NCBI GenBank assembly: GCA_024137785.1
Contig: JAHRHZ010000024.1
Location: 9,475,885 to 9,539,884 of the forward strand
Direction: 5' to 3'
Length of the DNA: 64,000 nt
Origin: Ginglymostoma cirratum
Taxonomy: Eukaryota
Within the stretch, counting starts at the first letter, position 1. Every line of letters starts with the position of its first letter. The notes beneath the pieces are model-generated. The model was not told the origin of the DNA. It saw only the letters and a list, made by a program, of their open reading frames with translations, and ran no database searches. Below are positions 1-64,000 of this stretch, piece after piece. A program made the translations under genes and the position numbers.

Positions 1-102
1 TAAAGTTTTCCTGCTCCTATGATGCTGCTTGACCTGCTGTGTTCATCCAGCCCCATGCTTGTTATCTCGGATTCTCCAGCATCTGCAGTACCTTTTATCT
101 CT
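1..102 (+). mobile_element. Penelope-derived terminal-repeat (pLTR) tail, subfamily A, cut by window edge
   Basis: Near-identical to 47195-47290 and homologous to the 3' end (7930-8022) of the Penelope-like element. Confidence 0.75.
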
Positions 103-782
103 AAAACCATAGCAGCATCTCCTAACAAATATTTTTGGAAACTTTCAAGATTGTTCATCATGATCCTCATAACAAATGTTCAAATACTGCTACAAAAATA
201 CCATAATCATCACTCTGGTCTTTGGAAAGTTGGCTATGAAATGGGGTTTGCCTGAGACTTTCACCAAAGTCAATGGACTACAGTTTATTTCCAGTCAGGT
301 CACGGAATTTCTAGTGAACTATGGAATCTGACATTGTGATACAATCTGCAAATAAATGATGGTATTGAATAATTCAACAAGGTGATCAGAGTGGTCTGAG
401 CGTCAGTATGAGGCGGGGGGTGGGGGGGGGAATGTTTGAACAACCTATTCATATTCTACTTCACATTATGTGAAGTAATAATCCACTACTTTGATTCTCT
501 CCACACTATTTGAACAGAAAAACACTTGCCAAACTATGGCTGGACATTGCTTTTGCACGCTGTTGACAATTCATAAGCCATCACTGTTGTCAATTTCAAG
601 ACTGAATCACAAATTGACATGCTAAAACAAAGGCATACTTAAATAAGTAAACCTGAGCAAAGGAACCATAATTAGAAATTGAAGTATGGGTTTGCATCAC
701 ATGGCCAAACCATGACCGCATCATCCTTGTCAGGATCAAAGTGAAAGCTCAGTACCAATACTTTTCAGTCGGATGACATTAC

Positions 783-870
783 TGATTTGATTTGATTTGA
801 TGTATTTTTTGTCGCGTGGATTTTGTTACAAAATACAGTGAAAAGTGTTGTATAGTGTTGACACTCTCCA
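783..870 (-). mobile_element. LINE 3' tail (Rex1/L2-like) ending in (CAAAT)n
   Basis: tgatttgatttgatttga microsatellite followed by a tail resembling 62050-62100 (tacagtgaaaag vs tacagcgaaaag). Confidence 0.4.
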
Positions 871-1161
871 AAACCATTTTAAAACATGGAAAAATAAAAC
901 AAAGCATAGATTGTAAAGCAAAGCAATAAAAAGTGTTTGACTTTACAGTCATTGTTGTTAAGTGCTCTGCCATTGACCTTGGGCTTGGTAGACAGCCAGG
1001 AGTCCTCTTCATTGTTTTGTCACTGAAAGTGGGGGAAGAAAAATCAATTCTATCTCATAGTCTCTTTCATTTCCACCGTAGAAGGGAATGGAAAATGCAC
1101 AGCCATTTTGCCTCACTCAGCATTTCAAAGTTGTAGCCTGCAGTTTAAAATCTTCCTTAGT

Positions 1162-1370
1162 TAACACAGTGTGGAGCTGGAGGAACACAGCAGGCCAGGC
1201 AGCATCATAGGAACAGGAAAGCTGACGTCTCGGATGGGGACCTTTTCCGAAGAAGGGTCCTGACCCGAAATGTCAGCTTTCCTGCTCCTCTGATGCTGCC
1301 TGGCCTGCTGCGTTCCCAGATCCACACTGTGTTATCTCTGCCTCCAGCATCGGCAGTTCTTACTATCTCT
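1162..1370 (+). mobile_element. Palindromic Penelope-derived non-autonomous element, two head-to-head pLTR arms
   Basis: 1162-1246 is the approximate reverse complement of 1250-1334; flanked by ttaaaatcttcctt at 1145-1158 and 1378-1391. Confidence 0.8.
1247..1274 (+). ncRNA. Degenerate minimal hammerhead ribozyme motif
   Basis: ccgaaga-a-gggtc-ct-gaccc-gaa-atgtc versus core CUGANGA-stemII-GAAA..UH; U4 substituted. Confidence 0.5.
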
Positions 1371-2689
1371 GAGTAAGTTAAAATCTTCCTTGCTGTTTTC
1401 TTACAGTAGCTGGCTCTTTTAGAGCTGTGAAAATTCACTCAATCTCAGTACCACACTTTCGATATTGTATGTCATATTATTTATTTAATGGCCGCCACGA
1501 ACTAAAACTTACAACAGAGGTAAATGTCACATGACTATACAAGCCAGCTAGTGTACTATGTACCCAATAAATGTCTACAAGACTATTTCTGTACTTGGAG
1601 AAAACAGATATGCTAAACTCAAAGAAATAATCTTATTGTTGTTCAGAATGGTTTAATTTAAAATAAGCTATTTTAATTTTACAGGGGAGAAAAGTGATAG
1701 CAGTCAATCGTCCAATTATTCAGTGTTTGATTACGTTGGCTCTTCTCTTTTCTCTGTGCTGTTAGTTAAGAATAAAAACAGGAACTAAAGTGGAAGCATG
1801 ACATTTTGAAGCTCTGTGAATGAAGTTTACATGTGTGTAGAATCTGATTCATCATCTCTGGCATTTTGTGCCTGAAACATTTGCTTTTTTTCCTACCGCT
1901 GACGCTGTCTGGTCTGCTGAATGTTTCCAACATTTTATGTTTGGGTGAGGTTTGGAGATGTTGAGAGAGTTAGACAGGGTGAGGTTGTGTAATGATTTAA
2001 GATGGAGATGAGAATTTTTAACCTGAATTTGAAACTGATGAGGAATGAGATGAGGGACATGTAAGAACAGATCTGGCACAAATGTTTTGAATAGATTTGA
2101 ATGTTTTGGAGTTACAGCAGTTAGAGGCTGGGTAGAACTAATACCAGCACAGATAATATTTTGAGGCAGGGGTTGAGGTGAGTTATATTGCGGAAGTGGA
2201 AGTAGGTTTTTTTTAAATGGACAAGACATTGGGTTGGACTTTTAGCTTATGCAACACCAAGTGAACAGTCAGGTTGAGCTTGGGGTGTGGGTAGGGATGG
2301 CAGGAAGTGGCTAGGGCTTACATTTATAATGCCAGTGATCAACTGAAGAATCTTGCAAACCATCCAAAAGTACATATCAGACAAGTAGAGTGACAACATT
2401 GATGCTGTAGCTATGCAAGCTTAGATAAATGCTGAACAGGATTTAGCATCTAACACTTCTTTTTGGCATTTTCTCTTCAGTGATCTAGACTGTAGAATCC
2501 ATCTGTCTCTATGGGATAGCAATTAGGATATTCAAAGATTTTGGATCTCGGCCATTTTAAAAGTCTAATGGTGTCCTATTTCTATTCCTCTCATTTAAAG
2601 TTTAACATTTCTGTAAAATTTTATGATAATTGATTACTTTTGGAAATGGATGAAACAAACGATGGACCCATGGACGTGTTCTCACAATT

Positions 2690-3345
2690 ACTTGAAGATG
2701 ACAGAGCAAGTTGATGAAGTTGTTAAGAAATGTTATGGATATTTGCCTTCGTAATTTTGGGCATTCAATGCAAAAGTAAAACAGTTGTGCTAAACTTTTA
2801 TAAGTCACGGGTTAGGCCTCAGCTGTTATATTTTGGACAATATTGGGCATCAGGCTTTACAAAGGATGCCAAAAACCAAAGACAGTACACAGGAAATTTT
2901 GCAAGACGGTATCAGGAGTGAGGGAGCTTAGTTATGTGAAGAGTTTGGAGCAACTGGCATTGTTCTCCGTAGTGTAGAGAAGGTTAAAGGGAAAGCCATT
3001 AGAGGTTCTCAAATTTTTTGAGGGATTTGGGAGAAACTATTGCCTTTGAGAAGGGGCCTAGTAATTAGAGGTCATGGACTTAATAAAATTCACAAAAGAA
3101 CCATGTGAAAAATGAAGAGGAATGTCTTATGGATGGTTATTAAGATCTGGAATGCACTCCCTACAAGTGTGCTGAAATCAGAGTTCATTGCAAATTTCAA
3201 AACCTGTTGGACATATATTTGAAGAAGATAATTTTGCAGAGTTAAAGGAATTAAAATGGACAATTCCTTAAAAAATCCATTATGGGCATGGAAGGCTGCT
3301 TGGCCTTTCTCTCCATTGTAAGTCTCTGTGATTCTATGATTCTAA
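2690..3345 (+). mobile_element. CR1 LINE 3' fragment
   Basis: ORF 2730-2921 VVLNFYKSRVRPQL..QYWAS resembles CR1 ORF2 LYKTLVRPHLEY..QFWSP; ends in a gattctat-type tail. Confidence 0.8.
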
Positions 3346-3677
3346 CTTCTTGGTAAGCAGATTTAACATTGAATAGTTGAACGTTCAGAATCTACAGCAG
3401 CATTAACCTAAGAAATCCAAAAAAGTAAAAGGTTTGTAGCATGTGTGGAGCATTTTTTTTCCCACAGTTGGTGGATCTAGATGCAGATTAAACTGTGTAA
3501 ATCTCATAATGTCCCTGCTACATGCTGATATTGATGTTACTAAGCATTAAGAACATCATATATAGTTGTGTCTTGTGTCATGGGGCAAATAAATGATACT
3601 GCACTGCCTCTTATTACGTATCCTCTACAAGATGGTTCCTTGTGTAAAAGGATGGCTGAATCATCAGAACTGTCATC

Positions 3678-3862
3678 GTAGAATCCCTACACTGTGGAAG
3701 CAGGCCATTTAGCCCATCGAGTCCACACCGACCCTCTGAAGTGCATCACACCCAGACCCGCCTACAACCCTGCATTTCCTATGGCTAATGCTACTAGCCT
3801 GCACATCCCTGGACACTATGGGCAATATGGCATGGCCACCTAACCTGCACATCTTTGGACAT
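3678..3862 (-). mobile_element. HE1/V-SINE-like element, 3' half
   Basis: Homologous to full copies at 34531-34850 and 57265-57585. Confidence 0.75.
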
Positions 3863-3869
3863 TGTCCTG

Positions 3870-4130
3870 GATGACCTGGTATATCTCCTGTTGACTGCTA
3901 AACAATTCCTATTATCAGCAAGATGGACAGGCATCGACGGTTTCCATCATTCTGTCTGGACAACTCCCTCCATTTAGTAGTGTCATGTGCCATTTTTCAC
4001 CTCATTGTAGACCATTTCAGTTGGAAGTCTGCAGTAAGAAATGTAGCTGACCCAATGAATTATACTTTGGTACCACTTCAATGCTCAATGCATTGACTTG
4101 AGACAGTGCCTGTGCATTTGGGTTACTTGT
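3870..4130 (-). pseudogene. Possible highly decayed LTR-retrotransposon (Gypsy-like) integrase remnant
   Basis: Minus-strand translation fragments loosely resemble rve motifs (D...KW; P..L.ADN..F.S); many disruptions. Confidence 0.3.
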
Positions 4131-4577
4131 TTTTCCTTTTCTTTGCACTCTTCTCTTAGAGAACAATGGAAGGATTTGTTAGAAGTCTGATAGACCATGA
4201 CATGAATGCACATTCCATCTTTATATCAGTTGATGGCGGTGTTCATTATTGACGTGACAAATGATAGGATTGGGGGTTGGAAGCATCAACATTCATCTGA
4301 TCTAATTATCTCACTTGAAGGACTTGTTGTGTTCAAATACTGCACTTTATACGACTCAAATTTGGTGTACTATCATTAACCTAAAGACTTTCTCCATCAG
4401 CATTAGTGAATTTTTTCCTTTTGTTTTATACATGGCAATGGTGCATGGTAACCTTGCATGGTGGTGTCTCCAAATTGTATTGTAGGCAGCTGCATTGTCA
4501 TTTCCGGTGTAGAGCCACACCTATGATACTGGGTTCAAGTCAGACTGTTTCAGGAAAAGACAAAGTAAAGAATAGTT

Positions 4578-5045
4578 TTAGAAACATATGGACCTAGAAA
4601 ATTGGAGCAGGAGTAGGCCATGTGACACTTTCAATACGATCATACCTGATCATCCAACTCAATACCCTGTTCTCACTTTCTCCCCATACTTTTTGATCCC
4701 TTTAGCTCTAAGAACTATGTCTGTGCTTCTTGAAAACATTCATGCTTTGGCCTCAACTTCTCTCTATGATAGACTGTTCCACAGGCTCACCGTTCTCTAG
4801 TTGAAGAAATTTATTCTCATCTCAGCCCGAAATGGCCTACACCATGTCCTTAAGATATGACGTCTGTTTCTGGACTCCATAGTAATTGGAAACATCCTTC
4901 CTGCACTTATCCTACACTTAGTCCTATTAGAATTTTATAGTTTATTATGAGATTCCTCCCATCACCACTGCCCCCGCTCATCTAAACTTGCGTTAATATA
5001 GTCCTAAACAATCAAATGTCAGTCCTGACATCTCAGAAATCAGTG
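4578..5045 (-). mobile_element. CR1 LINE 3' end
   Basis: ggagcaggagtaggcca tail (minus-strand tggcctactcctgctcc); homologous to 57955-58400. Confidence 0.75.
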
Positions 5046-5699
5046 TCCAAGCTTAGGCTTTTGTAGAACTCTGTTTATTCCATGCTAACACTAAATACAG
5101 CTATACGTGGTAATCTGAGATATACTAGACTCAAAGCCTATTATTACATTGTTTAGAGATGGTACACCGAACTCTATCCATGTTTCATCTTTGATCTATC
5201 TGCTTTCTACCTAATTAACTCTGTCACAATGTGCTAGTTATGCCCCTTGGGAAATAGTGCTGAGACAATTGCAACATTGCTCCAGGATCCTTAAGTTCTT
5301 ACACAACACAGTGCTGCAATAAAGACATTCAATAAAATCTAAAGATGATTGCAGTACGCAATAGGCTCATGATCAAGACAGAAACAAGGCGGGTTAAGAT
5401 TTCCAATAAGAACTCAATCAAAACAGAAAACCTGACAAAATCGTGCTGTTCGATTGTATGCCCTTGCCACTTTTTGTGATGAGGCTTTATCACAGTTACT
5501 GACGGTATGCATGTGATTGGCTGACTGCCTTTTCTTGTGAATCTTTAGTATGCAATCATTGTCAATGAGTTTGCTGAAGATCTGTGAAAGCTTGCAGGAG
5601 GTTACAAGTTGTAAAAATTACTGGATATGTAGAGGTCTCCTGCTAGCAATGCCCCTTTCCCAATTAGAATTATCCTTAGTGAGATTTCACCCTAAGAAA

Positions 5700-6012
5700 T
5701 ATGTCTGCAGCAATATATCTCTCCTACAAAGTCTGTCCTTAACAACGTTTCTTTACAGCAATATCTCTACATCAATGCACATTTCCAGCAATGCCACTTT
5801 ATAGCATCATCTCTGCATCAATGCATTTTCCCAGCAATGCCACTTTACAGGTTACCTCTGCATGAATGCATATTCCTAGAAATATCACTTTACAGGAATA
5901 TCTCTGCATCAATGTGTATTCTAGCAATATCTCTGTGCTGTAATGCCTCTCCCCAGCAATATTTCTACGCAGCAATGTGTCTCTGCAGGAATGCCTCTCT
6001 GCAAAATTGCCT
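5700..6012. repeat. Degenerate minisatellite, ~15-bp monomer (cagcaatgcctctct-like) with ~45-bp higher-order unit
   Basis: Recurring cagcaat/catcaat at about 15-bp spacing; cagcaatgccacttt repeats at about 45 bp. Confidence 0.7.
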
Positions 6013-6134
6013 TTAACATTAATCTTATCCTGCTGTGGTAAAGAAAATATTAAATTTATTTAAGAAACACTTTGCTGTGGTTGCATCTTGTTTAAAGGTT
6101 GCAGGAGGGAGCAAGATCAGTTCTATCACTTACA

Positions 6135-6335
6135 TATGAATAAGGAACAAATGTAGGCCACTCAGCCCTTCAAGACAGCTCTGCTATTCAAATAAGATCA
6201 GCGCTGATCTGATTTTAACCTCAACTCTACATTCCTGCACATCCCCGATAATCATTCATCAACTTGGTAATCAAGAATCTATCTACCTCTGCCTTAGAAA
6301 TAATTTAAAGATTTTGCATCCACTGCCTTTTCCAC
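6135..6335 (-). mobile_element. CR1 LINE 3' end, probably continuing at 8025 after the Penelope insertion
   Basis: Closely homologous to 20830-21010; gtaggccactcagccc tail. Confidence 0.75.
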
Positions 6336-6339
6336 TGTT

Positions 6340-8022
6340 CCACGTATCCCACTGCCTACAGACAAAGGGGCTGGCCATGGGTACCTGCATGGGCCCAAGC
6401 TATGCTTGTCTCTTTGTAGGATACGTGAACCATCCCTCTTCCACAGCTGCACTGGCCCCATCCCCCACCTCTTCCTCCATTATATCGAAGACTATATTGG
6501 TGCTGCCTCGTGCTCCCGCAAGGAGCTCGAAAAGTTTATCCACTTTACTAACATCTTCCACCTCAATCTTAAGTTCAACTGGATCATCTCTGATACCTCT
6601 CTCTCCTTCCTAGACCTCTCTGTTTCCATCTCTGGTAACCACCTGGAAACTGATATCTATTTCAAGCCCACTGACCCCCACAGCTACCTAGAATATACCT
6701 CCTCCCACCCACCTTCCTGCAAGAATGCCATACCCTATTCCCAATTCCTTTGCCTCCGCCGCACCTGCTCCCAAGATGAAGCATTTTACTCCCGGACATC
6801 CCAGACGTCCTCTTTTTCAAGGACCGAAATTTCCCCCCCACAGTGGTCGAAAATGCCCTCGACTGCATATCTCGCATTTCCCGTACCTCATCCCTCACAC
6901 CCCTTCCCCGCAATAACAACAAAGACAGAATTCCCCTTGCCCTCATGTATCACCCCATCAACCTTCGGCAATCGTCTGCCAATTCCTCCACCTGCAATCT
7001 GACCCCACTACCAAGGACATTTTCCCCTCCCCACCTTTATCTGCCTTCCAGAGGGACCGCTCTCTCTGTGACTCCCTCGTCCACTCCACGCTCCCCACTA
7101 GCCCCACCAACCCCAGCACTTTTCCCTGCAACCGCAGGAAGTGCTACACCTGCCCCTACACCTCCCCCCTCACCTCCATTCCAGGCCCCAAGAAAACCTT
7201 CCACATTAAACAGATGTTCACCTGCACATCAGGGAGCTAATGTGGTATATTGCATCTGCTGTTCCCGATGTGGCCTCCTCTGCATCGGGGAATCCAAGCG
7301 GAGGCTTGGAGACCACTTTGTGGCGTACCTACGCTTGGTTCGTGACAAACGACTGCACCTCCCAGTCGTGAACCACTTCAGCTCCCCCTCCCACTTCTTG
7401 GATAACATGTCCATCCTAGGCCTCCTCCAGTGCCACAATGATGCCACCTGAAGGTTGGAGGAACAGCACCTTATATTTCGCTTGGGAACCCTGTAGCCCA
7501 ATGGTCTCAATATCGATCTCACAAGCTTCAAAATCTCCCCACCTCCCGACCTCATCCCAAGACCAGCCCAGCTCGTCCCCACCTCCTTGACCTGTCCATC
7601 TTTTCTCCCACCTATCCGCTCCTCTCACCTCACTGACCAAACTCCACCACCACTTCCTACCTACTAACCTCATCCCCGCCTCCTTGACCTGTCCGTCTTC
7701 CCTACCACCTACCTGCCCCTCCATCCCTACTGACCAACCCCCATTCCAACTCCCTACCTACACTCACCTTTACTGGCTTCATCCCTGCCTCTTTGACCTG
7801 TCTGTCTTCTATCTGCCTATCTGCTCCTCTATCCACCTTCCATCATCGCCTCCCCCTCTCTGTATTTACTTCAGAGGCCCCTTTCCCTCCCCCATTTCTG
7901 AAGAAGGGCCCAGACCCAAAACATCAGTTTTTCTGCTCCTCTGACGCTGCCTGGCCTGCTGTGTTCATCCAGCTCTACACCTTGTTATCTCAGACTCCAG
8001 CATCGGCAGTTTCTACTATCTC
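6340..8022 (+). mobile_element. 5'-truncated Penelope-like retroelement (RT C-terminus, GIY-YIG endonuclease, pLTR), frameshifted
   Basis: QTKGLAMGTCMGPSYACLF (PLE RT motif), HYIEDY (YxDD remnant), SFLDLSV, YFKPTD..YLEYTSSHP, and NVVYCICCSRCGLLCIGESKRRL (GIY-YIG) spread over ORFs 6314-6613, 6406-7002 and 6843-7451. Confidence 0.93.
7898..7925 (+). ncRNA. Degenerate hammerhead ribozyme motif in the Penelope pLTR
   Basis: ctgaaga-a-gggcc-ca-gaccc-aaa-acatc; G12 and the helix III CpG have decayed; position fits the known PLE pLTR hammerheads. Confidence 0.6.
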
Positions 8023-8024
8023 AT

Positions 8025-9565
8025 AATATTCTATGAGCTTTCCTGGTTACTTGCTGTACCTGCATACTAACCTTCTATGCTTCATGCACGAGGACACATG
8101 GAACTCTTTGCATCTCAGAGCTCTGTAACATCTCATCATTTAGATAAAATGTTTCTGTTTTATTCTCTCTGCCAAAGGGACAAATTCAAATGTTCCCACA
8201 TTGTATTCTATTTGTTGGGTCCTTCCCCACTCACTTAATCTATCTATATCCCTTTGTATGCTCCTGATGTCCTCTTCACAACTCACTTTCCTAACTATCA
8301 TTGTGTCATCAGCAAATTTAGTTCCCATAGCTTTGATCCCTTCATCCAAATCACTTATACAAATTGTAAAAACTTCGGCCCCAGCTTTGAACTCTGTGCC
8401 ACACACCACTTGTGACATCCTGCCAGCCTGAAAAAGATCCACTTATTCCTACTCTGATGCCTGTTAGTCAGCCAATCTTCTCTCAATGCCAATGTATTAC
8501 CACCTGCATCATGAATTTTTATTTTCCACAATATCCTTTGATGTGGCACCTTATCAAATGACTTTGGAAATCCAGATACAATATATCCACTGGCTCCCCT
8601 CTATTTACTGTACAAGTTACTTCTTCAATAACTTAGTTAAACATGACTTTCCTTCGACAAAACCATGTTGGCTCTGCCTGAACACCTTGAACATGTCTAA
8701 GTGCCCTATTACGTAATCTTTAATAATAACTTCTAACATTTTCCCAAATGGCAGATATTAAACGAACTGGCTTTTAGTTTCCTGCTTTCTGCCTCCCTTC
8801 CTTTTTGAATAAAGGAGTTATATTAGCTATTTTCTAATCTAAAGGAATCATCTCTGAATCTAATGAGTTTGGGGAAATTAAAACCAAAGCATCAATTATC
8901 TCACTAGATACTTTTTTTTAAAGGATGGAATCTATCAGCACCAGGGGACTTGGCAACTCACAGTCCCAATAACTTACAAAAAATTACTTCCCGGTAATTG
9001 TGATTTTCTTGAGTTCCTCTATCCCTTTCAATTCCTGATTTAAAGATATACATATGATATTATTTACGTTTTCGCATGTGAAGACCAACTCAAAATATCT
9101 CTTCAATTTTTCTGCCATCTCTTTATCCTCCATTATTATTTCTGCAAACTCATTTTCTATAGGACCATTGCTAACATTGTTAACTACTTCCTTTTTTAAA
9201 TGTCTGAAGAAATTTATGCTATCTGCTTTAATATTTTTGGTGAACTTTCTCTCATACTCTAATTTTTCCCTCCTTGTTTTAGTAATTCTTTGCTGCTTTT
9301 TATGTTCTGTCCAATCTTCTGACCTGCTACCAATCTTTGCAAAATTGTATGACTTTTCTTTGAATTTGATACTATGTTTGACTTTTTTTTTAGTTAACCA
9401 TAAATGGTATATTGATCTCTTAGAATTTTACTTATTTGTTGCAGAGTATTTATCCTGCGCTTTCTGGACCATTGTCTTAAAAATTTGCCACGGCATCTCA
9501 ATTGACTTATCCTTTAACCTAAATTGTCAGTTTACTTTCATTAGCTCTGATTTCATGCCCTCATA
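8025..9565 (-). mobile_element. CR1 LINE ORF2 (reverse transcriptase) remnant
   Basis: FTICISDLDEGI..TKFADDT..IQRDIDRLSEW (8140-8442) and PHQRILWKIK..G..L...DWL (8355-8549). Confidence 0.9.
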
Positions 9566-9569
9566 AGTT

Positions 9570-10093
9570 TTTTTATTCTCTAGTAGGCCATGGGCATCGC
9601 TGGCTAGCTAACATTTATTGCTTGTCCCTAGCTGCCCTTAAGAAGGTGGTGGTGAGCTGCCTTCTTGAATTGTTACAATCCATGTGCTGTTAGAGAAGGA
9701 ATTTCAGGAGTTTGATCCAGCCACATTGAAGGAATGATGGTATATTTCCAAGTCAGGAGGGTGAGTGGCTTGGAGGGGAACTTGCAGATGGTAGTGTTTC
9801 TGCTTCCACTGACATTATAGTTGGAAGTGGTTGTGGGCTTGGGAGGGAAGCTTGTGGATGTGGTGCCAATCAAGTGGATAGCTTTGTCCTGGATTGGGTC
9901 AAGTTTCTTGAGTGTTGTTGGAGCTGCACTCATCCAGCAAAGCGGGGAGCATTCCATCATATTCCTGACCTGTTCCTTGGCGATGATGGACAGGCTCTGG
10001 GGAGATAAGAGGTGAGTTACTTGCTACAGTGTTCCTAGCCACTGACATACACTTGTAGCCATGGTATTTGGATGGCAATTCCAGTTGAGTTTC
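9570..10093 (-). mobile_element. LINE family B (CR1/L2-related) 3' end
   Basis: MECSPLCWMSAAPTTLKKLDPIQDKA; homologous to 36950-37490. Confidence 0.8.
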
Positions 10094-10094
10094 T

Positions 10095-10400
10095 GCCCTT
10101 ATTTAAATCAATATAGTTTTGCCTTGAACCCACACATCTCTCTCTTAAACTGTGTGTTAAATGCAATCTTATTATGATCACTACTATCCAGGGGCACTTT
10201 CACTATGAGGACAATAATTAACCCTACCTCATTTGTCAAAACCAAGTCTACTGTAGCATGCTCACCAATTAGTGCTATAACATGCCTGTCCAAGAAATTG
10301 TACAGAAAACATTCAATATATTAGTCTTCCAGGCCATTTTTCCCATCTGACTTTGGCAGTAGGTTAGAATTCCCCCTGATAATTTCTGTACCCTTTTGAC
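10095..10400 (-). mobile_element. CR1 endonuclease C-terminal remnant
   Basis: TVDLVLTNE...PLDSSDHN (APE endonuclease SDH motif). Confidence 0.75.
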
Positions 10401-10519
10401 AATCTCCCAATAACTCAGTAATGACCACTATCTCAATTTGCATTAAGAGCATAAGAACATAAAGGGCTTATTGCAATAACAAGGCCTGTTGTGTGGGCGT
10501 TGTGGTAAGTACATGGGAC

Positions 10520-10915
10520 AGCTCAAGTCCTAAAGTTATTGAACTTGATATTGAGTCCAGAAGGCTGCAGGGGCCCCAAGTGGAAAATGAAGTGCTGCTA
10601 TATTCAACGTCTGCCATTCCAGCAGCCCATTGTTAACCATTAAGAGCTACTCACCCTTCTGGCCAGATTGGTATCCAATCCTTTCTCTGTTCAACTGCTC
10701 TTCTCTCTCTTTCGGCTCTATCCCCACTTATCATTTACTCCTTAACCCCTCACCCAACCCTATCTTCAGCATATAAACCGTACATTTTCCAAGCTACCAT
10801 CAGTTTTGAGGAAGGACCACTTGACCAGAAACATTAACTCTGATTTCTCTCCACAGATGCTGCCAGACTGCTGAGCCTTTCCAGTAATTTCTATTTTGTC
10901 TGTAATTTCCAGCCT
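10520..10915 (+). mobile_element. Penelope 3' fragment with inverted 5' piece and pLTR (subfamily B), decayed hammerhead near 10806-10835
   Basis: 10540-10600 matches the reverse complement of 7455-7525; tail gatgctgccagactgctgagccttt. Confidence 0.65.
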
Positions 10916-11770
10916 TCTGCCTCCTTCCCTTCTTAAACAGAGATGTTACATTAGCCATTTTCCAGCCTGCTGGGATGCTCCCTGACTCCAGTCATTCTTG
11001 AAAGATCACCACAAATGCCTCTATAATCTCCTTGAGAATCCTAGAGTGTAGTCCATCTTGTCCAGGTGGTTTGTCCACCTTCAGACTTTTCAGCTTCTCC
11101 AGCAACTTCTACTTAATAATGGCCATTATACTCTCTTCCCCTGACTCTCTTGAAGTTCTGGTATGCTGCTGGTGTCTTCCACGTGAAGACTAATGCAAAG
11201 TACCTCTTCAGTTCCTCCACCATTTCTTTGTTCTCCATTACTACTTCTTCATCCTCATTTTCCAGCAGTCCAATGTCCACTCTCACCTCTCTCTTGTCTT
11301 TTAGATATCTAAAAAAAACTCTTGCAATCTTCTTTGATATTACTAGGAGCTGTATTCTAATATTTCCTCTACTCCCACTTCATTGCTTTTTTAATTATGC
11401 TCTGCTGGTTTTTAAAGGCCTCCAATTCTTCTGAATTTATGCTAATCTTCACCACATTTTATGTTTTCTGTTTTACTTTTAAACATTTTCTAACCAAGCA
11501 TGCTGGCCCTGAATTCCCTTGTCAGCCGTGGTTCCCTTGTCCTCCCCTTGTTATGTTTCTTCTTCCGTGGGACGAATTTACGCTGTGCCTCCTTAACTAA
11601 CGCCAGAAAGTCCTGCCATTGTTACCCACCGTCTTCTCTGTTAGGCACCCCTTCCAATCAATTCTGGTCAGCTCCTCCCTCACGTCATTGTAGTTGCCTT
11701 TACTCAATTGTAATACAGTTACGTCTGATTCCAGTTTGTCCCTCTCAAACTTCAATTTCATTCTATCATA
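10915..11770 (-). mobile_element. CR1 ORF2 middle region
   Basis: LSKGNYNDVREELTRIDW; minus-strand KSPGQDGLH motif near 11050-11075. Confidence 0.8.
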
Positions 11771-11877
11771 CTGCAAGTCCATTTGTTTTGTTTTTCAAAT
11801 AGAGGATGTTAAGTTTTGTCCCTTGAATATCTTTGCAACTTCTAGTATTATCTGTTGATGCCCTTTTAGATCTTTCC

Positions 11878-12110
11878 TCTGGGTGTTCTGGTTTCCTCCT
11901 ACCAAAGGTGTGCAGGTTAGGTGTATTGGCCATGCTAAATCATTCATAGTGCCCAGGGCTGTGCACGCTAAGTAGATTAGCCATGGGAAATGCAGGATTA
12001 CAAGGATAGGGTGGCAGGGGTGGGTCTGGGTGGAACGTTCTTTGGAGGGTTGGTGTAGGCTGGATGGACCAATTGGCCTGCTTCCACCCTGTTGGGATTC
12101 TATGATTCTC
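11878..12110 (+). mobile_element. HE1/V-SINE-like 3' half
   Basis: gggtgttctggtttcctcct..gtgcaggttagg..ggccatgctaaat; gggattctatgattc tail. Confidence 0.75.
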
Positions 12111-12229
12111 TGTTCCTTCTTGTCATTGTCTGTTTATCATTTCCTACATTAGTTCCCTTTTCTGTTGCATTTTCCACATTTTTTTTCATTCACTACAGTT
12201 TCCTAAATTTGGACCCTTGCCCCACACTA

Positions 12230-13100
12230 TTTTGTTTGAAACCTGCTCTAGTTCCCCAATTCTGCAGTTCACAGGAACACCAGTCCTAGTATGGTTCAGG
12301 TATAGACCGTACCACTGGTGCAGATCCCACTTTCTCCAGTATTGCAGTCAGTGCCCCCCGAAATAGAACTCACTTTTCCCACACCAGACTTTCAGCTACG
12401 CATTCATCTCTCTCTTGTTTATCCTATGACAATTTTCACGTGGCTCAGATAATAAGAGATGATTACATTTGAGGTTTTGCTTCTTAATTTGGTGCCTAGC
12501 TCCTCATACTGGCTATCCAGAACCTCTTGCCTGATTCTACCTATGTTAATGGCGTCTGCATGGGCCACAGCAACTGGATCTTTCTCCTCCCTCTGCAAAT
12601 TCTTCTCCTGCCAAAGGAAATATCCTGAACTCTAGCACCAGGAAGACAACACTATGCTGCTTTTTGCTGCAGAGAATGTTATCAATCCCCTTGACTGTGC
12701 TGTCTCTTGCTACCAATACATTCCTTTTGATCTCCCCTGTTTGGATGGTTTCCCACACCATAGTCATTGGCTCATCTATCCCACAGCCCTTATACTCATT
12801 GAAACAAGCTGACAGCACCTCAGGCCTGTTGGACAATTGCACAGGCTGACAGTCCTACACTGCTGTCCTCTGGGCCCCTTTACCAGTCTCACCTCCTGTC
12901 CCTGGCCACATTAGCACACTTTCTGCTGTGAGGTGCAACTACCTCCTGGAACAACGTACCCAGGTAATGCTCCCCCCTCCCTGATACATTACAATGTCTG
13001 GAGTTCAGCCTCCAGCTCGTAAACCCTAAGCTGAAGCTGTTCAGATTTTAAACACTTCAAACATGCAGATGTGTTTGATCTGGGTCACATTGGTAACCTA
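12230..13100 (-). mobile_element. CR1 ORF1 (SGNH/esterase-type) remnant
   Basis: LSNRPEVL..RNVLVARDSTVKGIDNILC resembles CR1 ORF1 V.GDS.VRG.D..C. Confidence 0.7.
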
Positions 13101-13444
13101 CATAGTGCACCACCTGTACTGCCTTGTCTGTTGGGTTTTTAATTAACTATTTAAGTCATATTGTTCACTTATTTATGTTATTCCACTTAATAAATTTTAC
13201 ACATTCTCCAGTATTGTTGCCAGTGACCTCCCCAAAATGGAACCCACTTCTCCCACACCAGTCTTTCAGCCATGCATTCATCTCTCACTTGTTTATTATA
13301 TTAACTTTACAATTTACATATTTTACGATGTTAAAACTTGAGAATAGATTAAGCTTCACTAAATTAATGGATACTCACTCCTGATTAACAAGTTTCTGTG
13401 TCAGCTGTTGATCTGACGATCTTGGTTTGATATTCCTGCCACCA

Positions 13445-13685
13445 AATTATGACTGAGACAAGGAGAAATTTCTTCACCCAGTGAGTAGCGAGCCTATTGA
13501 ATTCACTGCAACAGAAAGAGGCTGGGGCCAAAACATTGTGTTTCAAGAAGGAGGTAGATATAGCTCTTGTGGCTAAAGGAATCAAAGGATACAGAGAAGG
13601 GTGAGATTAGGGTATTGAGCTGAATGATCAGCCATGATCATATTGAGTGGCAGAGCAGACTCGAGGGATCAAATGGCCTAGTCCG
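13445..13685 (+). mobile_element. CR1 3' tail
   Basis: aggagaaatttcttcacccag..ttcaagaaggaggtagat..gatcagccatgatc..aatggccta. Confidence 0.75.
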
Positions 13686-13774
13686 ATGTAAATCCTCTTT
13701 TCAATACCTGCCAATGAAGTTGTAGACTTTTTGAGAAGCCATTCTTATGTTTTCCCTCCCAACAAGAGCTGACT

Positions 13775-14255
13775 ACAAGCTATTCTTCCCAGCCTACTTC
13801 ACCGTGACACTGACTGCAGCCCACTCTTCCCAGTCCACTTCACTGTGATGTTAACTGCAGCCCATTCTTCCCAGCCCACTTCACTGACACTAACTGCAGC
13901 CTATTCTTCTCAGCCCACTTCACTGTGATGCTAACTGCAGCCCATTCTTCCCAGCCCACTTCACTGTGATGCTAACTGCAGCCCATTCTTCCCAGCCCAC
14001 TTCACTGTGACGCTAACTGCAGCCCATTCTTCCCAGCCCACTTCACCGTGACACTAACTGCAGGTCACTCTTCCCAGAATGCATCACTGTGATGCTAACT
14101 GCAGGTCACTCTTCCCAGTCTGCTTCACTGTGACGCTAACTGCAGCCCATTCTTCCCAGCCTACTTCACTGTGACGCTAACTGCAGGTCACTCTTCCCAG
14201 CCTACTTCACTGTGACGTTTACTGCAGCCCACTCTTCCCAGAATGCTTCACTGCT
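13775..14255. repeat. 41-bp minisatellite, about 11-12 copies
   Basis: Unit cactgtgatgctaactgcagcccattcttcccagcccactt; starts at 13921, 13962, 14003. Confidence 0.95.
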
Positions 14256-17200
14256 ATAGTGACTTCTTGTGATAATGTGCACTGTCTCACTGGCAGATCA
14301 CACAGTCAGATTTAATCCTTATACCATAATGCTTTTCCCCAGTGGGGCCTCTCCCAACAATATTTCTCTTTACCAGTTGTTTTTTGTCAGCAATGCCTCT
14401 CCTCAGCTGGCTTTCCTTCCAACAGATAGCCAGCCTTTCAGTCTGGCTGGCTGCCAAATTGAAAACAGAGTAACATCAAATTTGGTTATGTTTCTGCCTT
14501 CCTGCCAAAGAGAGACTTGTCAAACAGAGTGACAAAGCGACTATAGTGAGAGTAAAAAATTAGTGCAATGGTTAGAGGATGTGATAAGTATAACAATTTC
14601 AAGCAAGGGACAACAGTAAATGTATATAATTAGAGTAATTAATTAGATCCAAGCAGATCGAATTAAGGTTAACTAAATTCAGAATGCTAATATTAATGGG
14701 ATGTAAATTGCATTAAATAAAAGCCTCTCATAGATAAATAATTACATAATAAATAGAAACAATGGGGTACTGTGGTATACCGATGCCTGTCTCCTATTAG
14801 TAGACATTAACAGAATTTACTTTATTAAAACATTATTAATATTTTATTTACTTTTATTAAAAGTAATTATATGCAAGGAATAGTAGGAGACAACATATTC
14901 TTGCCTTCAGATCAATGCGATCTGATAATACAATGGCTTAACTCTTTATGCATATGGGCAAGACATATTTTTAGAGTAAAGTTATAGTTATTCCTTTAAT
15001 CCACTGATGGTAAACTAAAAACAAATTAATAAGCACATGGGAGGGCTATGGTCTGTTGCCTGCAATTTTTGTGCCTTATGGGAACTCCCAGATCCGCTGG
15101 GTAACTATGTCTGCAAAATGTGTATTTCAGTTTCATAACAGGTTTATTGATGTTGAGGAGGATTTGGTGCCATTGCAGGGCATATGGGAAACTAATAATT
15201 TCTTGCTTCCAGAAGGTGGCCAGACTGCAGCTAAAGGTTAGTGAATGGGTGGCCATCCAGAAAGGTGGAAAGAGGTAGGCAGTCCAGGAATCCTTTGGGA
15301 ATATGGGTATTCTTAAGCTGGTTTCCTAGTGCCAAAAGTTGATGAGAATGTCAAAACCTTGAGGGATTTCAGTCTAGAACACATTTATAGCTCTGTGGAG
15401 AAATGGCTGAACAGGGTTCATGGAGTGGTGTGAGGGTGATGCGGGGCACAGGACTGTTTAGAAGAGTATTGCTTGTAGCAGACTGGATAGTCAGATGGTT
15501 AGAGAGGCATTTCTGCAGCTACCAATGCTGAATACTCTATTTTATCATGTATCCCCGGTCCTGCGGGAATGGTACTGAACAGAAGCAGAGCTTTTTGAAG
15601 GGGCAAATGGGAACAGCTGTATTTGAAATAAAAGTTTGATGTGCTCCGGCAAGTGCTTCAACCCAAGTCAGAATGTGGAATTTGCCGCCCCCTTGAAGTG
15701 TGATCGGCTGATTAATCGGCATCCTTCCAACTGGCAGCTGACAAAATTTGGGGAGGTCGAATGAGATGATGTGTTGCAATTCTTTCGATGGCTGAGCAAT
15801 CTGACCCTGGAAAGGCAAAGTCTGCTCCAAGGGCCACATGTGAGGTTGCTCTTTGCTAGTGATGATCTCTGCTGGCACCTTGTTCCCAGAGCTGGGGTCT
15901 CTCAGGAAATTCTGAAACCATCTTTCTGACTTGGTGGAAAATTCCTACCCACAGTTGATCTCTCCATTTGCATAGGCCATCAGGATTGGTGGAGAATGAA
16001 ACAGAGGTCGCATTTGGAAACACTTCCTCCGTTTCTCTCTTCTGCCCAACCCATTGAGTATTTCCAGAAGTTTCTGTTTATTTTCTAATATCGTAGTTTG
16101 TGATTCAGGGTCGAATTTTGATATATCATCCCATCTGGAACTGACATCCTATTATGTTAAACATGCCATACAGATCAAAGTGGTTATTATTGAAAACAAA
16201 GTGGGCAGGTTTGAGGCGGGTCGGATGCAGCCCTGAAATATCTAAAATTTTAACATTGTCCTGTATTGAAACACGTCTGGGTTTTAAAATAACCCTGATA
16301 ATGTTCAGCTAGACCATTTGGATCACCACAAGTAGACAGAAATGTGTTCTGTCAGGACACCTGTGCTGTAGGTCATCAAATTGAACCCATGGTTACATCC
16401 AGACATGTGTAAATAAACATGTTAAGTAAGTAGAAAGATCATTCTGTTTCCTTCAAATCAAATCTTAACCAGAAAAAAATGATGATTGGCTTTATATTCA
16501 GGCACAATTTAAAATTTAAATTTTTATGGTAATTAAATTTTTTTTTTCAAATTTCTCACTGTCATTTTCTTACTAAATTACCAGAAAAAAACCCCTTCAT
16601 GACCCTTCATTAGAATTCATTCCCTGTGATTTCTTTTATGTCATCTCCCACCAGATTAAAATGTTTTGATATCCTCACTGCCTGAATTCGAGTGAGCTGA
16701 CAGGGATGGTTCTTGTTTCATTCACTTACTCTTCTGCTAAGGCCTTTAATTAATTCTGTTGGGAGGTGGATTCAGGACAGCCAAATCCTAATTGCAACAT
16801 AAAGTAATTTAAAGGTGACTGCTCAACTGTGACTTCAGAGTCGTGCTTTTGGTGCTAAACACTCCCACCCCTACTGCAGCAATGTGTGCCGAGGGCTTTA
16901 GTCCACATACACTATTGTTAACATAAATAGTTGGTACAGACAGGACACTTTTCCCTTAAGGAGCAATAGAGTTCAGAGCCAGCTTTGGTTAAAGCTTCAG
17001 TCCCAACACTGTTATAGCATCAGATTTAAAACTACCAAAAAAATTGTTTCATGTTTTTGGTATCAGTTTCACTAAGTGAGTTCTGTCTCCAGCCAGAAAG
17101 AGAATGAAAATGATGCTGAACTCCATCCGTCTCTGAGTTATGTGTTCCAGTACTGGCATGTCCAGTCCATTTCGATAGATTCCTGGGATGTGAGCACCAA

Positions 17201-17849
17201 TGGCAAGGCCATTATTTCTTATCCACTTTATTGTCCTTGAGAAGATGGTATAAAATGCCTTTGTGAGCAGCTGGCCTGTATGATGCCCAGTTAAGTGAGG
17301 AGTTTTATGGTTTTGGCCAAGCAATGTGGCATTTCCTATATGACTACTGTTGACACCTTGCAGTATTTGCCACCTCTATTAGTATGTGATACTGGATAGA
17401 ATTTCGGCTGCAGCAGTTCACTGTCATCTCTTTTCTTTCTCACTCCATCATAGGCTTATCTAATGGTAAGTGGAAGAGGTCACACCAACATTGAATATCT
17501 ATAGAACGGGAACTGTTCTTAAATAATAAGAAGGTTTATTGCATGCTAGCAATAGGTGCAACCACATTTGGTCATATATAATTATTGGATCTTATGGAGC
17601 TAGTGCAGATACATTTGCTGCCTCTGACAGCTCGAATAAGACTCATTGTCACCGCCCACAGACTGTGTGCGAAATCAGCAGGATAAATGGAGTCAATGCA
17701 ATGCATTAATCCCCTTCTGAACAATTACCTTGTAAAACATGCAAAGATAAAGGAATGTGAATATTTGCTGAAACCAATCTAACTCATGATTAGAGGAAAA
17801 CAGGTGATACTCTCATTGATAATTGACCTTGTTCTAGATTGCAGAAGTT

Positions 17850-18235
17850 GTGCATTTGGGAAGTACGTTGAAAACGTTTAGTTGAGTTGTTGTAATGCAT
17901 CTTGTAGATACTGTACCAATCACAGAGGGAAAAGGGTGACTAAGGTGGTGGATGGGGCGCCTGCCAAGGAAACCATGCTATGCCCTTGGTGACATCATGT
18001 TTCTGGAGTAGTTCTGTGGTGGCACTCATCCAGGCATGTGGAATATATTTCAGCACACTCCAGGCTTTTGGTTTGAATGTTGTGGAAAGGCTTTTTGATG
18101 CTAGGAGGTGAGCCACTCATCACTGAATATTAAACCTCTAACTTGTTCTAGTCTTATGGCACTGATTTGGTTGTTCCAGTTGAGTTTCTGATCACTAGTG
18201 CTCTCTAGGATATTGGTGGCGGGGGCTTTAGCAAT
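17850..18235 (-). mobile_element. LINE family B fragment, older copy
   Basis: Homologous to 9850-10093 (gcactcatccag..aggtgagccact..ccagttgagtttctg). Confidence 0.65.
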
Positions 18236-18239
18236 GATG

Positions 18240-18460
18240 CAGTAAGCCCTGACTTAAAGTTGTGGTTATGTTTCTGTAAATCAGGATTTTAAGTGAAATG
18301 ACTTGACTTAAATCATGCACTCCCATTGAAATGAATTTAAGAACTGGAGTTAGACTTCTTCAGAAACATTTTGCTCAGAAAAAGACAAAGTACATGTTGA
18401 AATACTGTATCATACATCGACAGTACAGTAGAATCCCAGATGCAATAACTTGCAAAACAA
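18240..18460. mobile_element. Possible Tigger/pogo-like DNA-transposon end
   Basis: Begins cagtaagccctgacttaaag, followed by the cccattgaaatgaat motif common in such MITEs. Confidence 0.35.
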
Positions 18461-18464
18461 ATGA

Positions 18465-19220
18465 ATCATTAAATGTTGCAGAAGTTACAAGAGGTCATTT
18501 AACCCATTGTGCCTATACCAGCTTTCCAAATGACCATCACAACTTGCTTTTTCTCCCTACAATTGCACGTTATTTTTATTATCTAATGCCTTCTTGAAAG
18601 CCTCATTTGAATCTGCCACCACCACACTTCCAGGTAGTGTTTTTCAGACCCTATCCACTTTGTAAAAAAGACTTTTTTTCACATTGAATATGCTTATTTT
18701 ACAAATAACTTTAAATCTGTTCCATCATATTAATGAATATTTAACAAAAGGGAGCAGTTCCTTCCTGCTCTATCCAGCCTTCTTGTACTTTTGAAAGCTT
18801 CTATCAGATATCTTCTGAGTCTTCTAAGGAAAACAGTCCCAACTTCTTCGCTCTCTCTTCATAACTGAGTTTTCTTATCCCTGGAATCATTCTAGTAAAT
18901 CTCTTTTGTACTCTCCAATCCGTTCACATCCTTCCTATAGTTTGGTGTCCAGAATGATAAATAATACTCAAGATTAGGTCAAACAGGTATCTCACATAAG
19001 TTCAACATCAGCACCTTTATCTTCTACTCAGTACCCAATTAATAAAGCCAGAACACTGTATAGTTTATTAACTGCTCTCTCCAATTGTTATGCCACCTTT
19101 AATGATCTGTTCACATTTACACCAAGGTCCCTCTGCTCCTGCATACCCTTTAGAATTGTTCTGCCTATTTTAGATTGTCTGCCCACCTTCTTCCTGTCAA
19201 AATGCATCACTTACACTTCT
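18465..19220 (-). mobile_element. CR1 3' fragment
   Basis: aaggaaaacagtcccaac..cacatccttcctatagtttggtgtccagaa..aaaatgcatcactt. Confidence 0.75.
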
Positions 19221-19894
19221 AAATACTTTAGTATATAATAATAAAATAAATGTAGAAAAAATGCTGTGCAGTTACGTACTTTAAGACCTGTCTCAGCAGA
19301 AAACAACTTTAAAAATTATTAAATGAAATGATGCACATTCTTAAATTCTAACATTCATAAACAAAATTACCTTGAAAGTAAACAAACTTAAAAATATGGA
19401 AGAACTAGAACACAAATGTAAATTCAATAAATACATGTTAATATTATACTCACCGATGAAGCTTTAAGTGATTAGTCTGCATCTAACAGGACCTCCTGCA
19501 CCAATCAACCTTTGCCACTAGGTGGTGATCAGGACACCAACACAAGTTTAGGACCAAAGCCAGGATGCCAGGACAGAAGTGGGCACTGGATGTCTTAAAG
19601 GTGAGAATAGAGAGTGGGAAGGGGAGCTGGGGGTCACAGGGAGATAGGACAATCATGCCACCTTTAATGGATAGGAACAGGGAGGGCAGGAACAGGAACC
19701 AGAAGATCAGGAGAATTTCAGAACTGAGTGCGTAAGTGGAAGCATGTGACATTAGCCTTAATGATAGACAACCACAGAAAATAAAGTTTTGCCAAATAAT
19801 GTTAAACTGAAATTTCACAATATTGAATAATTATAGTGTCATTATTTTATCAAAGAAAAATAGTTTTAACTCAGTAAACTTTAAATGGAAACTT

Positions 19895-21385
19895 ACCGCA
19901 ATGCTGTCAAGAGGAGGTTGTTTGATTCTCATCAGAGATGATCATATGGACTTTGTGTCCATTTAGCCACCATGCCTTCAGTGCCCTCGTCTAGGTCATT
20001 GATATACAACTGTTAAAAAGTTGAAGTAATTTCACTGACTCCTGTTTGTTACATCCTGGCAATCAGAAACGAACCATATGTACATACACTTTGCCAACCA
20101 GGCAATTATCTACTCATGTTAATTTATTACCCCCTACACCAAGAGCTCCTACTTTGTGCAGTAACCTTTCATGTAGCATCTTATCAATTGCCTTTTGAAA
20201 ATCCAGTAATATATGTTTACAGGCTCCCCTTTATAGATAGCACATGTTACTTGTTCAAAGAAGTCCAATAAATTTGTTAAACTCCCTTGCACAAAATTTT
20301 CCTGATTGCCTTGAATGTTTCTAGGTGCCCAACCTTAACCTCCTGAAGGGTTGATTCCAATATGTTCCCCATGACAAATGTCACAGTAACTGGTCTATGG
20401 TTTCCTGTTATCTGCCTCCCTCCTGTTTTGAATGGAGGAATTATATTTGTTATTTTCAGTCTAATGGAGCCCGTCCAGAATTGGACAAATTCTACAAAGT
20501 TAATGCAAACTTGTCTACTACCTCATTAGCCACCTCTTTTAAGACCTTAGGATGAAGTCCATCAGGACCTGGGGACTTGTCATCCAGGAAAATGATTTGC
20601 TCAGTACCACTTCCATAATGATTATACTTCCATCAACTTCCTCTCTCCCTTCCACCTCCTGTCTTATAGCCATTACTGCAAATTTTTGTATTCACTATGT
20701 TGAAGACAGAACCAAAATATTGTTAGTTTCACCTGCCAATTCCTTATTATCCACTACTAACTCTCCGATCACATTACTTCCTGTTTTTCTTTATGAGTAC
20801 AAACATATGAACATGCAAACAATGAATGAAAGTGGGTCACCTCGCCTGTACAGCCTAATTCATCATTCAATAAGGTCTTGGCTGATTTGATTTTAACCTC
20901 ACCTTTACATTCCTGCATATCCCTGATAATCTTTGATCCCCTTAGTAATCAAGAATATATCTACTTGTGCATTAAAAATATTTAAAGATCCTGCAATGAC
21001 TGCCTTTTGAGGAAGGGAATTCCAAAGAGTCTCAAACCTCTGAAAGAAATGTAATTTTCCTTATCTCTATCTTTACTGGGTGATGTAATTCATGCACCAG
21101 GACTCCCAGATCCCACTGCATCTCAGAGTTCTGCAGTCTCTCACTATTTAGATTATATGCTTCTTTTTCACAATACTTTCTGTCAAAATGGATACTTTCA
21201 CACTTTCCCACATTATACTCCATTTGCCAAATCTTTGCCTATTCACCTAACCCGTCTATATCCCTTTTTAATGCTCGTAATGTACTCTTTGCAAATCACT
21301 TTCCTACATATCTTTGTGTTATCAGCAAATTGAGCTGCCATAACTTTGATCCCTTCATCCAAGTCACTTGTTTAATTTTTAAAGA
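19895..21385 (-). mobile_element. Two stacked CR1 fragments (19895-20765 and 20800-21385)
   Basis: MEYNVGKCESIHF...DLGVLVH (21032-21223); homology to 8100-9130 and 6135-6335. Confidence 0.8.
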
Positions 21386-21399
21386 GTCTTGTAAATCTT

Positions 21400-21935
21400 G
21401 ACAACATGACAAAATATCAAAGTCTGCTCCTTGGTTGATTCCAGCAGTGCTGCTCATGAAACTATCACAAAAGTATTGTCTGAACCCTTCATTCCGACAG
21501 ATGGATATGCTTGGCATAAGTTTACAGATTGCAGTGAAATATGGTTCTACTTTAATAATGCCTGACAGTCTTAACGCACACCAAGTTTGAACTGCTGGAT
21601 CTATCCCACTTTCCATGGCAGTGTTGCCTATAACATGGTTGAGTGTTTTCTAAGTTTGAATATGGAACTTCATCTCCACAAGAATTATATGATATTGTTT
21701 CCTATCAATACTGCAATGGACAGATGTTTTTGCTACAAGTAGATTGGTGAGGACAAGGTCAAGTAGATTATAATTTAATATTGATTCTGTTACCATCTGC
21801 TGCAAGATAGCTCAGCAGTCATGTCCTCAGGACTTTTGCAGCTTGCTCAGTAATGGTGCTACTTAGTCACATTTGGTGCTGAACTTTGAAGTCCCCCATT
21901 CAGGGTGCATTTTATGTCTTTGTTGCAGCCATTGA
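21400..21935 (-). mobile_element. LINE family B endonuclease region
   Basis: Homologous to 24400-24780 and 34950-35230. Confidence 0.55.
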
Positions 21936-22147
21936 TTCATAAATCAAAGTATTTACGTATGACACAGATTTAAAGATTTTGAAACTCACAGTAAAAGCAC
22001 AATGCCATTAATCCCAACAGCATCCCTTTGCAGTACTCAGAAACCAGAAACAATACTTTTCTTTATCCGCAATAGGATTGGACTTGGCTGTGGCTTTGGC
22101 TGTCAGTCACAAGAATCTGATAGCGTTTTCCTTGAGTCATTTTCTAA

Positions 22148-22493
22148 AATTCATTCATGGGATGAGGGTGTTGCTAGCATTTATTGCCCATCCCTAATTG
22201 CCCAGAAGGCAGTTAAAAGTCAACCACATTGCTGTGGGTCTGGAGTCACATGTAGGCCATATCAGGTAAAAATGGCAGTTTCCTTCCCTAAAGGACATTT
22301 GTGAACCAGATGGATTTTTCCTGACAATTGACAATGGATTTGTGGGTTTCATTAGATTCTTTATTTGAGATATTTTATTGAATTCAATTTCCATCATTTG
22401 CTGTGGTGGGATTTGAGCCCAGGTCTCCAGAATGTGATCTGGGTCTCTGGATTAACAGTCCAGCAATAATACCACTGGGCCATTGCCTCCCCA
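22148..22493 (-). mobile_element. Full-length tRNA-headed SINE sharing head, core and tail with LINE family B
   Basis: Minus strand starts ggggaggcaatggcccagtgg (A box) ... gggctcaaatccc (B-box-like); tail gcaataaatgctagc matches LINE B tails. Confidence 0.8.
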
Positions 22494-22989
22494 TAAAACT
22501 GAGCTTAAACTTTCTGACCTTCAAATAACTCACCCAGGGTTTAACCAATTATGACTAACCTCCTTACACTGTTGTAACTTATTTAAAAAATTCTAAACTA
22601 TCTTCTCCCTTTCTTGGGAGCATCTGCTTTGCACATCCAGCTGCAGTGAAGAACATTGCAGAACTGCCCATAGTGAAGCTTAACAAAACAGTTGCGGAAT
22701 CTTCCAGTTGAAAGCATAATGTACCACACAGTTTATTTTGTTCACTCATAAACGTTTCTAAGATAAACAAATTCCCCTTAGTTTCCAAAACTGTCTCTCT
22801 CAGTCTACTTGTTAAAAGATATCACCATGGCTTCAGAACTACTTACAAGTTAATCATTAAACCCCTATAGACACAGAGAAACATATCTACACATAGAAAT
22901 TCAAAATTACAGAATCTCAAATATAAGAGATTAAAACACACATAAATCAGACACCTAGCTTCATATCAGCAAGAGATCTTCTTACCTAT

Positions 22990-23250
22990 GATGCAGTGGC
23001 GCATTTGCAGCACATTGGTCACGTCCCTACCCTTGGATTTGAAGCTCTGGGTTTCCACACCAGTACTAGTCGACTATGAACGGTGCATTCATGAAGTGGA
23101 CAACCAGAGTGCAAGTACTCCCTACTTACCTGACTGCAGGCGGTAAGTTCAGAATGTTTCCTTGTCAGTCATCTGAGAAAAAAACAATGGCAAACCACTG
23201 CAATACTTTTCCACTGGAACAATCCAATGGAAGTCTATGACCCAGGTCTC
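22990..23250 (+). mobile_element. Probable RTE-related SINE or non-autonomous element
   Basis: aatggcaaaccactgcaatacttttccactggaacaatccaatgga resembles the RTE/BovB-derived motif of Bov-A-type SINEs; decayed tRNA-like start. Confidence 0.5.
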
Positions 23251-24369
23251 AGAAATAATGGTGGGAGAAAAGGTGGACAGACAGATAAGTTGAATTTTCA
23301 TGAGTCTGTGATCAATTATGAGGTCTCAAAGGAATATTCCTCCCTGACTTTATGCCACTGAATTGACACCACTAGCTAATATGACCTGCCTGTAGGGCAG
23401 AATATAATCAGCAATGGAGATGGAAGAATCTGCAATGTTGGCTGTAACAGAACTGATCTTGCCTGGCGCTTGCTTGACTAGTCCGAGGGTACAATTCTTT
23501 CAAATTTGAGTCTTGTGCACAGATGCTGATGAAAACTGTAGGTCATCTAGGCTTACTGTGCCCTTGTCAACTCTGAATCGAATCTGCCAATTCACTGAGA
23601 TTACTGCAGGATACCTGGTGTAATACCTCAAGTCTTCATTTTGTAACAAAATGAAAAAAAAACACAATGAACATGTGGCTCTGGCGTTGTTTTCATCCAG
23701 AGTTTAACCTTGCAATTACAAAGGAGGAGAGACCAGAGGTTGGGGTCCAGCAGGAACTGCGAAGTTAAATGGTTGGGGTGGACAGTTGGTGGGGATGTGG
23801 GGTGGTTTATAGGAGCTGTGAGGGTGGGGTGTGGGGTGATTGGGCGTTGGATAGCTGGGGAGTCAAGGGGGCATGATTTGTGAGTTTGGGAGTTGCTGGG
23901 GGAGGGGGTGCAAGAGCTAAATATAAAATAAAAGACAAATGAGGTAATGAACATAATGGTAAAATGGATTTTACACCTGATTATGCACAGTCACGCAAAG
24001 AGACAGTATGGGGTTTAGCGCAGGAGTACAGAAATCTAAGTCTGTGTTGAAAAGTTATGAGAATGACTGGTACCAAATTTCTGACCAATAGAATGACCAG
24101 GATTGAGGTTGCCTCCAGAATGAGTTTAGTTCTGACCAGATCATCTCATTCCAGTATATGCCAGTAGAACTTGACTGGTTTCATATTGGATTCATACTAG
24201 GCATACAGGTTTCTCCTTCTGGACATAGAGACAAGAATACTGCTTTGGAATCAAGGATTTTTATTCACATTATTAATCTGTCATTCAGATTGGAATTGGA
24301 AATTATGAAAGTTGGAAGACTGAAATGAATGGAGGGAAATATTATGACGTTTTTCTATAACTGATGAAA

Positions 24370-25521
24370 TCAGTCAGGGGTAGGGATATGCTGGGCCATG
24401 AGATTGCAGACAGTGATTGAGTACAACTCTACTGCTGCTGAGGGCTCACAGCACCTCATGGATGCCCAATTTTAGGTTGTTAGATCTATTCAAAGTCGAT
24501 CTTATTGAGAATGCCGGTAGTATCACACAGCATGATGGACAGTCTCCTCTGTTTGAAGACATATTGGCCACTCTATTCATAATGCCACTGACACGTGCTT
24601 CTGCAACAGGTAGATAGGTACGGACAAGGCTAAGTATACTTTCACCTTGTGTTGGTTTCCTCACCATCTGCTGAAGACCCAGTCTGACAACTATGTACTT
24701 TTGGACTCAGCCAGCCGAGACAGTAGTGGGGTTACTGAGCCACTCTTGGTGATGGGCATTGAAGTCCCCCATTCTCAATGTTTCTTCCAAGGGGTGGTTG
24801 ACATGGAGAAGCACTGATTCATCAGACAAAGTGGAGGGGTGGTGGAGCATTATGGGATAATGAACAGGAGGTTTCGTTGCCCATGTTTCACCAGGTGAAG
24901 CCTTGATTCTTTATGTGCTTCAGAATCAATGTTGAAGAATCCCAGAGCTACTTCCTCCTGACTGAAAACCACCATGGCCCTACTTCTGCTGGGCCTGTCC
25001 TGCTGTTGGTACAGGATATGCCCAGGGATGGTGATGGTGTCTGGGACATTGTAAATTATGATTCTGTGAGTCTGACCATGTCTATGAGACAGCTCTACCT
25101 CTTTTGGCTTGAGCCTCAGATGATAGTAGGAAGAACGTTGCAGGCTTGGCAGGGCTGGATTTGTCCTTGTTGGTGTCTAGTCCATCTGGTTTCAGTCCTA
25201 TCTTTAGGTTTTGTAACTGTTTCAATACAACTCAATGGCTTTGTTGGGTGGCTCAATGTCAACCACATTGCTGTCAGTCTGGAGTCACATCCAGGCCAGA
25301 TCAGGTAAATATTTACTTCCCTAACAGGCACTAGTGAACCAGACAGGGTATGACAATTATACCAGTGCCACCGTTAGGCTGGTTTTTAATTCCAGTTTTT
25401 TAAAAATTGAATTCGTATTTCAGCATCTGCTATTTTTGGGACTCATACCATCTCTCCAGGCCATTAACCTGGTGCTCCAGGTAACTAATCCTGTGACATT
25501 AATAACGTACTACTGCTTCCC
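24370..25521 (-). mobile_element. LINE family B 5' portion: tRNA-like head, SINE-type core, endonuclease remnant
   Basis: 25240-25521 aligns to the SINE at 22200-22493; PTQGESILSLVRTYLP resembles endonuclease PTRG..ILDL..TN. Confidence 0.75.
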
Positions 25522-25974
25522 TTGTTCACTTGATTATATCCTTAATACTTTATTAACGGGTCAATGATAAATTCTTTTCAGAATTATGCATGCCGAACTC
25601 TCACCTCTTGGCAGCAAGCAATCATGCCAGAGATGAGAACTCCATTCACTAATTGATTGACTGAGCAGTCCTCGAGCTTTAATTGCCAAATTAGAGGCAG
25701 TTTTTACGCTGTGAGTTTGTGTCCATTAAGGACAAGCCTAGAACAATGAAATACATTTCAACTGAGAGCCCGAAAAGGCAAAGATGACTTAAGTCCTTAA
25801 TAATCTTTATTCCTTTGTTTTGTTTTAGTTTAACTTCCTTACTGCTACACAGAGATTTACCAGAAACTGCTGTTTTTCGCCAGACATGAAAACTCTACCA
25901 CACCCAAATATAGTTTCCCATGCTGCTAACCTCAGAGAAACTACCGTAAAAGACTCATGAAGTAGAATTAACCC

Positions 25975-26072
25975 TTTTTCTGAAGCAGGGTCCCAAACCG
26001 AAATGTCAACTTTCCTGCTCCTCTGATGCTGCCTGGCCTGCTGTGTTCCTTCTGCTCCACTCTGTGTTATCA
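25975..26072 (+). mobile_element. Penelope pLTR insert (subfamily A) with decayed hammerhead
   Basis: ctgaagcagggtcccaaaccgaaatgtc; flanked by ctc(a/g)tgaagtagaatta at 25954-25970 and 26077-26093. Confidence 0.75.
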
Positions 26073-26164
26073 GCCCCTCGTGAAGTAGAATTATTTTACT
26101 TGTTCTTATGGAAGCATTTTCCTTTAGTAACTTTGATGGCATTAAGAGAAATAGAGAGAAGTTT

Positions 26165-26695
26165 TACTTCCAGCACCTTTTGCAGCCTTAGGATACCCTA
26201 AGCTCCCTGTGACCATTTAAAACCCAGCACTATTGAAATATAGCTATTTTTAAAAAAAATTCAAAATATACTTTATTCAAAAAAAATTATGCATATACAT
26301 AGGCACAATTGCAGTTTCGTTCTGTACAGCAGTATGTCACGGAAACAAACAAACATCGGAGTTTGACTCTATCCAAATAAACCAAAGGCATCTCTTACTG
26401 GGAAATGTAGCAACCAACTCATAGGCACAAGATCCCACAACCGGTAGTGAGATAAGGACTAGGTCATCTGTTGTAGTGCTGTTGGCTGCAGGATACATAT
26501 TAGCCAGGACGGGAAGGAGAGCTCCCAAACTTTTATCAAGGTGTACCATGGAAACGTTTCCAACCGTTTGAGAGGACAGCCGGTTTAACGTCATTTTTGA
26601 AGTATGATGCTGTATTTCTTCAGTAGCCCATTGGGTGGTCAGGCCTCTTACAGCAGGATTTGAGATCAAAACTTTCTGGCTCAAGGATTGAAAAG
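26165..26695 (-). mobile_element. DeuSINE (SacSINE1-like), interrupted at about 26245-26395
   Basis: Minus strand atgacgttaaaccgg..ccatggtacac..gtcctggctaatatgtatcc resembles the Deu domain. Confidence 0.6.
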
Positions 26696-26934
26696 TATGG
26701 TCTCAGAGTAAGAAGTAGACCACAGCAGACAGGAGTAGCAGATTCCTTTTTCTGAGAGGCATTATATTTTAATAACAAACCTTCCTACAATAGTGCTTAA
26801 TTACATTCATTTAATATAATTTTACCATGTTCGAAGGTGGAGTTTGAACTCAGCCTTAGGATCACAATGAAGATTCTGAGCTACTGTATTCATCTCACCA
26901 CTTTTGTATACTGTGTCTCCAATATCTATGCATT

Positions 26935-27185
26935 ACAGGAATTTAAAGCTAGTTTCGTTAATGGTGACCGTGAAACTACCATCAGTCATTGTTAAAAACC
27001 TGTCTGATTCACTATTGTCCTTTAATTAAGGAAATCTGCTGCCCTTACCTAGTCTGGCCTACATGTGGCTCAAGACCCACAGCAATGTGGTTGATTATTA
27101 ACTGTCCTCTGAAATGGTCTGATGAGCTATTCAGTTCTCAAGGAAATTACTCAATTCGGTGTTCATATCCCATGAAAAATAAACC
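26935..27185 (+). mobile_element. Partial tRNA-headed SINE (22148 family)
   Basis: aaggaaatctgc..tggcctacatgtggctcaagacccacagcaatgtggttga. Confidence 0.7.
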
Positions 27186-27299
27186 AAAGGTGCTATTCAT
27201 AAACATTGGACATATTGGAGGAATGCCAGTTACAGTACTTTTAACTTTAGAATAAAAATTCAGAGGCACCACAGTCTGTTGTTTCCTCCTTTCTGATAC

Positions 27300-27650
27300 T
27301 TCTGGTATTTCGAACGGCACCCCATTAACCGGCACTCCTGATAAACCGGCACAGAAAAAAAAAATTCAATACCGAGGTGTAAGCGATGTCCAGGTATTTA
27401 TGCTGTAAATAAAACATAAGCGATGTGAATACTCCCTGCATTGCTTTTCTATTATTTACTTAGTATTTTTACACTGATTTTAGAAGATGTATTGATGTTT
27501 TTACATAGACTTCTTGACGGACGTTATCTCTCGTCACGTGGTCAGGATTTACCACGGTGATGTGCGCCCCCCGATTATCCGTAACGTTTGATCAACCGGC
27601 ACATTGCTGGTTTCTCCCCCGAGGTGCCGTTTAATAAAAGATGCGCTGTA
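27300..27650. mobile_element. CpG-rich Tc1/Tigger-like MITE remnant
   Basis: Repeated aaccggcac motifs in both orientations; right end ...gtgccgtttaataaaagatgcgctgTA. Confidence 0.45.
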
Positions 27651-27794
27651 CTTGCAAGATCCTTGTGTGGAATGCCTTTTAGGCATTTTTAGTTGAATTC
27701 CTAGTTCATGTGGGACAATGCCACCTAACCAAGAGATAGGTTTATAAGGAACTTTTTATTCAGAAGATTCAAAATAACAAAAAAAGAGGGCATT

Positions 27795-28200
27795 CATACA
27801 GCATTTTTCACGATCTCGGGATGTCCCAAAGCATATGACATCCAGCTCAATACTTCAGAAGTTAGTTACTTGTGCAATGTAAGGAAATGGATAATTCATT
27901 TTCCATGCAGTAAGCTTTCACAAATAATAATCTGTTATTGTGCTGTTTTCAAGGGATAATAATTTCGCCGGATCCCAAGAATTCCCCATCACTTCTTTGC
28001 TATAGCAGCACAGGATATTTTACATAAGTCTGAGGGGGAGCAAGGTCTTAATTTTCTATCTCCTCTGAAAGACAGCATCCTTGACACTGCAGAGCTTCGT
28101 CAGTACCGCACTGGAATATTAGGCTATATTCAAGTCTCTAAAGTAGGACTCTGAGCCCATAATCACCTCATTCTGAGAGCACTATCACTGCTACTGAAGC
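27795..28200 (-). mobile_element. DeuSINE (SacSINE1-like)
   Basis: Minus strand agagacttgaat..ccagtgcggtactgacgaagctctgcagtgtcaaggatgctgtctttcagagg; tail gctttgggacatccc. Confidence 0.65.
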
Positions 28201-28619
28201 ACTATTGACTCTGTAAATGCAGTTTGATGACAAGGACTCAGAACTGTTCAGGCCAGGAAAGGTGGCCCTGTGGCCCAGAGACATTGGGGTGGATGTGGAA
28301 TTCAGGAAGGGCTTAGATCCACCATATTTTGGACTTTCTGTAAATCTCAGCATTTTTCACAATGTGCCCACCCAAAACTGGCAAGATGATTACCACATTA
28401 ATATATATGAAAGGACTACAAACCAATTGCTGAGTTAAATGATTACATTGCCAAAACTAGCAGAAGTTCAAGTTATTAAAATGCTGGAGTCCCAATTTGC
28501 AGTTAACAAAGTGACAAAATGTTGCTGTGTATACTTTCAGTCTTGAGTTCAGAGGAACTGAACTAGAGCTGACAATCCAATTGAACAGAGTCAACAAGGT
28601 TTATACTTGAAAAGGAAAA

Positions 28620-28735
28620 TTTATAAAGCTTTGGTAAAATACAAGGGGAGTGCGATTAATTGGCTAGCTGTTTCAAAGTGCCAGCACCATGGGCCAAATA
28701 GCCTCCTTTTCAATTATATGATTCTATGGTCCTAT
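28620..28735 (+). mobile_element. CR1 3' tail
   Basis: atgggccaaatagcctcc..gattctatggtcctatg. Confidence 0.6.
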
Positions 28736-31700
28736 GTTGTAGCCCACAACACTCATTGTATACATAGCACTATCCATTCCTGTGCTCAATCAGTCTGAAA
28801 TTACAGCAAAGTGAATTGGTGAAGAAAGGGGCTCCTGTCAAGGTAAAGGATGAAGATATCAGAAAATATTTTGTCAAAGACATCTGGTTAAGTTTGTAAT
28901 CCGATGTATAGTTTTAGATACAAGAGTGATAAGTATATTCATATAATACCTTGGACTTTGATTATGTCCACATTGTTAATGTTTAAGTCATTTTTTGTGA
29001 AGTGAAATTGATGCAACTTTAATAATCTAAATTGCATGTATGCTTAGTGTTCTGCAAATTTGCTCCATTTTACTTAGAGTACAGTTTTTTGTCTGCATTG
29101 ATATTTCTACAGCACAGTATATACAAAATATCTAGTTTGATGGGAACAATGACTTTTGAGCATACATAAATTCCTACATTTTTGTGTAAGCAGTGATGCA
29201 GAATTCAAATCAAAACTGAGCGGCACTGAACTGATGGTGCTGTTCTAATTTACTTGTATACACATGCTTTTACCATAGTGGGGTATATAACCAAACTTCA
29301 CAAATGATTGGCAAAAACATATAGCTGTCTGGATGTGCTGTGATAAGCAAGACCTTGAATGTAGCGATGCTGCATCAATCAAAATTAACTTCTGCAGCCC
29401 CAACACAAGCAGGTGTTGACCTAATCACATCTGGTTTCCGAGTCTGAAATGGTTTAAATTTAAAGTGGATTAGCTGATAACAATCTGCTGACCAATCACA
29501 TGGGAGAGATCAGACAAGAGACAAATGGTCTGTCAGTTAGGGGATTCGTCTGAGTCCGACATGCAGCTGGAGTCCCCCTGGAATAGGGGGAAGAATTAAA
29601 TGTGTCTAAAATAAAACAAAAGCAGCTGCCACCATCAAGTCCATTGGATACCTATAAGGAATTTCAATCTACTTATTCTATTAGCATTTTAGATCATATT
29701 GTATGCAATATTACTGTAATATTGTACTGAACACTTCTTCGATACTAAGTTGGATATATAGAATAAAATTATTAGATTTCATGCTTCCTACTTAATTCTG
29801 CGATTACCAAATGCTCTGTATATAATTTTTTGATCCATATTCAATATACAATACATGTTGCATTAATATTGTCTATTTTTTCCACATAAAGCAAGGTTGA
29901 GTTAATATTACCCGCCTTTTCAGATGCAAGGTATTAACAGTCTTACTACTCTCAGTTAATGAAATATTTTCTTTAGTTAGGTAAGTCCCTTTCAAAATTA
30001 AACAGAATAAAGATGAACTCAACAAGCCAGAATTATTCAGAATTATACTCTTGTTGTTTCTCAAGTTACAGAGTTACATTAAGAAATTGTTCTGTGATCC
30101 AACCAAAGACTGCTGATGCTATGAAATCTGAGCCCTTTCATATTGGAGGGTGATTAACAACAGAAAAAGAAATTTCAAACATTTCTCTGACTGCCAGCCT
30201 TTCTTTCAGGAAGGTCTATAAGTCAAGTGAGCATAAGAATGACCTGGAAAGGGAGGCAAAGAAATTAGTTTACATGCAGCCAGTAAAGAGAGCAATCTTT
30301 TCCTCTAAACAAGTTTGCAACATCAGCAGATTGGCCTGATATATTTGAAATATCAAATCATCGACAATAGCAGCAACATAAGGATAGAAAGATATTAATG
30401 TCAAATATTTTTGTTTGTAGTTTATGGACACAGAATGATTGACTTGATACTTTTCTCCTATCACGTGCTCCAATATTTGGGAAAGAAACAAACTTGAGGA
30501 GGATCAACCTTCAAGGAAATACTATGCGAAACACAATGGAACCTGCATTTCTCATCTTGTCGAGATTAAATAATTTCTGGGGTTAGTAAGCATGCTAGGA
30601 TGTGATTTTTAAGCTTGACAAGACTATAGGGATTGAGTTTTCTTCTTTATAAATTCTAAACTCTTTTAAATATATGATCAGACAGGTTCACCTGAAGATC
30701 TTGGACCAGATTAATCACTGTGCAATCCGCTTAATTTTATCACAGTTAAATCAATGGAATTTGCTCAATAACTACAGGCCAATCGGCTCTGTCAAGTTGA
30801 AAATGAGGCCTAAAGTCTTGCAAACGAGGCTACCTCTGAACACTCAGTTCTTGCTCAAAACTGTATTGAAATATCAACTCAGAAAGAGTCACCGTGGTAC
30901 TCAAGTGAGCTACACTGCCAGTGAAAATAAAGGACTTCTTTCTGAGGTTGAACTTAGGACATTGTTGAAAAGAACAGTATGAGCTTTAGTCTACTTCTGC
31001 CAAGTTGTCCCTGGGAAAAACAAAAAGTATTCTGCTCACATTTAAAGCAGGGAATTGGCCTTTTTCCAGCATTACCATTAATCCACTACTCCACACAGGC
31101 AGGTACCATTTTCAGGGTAATTAGTTCATGATTTAATTAGCAATTACATCACTAAGCAAGGTCAGACGGAAGTCTCCGTTCAGCAGGTTGGCTAATTCAT
31201 GTCATCAATCTGCTCCGAAAACTGAAGAATAGCATGTCAAACAGCGCCATCCCAGAGTTTTGCAATTACATTTAGTTTACACTTCAGAGACATAAGAGTT
31301 CAGAAAATAATGCTTTGTATGCTTAGCAGTTAATTCAGTGGGAAGTACATTTTGATAGAAGCAATATCACTGTCCATGTTTTTAATGGCAGGGCAGCATT
31401 CAAACTGGCATGAGGGTGACAGCTGTTCAACCCGTTGTCTTGCCACCTATGCCTTGATGAAATCAATGGCAGAAAGGCTCGTGGATTACCTTCTGCCACA
31501 TTGCCAATTGAGGCATTAACCAATGGTGGGCAGGGAGCTCACCATGCTGAGAGTATGTCAGGGTTGGTGGTAGCCCTCATTTGAAGGTACTCAGTCCCTC
31601 ACTGAGGAGATAGCCTGATCCTGCTGTTACACCCAACACCTCTCCCTTCTTACAGCCATACCTCTGTGACCCTGCTCGCTTTACTTCACCTGGGATCCAG

Positions 31701-33269
31701 CAGTGGTCCTTGTGAAAGCTGCACTGGCAACAGCCCTTCAAGGTACCTCCTGGTTTCTTGGGGATCCATGATCCATGCTGTCTACTTAAGTGCCTGTGTG
31801 CCTTTTAATTTAATGGACATTTCAAAACCGATTCAATGCAGAGTTCTTGCTGATTCTGACAGAAGATATCGTGTGGACATGCCAGCTCACTGGACTTTAT
31901 GTGCTGCTGCTCATGATTAAGGTTGCTTTGGTCCAGGTCGGTCATAGAAAACTACTTCCAGGTTTAACTAGAAGCATGGGTGGTTTTAATCTTTCATATG
32001 TTAATAACTGGTTCTGGATTACATTGATATGATAAACATTGTTGCATTGAGAAGGATCTGATGTTTTTTTCACTCCTTCAAGATCTCAAACTGTTCTGCC
32101 CATGGGTCCATATGAGATAATCATGGTGGATGGTGCTCACAGCACTTTTCAACTATTAACTCTGTCAGACCCTTTACAACATTAATCCCAAGCTTACTTT
32201 TCCATTGTTAATATTATATGTTTGCCTATAAAACTATATTTACCAATCCCCATCCTGCCTTACACCCAGGATTCACAAACATAGGAAGTTCACAATTTTC
32301 ATTAATCTCCAAGAATGTACTCATTTTGGACTTGCTAGACTGATTGTTTGCTGGTTGGAGGACAATCATGTTTAATTCTTTCCCTTACGATGTGAGGTGT
32401 GTAAGTCCCTTTAAATTGGAGGACCAAAATCTCTTGAAATTTCCTTCATAACAGCCACCTTCCCTGCTAAACAGGCAATTGCTTCTTTACACTGTCTTTA
32501 ATTATTGCACATTAGTCTTCCCTTCTCAGTGGTGATATCCATGGAATTGTGTGCACAAATCTTCAATAAGTGCCAGCAGATATTTATCCTGGATCCACTG
32601 GAAATGCCTACTGAAGCATGTCAACATTTTCATTCAGCATGTTAATTGGTTTGTAATCTCTCTTTCACCCTCAGAGACGACAATATGTTCACTTCCTCTG
32701 TTTCATGATTAGAAGATTGCCCTGGCTTGCAATGATCACTGTCAATCATTGAGCATTCATCCTGAGAAGATAAGGAATTCAAATATTTTGTTTGAAGTTG
32801 CCTCCTTCAAGTCATTCTAACATATAACATCAGGCTTGAATCTGTTTTGCTATTTGTTCACTCCAAGTCACATCATTTATATATTTGTCAGTTGGCTCAA
32901 GTGTGGTATGCTAACCATTGGCTATCTCATTGCTTGTTTCTTCTCTTCAACCTTGTTGAGTCTTGGAGTCTGAGAACAGTTGGAAGCATTTGTGCCAATC
33001 CAGCTTGTTCAGATTTCCACCTTGTTGATTATATGAAACAATTTCCTCATGACCAAATAATCAATCTCAAGCAATTCTACTTTTCACTTAGATTCTGCCA
33101 TGAGCCTAGGGTCCCATGGAATCTCCTATTGCTGTTCCTCAAATAGCTACTCCTTGGCCAGCTGTTAACCTTATGTCATTGAACTTCCTCAGGCAATCGA
33201 AGAAGATTGAAATCAAGACATGGTCTTTCTACGTAAAAGTAAGAATTCTTGATTGTGTGCATAAGTTTA

Positions 33270-33390
33270 TACATCCCATGGTTTGCAGCAGTTTAAGAAG
33301 GGATCCCACCTCCACCTATTCCAGGTCAGTCCGGGATGGGTGATCAATGCTGGCCTGGCCAGCAATGCATACATTCCATGAAGAAATAAA
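33270..33390 (+). mobile_element. LINE family B 3' tail
   Basis: gcagcagtttaagaagg..gggatgggtgatcaatgctggcctggccagcaatgc. Confidence 0.65.
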
Positions 33391-33959
33391 CCAGATTTTT
33401 AAATTACATTTGAAGAGCACAAAGCTACACATGAAACATGGATTGCAAACATATAAACTTAGGCTGGCAATACGTTCTGGTCATTATCTCTATAATCCTT
33501 CAAGCATCCTTCTGGAAAACACAAAGAAAATACCATTGATGCTTTACTAAAAGAAGGATGCATGTTTGAAGTGATTGTAGCACCTACAAGTGATGACTCT
33601 GGACGACTATTCAGTTATCAACAAGTTCAATGAAACAATCACATGTGGCATGAGGTGCAACTTGTCTTATCCAACATGACAATATCTAGGATTTTGTGAC
33701 ATATGCAAACTTTTCCACAAGAGAAAAATGGGCTAACATTTGAGAAATCCAATCTCCTACAGAAACTCAAAGTGCAGCACAATTCACCACAGCATCATGT
33801 GAGGAAGTGCCAACCAACAAACAATGCTAACCTTAGATTCACGGCATGCAAATGTGTCAACAACATCTAATTGGTGGTCACAATGACACATGCTTGCTGA
33901 ATGTGGTCAACGTAATAGGTATACCATATGGACACCAGCAGGAAGGCTGAAGTCTTCAC

Positions 33960-34325
33960 CTCCATCCAAGTGATAGGCCCAAAAGTAATGGACAACATGC
34001 ACGAAATATCAAACGTGTCACTGCAAATACCCTTGATGTACCTTACAAAAGATGCACTCAGGAAGATGGCACATCACAATGCAGTTCACACAAGATAAGC
34101 AAACTTTCCCAATAATGGATGTACCATCCATTGGCATTGTCCATCTTAAATGCCAATTCAGGTCTTCAAAATTAGCACCTGAAACCTTTTGTGTTATTAA
34201 GACAGGTGGCCAATACTGTTGACCAGTATGCACAGATCTGCATTTTATCACTGTCTGGAAGATAACAAATCCATCAGTTGCTATGTCAAAGGTGAACATG
34301 ACATATTGAGATTTTTGGGTGTCTT
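33960..34325 (+). pseudogene. Possible decayed Gypsy reverse-transcriptase remnant
   Basis: Frameshifted fragments KSNG, NIKR, DA...WHI, MP....LAPETF and DIL occur in Gypsy RT order. Confidence 0.35.
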
Positions 34326-34530
34326 CCAATAAAGTCCCCCAAAATAGATTGGTTATAAAAAGTAAGGCCATGTGTTAGAAGGTAATGTGCTAGCATGGAT
34401 TAATGATTGGCTAAGAGATGGGAAACAGAGTAGAAAAAAAAAATACTTTATTCCACATTGGCAGCTGTGACTAGTTGAATACCACAAGGATCAGTACTTA
34501 GGCCTCACCTGTTTACAATATATATTGATC

Positions 34531-34850
34531 AGAATCATAGAATCCCTACAGTGTGGAAACAGGCTCTTCAGCCCAACAAGTCCACACTGACCCTGAGAGC
34601 ATCCCAGCCAGACCCATCCCCCTTTAACCCCCCAATCCAGGCAATTCTTGAACATTACGTGCAATTTAGCATGGCCAATCCACTTAACCTGCACATCTTT
34701 GGACTGTGGGAGAAAACCAGAGCACCTGGAGGAAACCCATGCAGACACAAGGAGAATATGCAAACTCCACACAGACAGTCCCTGAGGGTGGAATCGAACC
34801 CAGGTCCCTGGTGCTGTAAGGTAGCATTGCTAACCACTGAGCCACCGTGC
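34531..34850 (-). mobile_element. Full-length HE1/V-SINE-like SINE inserted in a plus-strand CR1 fragment (34330-34910)
   Basis: A box tggctcagtgg, B box ggttcgattcc, V-domain-like gtttgcatattctcc..gggtttcctccaggtgctc, CR1-type tail. Confidence 0.9.
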
Positions 34851-34939
34851 TCAAATTGATGGTTTGGATACGAGTGCCAACTGTAATATTTCCAAATTTG
34901 TGGATTGTACAAAGCCAAATGGAATGTGTCTTGTAATGC

Positions 34940-35985
34940 AAGGTGAAGCACGGTGATAGTATCACATGGCATGATTGAAAGTATTCTCAAAGAGGAAATG
35001 GGACTTTGTTTCCACAAGGACTGTGTGGTTATCACTTTTACAGCTGCTGTCATGGACAGATCCAGCTGTGGCAGGAGGATCGGTGAAGATGAAGGCAAGC
35101 TTACTCACCATCTGCTGCAGACCCAGTCTAGCAGCTATGTCCTTTAGGACCTGACCAGCTTAGTCAGGATTAGTGTTGCTGAGCCACACTTGATGATGGG
35201 CATTGAGGTGCTCAGAGTATATTTTGCAGCCTTGCCACCCTCTTTTCTTCCTCAAAATGATGTTCAACATGGACAAATATTGAATCATCACTTGAAGGAT
35301 GATGATACACAGTAATAAGCAGGAGAATCCCATGCCCCTGTTTGAACTGGTGTCCTAAAACTTGTTAAAAATCAAAAGAAGTGCAGATGTTGTAAATCAG
35401 GAATGAAAACAGAAGTTGCTGGAAAAGCTCAGCAGGTCTGGCAGCATCTGTGAAGAAAAATCAGAGTTAACGTTTCGGATCAGATGAACATTCCTCAGCA
35501 CTGTTCTGAGGAAGGGTCACCAGTATCGATGTTGAGAACTACCGGGCCAACTCTTTGCCAACTGTATACTGCTGTCCTGGCACCTCTGCTGAGTATGAGC
35601 TGCCAGTGGGAGGGGGATGTTTCCAGGGATGGTGATGGTGGTGTCTGGGACGTGGTTGGTAAATATGATTCTGTGAGTATGACTATGTGAGGCTATTGCT
35701 TGACTCATTTATTAGACAGTTCCCATAAGTTTGGCAGTCGTCCCCAAATGTTTTAAGAGGACTTTGCAGGTTTGACAGGTCTGTGTTTGCTGTTATTGTT
35801 TCTGGTGCGTAATTCGATGTCAGGTGGACTGTGTGGTTTAATTCCTTCTGGAGACTTTCTAGTGGTTTATCTAACTGAGTGGCTTGCTAGGCTATTTCAG
35901 CGTGCAGTTAAGAGTCAACAACATTGGGTCTGGAGTCTCAGATAGGCCAGACAGGGTAAGAACAGCAGTTTTCTTCACGAAAGGC
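34940..35985 (-). mobile_element. LINE family B 5' portion, interrupted by a Penelope pLTR insert
   Basis: Colinear with 24520-25330, including the SINE-core junction at about 35880-35985. Confidence 0.75.
35366..35521 (-). mobile_element. Penelope pLTR insert (subfamily B) with hammerhead core (35469-35498, minus) and the start of an inverted arm
   Basis: Minus strand ctgagga..ccgaaacgtt; plus strand ctgaggaagggtcacc directly after. Confidence 0.75.
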
Positions 35986-36743
35986 CATCTCCCAGAGCTT
36001 GTCCTGGGAGGTGCTTAACACCTCACTGTCCTGTCAAGACTATACACCAAGACCTTCTGACAACCCAGGCAGGTGTTCATGACATGCCCATCTTTATAGT
36101 CATCCAAGGATTTGATTCTTTCTCAGGTTACCATCAACTGCTGCATAAAAAGAAACATACTGTGTGCTGAATGGGGATTTGCAGACTTGTACAAGTTCAT
36201 AATGCAAATGAGAACAGAGTGTGCTACAACCAATACTACTGCGAATCAATCAGAAAAATCTACAAGGTTAGTGTTGCATCATTTGTGAGCCCCTTTATGC
36301 AGGTGTGCATTGGAATAATGGTTGGTTCGGTCCAAGAACTGGTGCGCTGATTGAAAGGGAAAATAGACATTATAGGCAATAGGAGGGACTAAAAGGGAAA
36401 AATAGACAATGCACGTTCACAAGTAATCACAAAATATGTACTGTAGCTATGAATGTACTTATAACTTGAAGATGTGAACACTTTATGATATGACTAGACA
36501 ATATATTCACATGCACAAATGTAATATGCAGACAATGTCAACAAGTTTGGTTAGAAATATGAATGAATAAATGTGTAACCTTTGTATTGAGATTTTTTTT
36601 TGCTGAAATTTCTTCATGTACAGGCTGTTCAGGAGGTTGGTGCTGGTCTTGGATTTGCTGCCAGATCTGTTCCTCCTCAATTTCTCAGTGTGTTTGTAGC
36701 ACCATGGTCACAGCAATAATGACCCCTGTTTTTTTTTGAGAAT

Positions 36744-37605
36744 TGTTAACTATAGAAATAGTGGATTGGAAGCTTGTTACCTATAAAAATAATATAAGAC
36801 CTTTGTTCTTGTAATAAAGATTTCAGCTGTATGCCATTTTCTGAAGTGTAACCTCCCCTCCAAAGCATGCTTGAATAAAAGTTTAAACTTGAGTAAAGTG
36901 TAAAAACCTGAGTCTGATCTGGTCTAAGAGGGAATAAAGAGTTAAAGCCTTCCTCAAAGCCTGTCCACCATCTACAAGACACAATGCAGGAGTGTGATGG
37001 AATACTCCCCACTTGCCTGGATGAGTGCAGCCCCAACAACACTCAAGAAGCTTGACACCATCCAGGACAAAGCAACTCGCTTGATTGGCACTACACCCAA
37101 AAGCATTCCTCTCTCCAACACTGACGTTCAGTAGCAGCAGTGTGTACTATGTACAAGATGCGCTGCAGAAATTCACCAAAGATCGTCAGACAGCTCCTTT
37201 CAAACCCACGTCCACTTCCATCTAGAAGGACAAAGGCATCAGCCACATGGGAACACCACAACCTTTAAGTTCCCCTGCAAGTCACTCACCATCCTAACTT
37301 GGAAATATATCGCTGTTCCTTCACTGTTGCTGGGTCAAATCTTGGAATTCCCTCCTCAGTAGCATCGTGGGTCAACCCACAGCAGGAAGACTGCAGCAGT
37401 TCAAGAAGGCAGCTCACCACTCGGGATGGCCAAGAAACGCTGACCAGCCAGCGATGCCCACATCCCACAAAAAATGAATAGAGAAAAAAAAAAATCACCC
37501 TTTCACTCAAGGAGTGAAAAACCTGACACCCTTCAGAGTATTTAGTAGGTGATGTTAGAGAATTGTGAAAGAGAATTTATAAATTGAAAATACATCTACT
37601 TAACA
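36744..37605. mobile_element. Possible solo LTR split by a LINE insertion
   Basis: tgttaa...ttaaca termini, with tataaaa and aataaa motifs inside; target-site duplication not convincing. Confidence 0.35.
36950..37492 (+). mobile_element. LINE family B 3' end
   Basis: gatggaatactccccacttgcctggatgagtgcagccccaacaacactcaagaagcttgacaccatccaggacaaagc; A-rich tail. Confidence 0.85.
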
Positions 37606-38782
37606 GGCATTAAAGAGCATTGCAAGAGATCTCTGCACTATGAAGAACCTATTGGATGTAATTTTCCTAGCCCCTAATCAAAGTGGGTAACGGTGAGTCA
37701 GTTGGAAAAGTAACACCAGAGATGGGTTTCTTGACATCGAAATAAATATCGGATTCTGCAACCAAGTTTTGAGTGACAAAGTGAGCATTGCACTAATGAG
37801 TGGCAAGAGGCCTATTTTCTTCCATGTGCATACATGAACACATCTACATTTCCTAATCTGACCTCATTGACATACATCATCTGTTTTATGCATGTGCCAG
37901 AGAGTTACTAGATGATGATAATTCTCGGTATGAAAGTCAGAGCAGGTACCTGCTCCTCCAGGGCTCCACCATTCCCCAAAATCTCAGGGCATGCTCCAAA
38001 GACAGCAACATCTGGTATCCTGCATCTGCGGAGGTAGACATCAGACATATCCAGCCTCGCTGCATCATCTTGGCACATATCTGACCTGCTTACAATACAA
38101 TTGCTACTTCAATGTTGCACTGTGGAGTGCAATGGCACTGTTATTTGTAATGTTGCTGCCAGGTTGCTTTGCACTCATCTGCATTCAACCAGAGTGCAGC
38201 TCAGGGCTTCTCACTTGCTCTCTTAGTGCTCACTCGTTTCAGATCTCACAGCATCACTGCATTTTCTCACCTTTCGTGCTTTTTGCCACTTCAATCAGAG
38301 CTTAAGGGCTCACAGTACTTCTGTCTCGCCTTGCTGCTTTGCATGAACATGAAGCCAGGCAGCTTGTCATGGTTGTCAGCACTGATCAGTCAAAGGGATA
38401 CACATGTTACTGTACCATGCTGTGTTATGCCAATGTTACGCGTGTGCCATGTGCCAGCAGCAAATGTAACAAACACACTGTATGTGCTTCAACCAAATGG
38501 CTATGTCACAAGGTGTCTAGGTCAAATCAAGGGAGGCATATTTCAATCGGGGGATCCTGGCACAGTAAGGCAAGGAGGGCATCTGATATAATTCTAAGGG
38601 TCTGGACACAGTCAGCTGGCTGCTTGGGGTGGTTGGGGTTTGGGGATTGTATCACTGCATTCTGGACAGTTGGCACAGTCTGTCCTGCAGGCCCCGTGTA
38701 ACTAGTCTGGGGTCTGTCAGGAAGGAAGCTGCACAGAGATCAGTCAAGGGCCCCGTCACCAATCAGTCAGGGGTGAATATCC

Positions 38783-38866
38783 AAGATAACAAGGTGTGGA
38801 GCTGGATGAACATCATAGCAGCATCATAGGAGCAGGAAAGCTTGATGTTTCGGGCCTAGACCCTTC
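38783..38866 (-). mobile_element. Penelope pLTR insert (subfamily A)
   Basis: Minus strand gaagggtctaggcccgaaacatcaagctttcctgctcctatgatgctgc. Confidence 0.75.
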
Positions 38867-39944
38867 CATTGGTTGGCGTGTTGTGTCAGTGGGAGTGGTG
38901 GAGTGTGGGCCATGGTCACTCCTGGGATCTGCTCAGTGAAAGTCAAGAGTGTTAATAGATGCCACTGCTGTAGCAGGGAAGTTGCAAAACTCGAGTCTAG
39001 GGATTGGAGGCAGTATGCTGGGATGAAGAGGGGCCGATAATTGGAAAGGGAATAACTCAACATATAAGTGGGGAAGACAACAGTACATTGAAGGAAATAA
39101 GTTACTGTGAGAAGGGGGCCATCAACAGTCACACCCTCCCTGTCTTCAATGGGAACAGTGTAGCACGATGGTTGGCATGAATAAGCTGTAGGGCTGAGTG
39201 TCAGGGAGTAACGTCGGGAGATACAGTCACAATTCTGAGAGCTGAGTGCGAACATGTTGAAGCTCAGTACTGATGGGGCTAATGAGGAATGCAAGGAAGG
39301 AAGGATCACTGATGTTTGGGATGGTCGCTTTGATCACCAGGTTGAGCTGCTCACCATGCCAAATGTGACCTACATTGCCTTCCACATTCATTCAAAACAT
39401 AAATGTTCAAATGGAAATTGAAAATTGCCGTAATCATACTTCACTTTGGCATTTTTTTTTAAACTCTTCTTGAGCTCAGGCTGTACTAATGGATGACACA
39501 CAGCCCTTCTGGGACAATTGCACTAATCAGGCACTTTCACAGTGCAGGTTGAAGTAATCTGGAATCATAGCACCCTGCATGTGAAGTGCGTGCAGTGTGT
39601 AACTGTGTGGGATACACATTCTGGCCACAAGCAATCTTGGCCATGTCATTGGACATTACAGATTGATCAAGGTCAATGCTGAAACAAAAGTAACCACAGG
39701 CACGCTGGGCCACAGTTCACAAATACAGTCTTGTAGGCTGTACATTGACATAGAGCTGATTCCCTCTCAACTTAAACCATGAATATTAACCAGCATGCTC
39801 TTATATACGATTCTGTCTTCATCGGGAATGGACAGAAAAGGTATCAGTAATTATTCAGCATTTATGATCTTCTACCACATTTGCACAGCTTGGCTTGTGC
39901 TACATTCATTATGAGTGCCCCAAGTCAAAGGTTTATGTAGAGGC

Positions 39945-40490
39945 GTTTCATGGCCCACCTTTTCTGCAATTGGCTGCTTTCAAAATCCACTGGGTCCTGT
40001 GTGGGATCTCAAAATCCATGACCTATAAATGTACCAGGCTGTTACCAATGTAATTTGTGCCAGACCACACTGCTTCATCTCCAATTCTCCATGACAAAGT
40101 CGATACTGCAGAATGGGCAATAGGCTTTGCCATGATAGCTGGCCACCTCCGTGTGCATGGTACTACAGACTGTGCACACAACATGTTGAGAGGCCCATTT
40201 CATAACACAACTGACTTCAGCAGAAAAGGTTTCTGTTTAATACCTGTGATCATCAGTACCACATCTCTGAGGTTTGTGCTTGGTACCCTTATATGATCAT
40301 TATATCCTTGGAAACTGCCATGTTTCTGTTATATTTCAAGGTCAGATATCTTACAGGGATAGTTGCTGGGAGATAAAATGTACCATCTGCAACCTTGCAA
40401 CTCCACTATGTAATGCTTTGACTGAAGCTGAGCGTAGATACAATGCAGCCCCATACTTCCAACAGAGCCATGATGGAATGGACAATAGAC
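39945..40490 (+). pseudogene. Decayed PIF/Harbinger (HARBI1-like) DDE transposase
   Basis: Ordered motifs across frames: LCGISKS, GFAMIAG..VHGTTDCAH, SRKGF, D.YIL, LLGDK, TPLCNALTEAERRYN. Confidence 0.8.
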
Positions 40491-40967
40491 ACTACGAAGA
40501 TGAAGTTCTGATAATTGGATCAGGTTGTGGGGACAGTGCCATACAATGACTGTTGATTAGACAGATGATGATGTAAAAAAGCAATGTATTTAAAAATGTG
40601 CACTTGTATTAATGGCAAAGGATCAGCCATATCATCTTTGTGTCTTCCAAAGCATTTCTTTTCGTTTCCCTTCAATTATATACCATAAGGGGCAGCCCTT
40701 GGATGACACTGTTTGATTTGCTGCATGGCTGGGCTTCAAAAATGGTGATGGCATGGGAATCTTGGGAGATGCCAATGATAGTGCGTACTTCCATCTTTGC
40801 TGTAGTGGTATGGTGCACAGTTAATGAGGCAAACTGCAGAGAATAGCACAAGGAAACTCGCTAGAGCTCACAGAGAGAAACTCTCCATGAAAATCCCCAA
40901 ACTTGACACGTAACCGATAGCTGGTAAAATTTAGTCTGTTGTTTCTGATGGAACACACAGGTATCCC

Positions 40968-41943
40968 TTATTATGGACCAGACCAAACTCCTCAAAATGT
41001 TCTGAAGATAGTCTAGACCTTAACTTTTTCTTATCTTAGAGATAAGTGGAAGGTGTTGCATTCCGGATGTTATTCAATTAGTCAAACTACCAGATTTGAA
41101 GCAAAACACATTTTATTCATATACTATAGTTAAATACAACAAAAGAAAGAAAAAAACTTAGAATAACTTCGCGCTATTGGAAACTCAATAGAATAATAAA
41201 TATAGCAATTATTAATTATTAACTGTTCCAATATAGTAACATCCCATAAACACATGTTTGGCAAAGGCAAATTTGGGAAAATTATTTATCTCACAAGCAA
41301 TTCCAACAGCAGGAGGGATCAACATCAAGAGAAACCTCTGAGATAAAGAGTAGCAGGGAGACATGTACTGCAGCTTCCACCCAGCTTCAAGACCCAGCAA
41401 CATCTATTGAAAAGTAAAACTAAAAATCCTGGTTCAGTGGGATCTTAATCCCACTCATTCAGGCTGCTTCTATTGTTCCAACTTAAAAAAAGTCTAAGGC
41501 CTCACAAGCTGTTTACTTTATTGGATCCAAAGACATAACTTGTACCTCTGTATCAGAATCAGAATCCCTACAGTGTAGGGACAGGCCCTTTGGCCTAACA
41601 AGTCCACACTGACCCTTGGAGCATCCCACCCAGACCCATCCCCCCTATAACCCACACACCCCTGAACACTATGGGCAATTTAGCATGGCCAATCCACCTA
41701 GCCTGCACATCTTTGGACTATGGGAGGAAACCAGAGCACCCAGAGAAAACCCATGCAGACATAGGGAGGATGTGCAAACACCACACAGACAGTCACCTGA
41801 GGCTGGAATCGAACCTGGGTCCCTGGTGATGTGAGGCTGTAGTGCTAACCATTGAGCCACTGTGCCACCCCCAAACTGCTGTCTAAAACCTCTGTTCAAA
41901 AAAAAGGACAAAATATACCTCTTAAAGCCATACTATCACCATA
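40968..41943. mobile_element. Possible solo LTR carrying an HE1 insertion
   Basis: AT-rich non-coding block with minus-strand aataaa that resumes after the SINE; termini degenerate. Confidence 0.35.
41555..41870 (-). mobile_element. Full-length HE1/V-SINE-like SINE
   Basis: Same head, V-domain and tail as 34531-34850. Confidence 0.9.
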
Positions 41944-43483
41944 CCCTTCTTTCAAAAATAGTACCATGCTAAGTAATAAAGTCCAATGTACATTACTTTA
42001 CGTGAGTAGAAACACCAATCCAAAGTGTTGCACGTGCCATTCATACATTAGTTCAAAGTGTTATAAATCACTGTTTAGGTTTTGGCTGGAGTACAGGGCA
42101 GAATTATCCTAGTATCTAAATGACATGGGTAGTGGTAAGACAGTTGGAAGCATGTGGTGAAAATGAAAATTGTGACTCTCAATTTGGAAAGGTTTTCCCA
42201 TTTAAGGTATCAACAGCTAAATGAAAATCCTGATTGTAACCAGCGGCGACTCTACTTCCATTAGTTTGTATTTCATTATTATTTCACCTAATTTCTATGT
42301 ATGTTGTAATCATCCCGGGTATTGGTGAGATGTTAGATGGTGCCAATTTCCAATTTAAAGTCAGCTCACTGGCATCTTCTTCAGGCTTCCATGTTGCCCA
42401 ACATCTTAGGGCACACTCCCAGGGCAGCAACCACCACCGCCCTTCATCTGGCTTCACCATATCACCTTGGCACATCTCAGTAATTTATAGCACAATGTAC
42501 ACTTGCAATTTGGAACTGACTGACAGCTTACATTGCAAAGGTCTCCAGACTGCTTTGCTTGTAGGGACTTACCCCATGACATGCATCAAAGGAGGGTGCA
42601 GATCAGCTTGCTTTCTTAGCGCTCGCTTACTTTGTGCTTACTTCCATCTCTGCATTACATTTTTGCATATTGCTGCTTTATTCAGAACTCTACAGGAGCA
42701 CAACAGCTCTCTGTTGTCTTGCCTCAGCTTTTAGTGCAGATAAAACAAAAGCAGCTTGTCATGGTTGAGTAATTGACCAGCCAAGGGAATGTATATGTTG
42801 GCGTGTGGAACTATGTTACATCAACGTCAGGTCCAGAGCATGCATCAACGGCTTATTCAGTAAACTCACAGCACATGCTTCAACCTACGGCTGAGTCTAA
42901 AAGCCTAATAGGAATCGTTCTAAGTCAAGTGAAGGGGGTGGATGGTAAGTCAGAGCATGCCATCACAATCAGTTAAGGGCATTGACCAAGCTCAGTCCAG
43001 GGAGTTGGCCATGGTCAGTTTGGCACTTGATGTGATCAGGATCTAGGGATATGAGTCCTTCCAGTCCTAGGATTGAGCCACAGTTTTTCTTGAGGGTCAA
43101 GTTCTGCAAGGGATTACCAGTAAGTCATTTGGGGGCTGGACATCCTCTGTTGGGACTTCCCTCCTAAGGTGATCTGGGGATTTGGGTGGTAAACCGCAAA
43201 AGGTTTTGCCCTTAGGCAGTAACGTGATGTGGAATATGGGAAACTCAAGTGTGGTGATAGGCGTCAGTGGACTGGAATACAGAGGGGGAAATCATTGTGA
43301 GCAGGACCTCTCTAGATATAATAGAGGGAGCTGATATAGTATGGGAGGGCTCAGGGTACTTTAGGAGGGAGGGTACTGAGTTATCACCAGTACTTAGGCA
43401 GCAGTTGGGGGCACAGTGGGGAATGATGTTTGGCAATGCGGTGGACCTGCAATGAAGGAGAATAATTGTGGATACTACTCACT

Positions 43484-43650
43484 CAGAGATAGCAAGAACC
43501 GCAGATGTTGGAGTCATAGATAAGACAGTGTGAAACTGGAGGAACACAGCAGGCCATTACAGAATCAGGGTCCTGACCCGAAGCATCAAATTTCCTGCTC
43601 CTCTGATGCTTCTTGGCCTGCTGTGTTCCTCCAGCTCCACATTGTGTTAT
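43484..43650 (-). mobile_element. Palindromic Penelope-derived insert (subfamily A)
   Basis: 43520-43556 is complementary to 43613-43650; flanked by ataatt(g/a)tggatacta at 43462-43477 and 43649-43664. Confidence 0.75.
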
Positions 43651-44393
43651 AATTATGGATACTAATTGTTAAATAAAAGCGTTGCATAGGAATGTGGGGA
43701 GGCTTAAAGCTGATTAAAGGCCAATAGGTGCTTGGTCTTCAGCAGTCCAGTGATCTGGGGTGTTTCTTCCCCGACCTACTGTGGAGATGTGCCAGTCATG
43801 TGCTCACCAGAATGTGCTTCTGATTCTAACCTAGCTAAGATACCCACTGAGGTGAAAATATTTGAGCTGGTGGAGGCTACAAGAGGAAGTCTTATCCTCT
43901 GAGAGATCTGCGGCTTCTTCATGAGAGATAGAGGAGGGGCTGTTCTCTTCAAGGCAAAGGCTATGTGGATCGCTGGTGCCCGCAGAAAGTGAGGGAATGA
44001 GTTGGATGGTAGGGCTAGAAGCTTGAGCATCTTTAACTATGTTCACAACGGAGAAAATGGGGGAGACAACACAATGAACCTTTGTAGGTCACTGGGACAT
44101 GGAGGTCTCAGCATCACCATGTGTGGTAACAGACCTCTCCTATGAACTCAAAGATTTTTTTAATTGTATGTGGCGAGGCGATGAATTTCGGTTGTCCCGT
44201 CACCTATGTTGGTCCTTTCAGTCCTGGCATGAGCTGTTTTCTCCAGCAATGAGGCAAAGCGGGGAGGATTGAGTGAGATGAAGGAGGCTGGAACAGCTGT
44301 AAGTGTTGGTGCAGGTGGGGGAAAGGTGGTGAGGTTTCTCAATGAATGAGTAGGCAGCACAGAGGAGGGCTTAGTAGTTTAGGAGAATGAGGT

Positions 44394-44497
44394 GGGTCAT
44401 TAACATTCTGGCAGCATTGACGTGTGTTCCTCCAGATCAGATCATTCTTCTAGTGTTTAGTTCCTGGAAACAGTGAGCACTTTTGCCTCTGCAACAG
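44394..44497 (-). pseudogene. Myb/SANT-like (Harbinger second-gene) remnant
   Basis: Minus strand LLQRQKCSLFPG...RNTRQCCQNVND resembles R..LFP...RT..QC.K..NDL. Confidence 0.45.
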
Positions 44498-44669
44498 CGC
44501 ATTTCAAGAGCAGGATCATTAAGGCTAGTCAAGTAATTAATGAGGTGACTAGTGGAGAATTGCATAGCAAAAGTCATCAGGGTTCATGGACGGAAGCCTT
44601 CCATGTAATTCCCAAGAATCTGCACCGAACCAAAATATGGCACAGCTCATTGTATGTTGTTCCAGACAC

Positions 44670-44950
44670 CACACTTTAAGAAGGGTGTATCAGCCTTGGA
44701 AAGGGTTCACGAGAGTAATTGGAATGGTATCAGGGATGAGCAATTCAGTTAAACATGGAGATTCGAGAAATTAGATTGTTTTCCTCAGAGTGAGAAGATT
44801 AAGGGGGGAATTTAATACAAGAATTCAAAAGTAAAGACTGAAAGAAATTATTTCCATTGGCAGGCGGGTTGGTAACCAAAGGACACAGATTTAAGACACT
44901 TAGTAGAATTACCAAAGAAGAGATGAGAAGAATTATTTTTACGCAATCAC
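44670..44950 (+). mobile_element. CR1 3' fragment
   Basis: gagaagattaaggggggaatttaat..aaaggacacagatttaag..gatgagaagaatt. Confidence 0.65.
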
Positions 44951-46468
44951 ATGGAATATAGTTGAACAGAAACCTGTTACAGGTTTACAGGATCATGAGA
45001 AATATTTAGATAACTGTTTAAATAGGTTTTTTCAATGTTCCAATTCCCTGGTGTTGAATCTGCTTAAAACCATTCTTTCAGGCAATCCAAACCTGATCAG
45101 AACTCTCCACATAAAAAATTATTCCACTTATCTATTCTCCTGCCAGTTGAAAACATTTCTCTTTATTTAATCTATCAAAACTCATCATAATAAAATAAAT
45201 TAATTATTGGTTTCCTGACAAATGGAAAAGATTTACTGTGAGATCATCTTCAGTTTATTGATCGCTCAAAGTAAGTTAATGAAAATAGTTTCATTTTTCC
45301 ATCGATTCCACCGCATACATTGATTTAGTGTTTCAGTATATGGAGGCCATATCATTGAAAAGAAAGAGGAGGATGCTGAGTGCAGTGGTGTGTGTGTGTG
45401 GAGTCTACCACATGGTTCTGGCTGACCAGGAAACCTCTTTCTACCTTACTATCTGCCATAAGCTTATCAGAAGGATGTGCAGATTGATAATCAACCTGAC
45501 TAGCAGAGCTTTAAAACACCTTCGGTTGCCAGCAGTTCTGGAGGTGGGACTTGAATGTGGAGCTTCCGGATCAGTGGTCCAACCGCTGCATCACAAAACC
45601 TCCTTCCAGAAGAGTGGCCTCGACATGTCTGATGATATAGGCATCACAGCAAGGGAGGCAGATTCCAGCAAAATTTACCCATATAGTCAGACCGGTCAGG
45701 TTATAGAACTTGTCCAATTAATCGCAAAAAATTGAAGCTGCTAAACCAGGATCTGTAATTCTGCTAGTAACAGGACTATTGGAAATCCTGGTAGATGAAA
45801 ATGGCACCACTTATGCTTCTAACCACTTCCAGTGCAGCTTGCACTATATTTTACAAAATGTGTTTGTACATACATGCAGGGTGTGTGGTAGAAACATCTG
45901 GAAGGCCATTTTCCTGATGTCAGATAATAGTTCTAGCTGTTTTGATGTTAGGAAACTTGGCCCATGTATATCCAATGAACACCTTCCCTGGCAATTCCCT
46001 GACAATGCCTGCTGCCCAAAGCACTGTCACTCGCACCCCTTCGCTACCCTCATCCTGTCCCCTTACTCACATTAGTTGAAGGGCAAAATATTGATCTGCT
46101 GGCGTGTATGATTTACCTCTGCATGGGTAGCTTTTGGAAGTACAATGCTGAATTCTTGAATTGTTCTGGATAGCTGTGCTTACAATCAAGTATGACAAGA
46201 TTTGGTAGCCAACATATGGAGGTTTGCTCTACCTTTTAGCCTTCAATTTGACCAGTAAATGGAGTGAAAGCTGGAGACAGGGACATTCCATGAAGTCCCA
46301 GGAAGAGGAGACAGTTTGCGAAAGAACATTTTACTTCCCTTTCTCCACCTTACCGAGGTGAAGCAACTCAGGTTCAGCAAGAGGGTGGTTGCTGAACTGC
46401 GTCACGTCCTACAACCTGACCTGAAAATTCGCACCAGAACGAGCACAGCCCTGCCAATATGGTCAATG

Positions 46469-46619
46469 AAAACCGAAAGAACTGTGGATGCTGTAAATCA
46501 GGAACAAAAACAGAACTGATGAAGGGTCACCAGACCCGAAACGTTAACACTGATTTTTTTTCTTCACAGGTGCTGCCAGACCTGCTGAGCTTTTCCAGCA
46601 ACTTCTGTTTTTGTTCCTG
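46469..46619 (+). mobile_element. Penelope pLTR insert (subfamily B) with short inverted 5' arm
   Basis: caggaacaaaaacagaa (46499-46515) is complementary to ttctgtttttgttcctg (46603-46619); imperfect flank repeat c.aat..ggtcaatg. Confidence 0.8.
46516..46546 (+). ncRNA. Best-preserved minimal (type I) hammerhead ribozyme motif
   Basis: CUGAUGA-A-GGGUC-acca-GACCC-GAA-ACGU-U: intact core, 5-bp helix II, palindromic helix III. Confidence 0.7.
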
Positions 46620-47059
46620 CTAATTGGGTCAATGTCACAGTGGCATGGAACCTGTGGATCCAGTCCTTTACAGCAGAAGCGGGTCATATTGCAAACATAT
46701 CCCAGTATCCCACCAGTCAACTGGGTATCTTGGAGAGAATGGAGGCCACCTATACTGCAAGAGAGTACATTGTCCCCCAGCAGGGCCAAGCAGGATGAGC
46801 AGGCCAGGACAGCAGAATTCCTGAAGGTGCAGTTTCTCTGCATCTCTGTGACAATGGGGAGAGATACAGGAAATGCGAGGAATACCATTCTTTAAAGTGT
46901 GCCTGCTTCCACTTCTTCATGTTGGTAAATTCTCACTGTCCTAAAAACAGCCATAATGCCATTCATCCTGCGTCAGTCAGCAGTCCTCAGGTCTCCAGGA
47001 AGAACCAAACTGTAGCTGCTTAGTAACAATGGCAAACAAACAAATAAGGCCTATAATAA

Positions 47060-47290
47060 GAGATAACAAGTTGTGGGGCTGGATGAACACAGCAGGCCAA
47101 GCAGCATCAGAGGAGCAGGAAAGCTTGACGTTTTGGGCCTAGATCCTTCATCAGAAAATTTTTTGATGAAGGGTCTCGGCCCGAACCATCAAGCTTTCCT
47201 GCTCCTATGATGCTGCTTGACCTGCTGTGTTCATCCAGCCCCACAACTTGTTGTCTCGGATTCTCCAGCATCTGCAGTACCTTTTATCTC
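47060..47290 (+). mobile_element. Palindromic Penelope-derived element with hammerhead motifs on both strands (47127-47154 minus, 47163-47190 plus)
   Basis: About 95-bp inverted arms; flanked by caaataaggcct at 47041-47052 and 47290-47301. Confidence 0.85.
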
Positions 47291-48212
47291 AAATAAGGCC
47301 TGTACCTGTGATTGCAGATCACTGGCACCCACCAGATCATAATGAGCACAGTGGGTGTTCAATGAAAGCCATGAAGCCACGAGAGACCTGCTTATGGAAT
47401 GGCTTTGATGTCTTGAATTCATGTGGGAGTCCTCCAGTGAATCCTGGAGTGTGTCTTCCAAAGTTCATGGGTGACCTGCTATGGTCTCCATAATATTGCT
47501 AGGATGTGAGCAGAACCAGTGCATGCCAGAAACAACAGGAGGTGAAGGAGGAATAGGATGAGTAGGAAATAAAGGGAAAGGAGGAAGGGAACATGCATTA
47601 TTCATCACTTTGCTTTGGGAGCAGTTTAAGAGAACTTTTTGAGATTCTGCTTTGAATAAAACTACATCCTCTAACCAGTCTGGGTCCACCTTTCCCCACT
47701 TTTCTAACTATCTGTGATACCTGAGAATAACCTCCCTTTGGTTACCAATCAACAACAAGGCTACCCACAAAATGCCTTCTCATTTTTATCTAGCAACACA
47801 TCCAATTATACAAGTAAAAATAAACTATTCACCCGCGTATGTTCCCACTATCTCGGTATGGCTGGTGTTCTTTCTTGTAATAGTGCTCATATACAATGTC
47901 ATGCTTGTGGTTACAGTGGGGAGACCGGAAATGGCAGTGCAGCTTTAAACTGCATTACCTCAGCATGTGTGGGAGCCGGCTGGCTAAGAAAGAACAACAA
48001 AGGTCATATGCAATGGCAGGGCTGGGAGGAAAAATAATGTTACCATGGGAACAAAGGTACAGAACCACTGCCACTTCCATAGGGCAGCACCATAACAAAT
48101 CCAATATTCTGTCCAAGGTTCAATTGTTGAATTGATGTGTCAGCCTGGCTGCCAGTTGAGCACTGAGATTTGCGTTCATGAGCCTGAAAGTCAGCAAACT
48201 CTGACCTCATGA

Positions 48213-48310
48213 ATAAAAACAAAGTTGCTGGAAAAGCTCAGCAGGTCTGGCAGCATCTGTGAAGGAAAGCACAGAGTTAACATTTTGGGTCTGGTGACCC
48301 TTCCTCAGAA
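48213..48310 (-). mobile_element. Penelope pLTR insert (subfamily B)
   Basis: Minus strand ctgaggaagggtcaccagacccaaaatgtt; exact flank repeat ctctgacctcatga at 48199-48212 and 48312-48325. Confidence 0.8.
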
Positions 48311-48739
48311 TCTCTGACCTCATGACCTCTGCCTGGACACTTAGTGCAGTACTGAGACATTGCAGGGCTCCAGTGGACGCTGAGACATTAGCCACCTGAC
48401 ACTGGATCAAGACTGGGTCCGTAAGTTTTTCCTGGAATTGGCTACCTTCTACATTGTAGGAAGGATGCCCTTCAACATCTGCTAAGATGCACATGTCTGA
48501 GCTGGACTTCATCGTGCTTCATGATGTTGACAGGAGACAGTCTGAGGTAACTGCCCACATACCCAACATCTGAATGTAAATCCTCATCACTGTATTACCA
48601 CCCACCACTCCTTTACTGTTTTCTTCTGAGTTCCCTGCAGCAAACTCTTCTGTGAGCTTGCCCTCTGTGGATTTGGTGCAAGGATTATTCCTTTTCCTGT
48701 CTTACCTTGCTTATGCCTGGTAACTCCCAATATACAGAC

Positions 48740-49140
48740 CCTTGGCACCATCCCTGCAAATCTTTTTTGAAGCCTTTCAAGTTTCACAACATCCTTCCTA
48801 TAGCAGGGAGACCAGAATTGAAAGCAATATTCCAAAAGTAGCCTAACAAATGCCCTGGACAACTGCAACATGACCTCCCCACGCCTATACTCAATGCACT
48901 GACCAATAAAGGCAAACATACCAAATGCCTTCTTCATTACCTTGTCTACCTGCGACTCTGCTTTCAAGAAACTGTGAACCTGCACTCCAAGGTCTCTTTG
49001 TTTTGCAACACTCCCCAGGACCTTACTGTGCAATGTATAAGTCCTGCCCTGATTTGCCTTTCCAAAATGCAGCACCTCAGATTTATCTAAATTAAACTCC
49101 ATCTGCCACGCCTGGGCTCATGGGCCCATCTGATCAAGGT
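48740..49140 (-). mobile_element. CR1 ORF2 C-terminal fragment
   Basis: MEFNLDKSEVLHFG..QRDLGVQVH..LEYCFQFWSPCYRKDVVKLERLQKRF. Confidence 0.9.
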
Positions 49141-50421
49141 CATATGACACCATTTGAAACACTTCAAAATATACAGTAAAAATACAATTTTCCATCTATC
49201 CAAACAGCAAAGCTTTATAGTAATCAAGCATCAGAGAGAGAATTCCCTTCTTTATCACATTTATAATTTTGATTTTGCTGTTGCTCTCAATTCCTGCTCT
49301 TAAGTGTCTTGTCTGATAGCCTCTCCCTTGAGTTTACAAACAACTGAGCTTAGACTATTTCAGCTTTGAATAACCTCTTCAGGGTTCTAACTAAACTCTT
49401 CTGGTCTGAAACTTTCAAAATAAACCCTTCCAGTGAAGTAACCTATTTCTAACTTTTCTGAACTAATGTCTTTTTCAGGAGAACAGTGTTAAACATTCCA
49501 CTTCAACTAGGATATCTCTAAACTGAAAATAAAGTTTCCTACCTTTGGCTGTTTCTACTATTCAAAAAGAAGTCACTCTCTGATCTTTCTAACTGAAAGC
49601 AGTTTAATCCTCTTCACTATTTAACCTGTCCCACCATGAAACTCTTCCCAAAGCATTTTTTTCAAATTATCAAATTTCCCTTAGCATTCCAGGAAATATT
49701 TCTCCTATTCTGGTTTAGAAACAAACTCATAGCTCCAGAAATGCTGACAAGACAAACATTAAACCCTCTTGTACACACAGGCCAAAATCCACATGCCACT
49801 AGCTCAGATAAATAAATGATAGTAAAATATATGTAAATCTCACAGTACATCACAATAGTGGCAGAAAGATTATTGACAGCTCAAATATAGGTCCTGAGGT
49901 AGCCATTGATTTGGAGCCATCAATCTTGACCAGTAATAAGGAGAATAGAATCCTCAGGCTGCCTTTGGCTCTACACATGAAAGTATTGTTCTTCATAAAA
50001 AGGAGGCACGGCATTACAATCATAATTGACTTTGAGGCTAGGTAATGGTTTTGAAAACAGATGCCTTTGTTATTTGAAATAGTAGGGTGGAAACGGAAAA
50101 CTGTGGGTGGAAGAAATTACAAAATCTCCCTGGCTGTAAAATCACAGACTGATTCACCTGACAGGCAATCCTGTGAGCTATCACTCCTGTCACAGTGTCT
50201 GGCAAGTGTTAGCTGCAACAGGATGAATCAATCCCAGTAAATTATCAGACAGCTAGCTAACAATGTCATGCATATGATAGACACCCTGTTCAGAGTTTAG
50301 AGCTGGACTGCAAACTGGGAGGCGAGTACACGTCAATATTTAATCTGTTGTCTTGACATTCCTGGAGAATTGGTCAGCAGATAAAAAAAATCCAACTCTA
50401 TTATATTTATTCCTCCCTCAG

Positions 50422-50520
50422 GTGAGGCAAGCAAGGCTTACCTGATCCAATATGGTGGGCTAACTATGACCGCTACATCGTCTGTTAGAACAAAAGAGAT
50501 ACTAGAAAGATAACAGACAG
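50422..50520 (+). other. Candidate cryptic or recursive-splicing exon (99 nt)
   Basis: tttattcctccctcAG|GTGAGG acceptor-donor junction; downstream donor cag|gtaagc; stops in all three frames. Confidence 0.3.
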
Positions 50521-51044
50521 GTAAGCTATGGTAAGAACCACAAATCACTGCACAATCTGTCTCAAAATTAAATTGCAGCTTCTGTTAAAGACCAAGGACT
50601 CTTTGCTCAGCAGGTCAGGCTTGCTGTATTGTAACCAGCAAGCACAGAAAATGAGGATTTGTCGTGATTTGGTAGCACAAAATTCTGGAAAACAAACTGT
50701 TGTGCTTCACCAGATATTTTGTCCCATTGAGTTCCATGTTTTACACACACCCCTCCCCACCAATTAACTTTACAGTTAAATTTTGTTGCTGTGAATCTGT
50801 TTCTCAACTCTTAGGGACAAAACAAATTTCTGCCTTGGTAGAGGCATATAGTTCTCAAAATTACAGTTTGTGCTTTTATCTTCAACATGTTTATGAGCTG
50901 GTCCAGACAGACTCTCCGGTTTATCTGTTACAGAGTGAAAAGTTTCATAATTAGCAAGGGAATCATGGGATACAGTGAATGACTTTGTTCTGCAGAGAAA
51001 TAGTCAGCGGAGGGACACATGCGAAAATTGGTGAATAGCTGCCA

Positions 51045-51140
51045 TCAAGCTGAAAAATTAACTCTGCTTTTCACTCTTCACAGATGGTGCCTGACCTGCT
51101 GAGTATTTCCAGCATTTTGTGTCTTTATTCCAGGTTTCCT
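51045..51140 (+). mobile_element. Penelope pLTR tail (subfamily B-like), old
   Basis: ttaactctgc..cacagatggtgcctgacctgctgagtatttccagc. Confidence 0.6.
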
Positions 51141-51944
51141 TCAGTACTTTGATTAATGGGATGAAAATGAGAAAGTGGATCATCAGAAAAAAAATCTGCA
51201 GCCCATTTTCCAAAGCCTATCTAATTTTACCTTAAATTTCATTATGTTAGCAGTGACCCTGAGCTTGAAATTCCATAGGTTGATTGCCCTTTTCATTTGG
51301 TAACACACTGGTTCATACGCACTTTCCCTCTTCCAAATGTGAATATGTGTCCCTGGGTTCTAGAATATACAGCGATCTCTGGCGCATTCTTGGGGCTCAG
51401 TTAATCTACTCCCTTGAGAATGTCTCATGATGTCTTTGAGCTGCCACTTCTCCAGATTAAAACACGGCCAGGCTCTTCAACTTTTCTAGGAACTCAAATA
51501 CCCTAAACTTGACATCAGTTGGAGTACATTTTTTTTTCTGGACTGGGTTAGCGCTGGGTTAATGCTGGATTATGCAATGTCCCTGTATCTATAGATCTCA
51601 AATTCTAGTAACTTTTCTGTATATTAGAATATATTTGCATAGACATGGGATGGATTTTCTGAAGAGTGGCAGTCATAGATAGTTTGTCACTTCTCTCCTA
51701 CTTTTTATTGTTAAGAAAGAGCTCCACATTTCTGGCAGGATATTCTGAACAAGGGGGCCTGCAGAAATGCGAGGAGTACCTTAAATCCAACTGTCTCCTG
51801 GCAGTGCAGGACAGTGGGGACAAAACAAACTACAGCACCTTTTTCATAGCACTTCCTACTGTCCTTCAAGCAGCACAGGCAGCTACTTTGACAGCTCCTG
51901 TGGAAGTCTAAGTATGTGAGCTCAGTGTGAGGTTAGAGTGCCAC

Positions 51945-52393
51945 ATGGGAAGGATATCAGTGTGACAAATGAATAGGGGGACAAGTGGGGAGGAGTTCAG
52001 TGTGCCAGGTGAGTAGGGTACCAGGCGGGAAGGATGTCAGTGTGTCAGGTGAATAGTGTACCAGGTGGGAAGGATGTCAGTGTGCCAGGTGAATAGTGTA
52101 CCAGGTGGGAAGGATGTCAGTGTGCCAGGTGAATAGTGTAGCAGGAGGGGAGGATGTCAGTGTGCCAGGTGAATAGTGTACCAGGTGGGGAGGATGTCAG
52201 TGTGCCAGGTGAATAGTGTAGCAGGAGGGGAGGATGTCAGTGTGACAGGTGAGTAGGGTACCAGGTGGGGAGGATGTCAGTATGCCAGGTGAGTAGTGTA
52301 CCAGGTGGGGAGGATGTCAGTGTGCTAGGTGAGTAGGGTACCAGGTGGAGAGGATGTCAGTGTGCCAGTTGAATACAGTACCAGATGGGAAGG
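51945..52393. repeat. 40-bp G-rich minisatellite, about 11 copies
   Basis: ggatgtcagtgtgccaggtgaatagtgtaccaggtgggga at 52032, 52072, 52112 ... 52352. Confidence 0.95.
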
Positions 52394-54221
52394 TCTCCAA
52401 GTAAATGATTAAATGTTTATAGTATGTCAGAGTAGGAAGGAAAATAAGGTTCCAGCCGGGAGGGACATGATTTTGCATCCAGGAAGATGAATGGAGGGGG
52501 CTTGCTAGGTCCTGATGCACAGAAGGTTTTGTGTCCTGGGGTTAGAGGGCAGGGTGTCAGCTCCCTGGAAGGTAGGAGGATTGGTTGTTGGGTCTAGATG
52601 TGGGGGAATAGGCTACTGGTTCCTGAAGGCTGGAGTGTCAGATTCCAGGATGGAAGGGAGGGCCCGGTCTGGCAGTGGGAGGGTGGATGTCAGGTTAGGG
52701 TAAGGAGGACATATAGGGTTTGGAGAAAGTGATCTTGGCAGTGTGTGTGGTAAATTCAGGGGTAGTTTAATAGTTACCCAGGAGTTACACTGGGTTTTCA
52801 ATTGTCTACCATTTCCTGGGTAACTATTTTTTTTAACTGTAGTGCAACCCTCTGGATTCTCCAATTTAAATGGATACTTTTGGAGGATTCCAGGAGTGGA
52901 AGAATTGCCCAATGGAATCTTCAATTTTATGAACAATTCCCTCAGAGATTGCTATGTTAAGGATTCTGCTGGGCCCCAGTGTACAAGTCCAATCCTTTCT
53001 ATGTTGTAGAAATAGCTATGTGGCCATTTGAAAATCTAGGCTAAAGCATGTATATTACTGTTACAGCTGCCGATGGCTAAAGTTGACATGAATGGCCACC
53101 TGGGGCTTTTTAGCTGACATAAGATGGCTGAAAAAGGATTAGCAGTTACATATAACAGACTTTCACAGCCGGACTTGTGGTCTCCATAAAGAGTTTCTGG
53201 GTAAAATAATGAAAGAATCATAATAGCATCCTTGTGAGAAAAGACAAGGGAATTTAATCAGATTTCTATAAACAGGCAGCTCCAAACACATAAACGTTTT
53301 AATAAAGAATAACCTTGAAAGGATAGAGAGACACTTGGGCACTGACCAGAGTCCCAAACTTGTTATTTAGTAAAATATAGAAGGAAAAGTCTGATCCCAC
53401 AGTATTCTGAACTTTTTAGATAATTGTAAATTAGAAATGCAAACCTACAAACTAACATTAATGGATGTAATTGAATTCTATTAAGCAGATAGCTGTAGGC
53501 AATAAAAAAAATCCTGCTCTGTCAACCAGGACAGAAAAGGCAAATGGTATAGATAGATAAACGGGTAGAGAAAGGTAGTAAAGTTGTAAACACAGGATGC
53601 AAGACTCCTCCTTTATATTTCCCTTCAATACTGTCCTTGAGGGGAAAGCATAGTTATCCATAAGTGGACCTTATATTCATTTTGTTTCTGTCACTTTGCT
53701 ATCTCACTCATTGATCTATTTCAATGTATTTAGACATCTTCAATGTCCAATGCTGACATGACATTAATTCTCCCCTTCACTTTCTTCTCATCATGTTTTT
53801 TGTGAATCCTGACCCTAACCCTGTTTACCTTTTCCTCTAGCTGGTCAAAGCAATTGCGTACAGGTTGCAACAGTTATTATAATGATTCATTTACTGCTAC
53901 TGCTTGTTCCCACTGTCACTTTGAAATTCACAAGGGTATATTAGGCACTCTGTGATTTAATTATCCCTGAGAACTGGTAGAATTACTAATCCAGTATGCT
54001 CATTTATTTGGAGATTTTTATAAAAACAATTCTTGGTAAGCAAATGATCAGAATATGTTCCATTTCACTGGGGAGCTTTTACTTCCACTACCTGGCAAAT
54101 AATCCGGCAAATCAAATTACTTGGTTAAGTGACCTGAGCAAGGCACAAACAATGGAATAGTAGCGTTTATCACAAGTGGCTGAAAGTTACACTACAAAGT
54201 TAGGAAAATTTTGGTTAGATG

Positions 54222-54332
54222 TTCTGATGAAGGTTCACAGGATCTATAGATGCTGCTAGACATGCTGAGCTTTTCCAGCAATTTCTGTTTTTGTTTCTGA
54301 TTTCCAGCGTCTGTAGTTTCTTTGTTTTTTGT
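54222..54332 (+). mobile_element. Penelope pLTR insert (subfamily B), internally deleted
   Basis: ctgatgaaggttcac..gatgctgctagacatgctgagcttttccagc. Confidence 0.65.
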
Positions 54333-54474
54333 TTGATTAGACCATTCCTGGTGTTTTGAATTCAGCTTTCTTCATCTCTCTTGATGTCTGGCAATGATGG
54401 ATACTGGATGAATTGACATTAGAGGGTGTAATGACAAAGAGTGGTAAGTAAGAGAGGTATGGTTTGGCATGAGT

Positions 54475-54797
54475 TCATAGAATCCCTACAGTTTTTGGAA
54501 AGAGGGCCTTCAGCCCAACAAGTCCACACTGACCCTCAGACATCCCACTAAGACCCATCCCCTTATAACTCACCTAGTCTACACACCTCTGGACACTACA
54601 GGCAATTTAGCATGGCCAATCCACCCAGCATGCACATCTTTGGACTGTGGGAGGAAACCGGAGCATCTGGAGGAAACCCATGCAGACACAGGGAGAATAT
54701 GCAAACTCCACACAGATGGATGCCTGAGGCTGGAATCAAATCCAGGTTCCTGGTGCTGTGAGACAGCAGTGCTAACCACTGAGCCACCATGCCACCC
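54475..54797 (-). mobile_element. Full-length HE1/V-SINE-like SINE
   Basis: Same architecture as the other copies. Confidence 0.9.
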
Positions 54798-55392
54798 CTT
54801 TGTTGGCACTAAGTTTGCATGGGTTCTATAAAGGGCCATGTAGATGGATAAAGGGCCATAAAACTATGAACGTCTTTGGAGGTGGGTAGAGGAATATAGA
54901 TTGACATAGTGGATCTGAGAGGTTATGGGGAGTTGGGGGGATGTGAGGGCTGAAGGCTAGAAGGCGTTTCTTGATTGCTTTTCCTTACAAGCCCTGGAAT
55001 ACTGAGGTTGGCCTTTGATTAAGTTTCTGAGGAATAGCAGGTTAAATCTCTGTTAGCATTCAACACCTACATGCTTCCATTCTAAAAATAAGAACAGGCA
55101 TTCTCCCAAGTCAGGTTTGCAGAATTTTTCTAATTGACCTTCAGACTTGAGGGCTAATATCTTCGCACTCCAGACCTTGCACTCTCTTTGAGATCCCCAA
55201 TTGCCAACAACTTAGATGCACACAGCACATAATTTTATAACCTTCCATTTCTGAGGGCTGGATAATTATGTGGTATGCACACTGGGGTATTGATGGAGTA
55301 GGATCTCCACTTTTACATCTCAAATCTTCTTATCAATTACGCAATCTTTTTACTCATTCATAAAGAAGCCTGAACAAGGTGGAGAAGGAATA

Positions 55393-55667
55393 GAGATAAC
55401 AAGGTGTAGAGCTGGATGAACACAGCCGAAACGTCAAGCTTTCCTGCTCCTATGATGCTGCTTGGCCTGCTGTGTTCATCTTATCCACCTCCCCCTCTCT
55501 CCCTATTTATTTCAGAACCCTCTTCCCCTCCCCCATTTCTGATGAAGGGTCTAGGCCCAAAACCTCAAGCCTTCCTGCTCCTATGATGCTGCTTGGCCTG
55601 CTGCGTTCATTCAGTTCTACACCTTGTTATCTCGTATTCTCCAGCATCTGCAGTTCCTATTATCTCT
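55393..55667 (+). mobile_element. Penelope-derived insert: inverted arm plus tandem pLTR copies
   Basis: 55393-55425 inverted; 55426-55480 repeated at about 55557-55610; flanked by ggagaaggaataga at 55381-55394 and 55674-55687. Confidence 0.8.
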
Positions 55668-55874
55668 TTTTTCGGAGAAGGAATAGAATTTGGTTATTCG
55701 TTAGTGATTCACTGAGAGCTTTCAGTGGATGTGGATCTCTTTCCAATAATGGGAATCAAATCTATGAGAAATTTAGAGTATGAATAACAACATGTCTAAC
55801 AGGTTATTTCAATCCTACAAAAATTAATAGCAAAATCAAAATAGAATACAGCTCAGCAGGAAATGCTGGGATTT

Positions 55875-56190
55875 CATGGTGGCTTAGTGGTTAGCACTGC
55901 TGCCTCACAGCACCAGGAACCTGAGTTCAATTCCAGCTTTGGGTACTGTCTGTGTGGAGTTTGCATGTTCTCCTGTGTCTGCATGTGTTTTCTCCTGCTG
56001 CTCCAGTTTTCTCCCACTGTGCAAAGACATGCAAGTTAAGTGGATTGGTCATGCTAAATTGCACATAGTGTCTGGGAATGTGCAGGCTGGATGGGTTATA
56101 CATTGGGAATACATATTTACAAGGATTGGGTAAGAGGGTGTGGGTATGGGTGGAATGCTCTTCGGGGGTCAGCGTGAGCTCAATGGGCTG
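55875..56190 (+). mobile_element. HE1/V-SINE-like SINE
   Basis: tggcttagtggttagcactgctgcctcacagcaccagg..gagttcaattcc. Confidence 0.9.
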
Positions 56191-56194
56191 AATA

Positions 56195-56428
56195 GGGGAG
56201 CCAATGATAGGTAGATGCAGGTAGGGGGTTATTTTGATTGCCCCATGGGAAGGGTGGAACAGATAGGTGAGTTGGAAGATGGACAGATTAGGTCAGGTCA
56301 GGGAGGACGGGGAGGGCTGGACGTGGGATAAGGCTGGGGCTGGAGGGATTTTGAAGCTGGTGAAGTCAATGTTGAGGCCATTGGGCTGTAAGCTCCCAAG
56401 GCGAAATATCAGGTGTCATTCTTCCAGT
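56195..56428 (-). mobile_element. Penelope 3' fragment
   Basis: Matches the reverse complement of about 7455-7630 (antisense ILKLV.S.LRPLG). Confidence 0.75.
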
Positions 56429-56604
56429 TATGTTGGGATACAGAGACAATAGTGGTTTTAAAAAGGGAATTGGATAGAATAAGTACAGAAGAAAAACATT
56501 TGCCGGGATGTGTGGAAAGAGAGGGAGAATCAAATTAACTGAATTGCACTTGCAAAGAGATGATGCAGACTTGATGGGTTGAATGGCTTCCTGCTGTGCG
56601 GGTC

Positions 56605-57260
56605 ATAGTCATAGAGTATTACAGTATGGAAAGATGCCTTTTGTACCATCGTGTCTGTGCTGGTCATCGAGTACTTATCTACTCTCATTCCATTTCCCAG
56701 CATTTGGCCCATAGCCTTGTATGTGATGATGTTTCAAGTGTTTATCTAAATTTTTCTTAAATATGTGATGGTTCTTGTTTGTAACACCCTCTTAGGCAGT
56801 AAGTTCCAGATGCCCGCCATCTATTGAATGAAAAAAAAACTTAAATCCCCTTTAAACTTCCTGCCTCTCACCTTAACTTTGTGTCCCTTAGCAACTGATC
56901 CCTCTCTTAAGTAGAAGAGGTTTATTTCTATCATTCCTGTCTATAACCCTCATAATTCAGTAGACCTCATTCAGGTTCCCCTCACTTCTCTGTGCCAAGG
57001 AAAACAATTCCAGCCAATCGAGAACAAAACCAAGAACTGTGGGAGTTGGATATCTAAAATAAAAACAAATTGCTGGAGAAACACAGCAGGTCTGGCAACA
57101 TCTGTGGAGAGAGAGCAGAGTTAATATTTTGGGTCCAGCAACCCTTCATCAGATGGAGGGTCCCTTCTAGTCTCTCTTCATAATTAACCACCCCAGCCCA
57201 GGTACAATCCTGGTGAATTTCCTTAGCACCTTCTCCAGTGTAATCACATTCTTCCAATAG
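56605..57260 (-). mobile_element. CR1 3' end with nested minus-strand Penelope pLTR (57020-57155)
   Basis: CR1 tail starting tcatagtcatagag; nested minus-strand ctgatgaagggttgctggacccaaaat. Confidence 0.75.
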
Positions 57261-57264
57261 CGTG

Positions 57265-57585
57265 AATTATAGAATCCCTACAGTGTGGAAACAGGCCCTT
57301 CGGCCCAACAAGTCCACACCGACCATCAGAGCATCCCACCCAGACCTATACCCCTATAACCCACCTAATCTACACATCCCTGTGCATTACGGGCAATTTA
57401 ACATGGCCAATCAACCTAGCCTGCACATCTTTGGACTGTGGGAGGAAACTGGAGCACCCGAAGGAAACCAACGCAGACACGGGGAGAATGTGCAAACTCC
57501 ACACAGACAGCCGACCGAGGCTGGAATCAAACCCACGCCTCTGGCACTATGAGGCAGCAGTGCTAATCACTGCGTCACCGTGCCC
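57265..57585 (-). mobile_element. Full-length HE1/V-SINE-like SINE inserted in CR1
   Basis: Same architecture; CR1 sequence resumes at about 57586. Confidence 0.9.
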
Positions 57586-60230
57586 TGTGGTGGCCAGAAT
57601 AGCCCACAGTACTCCCGCTGAGCATAATTACTGTCCAATACAGTGCCATGCTCCTGTTTTCTATGTCGCAATTAATAAAATCAGGCATTCTAAACCACCC
57701 TATCCAAGCATTCTGTTCCCTTCAAGGATCTATTAAAAGCACACCAATGTCCTGTGATTCTCAGTACTAGCCAGGGTTTTACCATACATCATACATCTTG
57801 TTGGTCCTTCCAAAATGTATCACCTCAGATTAATCAGGATTAAACTCCATCTACCAATTGACCAGTCTGACTATATTATCCTATAGTCTAAGGTTTACCT
57901 CCTTAATATTTATCACACTCCCAAGTCTTGTGCCATGCGTGAGCCTACTGTTAAAACATGGAAATATAAAAAAAAGTAGTAGGCCATTCAGCCCTTTGAA
58001 CCCATATTGCCACTCAATATGATCATGACTGATCATCCAACTCAGTATTTTGTTCCCATTTTCTCCCATGCCCTTTGATTCCTTTAGCCCTTATATCTAA
58101 CTCCTTCTTGAAAACATTCAATGTTCTTGCTTCAACCGTTTTCTGTGGCAGAGTATTCCATAGGTTCGCCACTCTCTGGGTGATGACATTTCTCCTCATC
58201 ACAGTCCCAAATGGCCTAAGCTATATCCTTAGACATTGATCACTGCTTCTGGATTCCCTGGTCATCAAGAACATCATTCCTGCACTTATGGTGTCTAGTC
58301 CTGATAGAATTTTATGGGTTTCTACAAGATCCTCCCTCATTTTTCTAAACTCGTGTAATACAATTCTACCCAATCCAATCTCTCTTCATATGTCAAAACA
58401 TCAATTATACATGTCTAAATCATTAATATATGCTGTAAACAGCAAGGGACCCAGGACTGAATTCTGTTGTATGATGGGGCAAAAGTACAAGTTGCTGGAA
58501 AAGCTCAGTAGGTATAGCAGCATCTGTGGAATGAAATCAGAATCAGCATTTCAGGTTGAGTGACCCTTCCCCATTAGACCCGAAGCGTTAACTCTGATTT
58601 CTCTCCACAGATGCTGCCAGACCTGCTGAGCTTTTGCAGCAATTTCTATTTTTTCTCTGATTACAGCATCTGTAGGTTCTTTCAGTTTTTATCCTGTTGT
58701 GTACCACTGGACACAGCTTCCAGTCACAAAAACAACCTTCAGCCTGCACACTTTGTCCACTGCCACAAAGCCAATTTTGATCCAATTTCCCAGCAAGCCT
58801 TGGGTCCTCTTTCCTCTCACCTTCTTGGCCAGTCTCCCCTGCATGATCTTATCAGAAACCCTTTCTGGAGGCCAGGTAGACTATATCAACTGCACTACAC
58901 TCATCCACACACTTCATCACTGCCTTGAACATTCAAATTTGTTAGACATGGTTGCCTCCTGACAAAGCCATGCTTCCTATCCTTGAATGCTCCTTATCTC
59001 TCAGGCAGATATGAATTCTGTATCTCAGATGTTTCACAAAAGTTTCCCTACTGCTGATGTTAAACTCACTGTCCTAAAGTTCCATGGTTTAACCCTCTAA
59101 TCCTTCTTGAATAATGATGCCACATTAACTGTCTTCCTAATATCTGGTTTCATTCATGTGAATAGAGAGAGTTTGAAAATTAGCATCTAGAGTCCTGCAA
59201 TACATCTTCTCTGGGTCTAGGGATTTATTCAACTTTATAGTCATTAAAATCATTAGTATTGTCACCGTTTCAATGATTTTCTTTCCAAATTTATGAATGT
59301 TGCCTTCCCAGATTTCAATACCTACATAGTTCTTTTCTACGGTGAATACAGATACAAAGTAATCATTTAAAACATTTATGTCTTTTGGCTTCACACAGAG
59401 ATTACTTCTTTTGACTGATAACTCTTTACCTGTTGTCCTTTTGCCTCCAATATACTTATAAAATGCCTTTGGATTATCTTTTATTCTAACCACTTGTGTT
59501 TCTTCATGTCCGCTCTTTGCTCTCTTTGAGTGAACCTCTATAATTTCTATTCTAGTTTCTACAGTTTTTAGCTCATGTTGTCTACTATAAACTTCCTTTT
59601 CTTTTTTTTTATTCAATCTTGTACTTCTAAGTATCCTAGGGTCACTGGACCTGCTTGCTAACCCCTTTCATCTTTACAGGAACACGTTGGCATAGCACTT
59701 TCAATATTTCTTTTATAAATGAATCCCACTACTCCAGTGTAGATTTTCCTTCATACAGTTGTTTCTGGTTCACTTTGGCCAGATCCTGCTTTATCATATT
59801 AACTGCAGACTTCCAGTGATTTTGAATTTTTATTTCTAGTCCAACTTTGTCCTTTTCTGTAACTACCCCAAATCTTTCTAAATTATGGTCAGTATCACTG
59901 AAATGCTCCCTGAATGACACTTCCACCACTTGCCCAGCTTGTTTCCCCAAAATTAGGTTTAGCACCATTCGTTCATTTGCAGGAATTTCTATGTGCTGAC
60001 TTAAAAAGCTCTCCTGGATTCATTTCAACAATTTTTTCCCTCTAAGCCTTTTAAAGTTTGTCTATTCCAGTTAGTAATGATGTCACCCCCTTTCTTGCCT
60101 GAAGATTCTAAACCCTGGAATATTGAGCTGCCAGCCTTGCCCCTCCTTCAACCACTCCATGACAGCAATAATATGATATTTCCATGTGTTAACCAGTGCC
60201 TCCAACTCACCTGCCTTTCTCATAAGACAT
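57586..60230 (-). mobile_element. Long decayed CR1 with nested CR1 tail (57955-58400) and palindromic Penelope insert (58480-58690)
   Basis: IKDNPKAFYKYI..K..; LNLILG..AGQV..EHFSDTDHN (endonuclease SDH). Confidence 0.8.
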
Positions 60231-60659
60231 CTATTACATGATTATTTGATTTTATACAAGTGCTTTTCAATAGCGTTCTATCTTGAGCATACTAATTTTT
60301 CACTTTGAACTTGTGATATACGGCAGACTCTGCCAACAGATTTCGCAAGAGACCAGTTTGTCAGTATATCTGAACTTACATTTACCTAATGGCTCTAAAA
60401 TGGGTGAATAATTAAGAACCATTATTGAAAATAACATATTGATCCATTCAGCCAGTGAGCAATCCTTCACAGATAAATTTATAATCTGCTTGTCTAACAT
60501 TTGTAATGATTCCCTTAAAATTAATTTCAGGAATGTATCCTATTAATGTTATGCTGTATATTACCTTCTGGAAAGCATAAAGCAACCAAATGAGTTACCA
60601 CATAATGAGTAAACAATCTTAATGCAATTTTTAAATTTGTTCTGATCGTATTAACAGTG

Positions 60660-60930
60660 CTGGCTTCATCAACATTTATTGCCTATCCTTAGTTGACCGT
60701 CAGAAAATGGTGATGGACCTTCTTTCCATATGCTGAAAGTACTATTAGATAGAGAATTCCAGGATGAAGAGGATCAATGATGAAGAGGGAGCTTTGATAA
60801 ATATTTTCAAGTTAGGATGATATGTGACCTGGTCGCATGTGGATCTGATGGTGTTACGTACACCTGTGAACATTCTCCTTCTAGATGGTGGAGATTACAG
60901 GTTTGGGATATGGACCGAGGACTGCTGATG
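60660..60930 (-). mobile_element. LINE family B 3' tail, old
   Basis: acatttattgcctatccttag..tggtgatggaccttc; homologous to 9600-9810. Confidence 0.6.
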
Positions 60931-61479
60931 TATATGAAAATTACATTTCTGTATAATAGGATGATTTCTTGATAAATGAGGCTTGATAATGACTAGAGCA
61001 AGTTGTTGAACAGAATGGGTTAATTTAATGAGGAGATTGCGGCATTGATGTTCTCATAGGTTAGATCAAATAGGTTGAAAGTCTTTCCTGACCTTGGCTA
61101 TTTAGTGACAGTTGTGACATGGAACACAGTCTGAATAGGATTTGCACAGAATCTGTCCATGTACCAGTGATCTTAATATGTTCTCCAGACTTCCAATCCT
61201 TAATCTCTACACGGATCAGCTTTTCACTGCATTTTAAAATAAAAGCTGATCCTCATCTTCATAGCTTAATGTCCATTTCCTGTTTAACTTTATCTGTGTC
61301 ATAACACAGAACTGTCTGTTTTAAAGGAACCATATAAATGTAGTTCTGGTTATTATTTTATAGGTAACAGAATAAAGCATACAACACAATATTAAAATTT
61401 GTAACTATGATATGTAATGGCTAGTAATGTTGTAAATATGTTTATGCTCTTTTGGCTGGTCGGGATAAGTTTTTTTTTT

Positions 61480-61705
61480 AAATCTTAAAGCGGTGACTCA
61501 CCTTTTCTGTAGGCCCCTGATTGACGTTCCCACTCTTCCTGCAGCAAGTCTGTGGACTCTTAATTAGGTTAGAGGAGGAGGGTGGGAGGGAGGCCCTACC
61601 GTGTAGGACGTGGGGCTTAGTACACACCTACTTGAAAAGGACCACTGGCTTTGAGGTAAGTGCTTAAATAGCAAAACACTTACCTTCCCAACAGCCTCTC
61701 CAGAC
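61480..61705 (-). mobile_element. Probable LINE (CR1-type) 5'-UTR fragment
   Basis: GC-rich block with splice-donor motifs; its upstream part appears inverted at 63310-63443; family assignment recalled, not verified. Confidence 0.45.
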
Positions 61706-61829
61706 TCCAGACCCACAGCAATGTGGTTGACTCATAATTGTCCTCTGGGCAATTAGAGATGGTTGATAAATGCTGGCCTAGCCAATGATGGCCTCATCCT
61801 GTGAATGAATAAAACAAAAGTTTAAAAAG

Positions 61830-62043
61830 TCTTTGGAATTCTCACTGAAAATGTGGTGAAAGCAGAGTTCTTGAACATTTTTAACGCAGAAGTGTATAGA
61901 CGCTCGGCAAACATGAGAATGAAAGTTTATCAAGGGTAGATGGGAATATGATTTGAGGTTACAATGAGAATAACCATGATCTTTTTGAATGATGGCAGTC
62001 TCAAGGGGCTAAATGGATGATCCCTGCTCCTTGTTTGTAAGTC
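61830..62043 (+). mobile_element. CR1 3' tail
   Basis: ccatgatctttttgaatgatggcagtctcaaggggctaaatgg..cctgctcc. Confidence 0.7.
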
Positions 62044-62049
62044 TGTATG

Positions 62050-63045
62050 TTTGATTGATTGATTGTCACTTATACTGAAGTACAGCGAAAAGATTTGTTT
62101 ACAAACAGTCCAGGCAGATCGTAGTAAGTAAGAGATAACAAGGTGTAAAGCTGGATGAACACAGCAGGCCAGGCAGCATCAGAGGAACAGGAAAGCTGAC
62201 ATTTTGGGTCGGGACCCTTCTTCAGAGAATCTCATAGTAAGCAAGGACATACAGATCAAAATGTCTTAGACAGAGGCATTCGTATCACATTGCACAGGGC
62301 ATGCACTAGGCAAGATCAACATTAGCAAGATCAGCATTATTTGAGGCTAGAGAGTCCATTCATCAGCCTAATAACAGCAGGAAGAGCTGTTCCTGAACCT
62401 GCTCATGCATGTGTTCAGGCTTCTGTATCTTCTGCCTGATGGAAGACGTTGTAGGAGATCATTACCAGGTTGTGTTGGGTCTTTGAGGATGGTGGCAGCC
62501 TTTCCACAGCAGTGAGCCATGTAAATGGAGTCCATGGACAGAAGGTTCTGTGATGGTCTGGGCTGTGTACACCACCTCCTGTAGTTTCTTACGGTCCTGG
62601 GCAGACCAGTTGCCATAACGTGCTGTTATGCATCCAGACAGTGTGCTTTCAATTGTGCATCTGTTCATCCAGTTGGTGAGGGACCTTATGGACATGCCAA
62701 ATTTCCTTAGCTGCCTGAGGAAGAAGAGGCAATGTTGTGCCTTCTTGACCATCACATCTACATGGGAAGGCCAGGACAGATTGTCGGTTATCATTACTTT
62801 GAGGAACTTGACGCTCTCCACCCTCTCAACCTCAGTCCCGTTGATGCGGATGAGGGTGTGTTCTCCTCCTTTCTTTCTGAAGTCAATGATCAGTTCTTTA
62901 GTTTTGCCGACATTGAGAGAGAGGTTGTGATCATTGCACCACTTCACCAAGCCCTGTATCTTCCTTCTGTATTTTGACTTGTCGTTCTTAAATATCCGTT
63001 CCACTACATTGGAGTCCCCAGCGAACTTGTAGATGTCATTCATTG
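62050..63045 (-). mobile_element. 5'-truncated Rex1/Babar-type LINE with (CAAT)n tail and nested Penelope pLTR (62132-62227)
   Basis: ORF 62462-63043 YKFAGDSNVV..WCNDHNLSLNVGKTKELIIDFRK..KKAQHCLFFLRQLRKF. Confidence 0.85.
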
Positions 63046-63154
63046 CTGTTTCATTGCTGTTTGTGAGAGCTTGCAGTGTACTAACTGTCTGACTGAATGA
63101 AGAGATACTTGAATTGGCAGAATTTGACTTCTGCTGTTCGATAGGAATCTGTAT

Positions 63155-63310
63155 TGGGATTTCAACAATTTATTGCACTTATTGATGACTTAGATGATGG
63201 AATTGAGAACCTCCTATCCACTCTTATCAATGCCACAAAAATAGAAGGTTTGGAAGTAATGTAGATGCTAATATAAAACTGGAAAGAGACATCAAAAGAT
63301 TAAGTGAACA
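63155..63310 (+). mobile_element. CR1 RT fragment
   Basis: Translates IDDLDDGIE...TKI...LERDIKRLSE. Confidence 0.6.
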
Positions 63311-63442
63311 GCTTTTTTACAGCAGAGAGCGGCGGGAGCTGGCCTGAAGCAAGGTCGGAGTGGAGATGTTGTTGGGAAGGTAAGTGTTTTGCTATTTAAG
63401 CACTTACCTCGAAGCCAGTGGTCCTTTTTAAGTAGGTGTGTA

Positions 63443-64000
63443 CCAGGACCATAAGAAACTACAGGAGGTGGTGTACACAGCCCAGACCATCACAGAACCT
63501 TCCGTCCATGGACTCCATTTACATGGCTCACTGCTGTGGAAAGGCTGCCACCGTCCTCAAAGACCCAACACAACCTGGTAATGATCTCCTACAACGTCTT
63601 CCATCAGGCAGAAGATACAGAAGCCATGAACACATGCATGAGCAGGTTCAGGAACAGCTCTTCCTGCTGTTATTAGGCTGATGAATGGACTCTCTAGCCT
63701 CAAATAATGCTGATCTTGCTAATGTTGATCTTGCCTAGTGCATGCCCTGTGCAATGTGATACGAATGCTTCTGTCTAAGACATTTTGATCTGTATATCCT
63801 TGCTTACTATGAGATTCTCTGAAGAAGGGTCCCGACCCAAAATGTCAGCTTTCCTGTTCCTCTGATGCTGCCTGGCCTGCTGTGTTCATCCAGCTTTACA
63901 CCTTGTTATCTCTTACTTACTACGATCTGCCTGGACTGTTTGTAAACAAATCTTTTCGCTGTACTTCAGTATAAGTGACAATCAATCAATCAAACATACA
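63443..64000 (+). repeat. Inverted duplicate of 62044-62600 (about 99% identical), runs off the window edge
   Basis: Direct base-by-base comparison; about 6 differences. Confidence 0.95.

Follow-up and report, generated by a model that had tools for sequence, protein, structure and literature searches.

Structure of the palindromic insert

Close to the start of the 64,000-nt stretch of Ginglymostoma cirratum DNA analysed here (contig JAHRHZ010000024.1, hereafter the window) lies a short palindrome, at positions 1145-1391, which a first-pass annotation had placed in a separate class of tiny, non-coding inserts with a hammerhead ribozyme on each strand. The locus raises the question of whether such palindromes are elements in their own right or products of a known retrotransposon, and by which route they arise. 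The insert comprises 219 bp between perfect (100% identical) 14-bp direct repeats at 1145-1158 and 1378-1391 (plus strand), which were identified by sequence comparison within the window and represent the left and right copies of a probable target-site duplication. Its arms are arranged head to head and pair over 87 nt with 85% identity, and no ORF is encoded between them. Both arms reproduce the 3' end (7897-8022) of a Penelope-like element that is 5'-truncated and lies elsewhere in the window. The flanking repeat, the head-to-head pLTR arms with a stem of about 85 bp and the Penelope origin had been recognized previously and are confirmed here.

Positions within the element are counted from hammerhead C3 (window 1247), which is set to 0, with the nominal cleavage site after +27; the hammerhead numbering follows PMC4209133 and PMC11167929. 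The short, tail-less arm (1159-1242, minus strand) is a pLTR copy that spans about +6/+9 to about +93, the proximal end, and is short by about ten bases. The paired part of the long arm (1243-1338, plus strand) reaches the same proximal end and is complete to -4/-3. The arms meet at a T-run (1243-1246) that can be read by either arm and may represent 2-4 nt of microhomology or added bases. The insert is asymmetric, with the plus arm continuing into an unpaired tail of ~40 nt (1339-1377, plus strand), which lies between the proximal and distal ends of the element.

A hammerhead on each strand, as annotated before, is not confirmed for this insert. The minimal core of the plus arm (1247-1277, with C3 at 1247 and nominal cleavage after 1274) is decayed, reading CCGAAGA at 1247-1253 (U4 to C) and GAAAU, i.e. 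with a change after GAAA, and the minus arm, starting at about +6/+9, lacks the CUGANGA box and contains GAGA in place of GAAA. On the transcribed strand, the CUGANGA and GAAAC-GUC core is thereby not intact. None of the four matches obtained in an Rfam scan of the window belongs to a hammerhead family, and a match of a miRNA family to the hairpin was rejected as far below the gathering score. The RNA fold of the insert has a predicted energy of -147.2 kcal/mol (z -15.1, 0 of 200 shuffles), and the predicted minimum-energy structure buries the hammerhead core in the stem. The long dsRNA hairpin suggested for read-through transcripts is consistent with this predicted fold and would form only if the locus is transcribed; a single transcript would carry no more than one ribozyme in sense orientation, held within the stem.

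No empty site was found in the only relative compared, which is ~4% diverged in the flanks and carries the insert. Its contigs enter the insert from both sides, by 27 nt on the left (below the 31-nt rule) and 33 nt on the right, and its table of joints is swamped by other copies of the repeat. No host gene was identified among the 99 longest of 370 non-repeat frames, which lack Pfam matches above cutoff. The window opens within another tailed arm, of a younger subfamily (1-102), and one solo arm is found twice with the same flanks in opposite orientation (62132-62226 and 63818-63912), indicating an inverted local duplication.

Parent element and sister inserts

The sense strand is fixed by a broken, 5'-truncated element of the parent type (6347-8022, plus strand), which retains the C-terminal part of the RT, a Cys linker, a GIY-YIG remnant, the 3' UTR and the pLTR and is homologous to a longer copy in the sampled stretch L150. 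Pfam searches with fragments of the 6347-8022 element remained blank; in the L150 copy, RVT_1 (E 3.8e-6) and GIY-YIG (E 0.007) were both under the curated cutoff, with their motifs visible. The parent combines an RT, a C-terminal GIY-YIG endonuclease and the same pLTR, as in endonuclease-bearing (EN+) Penelope-like elements, and the insert has the inverted, 5'-truncated head-to-head pLTR and the 30-40-nt tail at one end only (1339-1377) of their insertions. A Cys linker of the form C-x4-CxxC is located at ~7126-7155, and L150 encodes a similar motif. In the accessible text of PMC8557442, a CX2-5CxxC linker ahead of the endonuclease is tied to Neptune elements, and by this linker motif the parent may belong to the Neptune clade. 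The name Penelope1_Vert had no match in the literature searched. An endonuclease-bearing Penelope-like retrotransposon gave rise to the insert, which is very short, decayed and a dead by-product of a known retrotransposon class in an already published layout; the palindrome has no demonstrated function.

In copies that include the ORF start, the hammerhead is followed by the tail and then by the long frame, whose first ATG lies after the tail. L187 and L206 were rejected as full-length elements, as they consist of a 5' piece joined to a terminal piece, and no intact full-length copy was found among the copies examined. Ahead of its conserved region, the N-terminal ORF contains a variable Thr/Ala/Pro-rich repeat stretch (L032:2300-2900, L042:250-1000).

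The same geometry had been assigned to further inserts at 35366, 43484, 46469, 47060, 55393 and 58480, of which only the insert at 47060-47290 has two complete cores (15-bp duplication). The others differ: the insert at 43485-43650 combines a tailed arm from +55 with a tail-less arm from -6 (16-bp duplication), that at 55393 consists of three pieces, and those at 35366, 46469 and 58480 belong to a second family (family B), with a second arm of only ~20 nt, a left arm consisting of the tail only and a right arm from +13, respectively.

Arm ends and their pairing in the genome

The wider population was characterized in 120 stretches of 10 kb together with the window (970,497 readable bases, 0.97 Mb), which were taken without regard to the repeat, and arms were mapped against a natural copy. 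Because ~45% of the first 60 stretches read N, later stretches were chosen next to readable ones; sampling took no account of the repeat, yet was not random across the genome. The 3' ends of 147 arms are bimodal, with 73 arms ending at a proximal site (near +94), 69 at a distal site (near +128) and five unclassified. Arms of the two types are combined almost exclusively with each other: the 37 head-to-head pairs comprise 31 distal+proximal, one proximal+proximal and no distal+distal combination, in addition to five unclassifiable pairs (p 8e-9), and in ten of the 37 the centre is unreadable owing to N runs. Duplications of at least 7 nt flank 31 of 35 pairs (mismatched-flank null: mean 1.1, maximum 5), which supports target-site duplication. 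Arms of both types are also found unpaired (37 and 36). Among 41 short unpaired arms, 15 are flanked by a duplication of their own (null 1.3), and none is detectable in the other 26. Family B exhibits 12 mixed pairs and one distal+distal pair among the 13 classifiable of 17 pairs, with duplications in 11 of the 17 (null 0.3). Long copies share the two-arm layout, and L1-like non-overlapping inversions occur among the copies as well.

At the palindrome centres of L082, L093, L113, L119, L125, L129, L131, L135 and L147, N runs of ~400 are found, sometimes with sequence repeated on both sides. These are probably assembly gaps at hairpins, in which case young palindromes would be undercounted. Furthermore, L070:5683-6300 and L148:7550-8170 each contain a tailed arm together with 480 bp or more of other sequence, nearly identical and inverted, ~20 kb apart on one contig, which represents either a local duplication or a pLTR-mediated capture.

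Arm starts and the upstream region

The first-pass annotation had expected the arm junctions to lie at a preferred place relative to the hammerhead, and a random distribution along the element, which would have spoken against this reading, was not found. Among 111 uncensored arm starts, 40 are located at -7..+2 (36 more are censored by N, edges or subfamily breaks), corresponding to 5.7 per 100 nt, a rate 14-fold higher than at +7..+70 and 63-fold higher than at -300..-8. This peak window was picked after viewing the family A data, and two entries in the peak are local duplicates. Family B has 59 of 98 arm starts at -8..+2, and unpaired arms exhibit the same peak. There is no excess at the ribozyme cleavage site, where +26..+31 holds 3 of the 111 starts, not above neighbouring bins. 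The arms are joined at the edge immediately ahead of the ribozyme and not at its cleavage site.

Genome-wide, 55,274 exact cores of the young subfamily were identified, of which 30,326 (55%) keep the six upstream bases and 24,948 lose the upstream context within 6 nt, with 3,206 ending at -5, 4,344 at -4, 11,411 at -3 and 5,987 closer to the core, counts to which point mutation adds some. With 11,411 copies, the commonest end is not -4 but -3 with an extra T, which is present in 78 of the first 100 copies listed; an end at -3 plus T needs added bases or slippage. In 6 of 30 ORF-start copies this point is hidden by N, 13 begin further downstream, and of the 11 that reach it, ten stop and one runs on, which differs from the 55% run-on of all cores (p about 0.002, calculated by hand) and suggests an ORF-bearing RNA without anything upstream.

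A TATA-like hexamer begins 29-32 nt before A(-4) in 51 of 88, 29 of 45 and 10 of 20 copies of three subfamilies, denominators that include some truncated copies, and falls inside the TATA window of -32..-29 given in the accessible part of PMC1779604. Likewise, CCCATT at A(-4) fits the BBCA+1BW initiator as described in the text available from PMC5287114, and family B matches it at five of six positions. An extra G marks the 5' junctions of capped, full-length L1 copies (PMC11702581, in part). Here, 60 of the first 100 copies listed (of 4,344) have a G directly before A(-4), and 40 of the first 100 listed have one before C(-5), against an expectation of 26% among non-C bases in either case. The G excess is confounded, with ~9 of 28 G cases inspected by eye not derived from flank or partner, ~7 possibly so derived and the rest ambiguous, and no G excess was observed in the small sample of family B. 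The Penelope element of D. virilis has an internal TATA-less promoter, according to the accessible text of PMC2377424, so that the promoter type need not be general.

Proposed route of insertion

The DNA contains two head-to-head arms ending at +94 and +128, a target duplication and arm starts piled up at -7..+2. We consider it likely that both strands of a staggered cut prime reverse transcription at two fixed internal sites of the RNA and that the resulting cDNAs run off the RNA 5' end. The two arm ends (+94 and +128) would represent RT start sites, one of which would be used by each target strand, probably on one RNA. This RNA may start at about A(-4), behind the TATA-like box, and would probably be capped. 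After run-off of the cDNAs at the RNA 5' end, the two cDNA ends could be united by end-joining with resection, microhomology or added bases, and the palindrome would be made anew at each insertion. An anole element has been reported to behave similarly in vitro, in that both strands are nicked and then extended, from two internal starts that flank the tail, and ribozyme cleavage is not needed (PMC11167929, in the portion available). Frangieh et al. describe, in the accessible part of their article, start-site use without a strand difference, and the strict pairing is therefore not explained by their assay.

Somewhat more tentatively, and with slightly less than even confidence, we hypothesize that the stubs are fossil 'strong-stop' cDNAs: a dimer would prime both strands near the capped 5' end of one RNA, and run-off would be followed either by joining to the partner, yielding a palindrome, or by a template jump, yielding a partial tandem. 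In 24 of the 30 ORF-start copies (L206-L235), a 5' piece is joined to a terminal pLTR segment, and 19 of these 24 segments start at -8..+3, a pattern that we read as run-off and a subsequent template jump. Comparable template jumps are made by the R2 RT. The 5' pieces of the ORF-start copies end in clusters near +400, +457, +570 and +598, in a search limited to copies reaching at least about +365. Within one insertion, two segments have the same unusual 5' end (-193 in L219, -108 in L220), as would be expected if both had run off one RNA end. In the relative's contigs, many joints from different upstream places land at L220:1629 (about +240), a possible preferred landing point.

According to a self-priming proposal in PMC3846280 and a remark on the tail in PMC8557442, both accessible in part, the two arms could also derive from a single event, in which one cDNA folds back or an antisense RNA primes itself, the mirror arm is copied from the first arm, and the endonuclease trims one end and leaves the tail. 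Arms within one insert are indeed more alike than arms across inserts (a median of 7.5% of other arms match better than the own partner, 30 pairs) and some junctions contain short snap-back additions, but likeness is also expected from one shared RNA or from shared age, and tail-less arms are found alone with their own duplication. Among 22 resolved pairs, a few of them complex, the tail-less arm is the one extending further 5' in 11 (by as much as about 1.1 kb) and the tailed arm in seven, the remaining four being ties. A mirror of a single sense cDNA cannot outrun its template, and simple fold-back thus fails in half of the cases; an antisense template would be compatible with these counts. 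We regard this route as unlikely. In another alternative, which we consider rather unlikely, two primings hold and the pile-up at -7..+2 reflects an RT stall or a processing site, such as a C-rich tract or a 3' splice site, instead of a transcription start. This would be in line with the C-run that starts at -5 in family A, with the pyrimidine tract and CAG just before the core in family B and with the D. virilis intron that ends at helix I (PMC4209133, accessible text). However, family B lacks the C-run at this place and family A lacks the AG, the stops are not preceded by a constant upstream exon, stops at this point are far more frequent among ORF-start copies than among pLTR copies at large, and an added G on the sense strand is not expected from a stall.

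The palindromes could instead form a self-propagating family of double-ribozyme elements comparable to MITEs or retrozymes, in line with about 25 short palindromes per Mb and with the layout shared by 40 of 40 scored genome matches, which were obtained with a query biased to that layout. In contrast to the fixed internal structure of such a family, the centres (29-46 nt) differ in all 22 cases that were parsed among the 30 best palindromic matches, and each palindrome was therefore built at its insertion. Either arm order and all lengths occur, and only 3 of the 15 short pairs that could be resolved retain two complete cores. We consider such a family very unlikely, and the separate class of double-ribozyme inserts proposed in the first-pass annotation is not upheld. 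Hammerhead self-cleavage could likewise set the template end, as one of the 24 terminal segments begins at +28 (L223), the position at which one jump also lands (L164), but the arm starts at +26..+31 do not exceed those of neighbouring bins, and the breaks of 79 direct tandems genome-wide, distributed across +24..+44 with no spike at +27, show no enrichment of jumps onto the cleavage product. Cleavage as the main route is contradicted by the arm-start counts, and we assign self-cleavage only a minute probability.

Comparison with known elements

The insert resembles insertions of EN+ Penelope-like elements such as Pen2a_Av, for which the accessible text of PMC3846280 and PMC8557442 describes an inverted, 5'-truncated copy in head-to-head orientation, a 30-40-nt tail at one end, a TSD and a palindromic junction. 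In contrast to Pen2a_Av-type insertions, there is no ORF between the arms here, and the duplications are mostly 10-17 bp instead of 8-10. The parts of both articles available to us favour self-priming and contain no pairing or junction statistics. The Poseidon element PAc of Anolis (PMC11167929, available portion) is similar in its two internal RT starts bounding the tail, the nicking and extension of both strands, the predicted dimer and the dispensable hammerhead cleavage. Its ORF begins inside the hammerhead, whereas the long frame of the element described here has its first ATG beyond the tail, and inverted genomic products and the RNA start are not discussed in that portion.

Penelope-like pLTRs encode minimal type I hammerheads (PMC4209133, in part), and the same minimal core is found in the family studied here. 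The accessible text of that article also reports dual hammerhead motifs on opposite strands, 100-700 bp apart. In contrast to these hammerheads, the cores of the insert are broken, and dimer folding needs two sense copies, which are absent from a palindrome. Dimer folding would be possible in two bare-hammerhead mini tandem arrays found elsewhere (G000:C87:27750057-27750230 and G000:C222:31293692-31293864), which consist of five 35-nt and four ~43-nt units, respectively, arranged head to tail. Non-LTR retrozymes, as described in the available part of 10.64898/2026.07.22.740005, are likewise pLTR-derived, non-coding and hammerhead-bearing, but form head-to-tail tandem arrays, whereas the insert is a dispersed, single head-to-head insertion. 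In LINE-1 twin priming, a second reverse transcription on the reciprocal end preserves a discrete TSD (PMC11702581, in part). There, the second primer anneals internally and the pieces do not overlap, in contrast to the arms described here, which usually derive from fixed sites and copy the same stretch.

Implications for Penelope-like retrotransposition

The locus itself is ordinary, a dead copy in a known layout. Its sister copies are moderately interesting, as they provide testable population evidence on Penelope-like insertion; extrapolation from 24 stubs in 0.97 Mb gives on the order of 10^5 stubs in the genome. The origin of inverted ends, tails and partial tandems in Penelope-like elements is described as unresolved in the accessible text of PMC3846280, PMC2377424, PMC8557442 and PMC11167929, and no report of the pairing rule or of the start pile-up was found in the literature searched, a search that did not extend to older subscription papers. 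If the stubs are fossil strong-stop cDNAs, one rule would account for inverted pLTRs, the one-sided tail and partial tandems. For the published in vitro system, the model predicts different start sites on opposite strands, cDNAs ending at the RNA 5' end and jumping after run-off, and it also predicts a core promoter and an RNA start for a vertebrate element.
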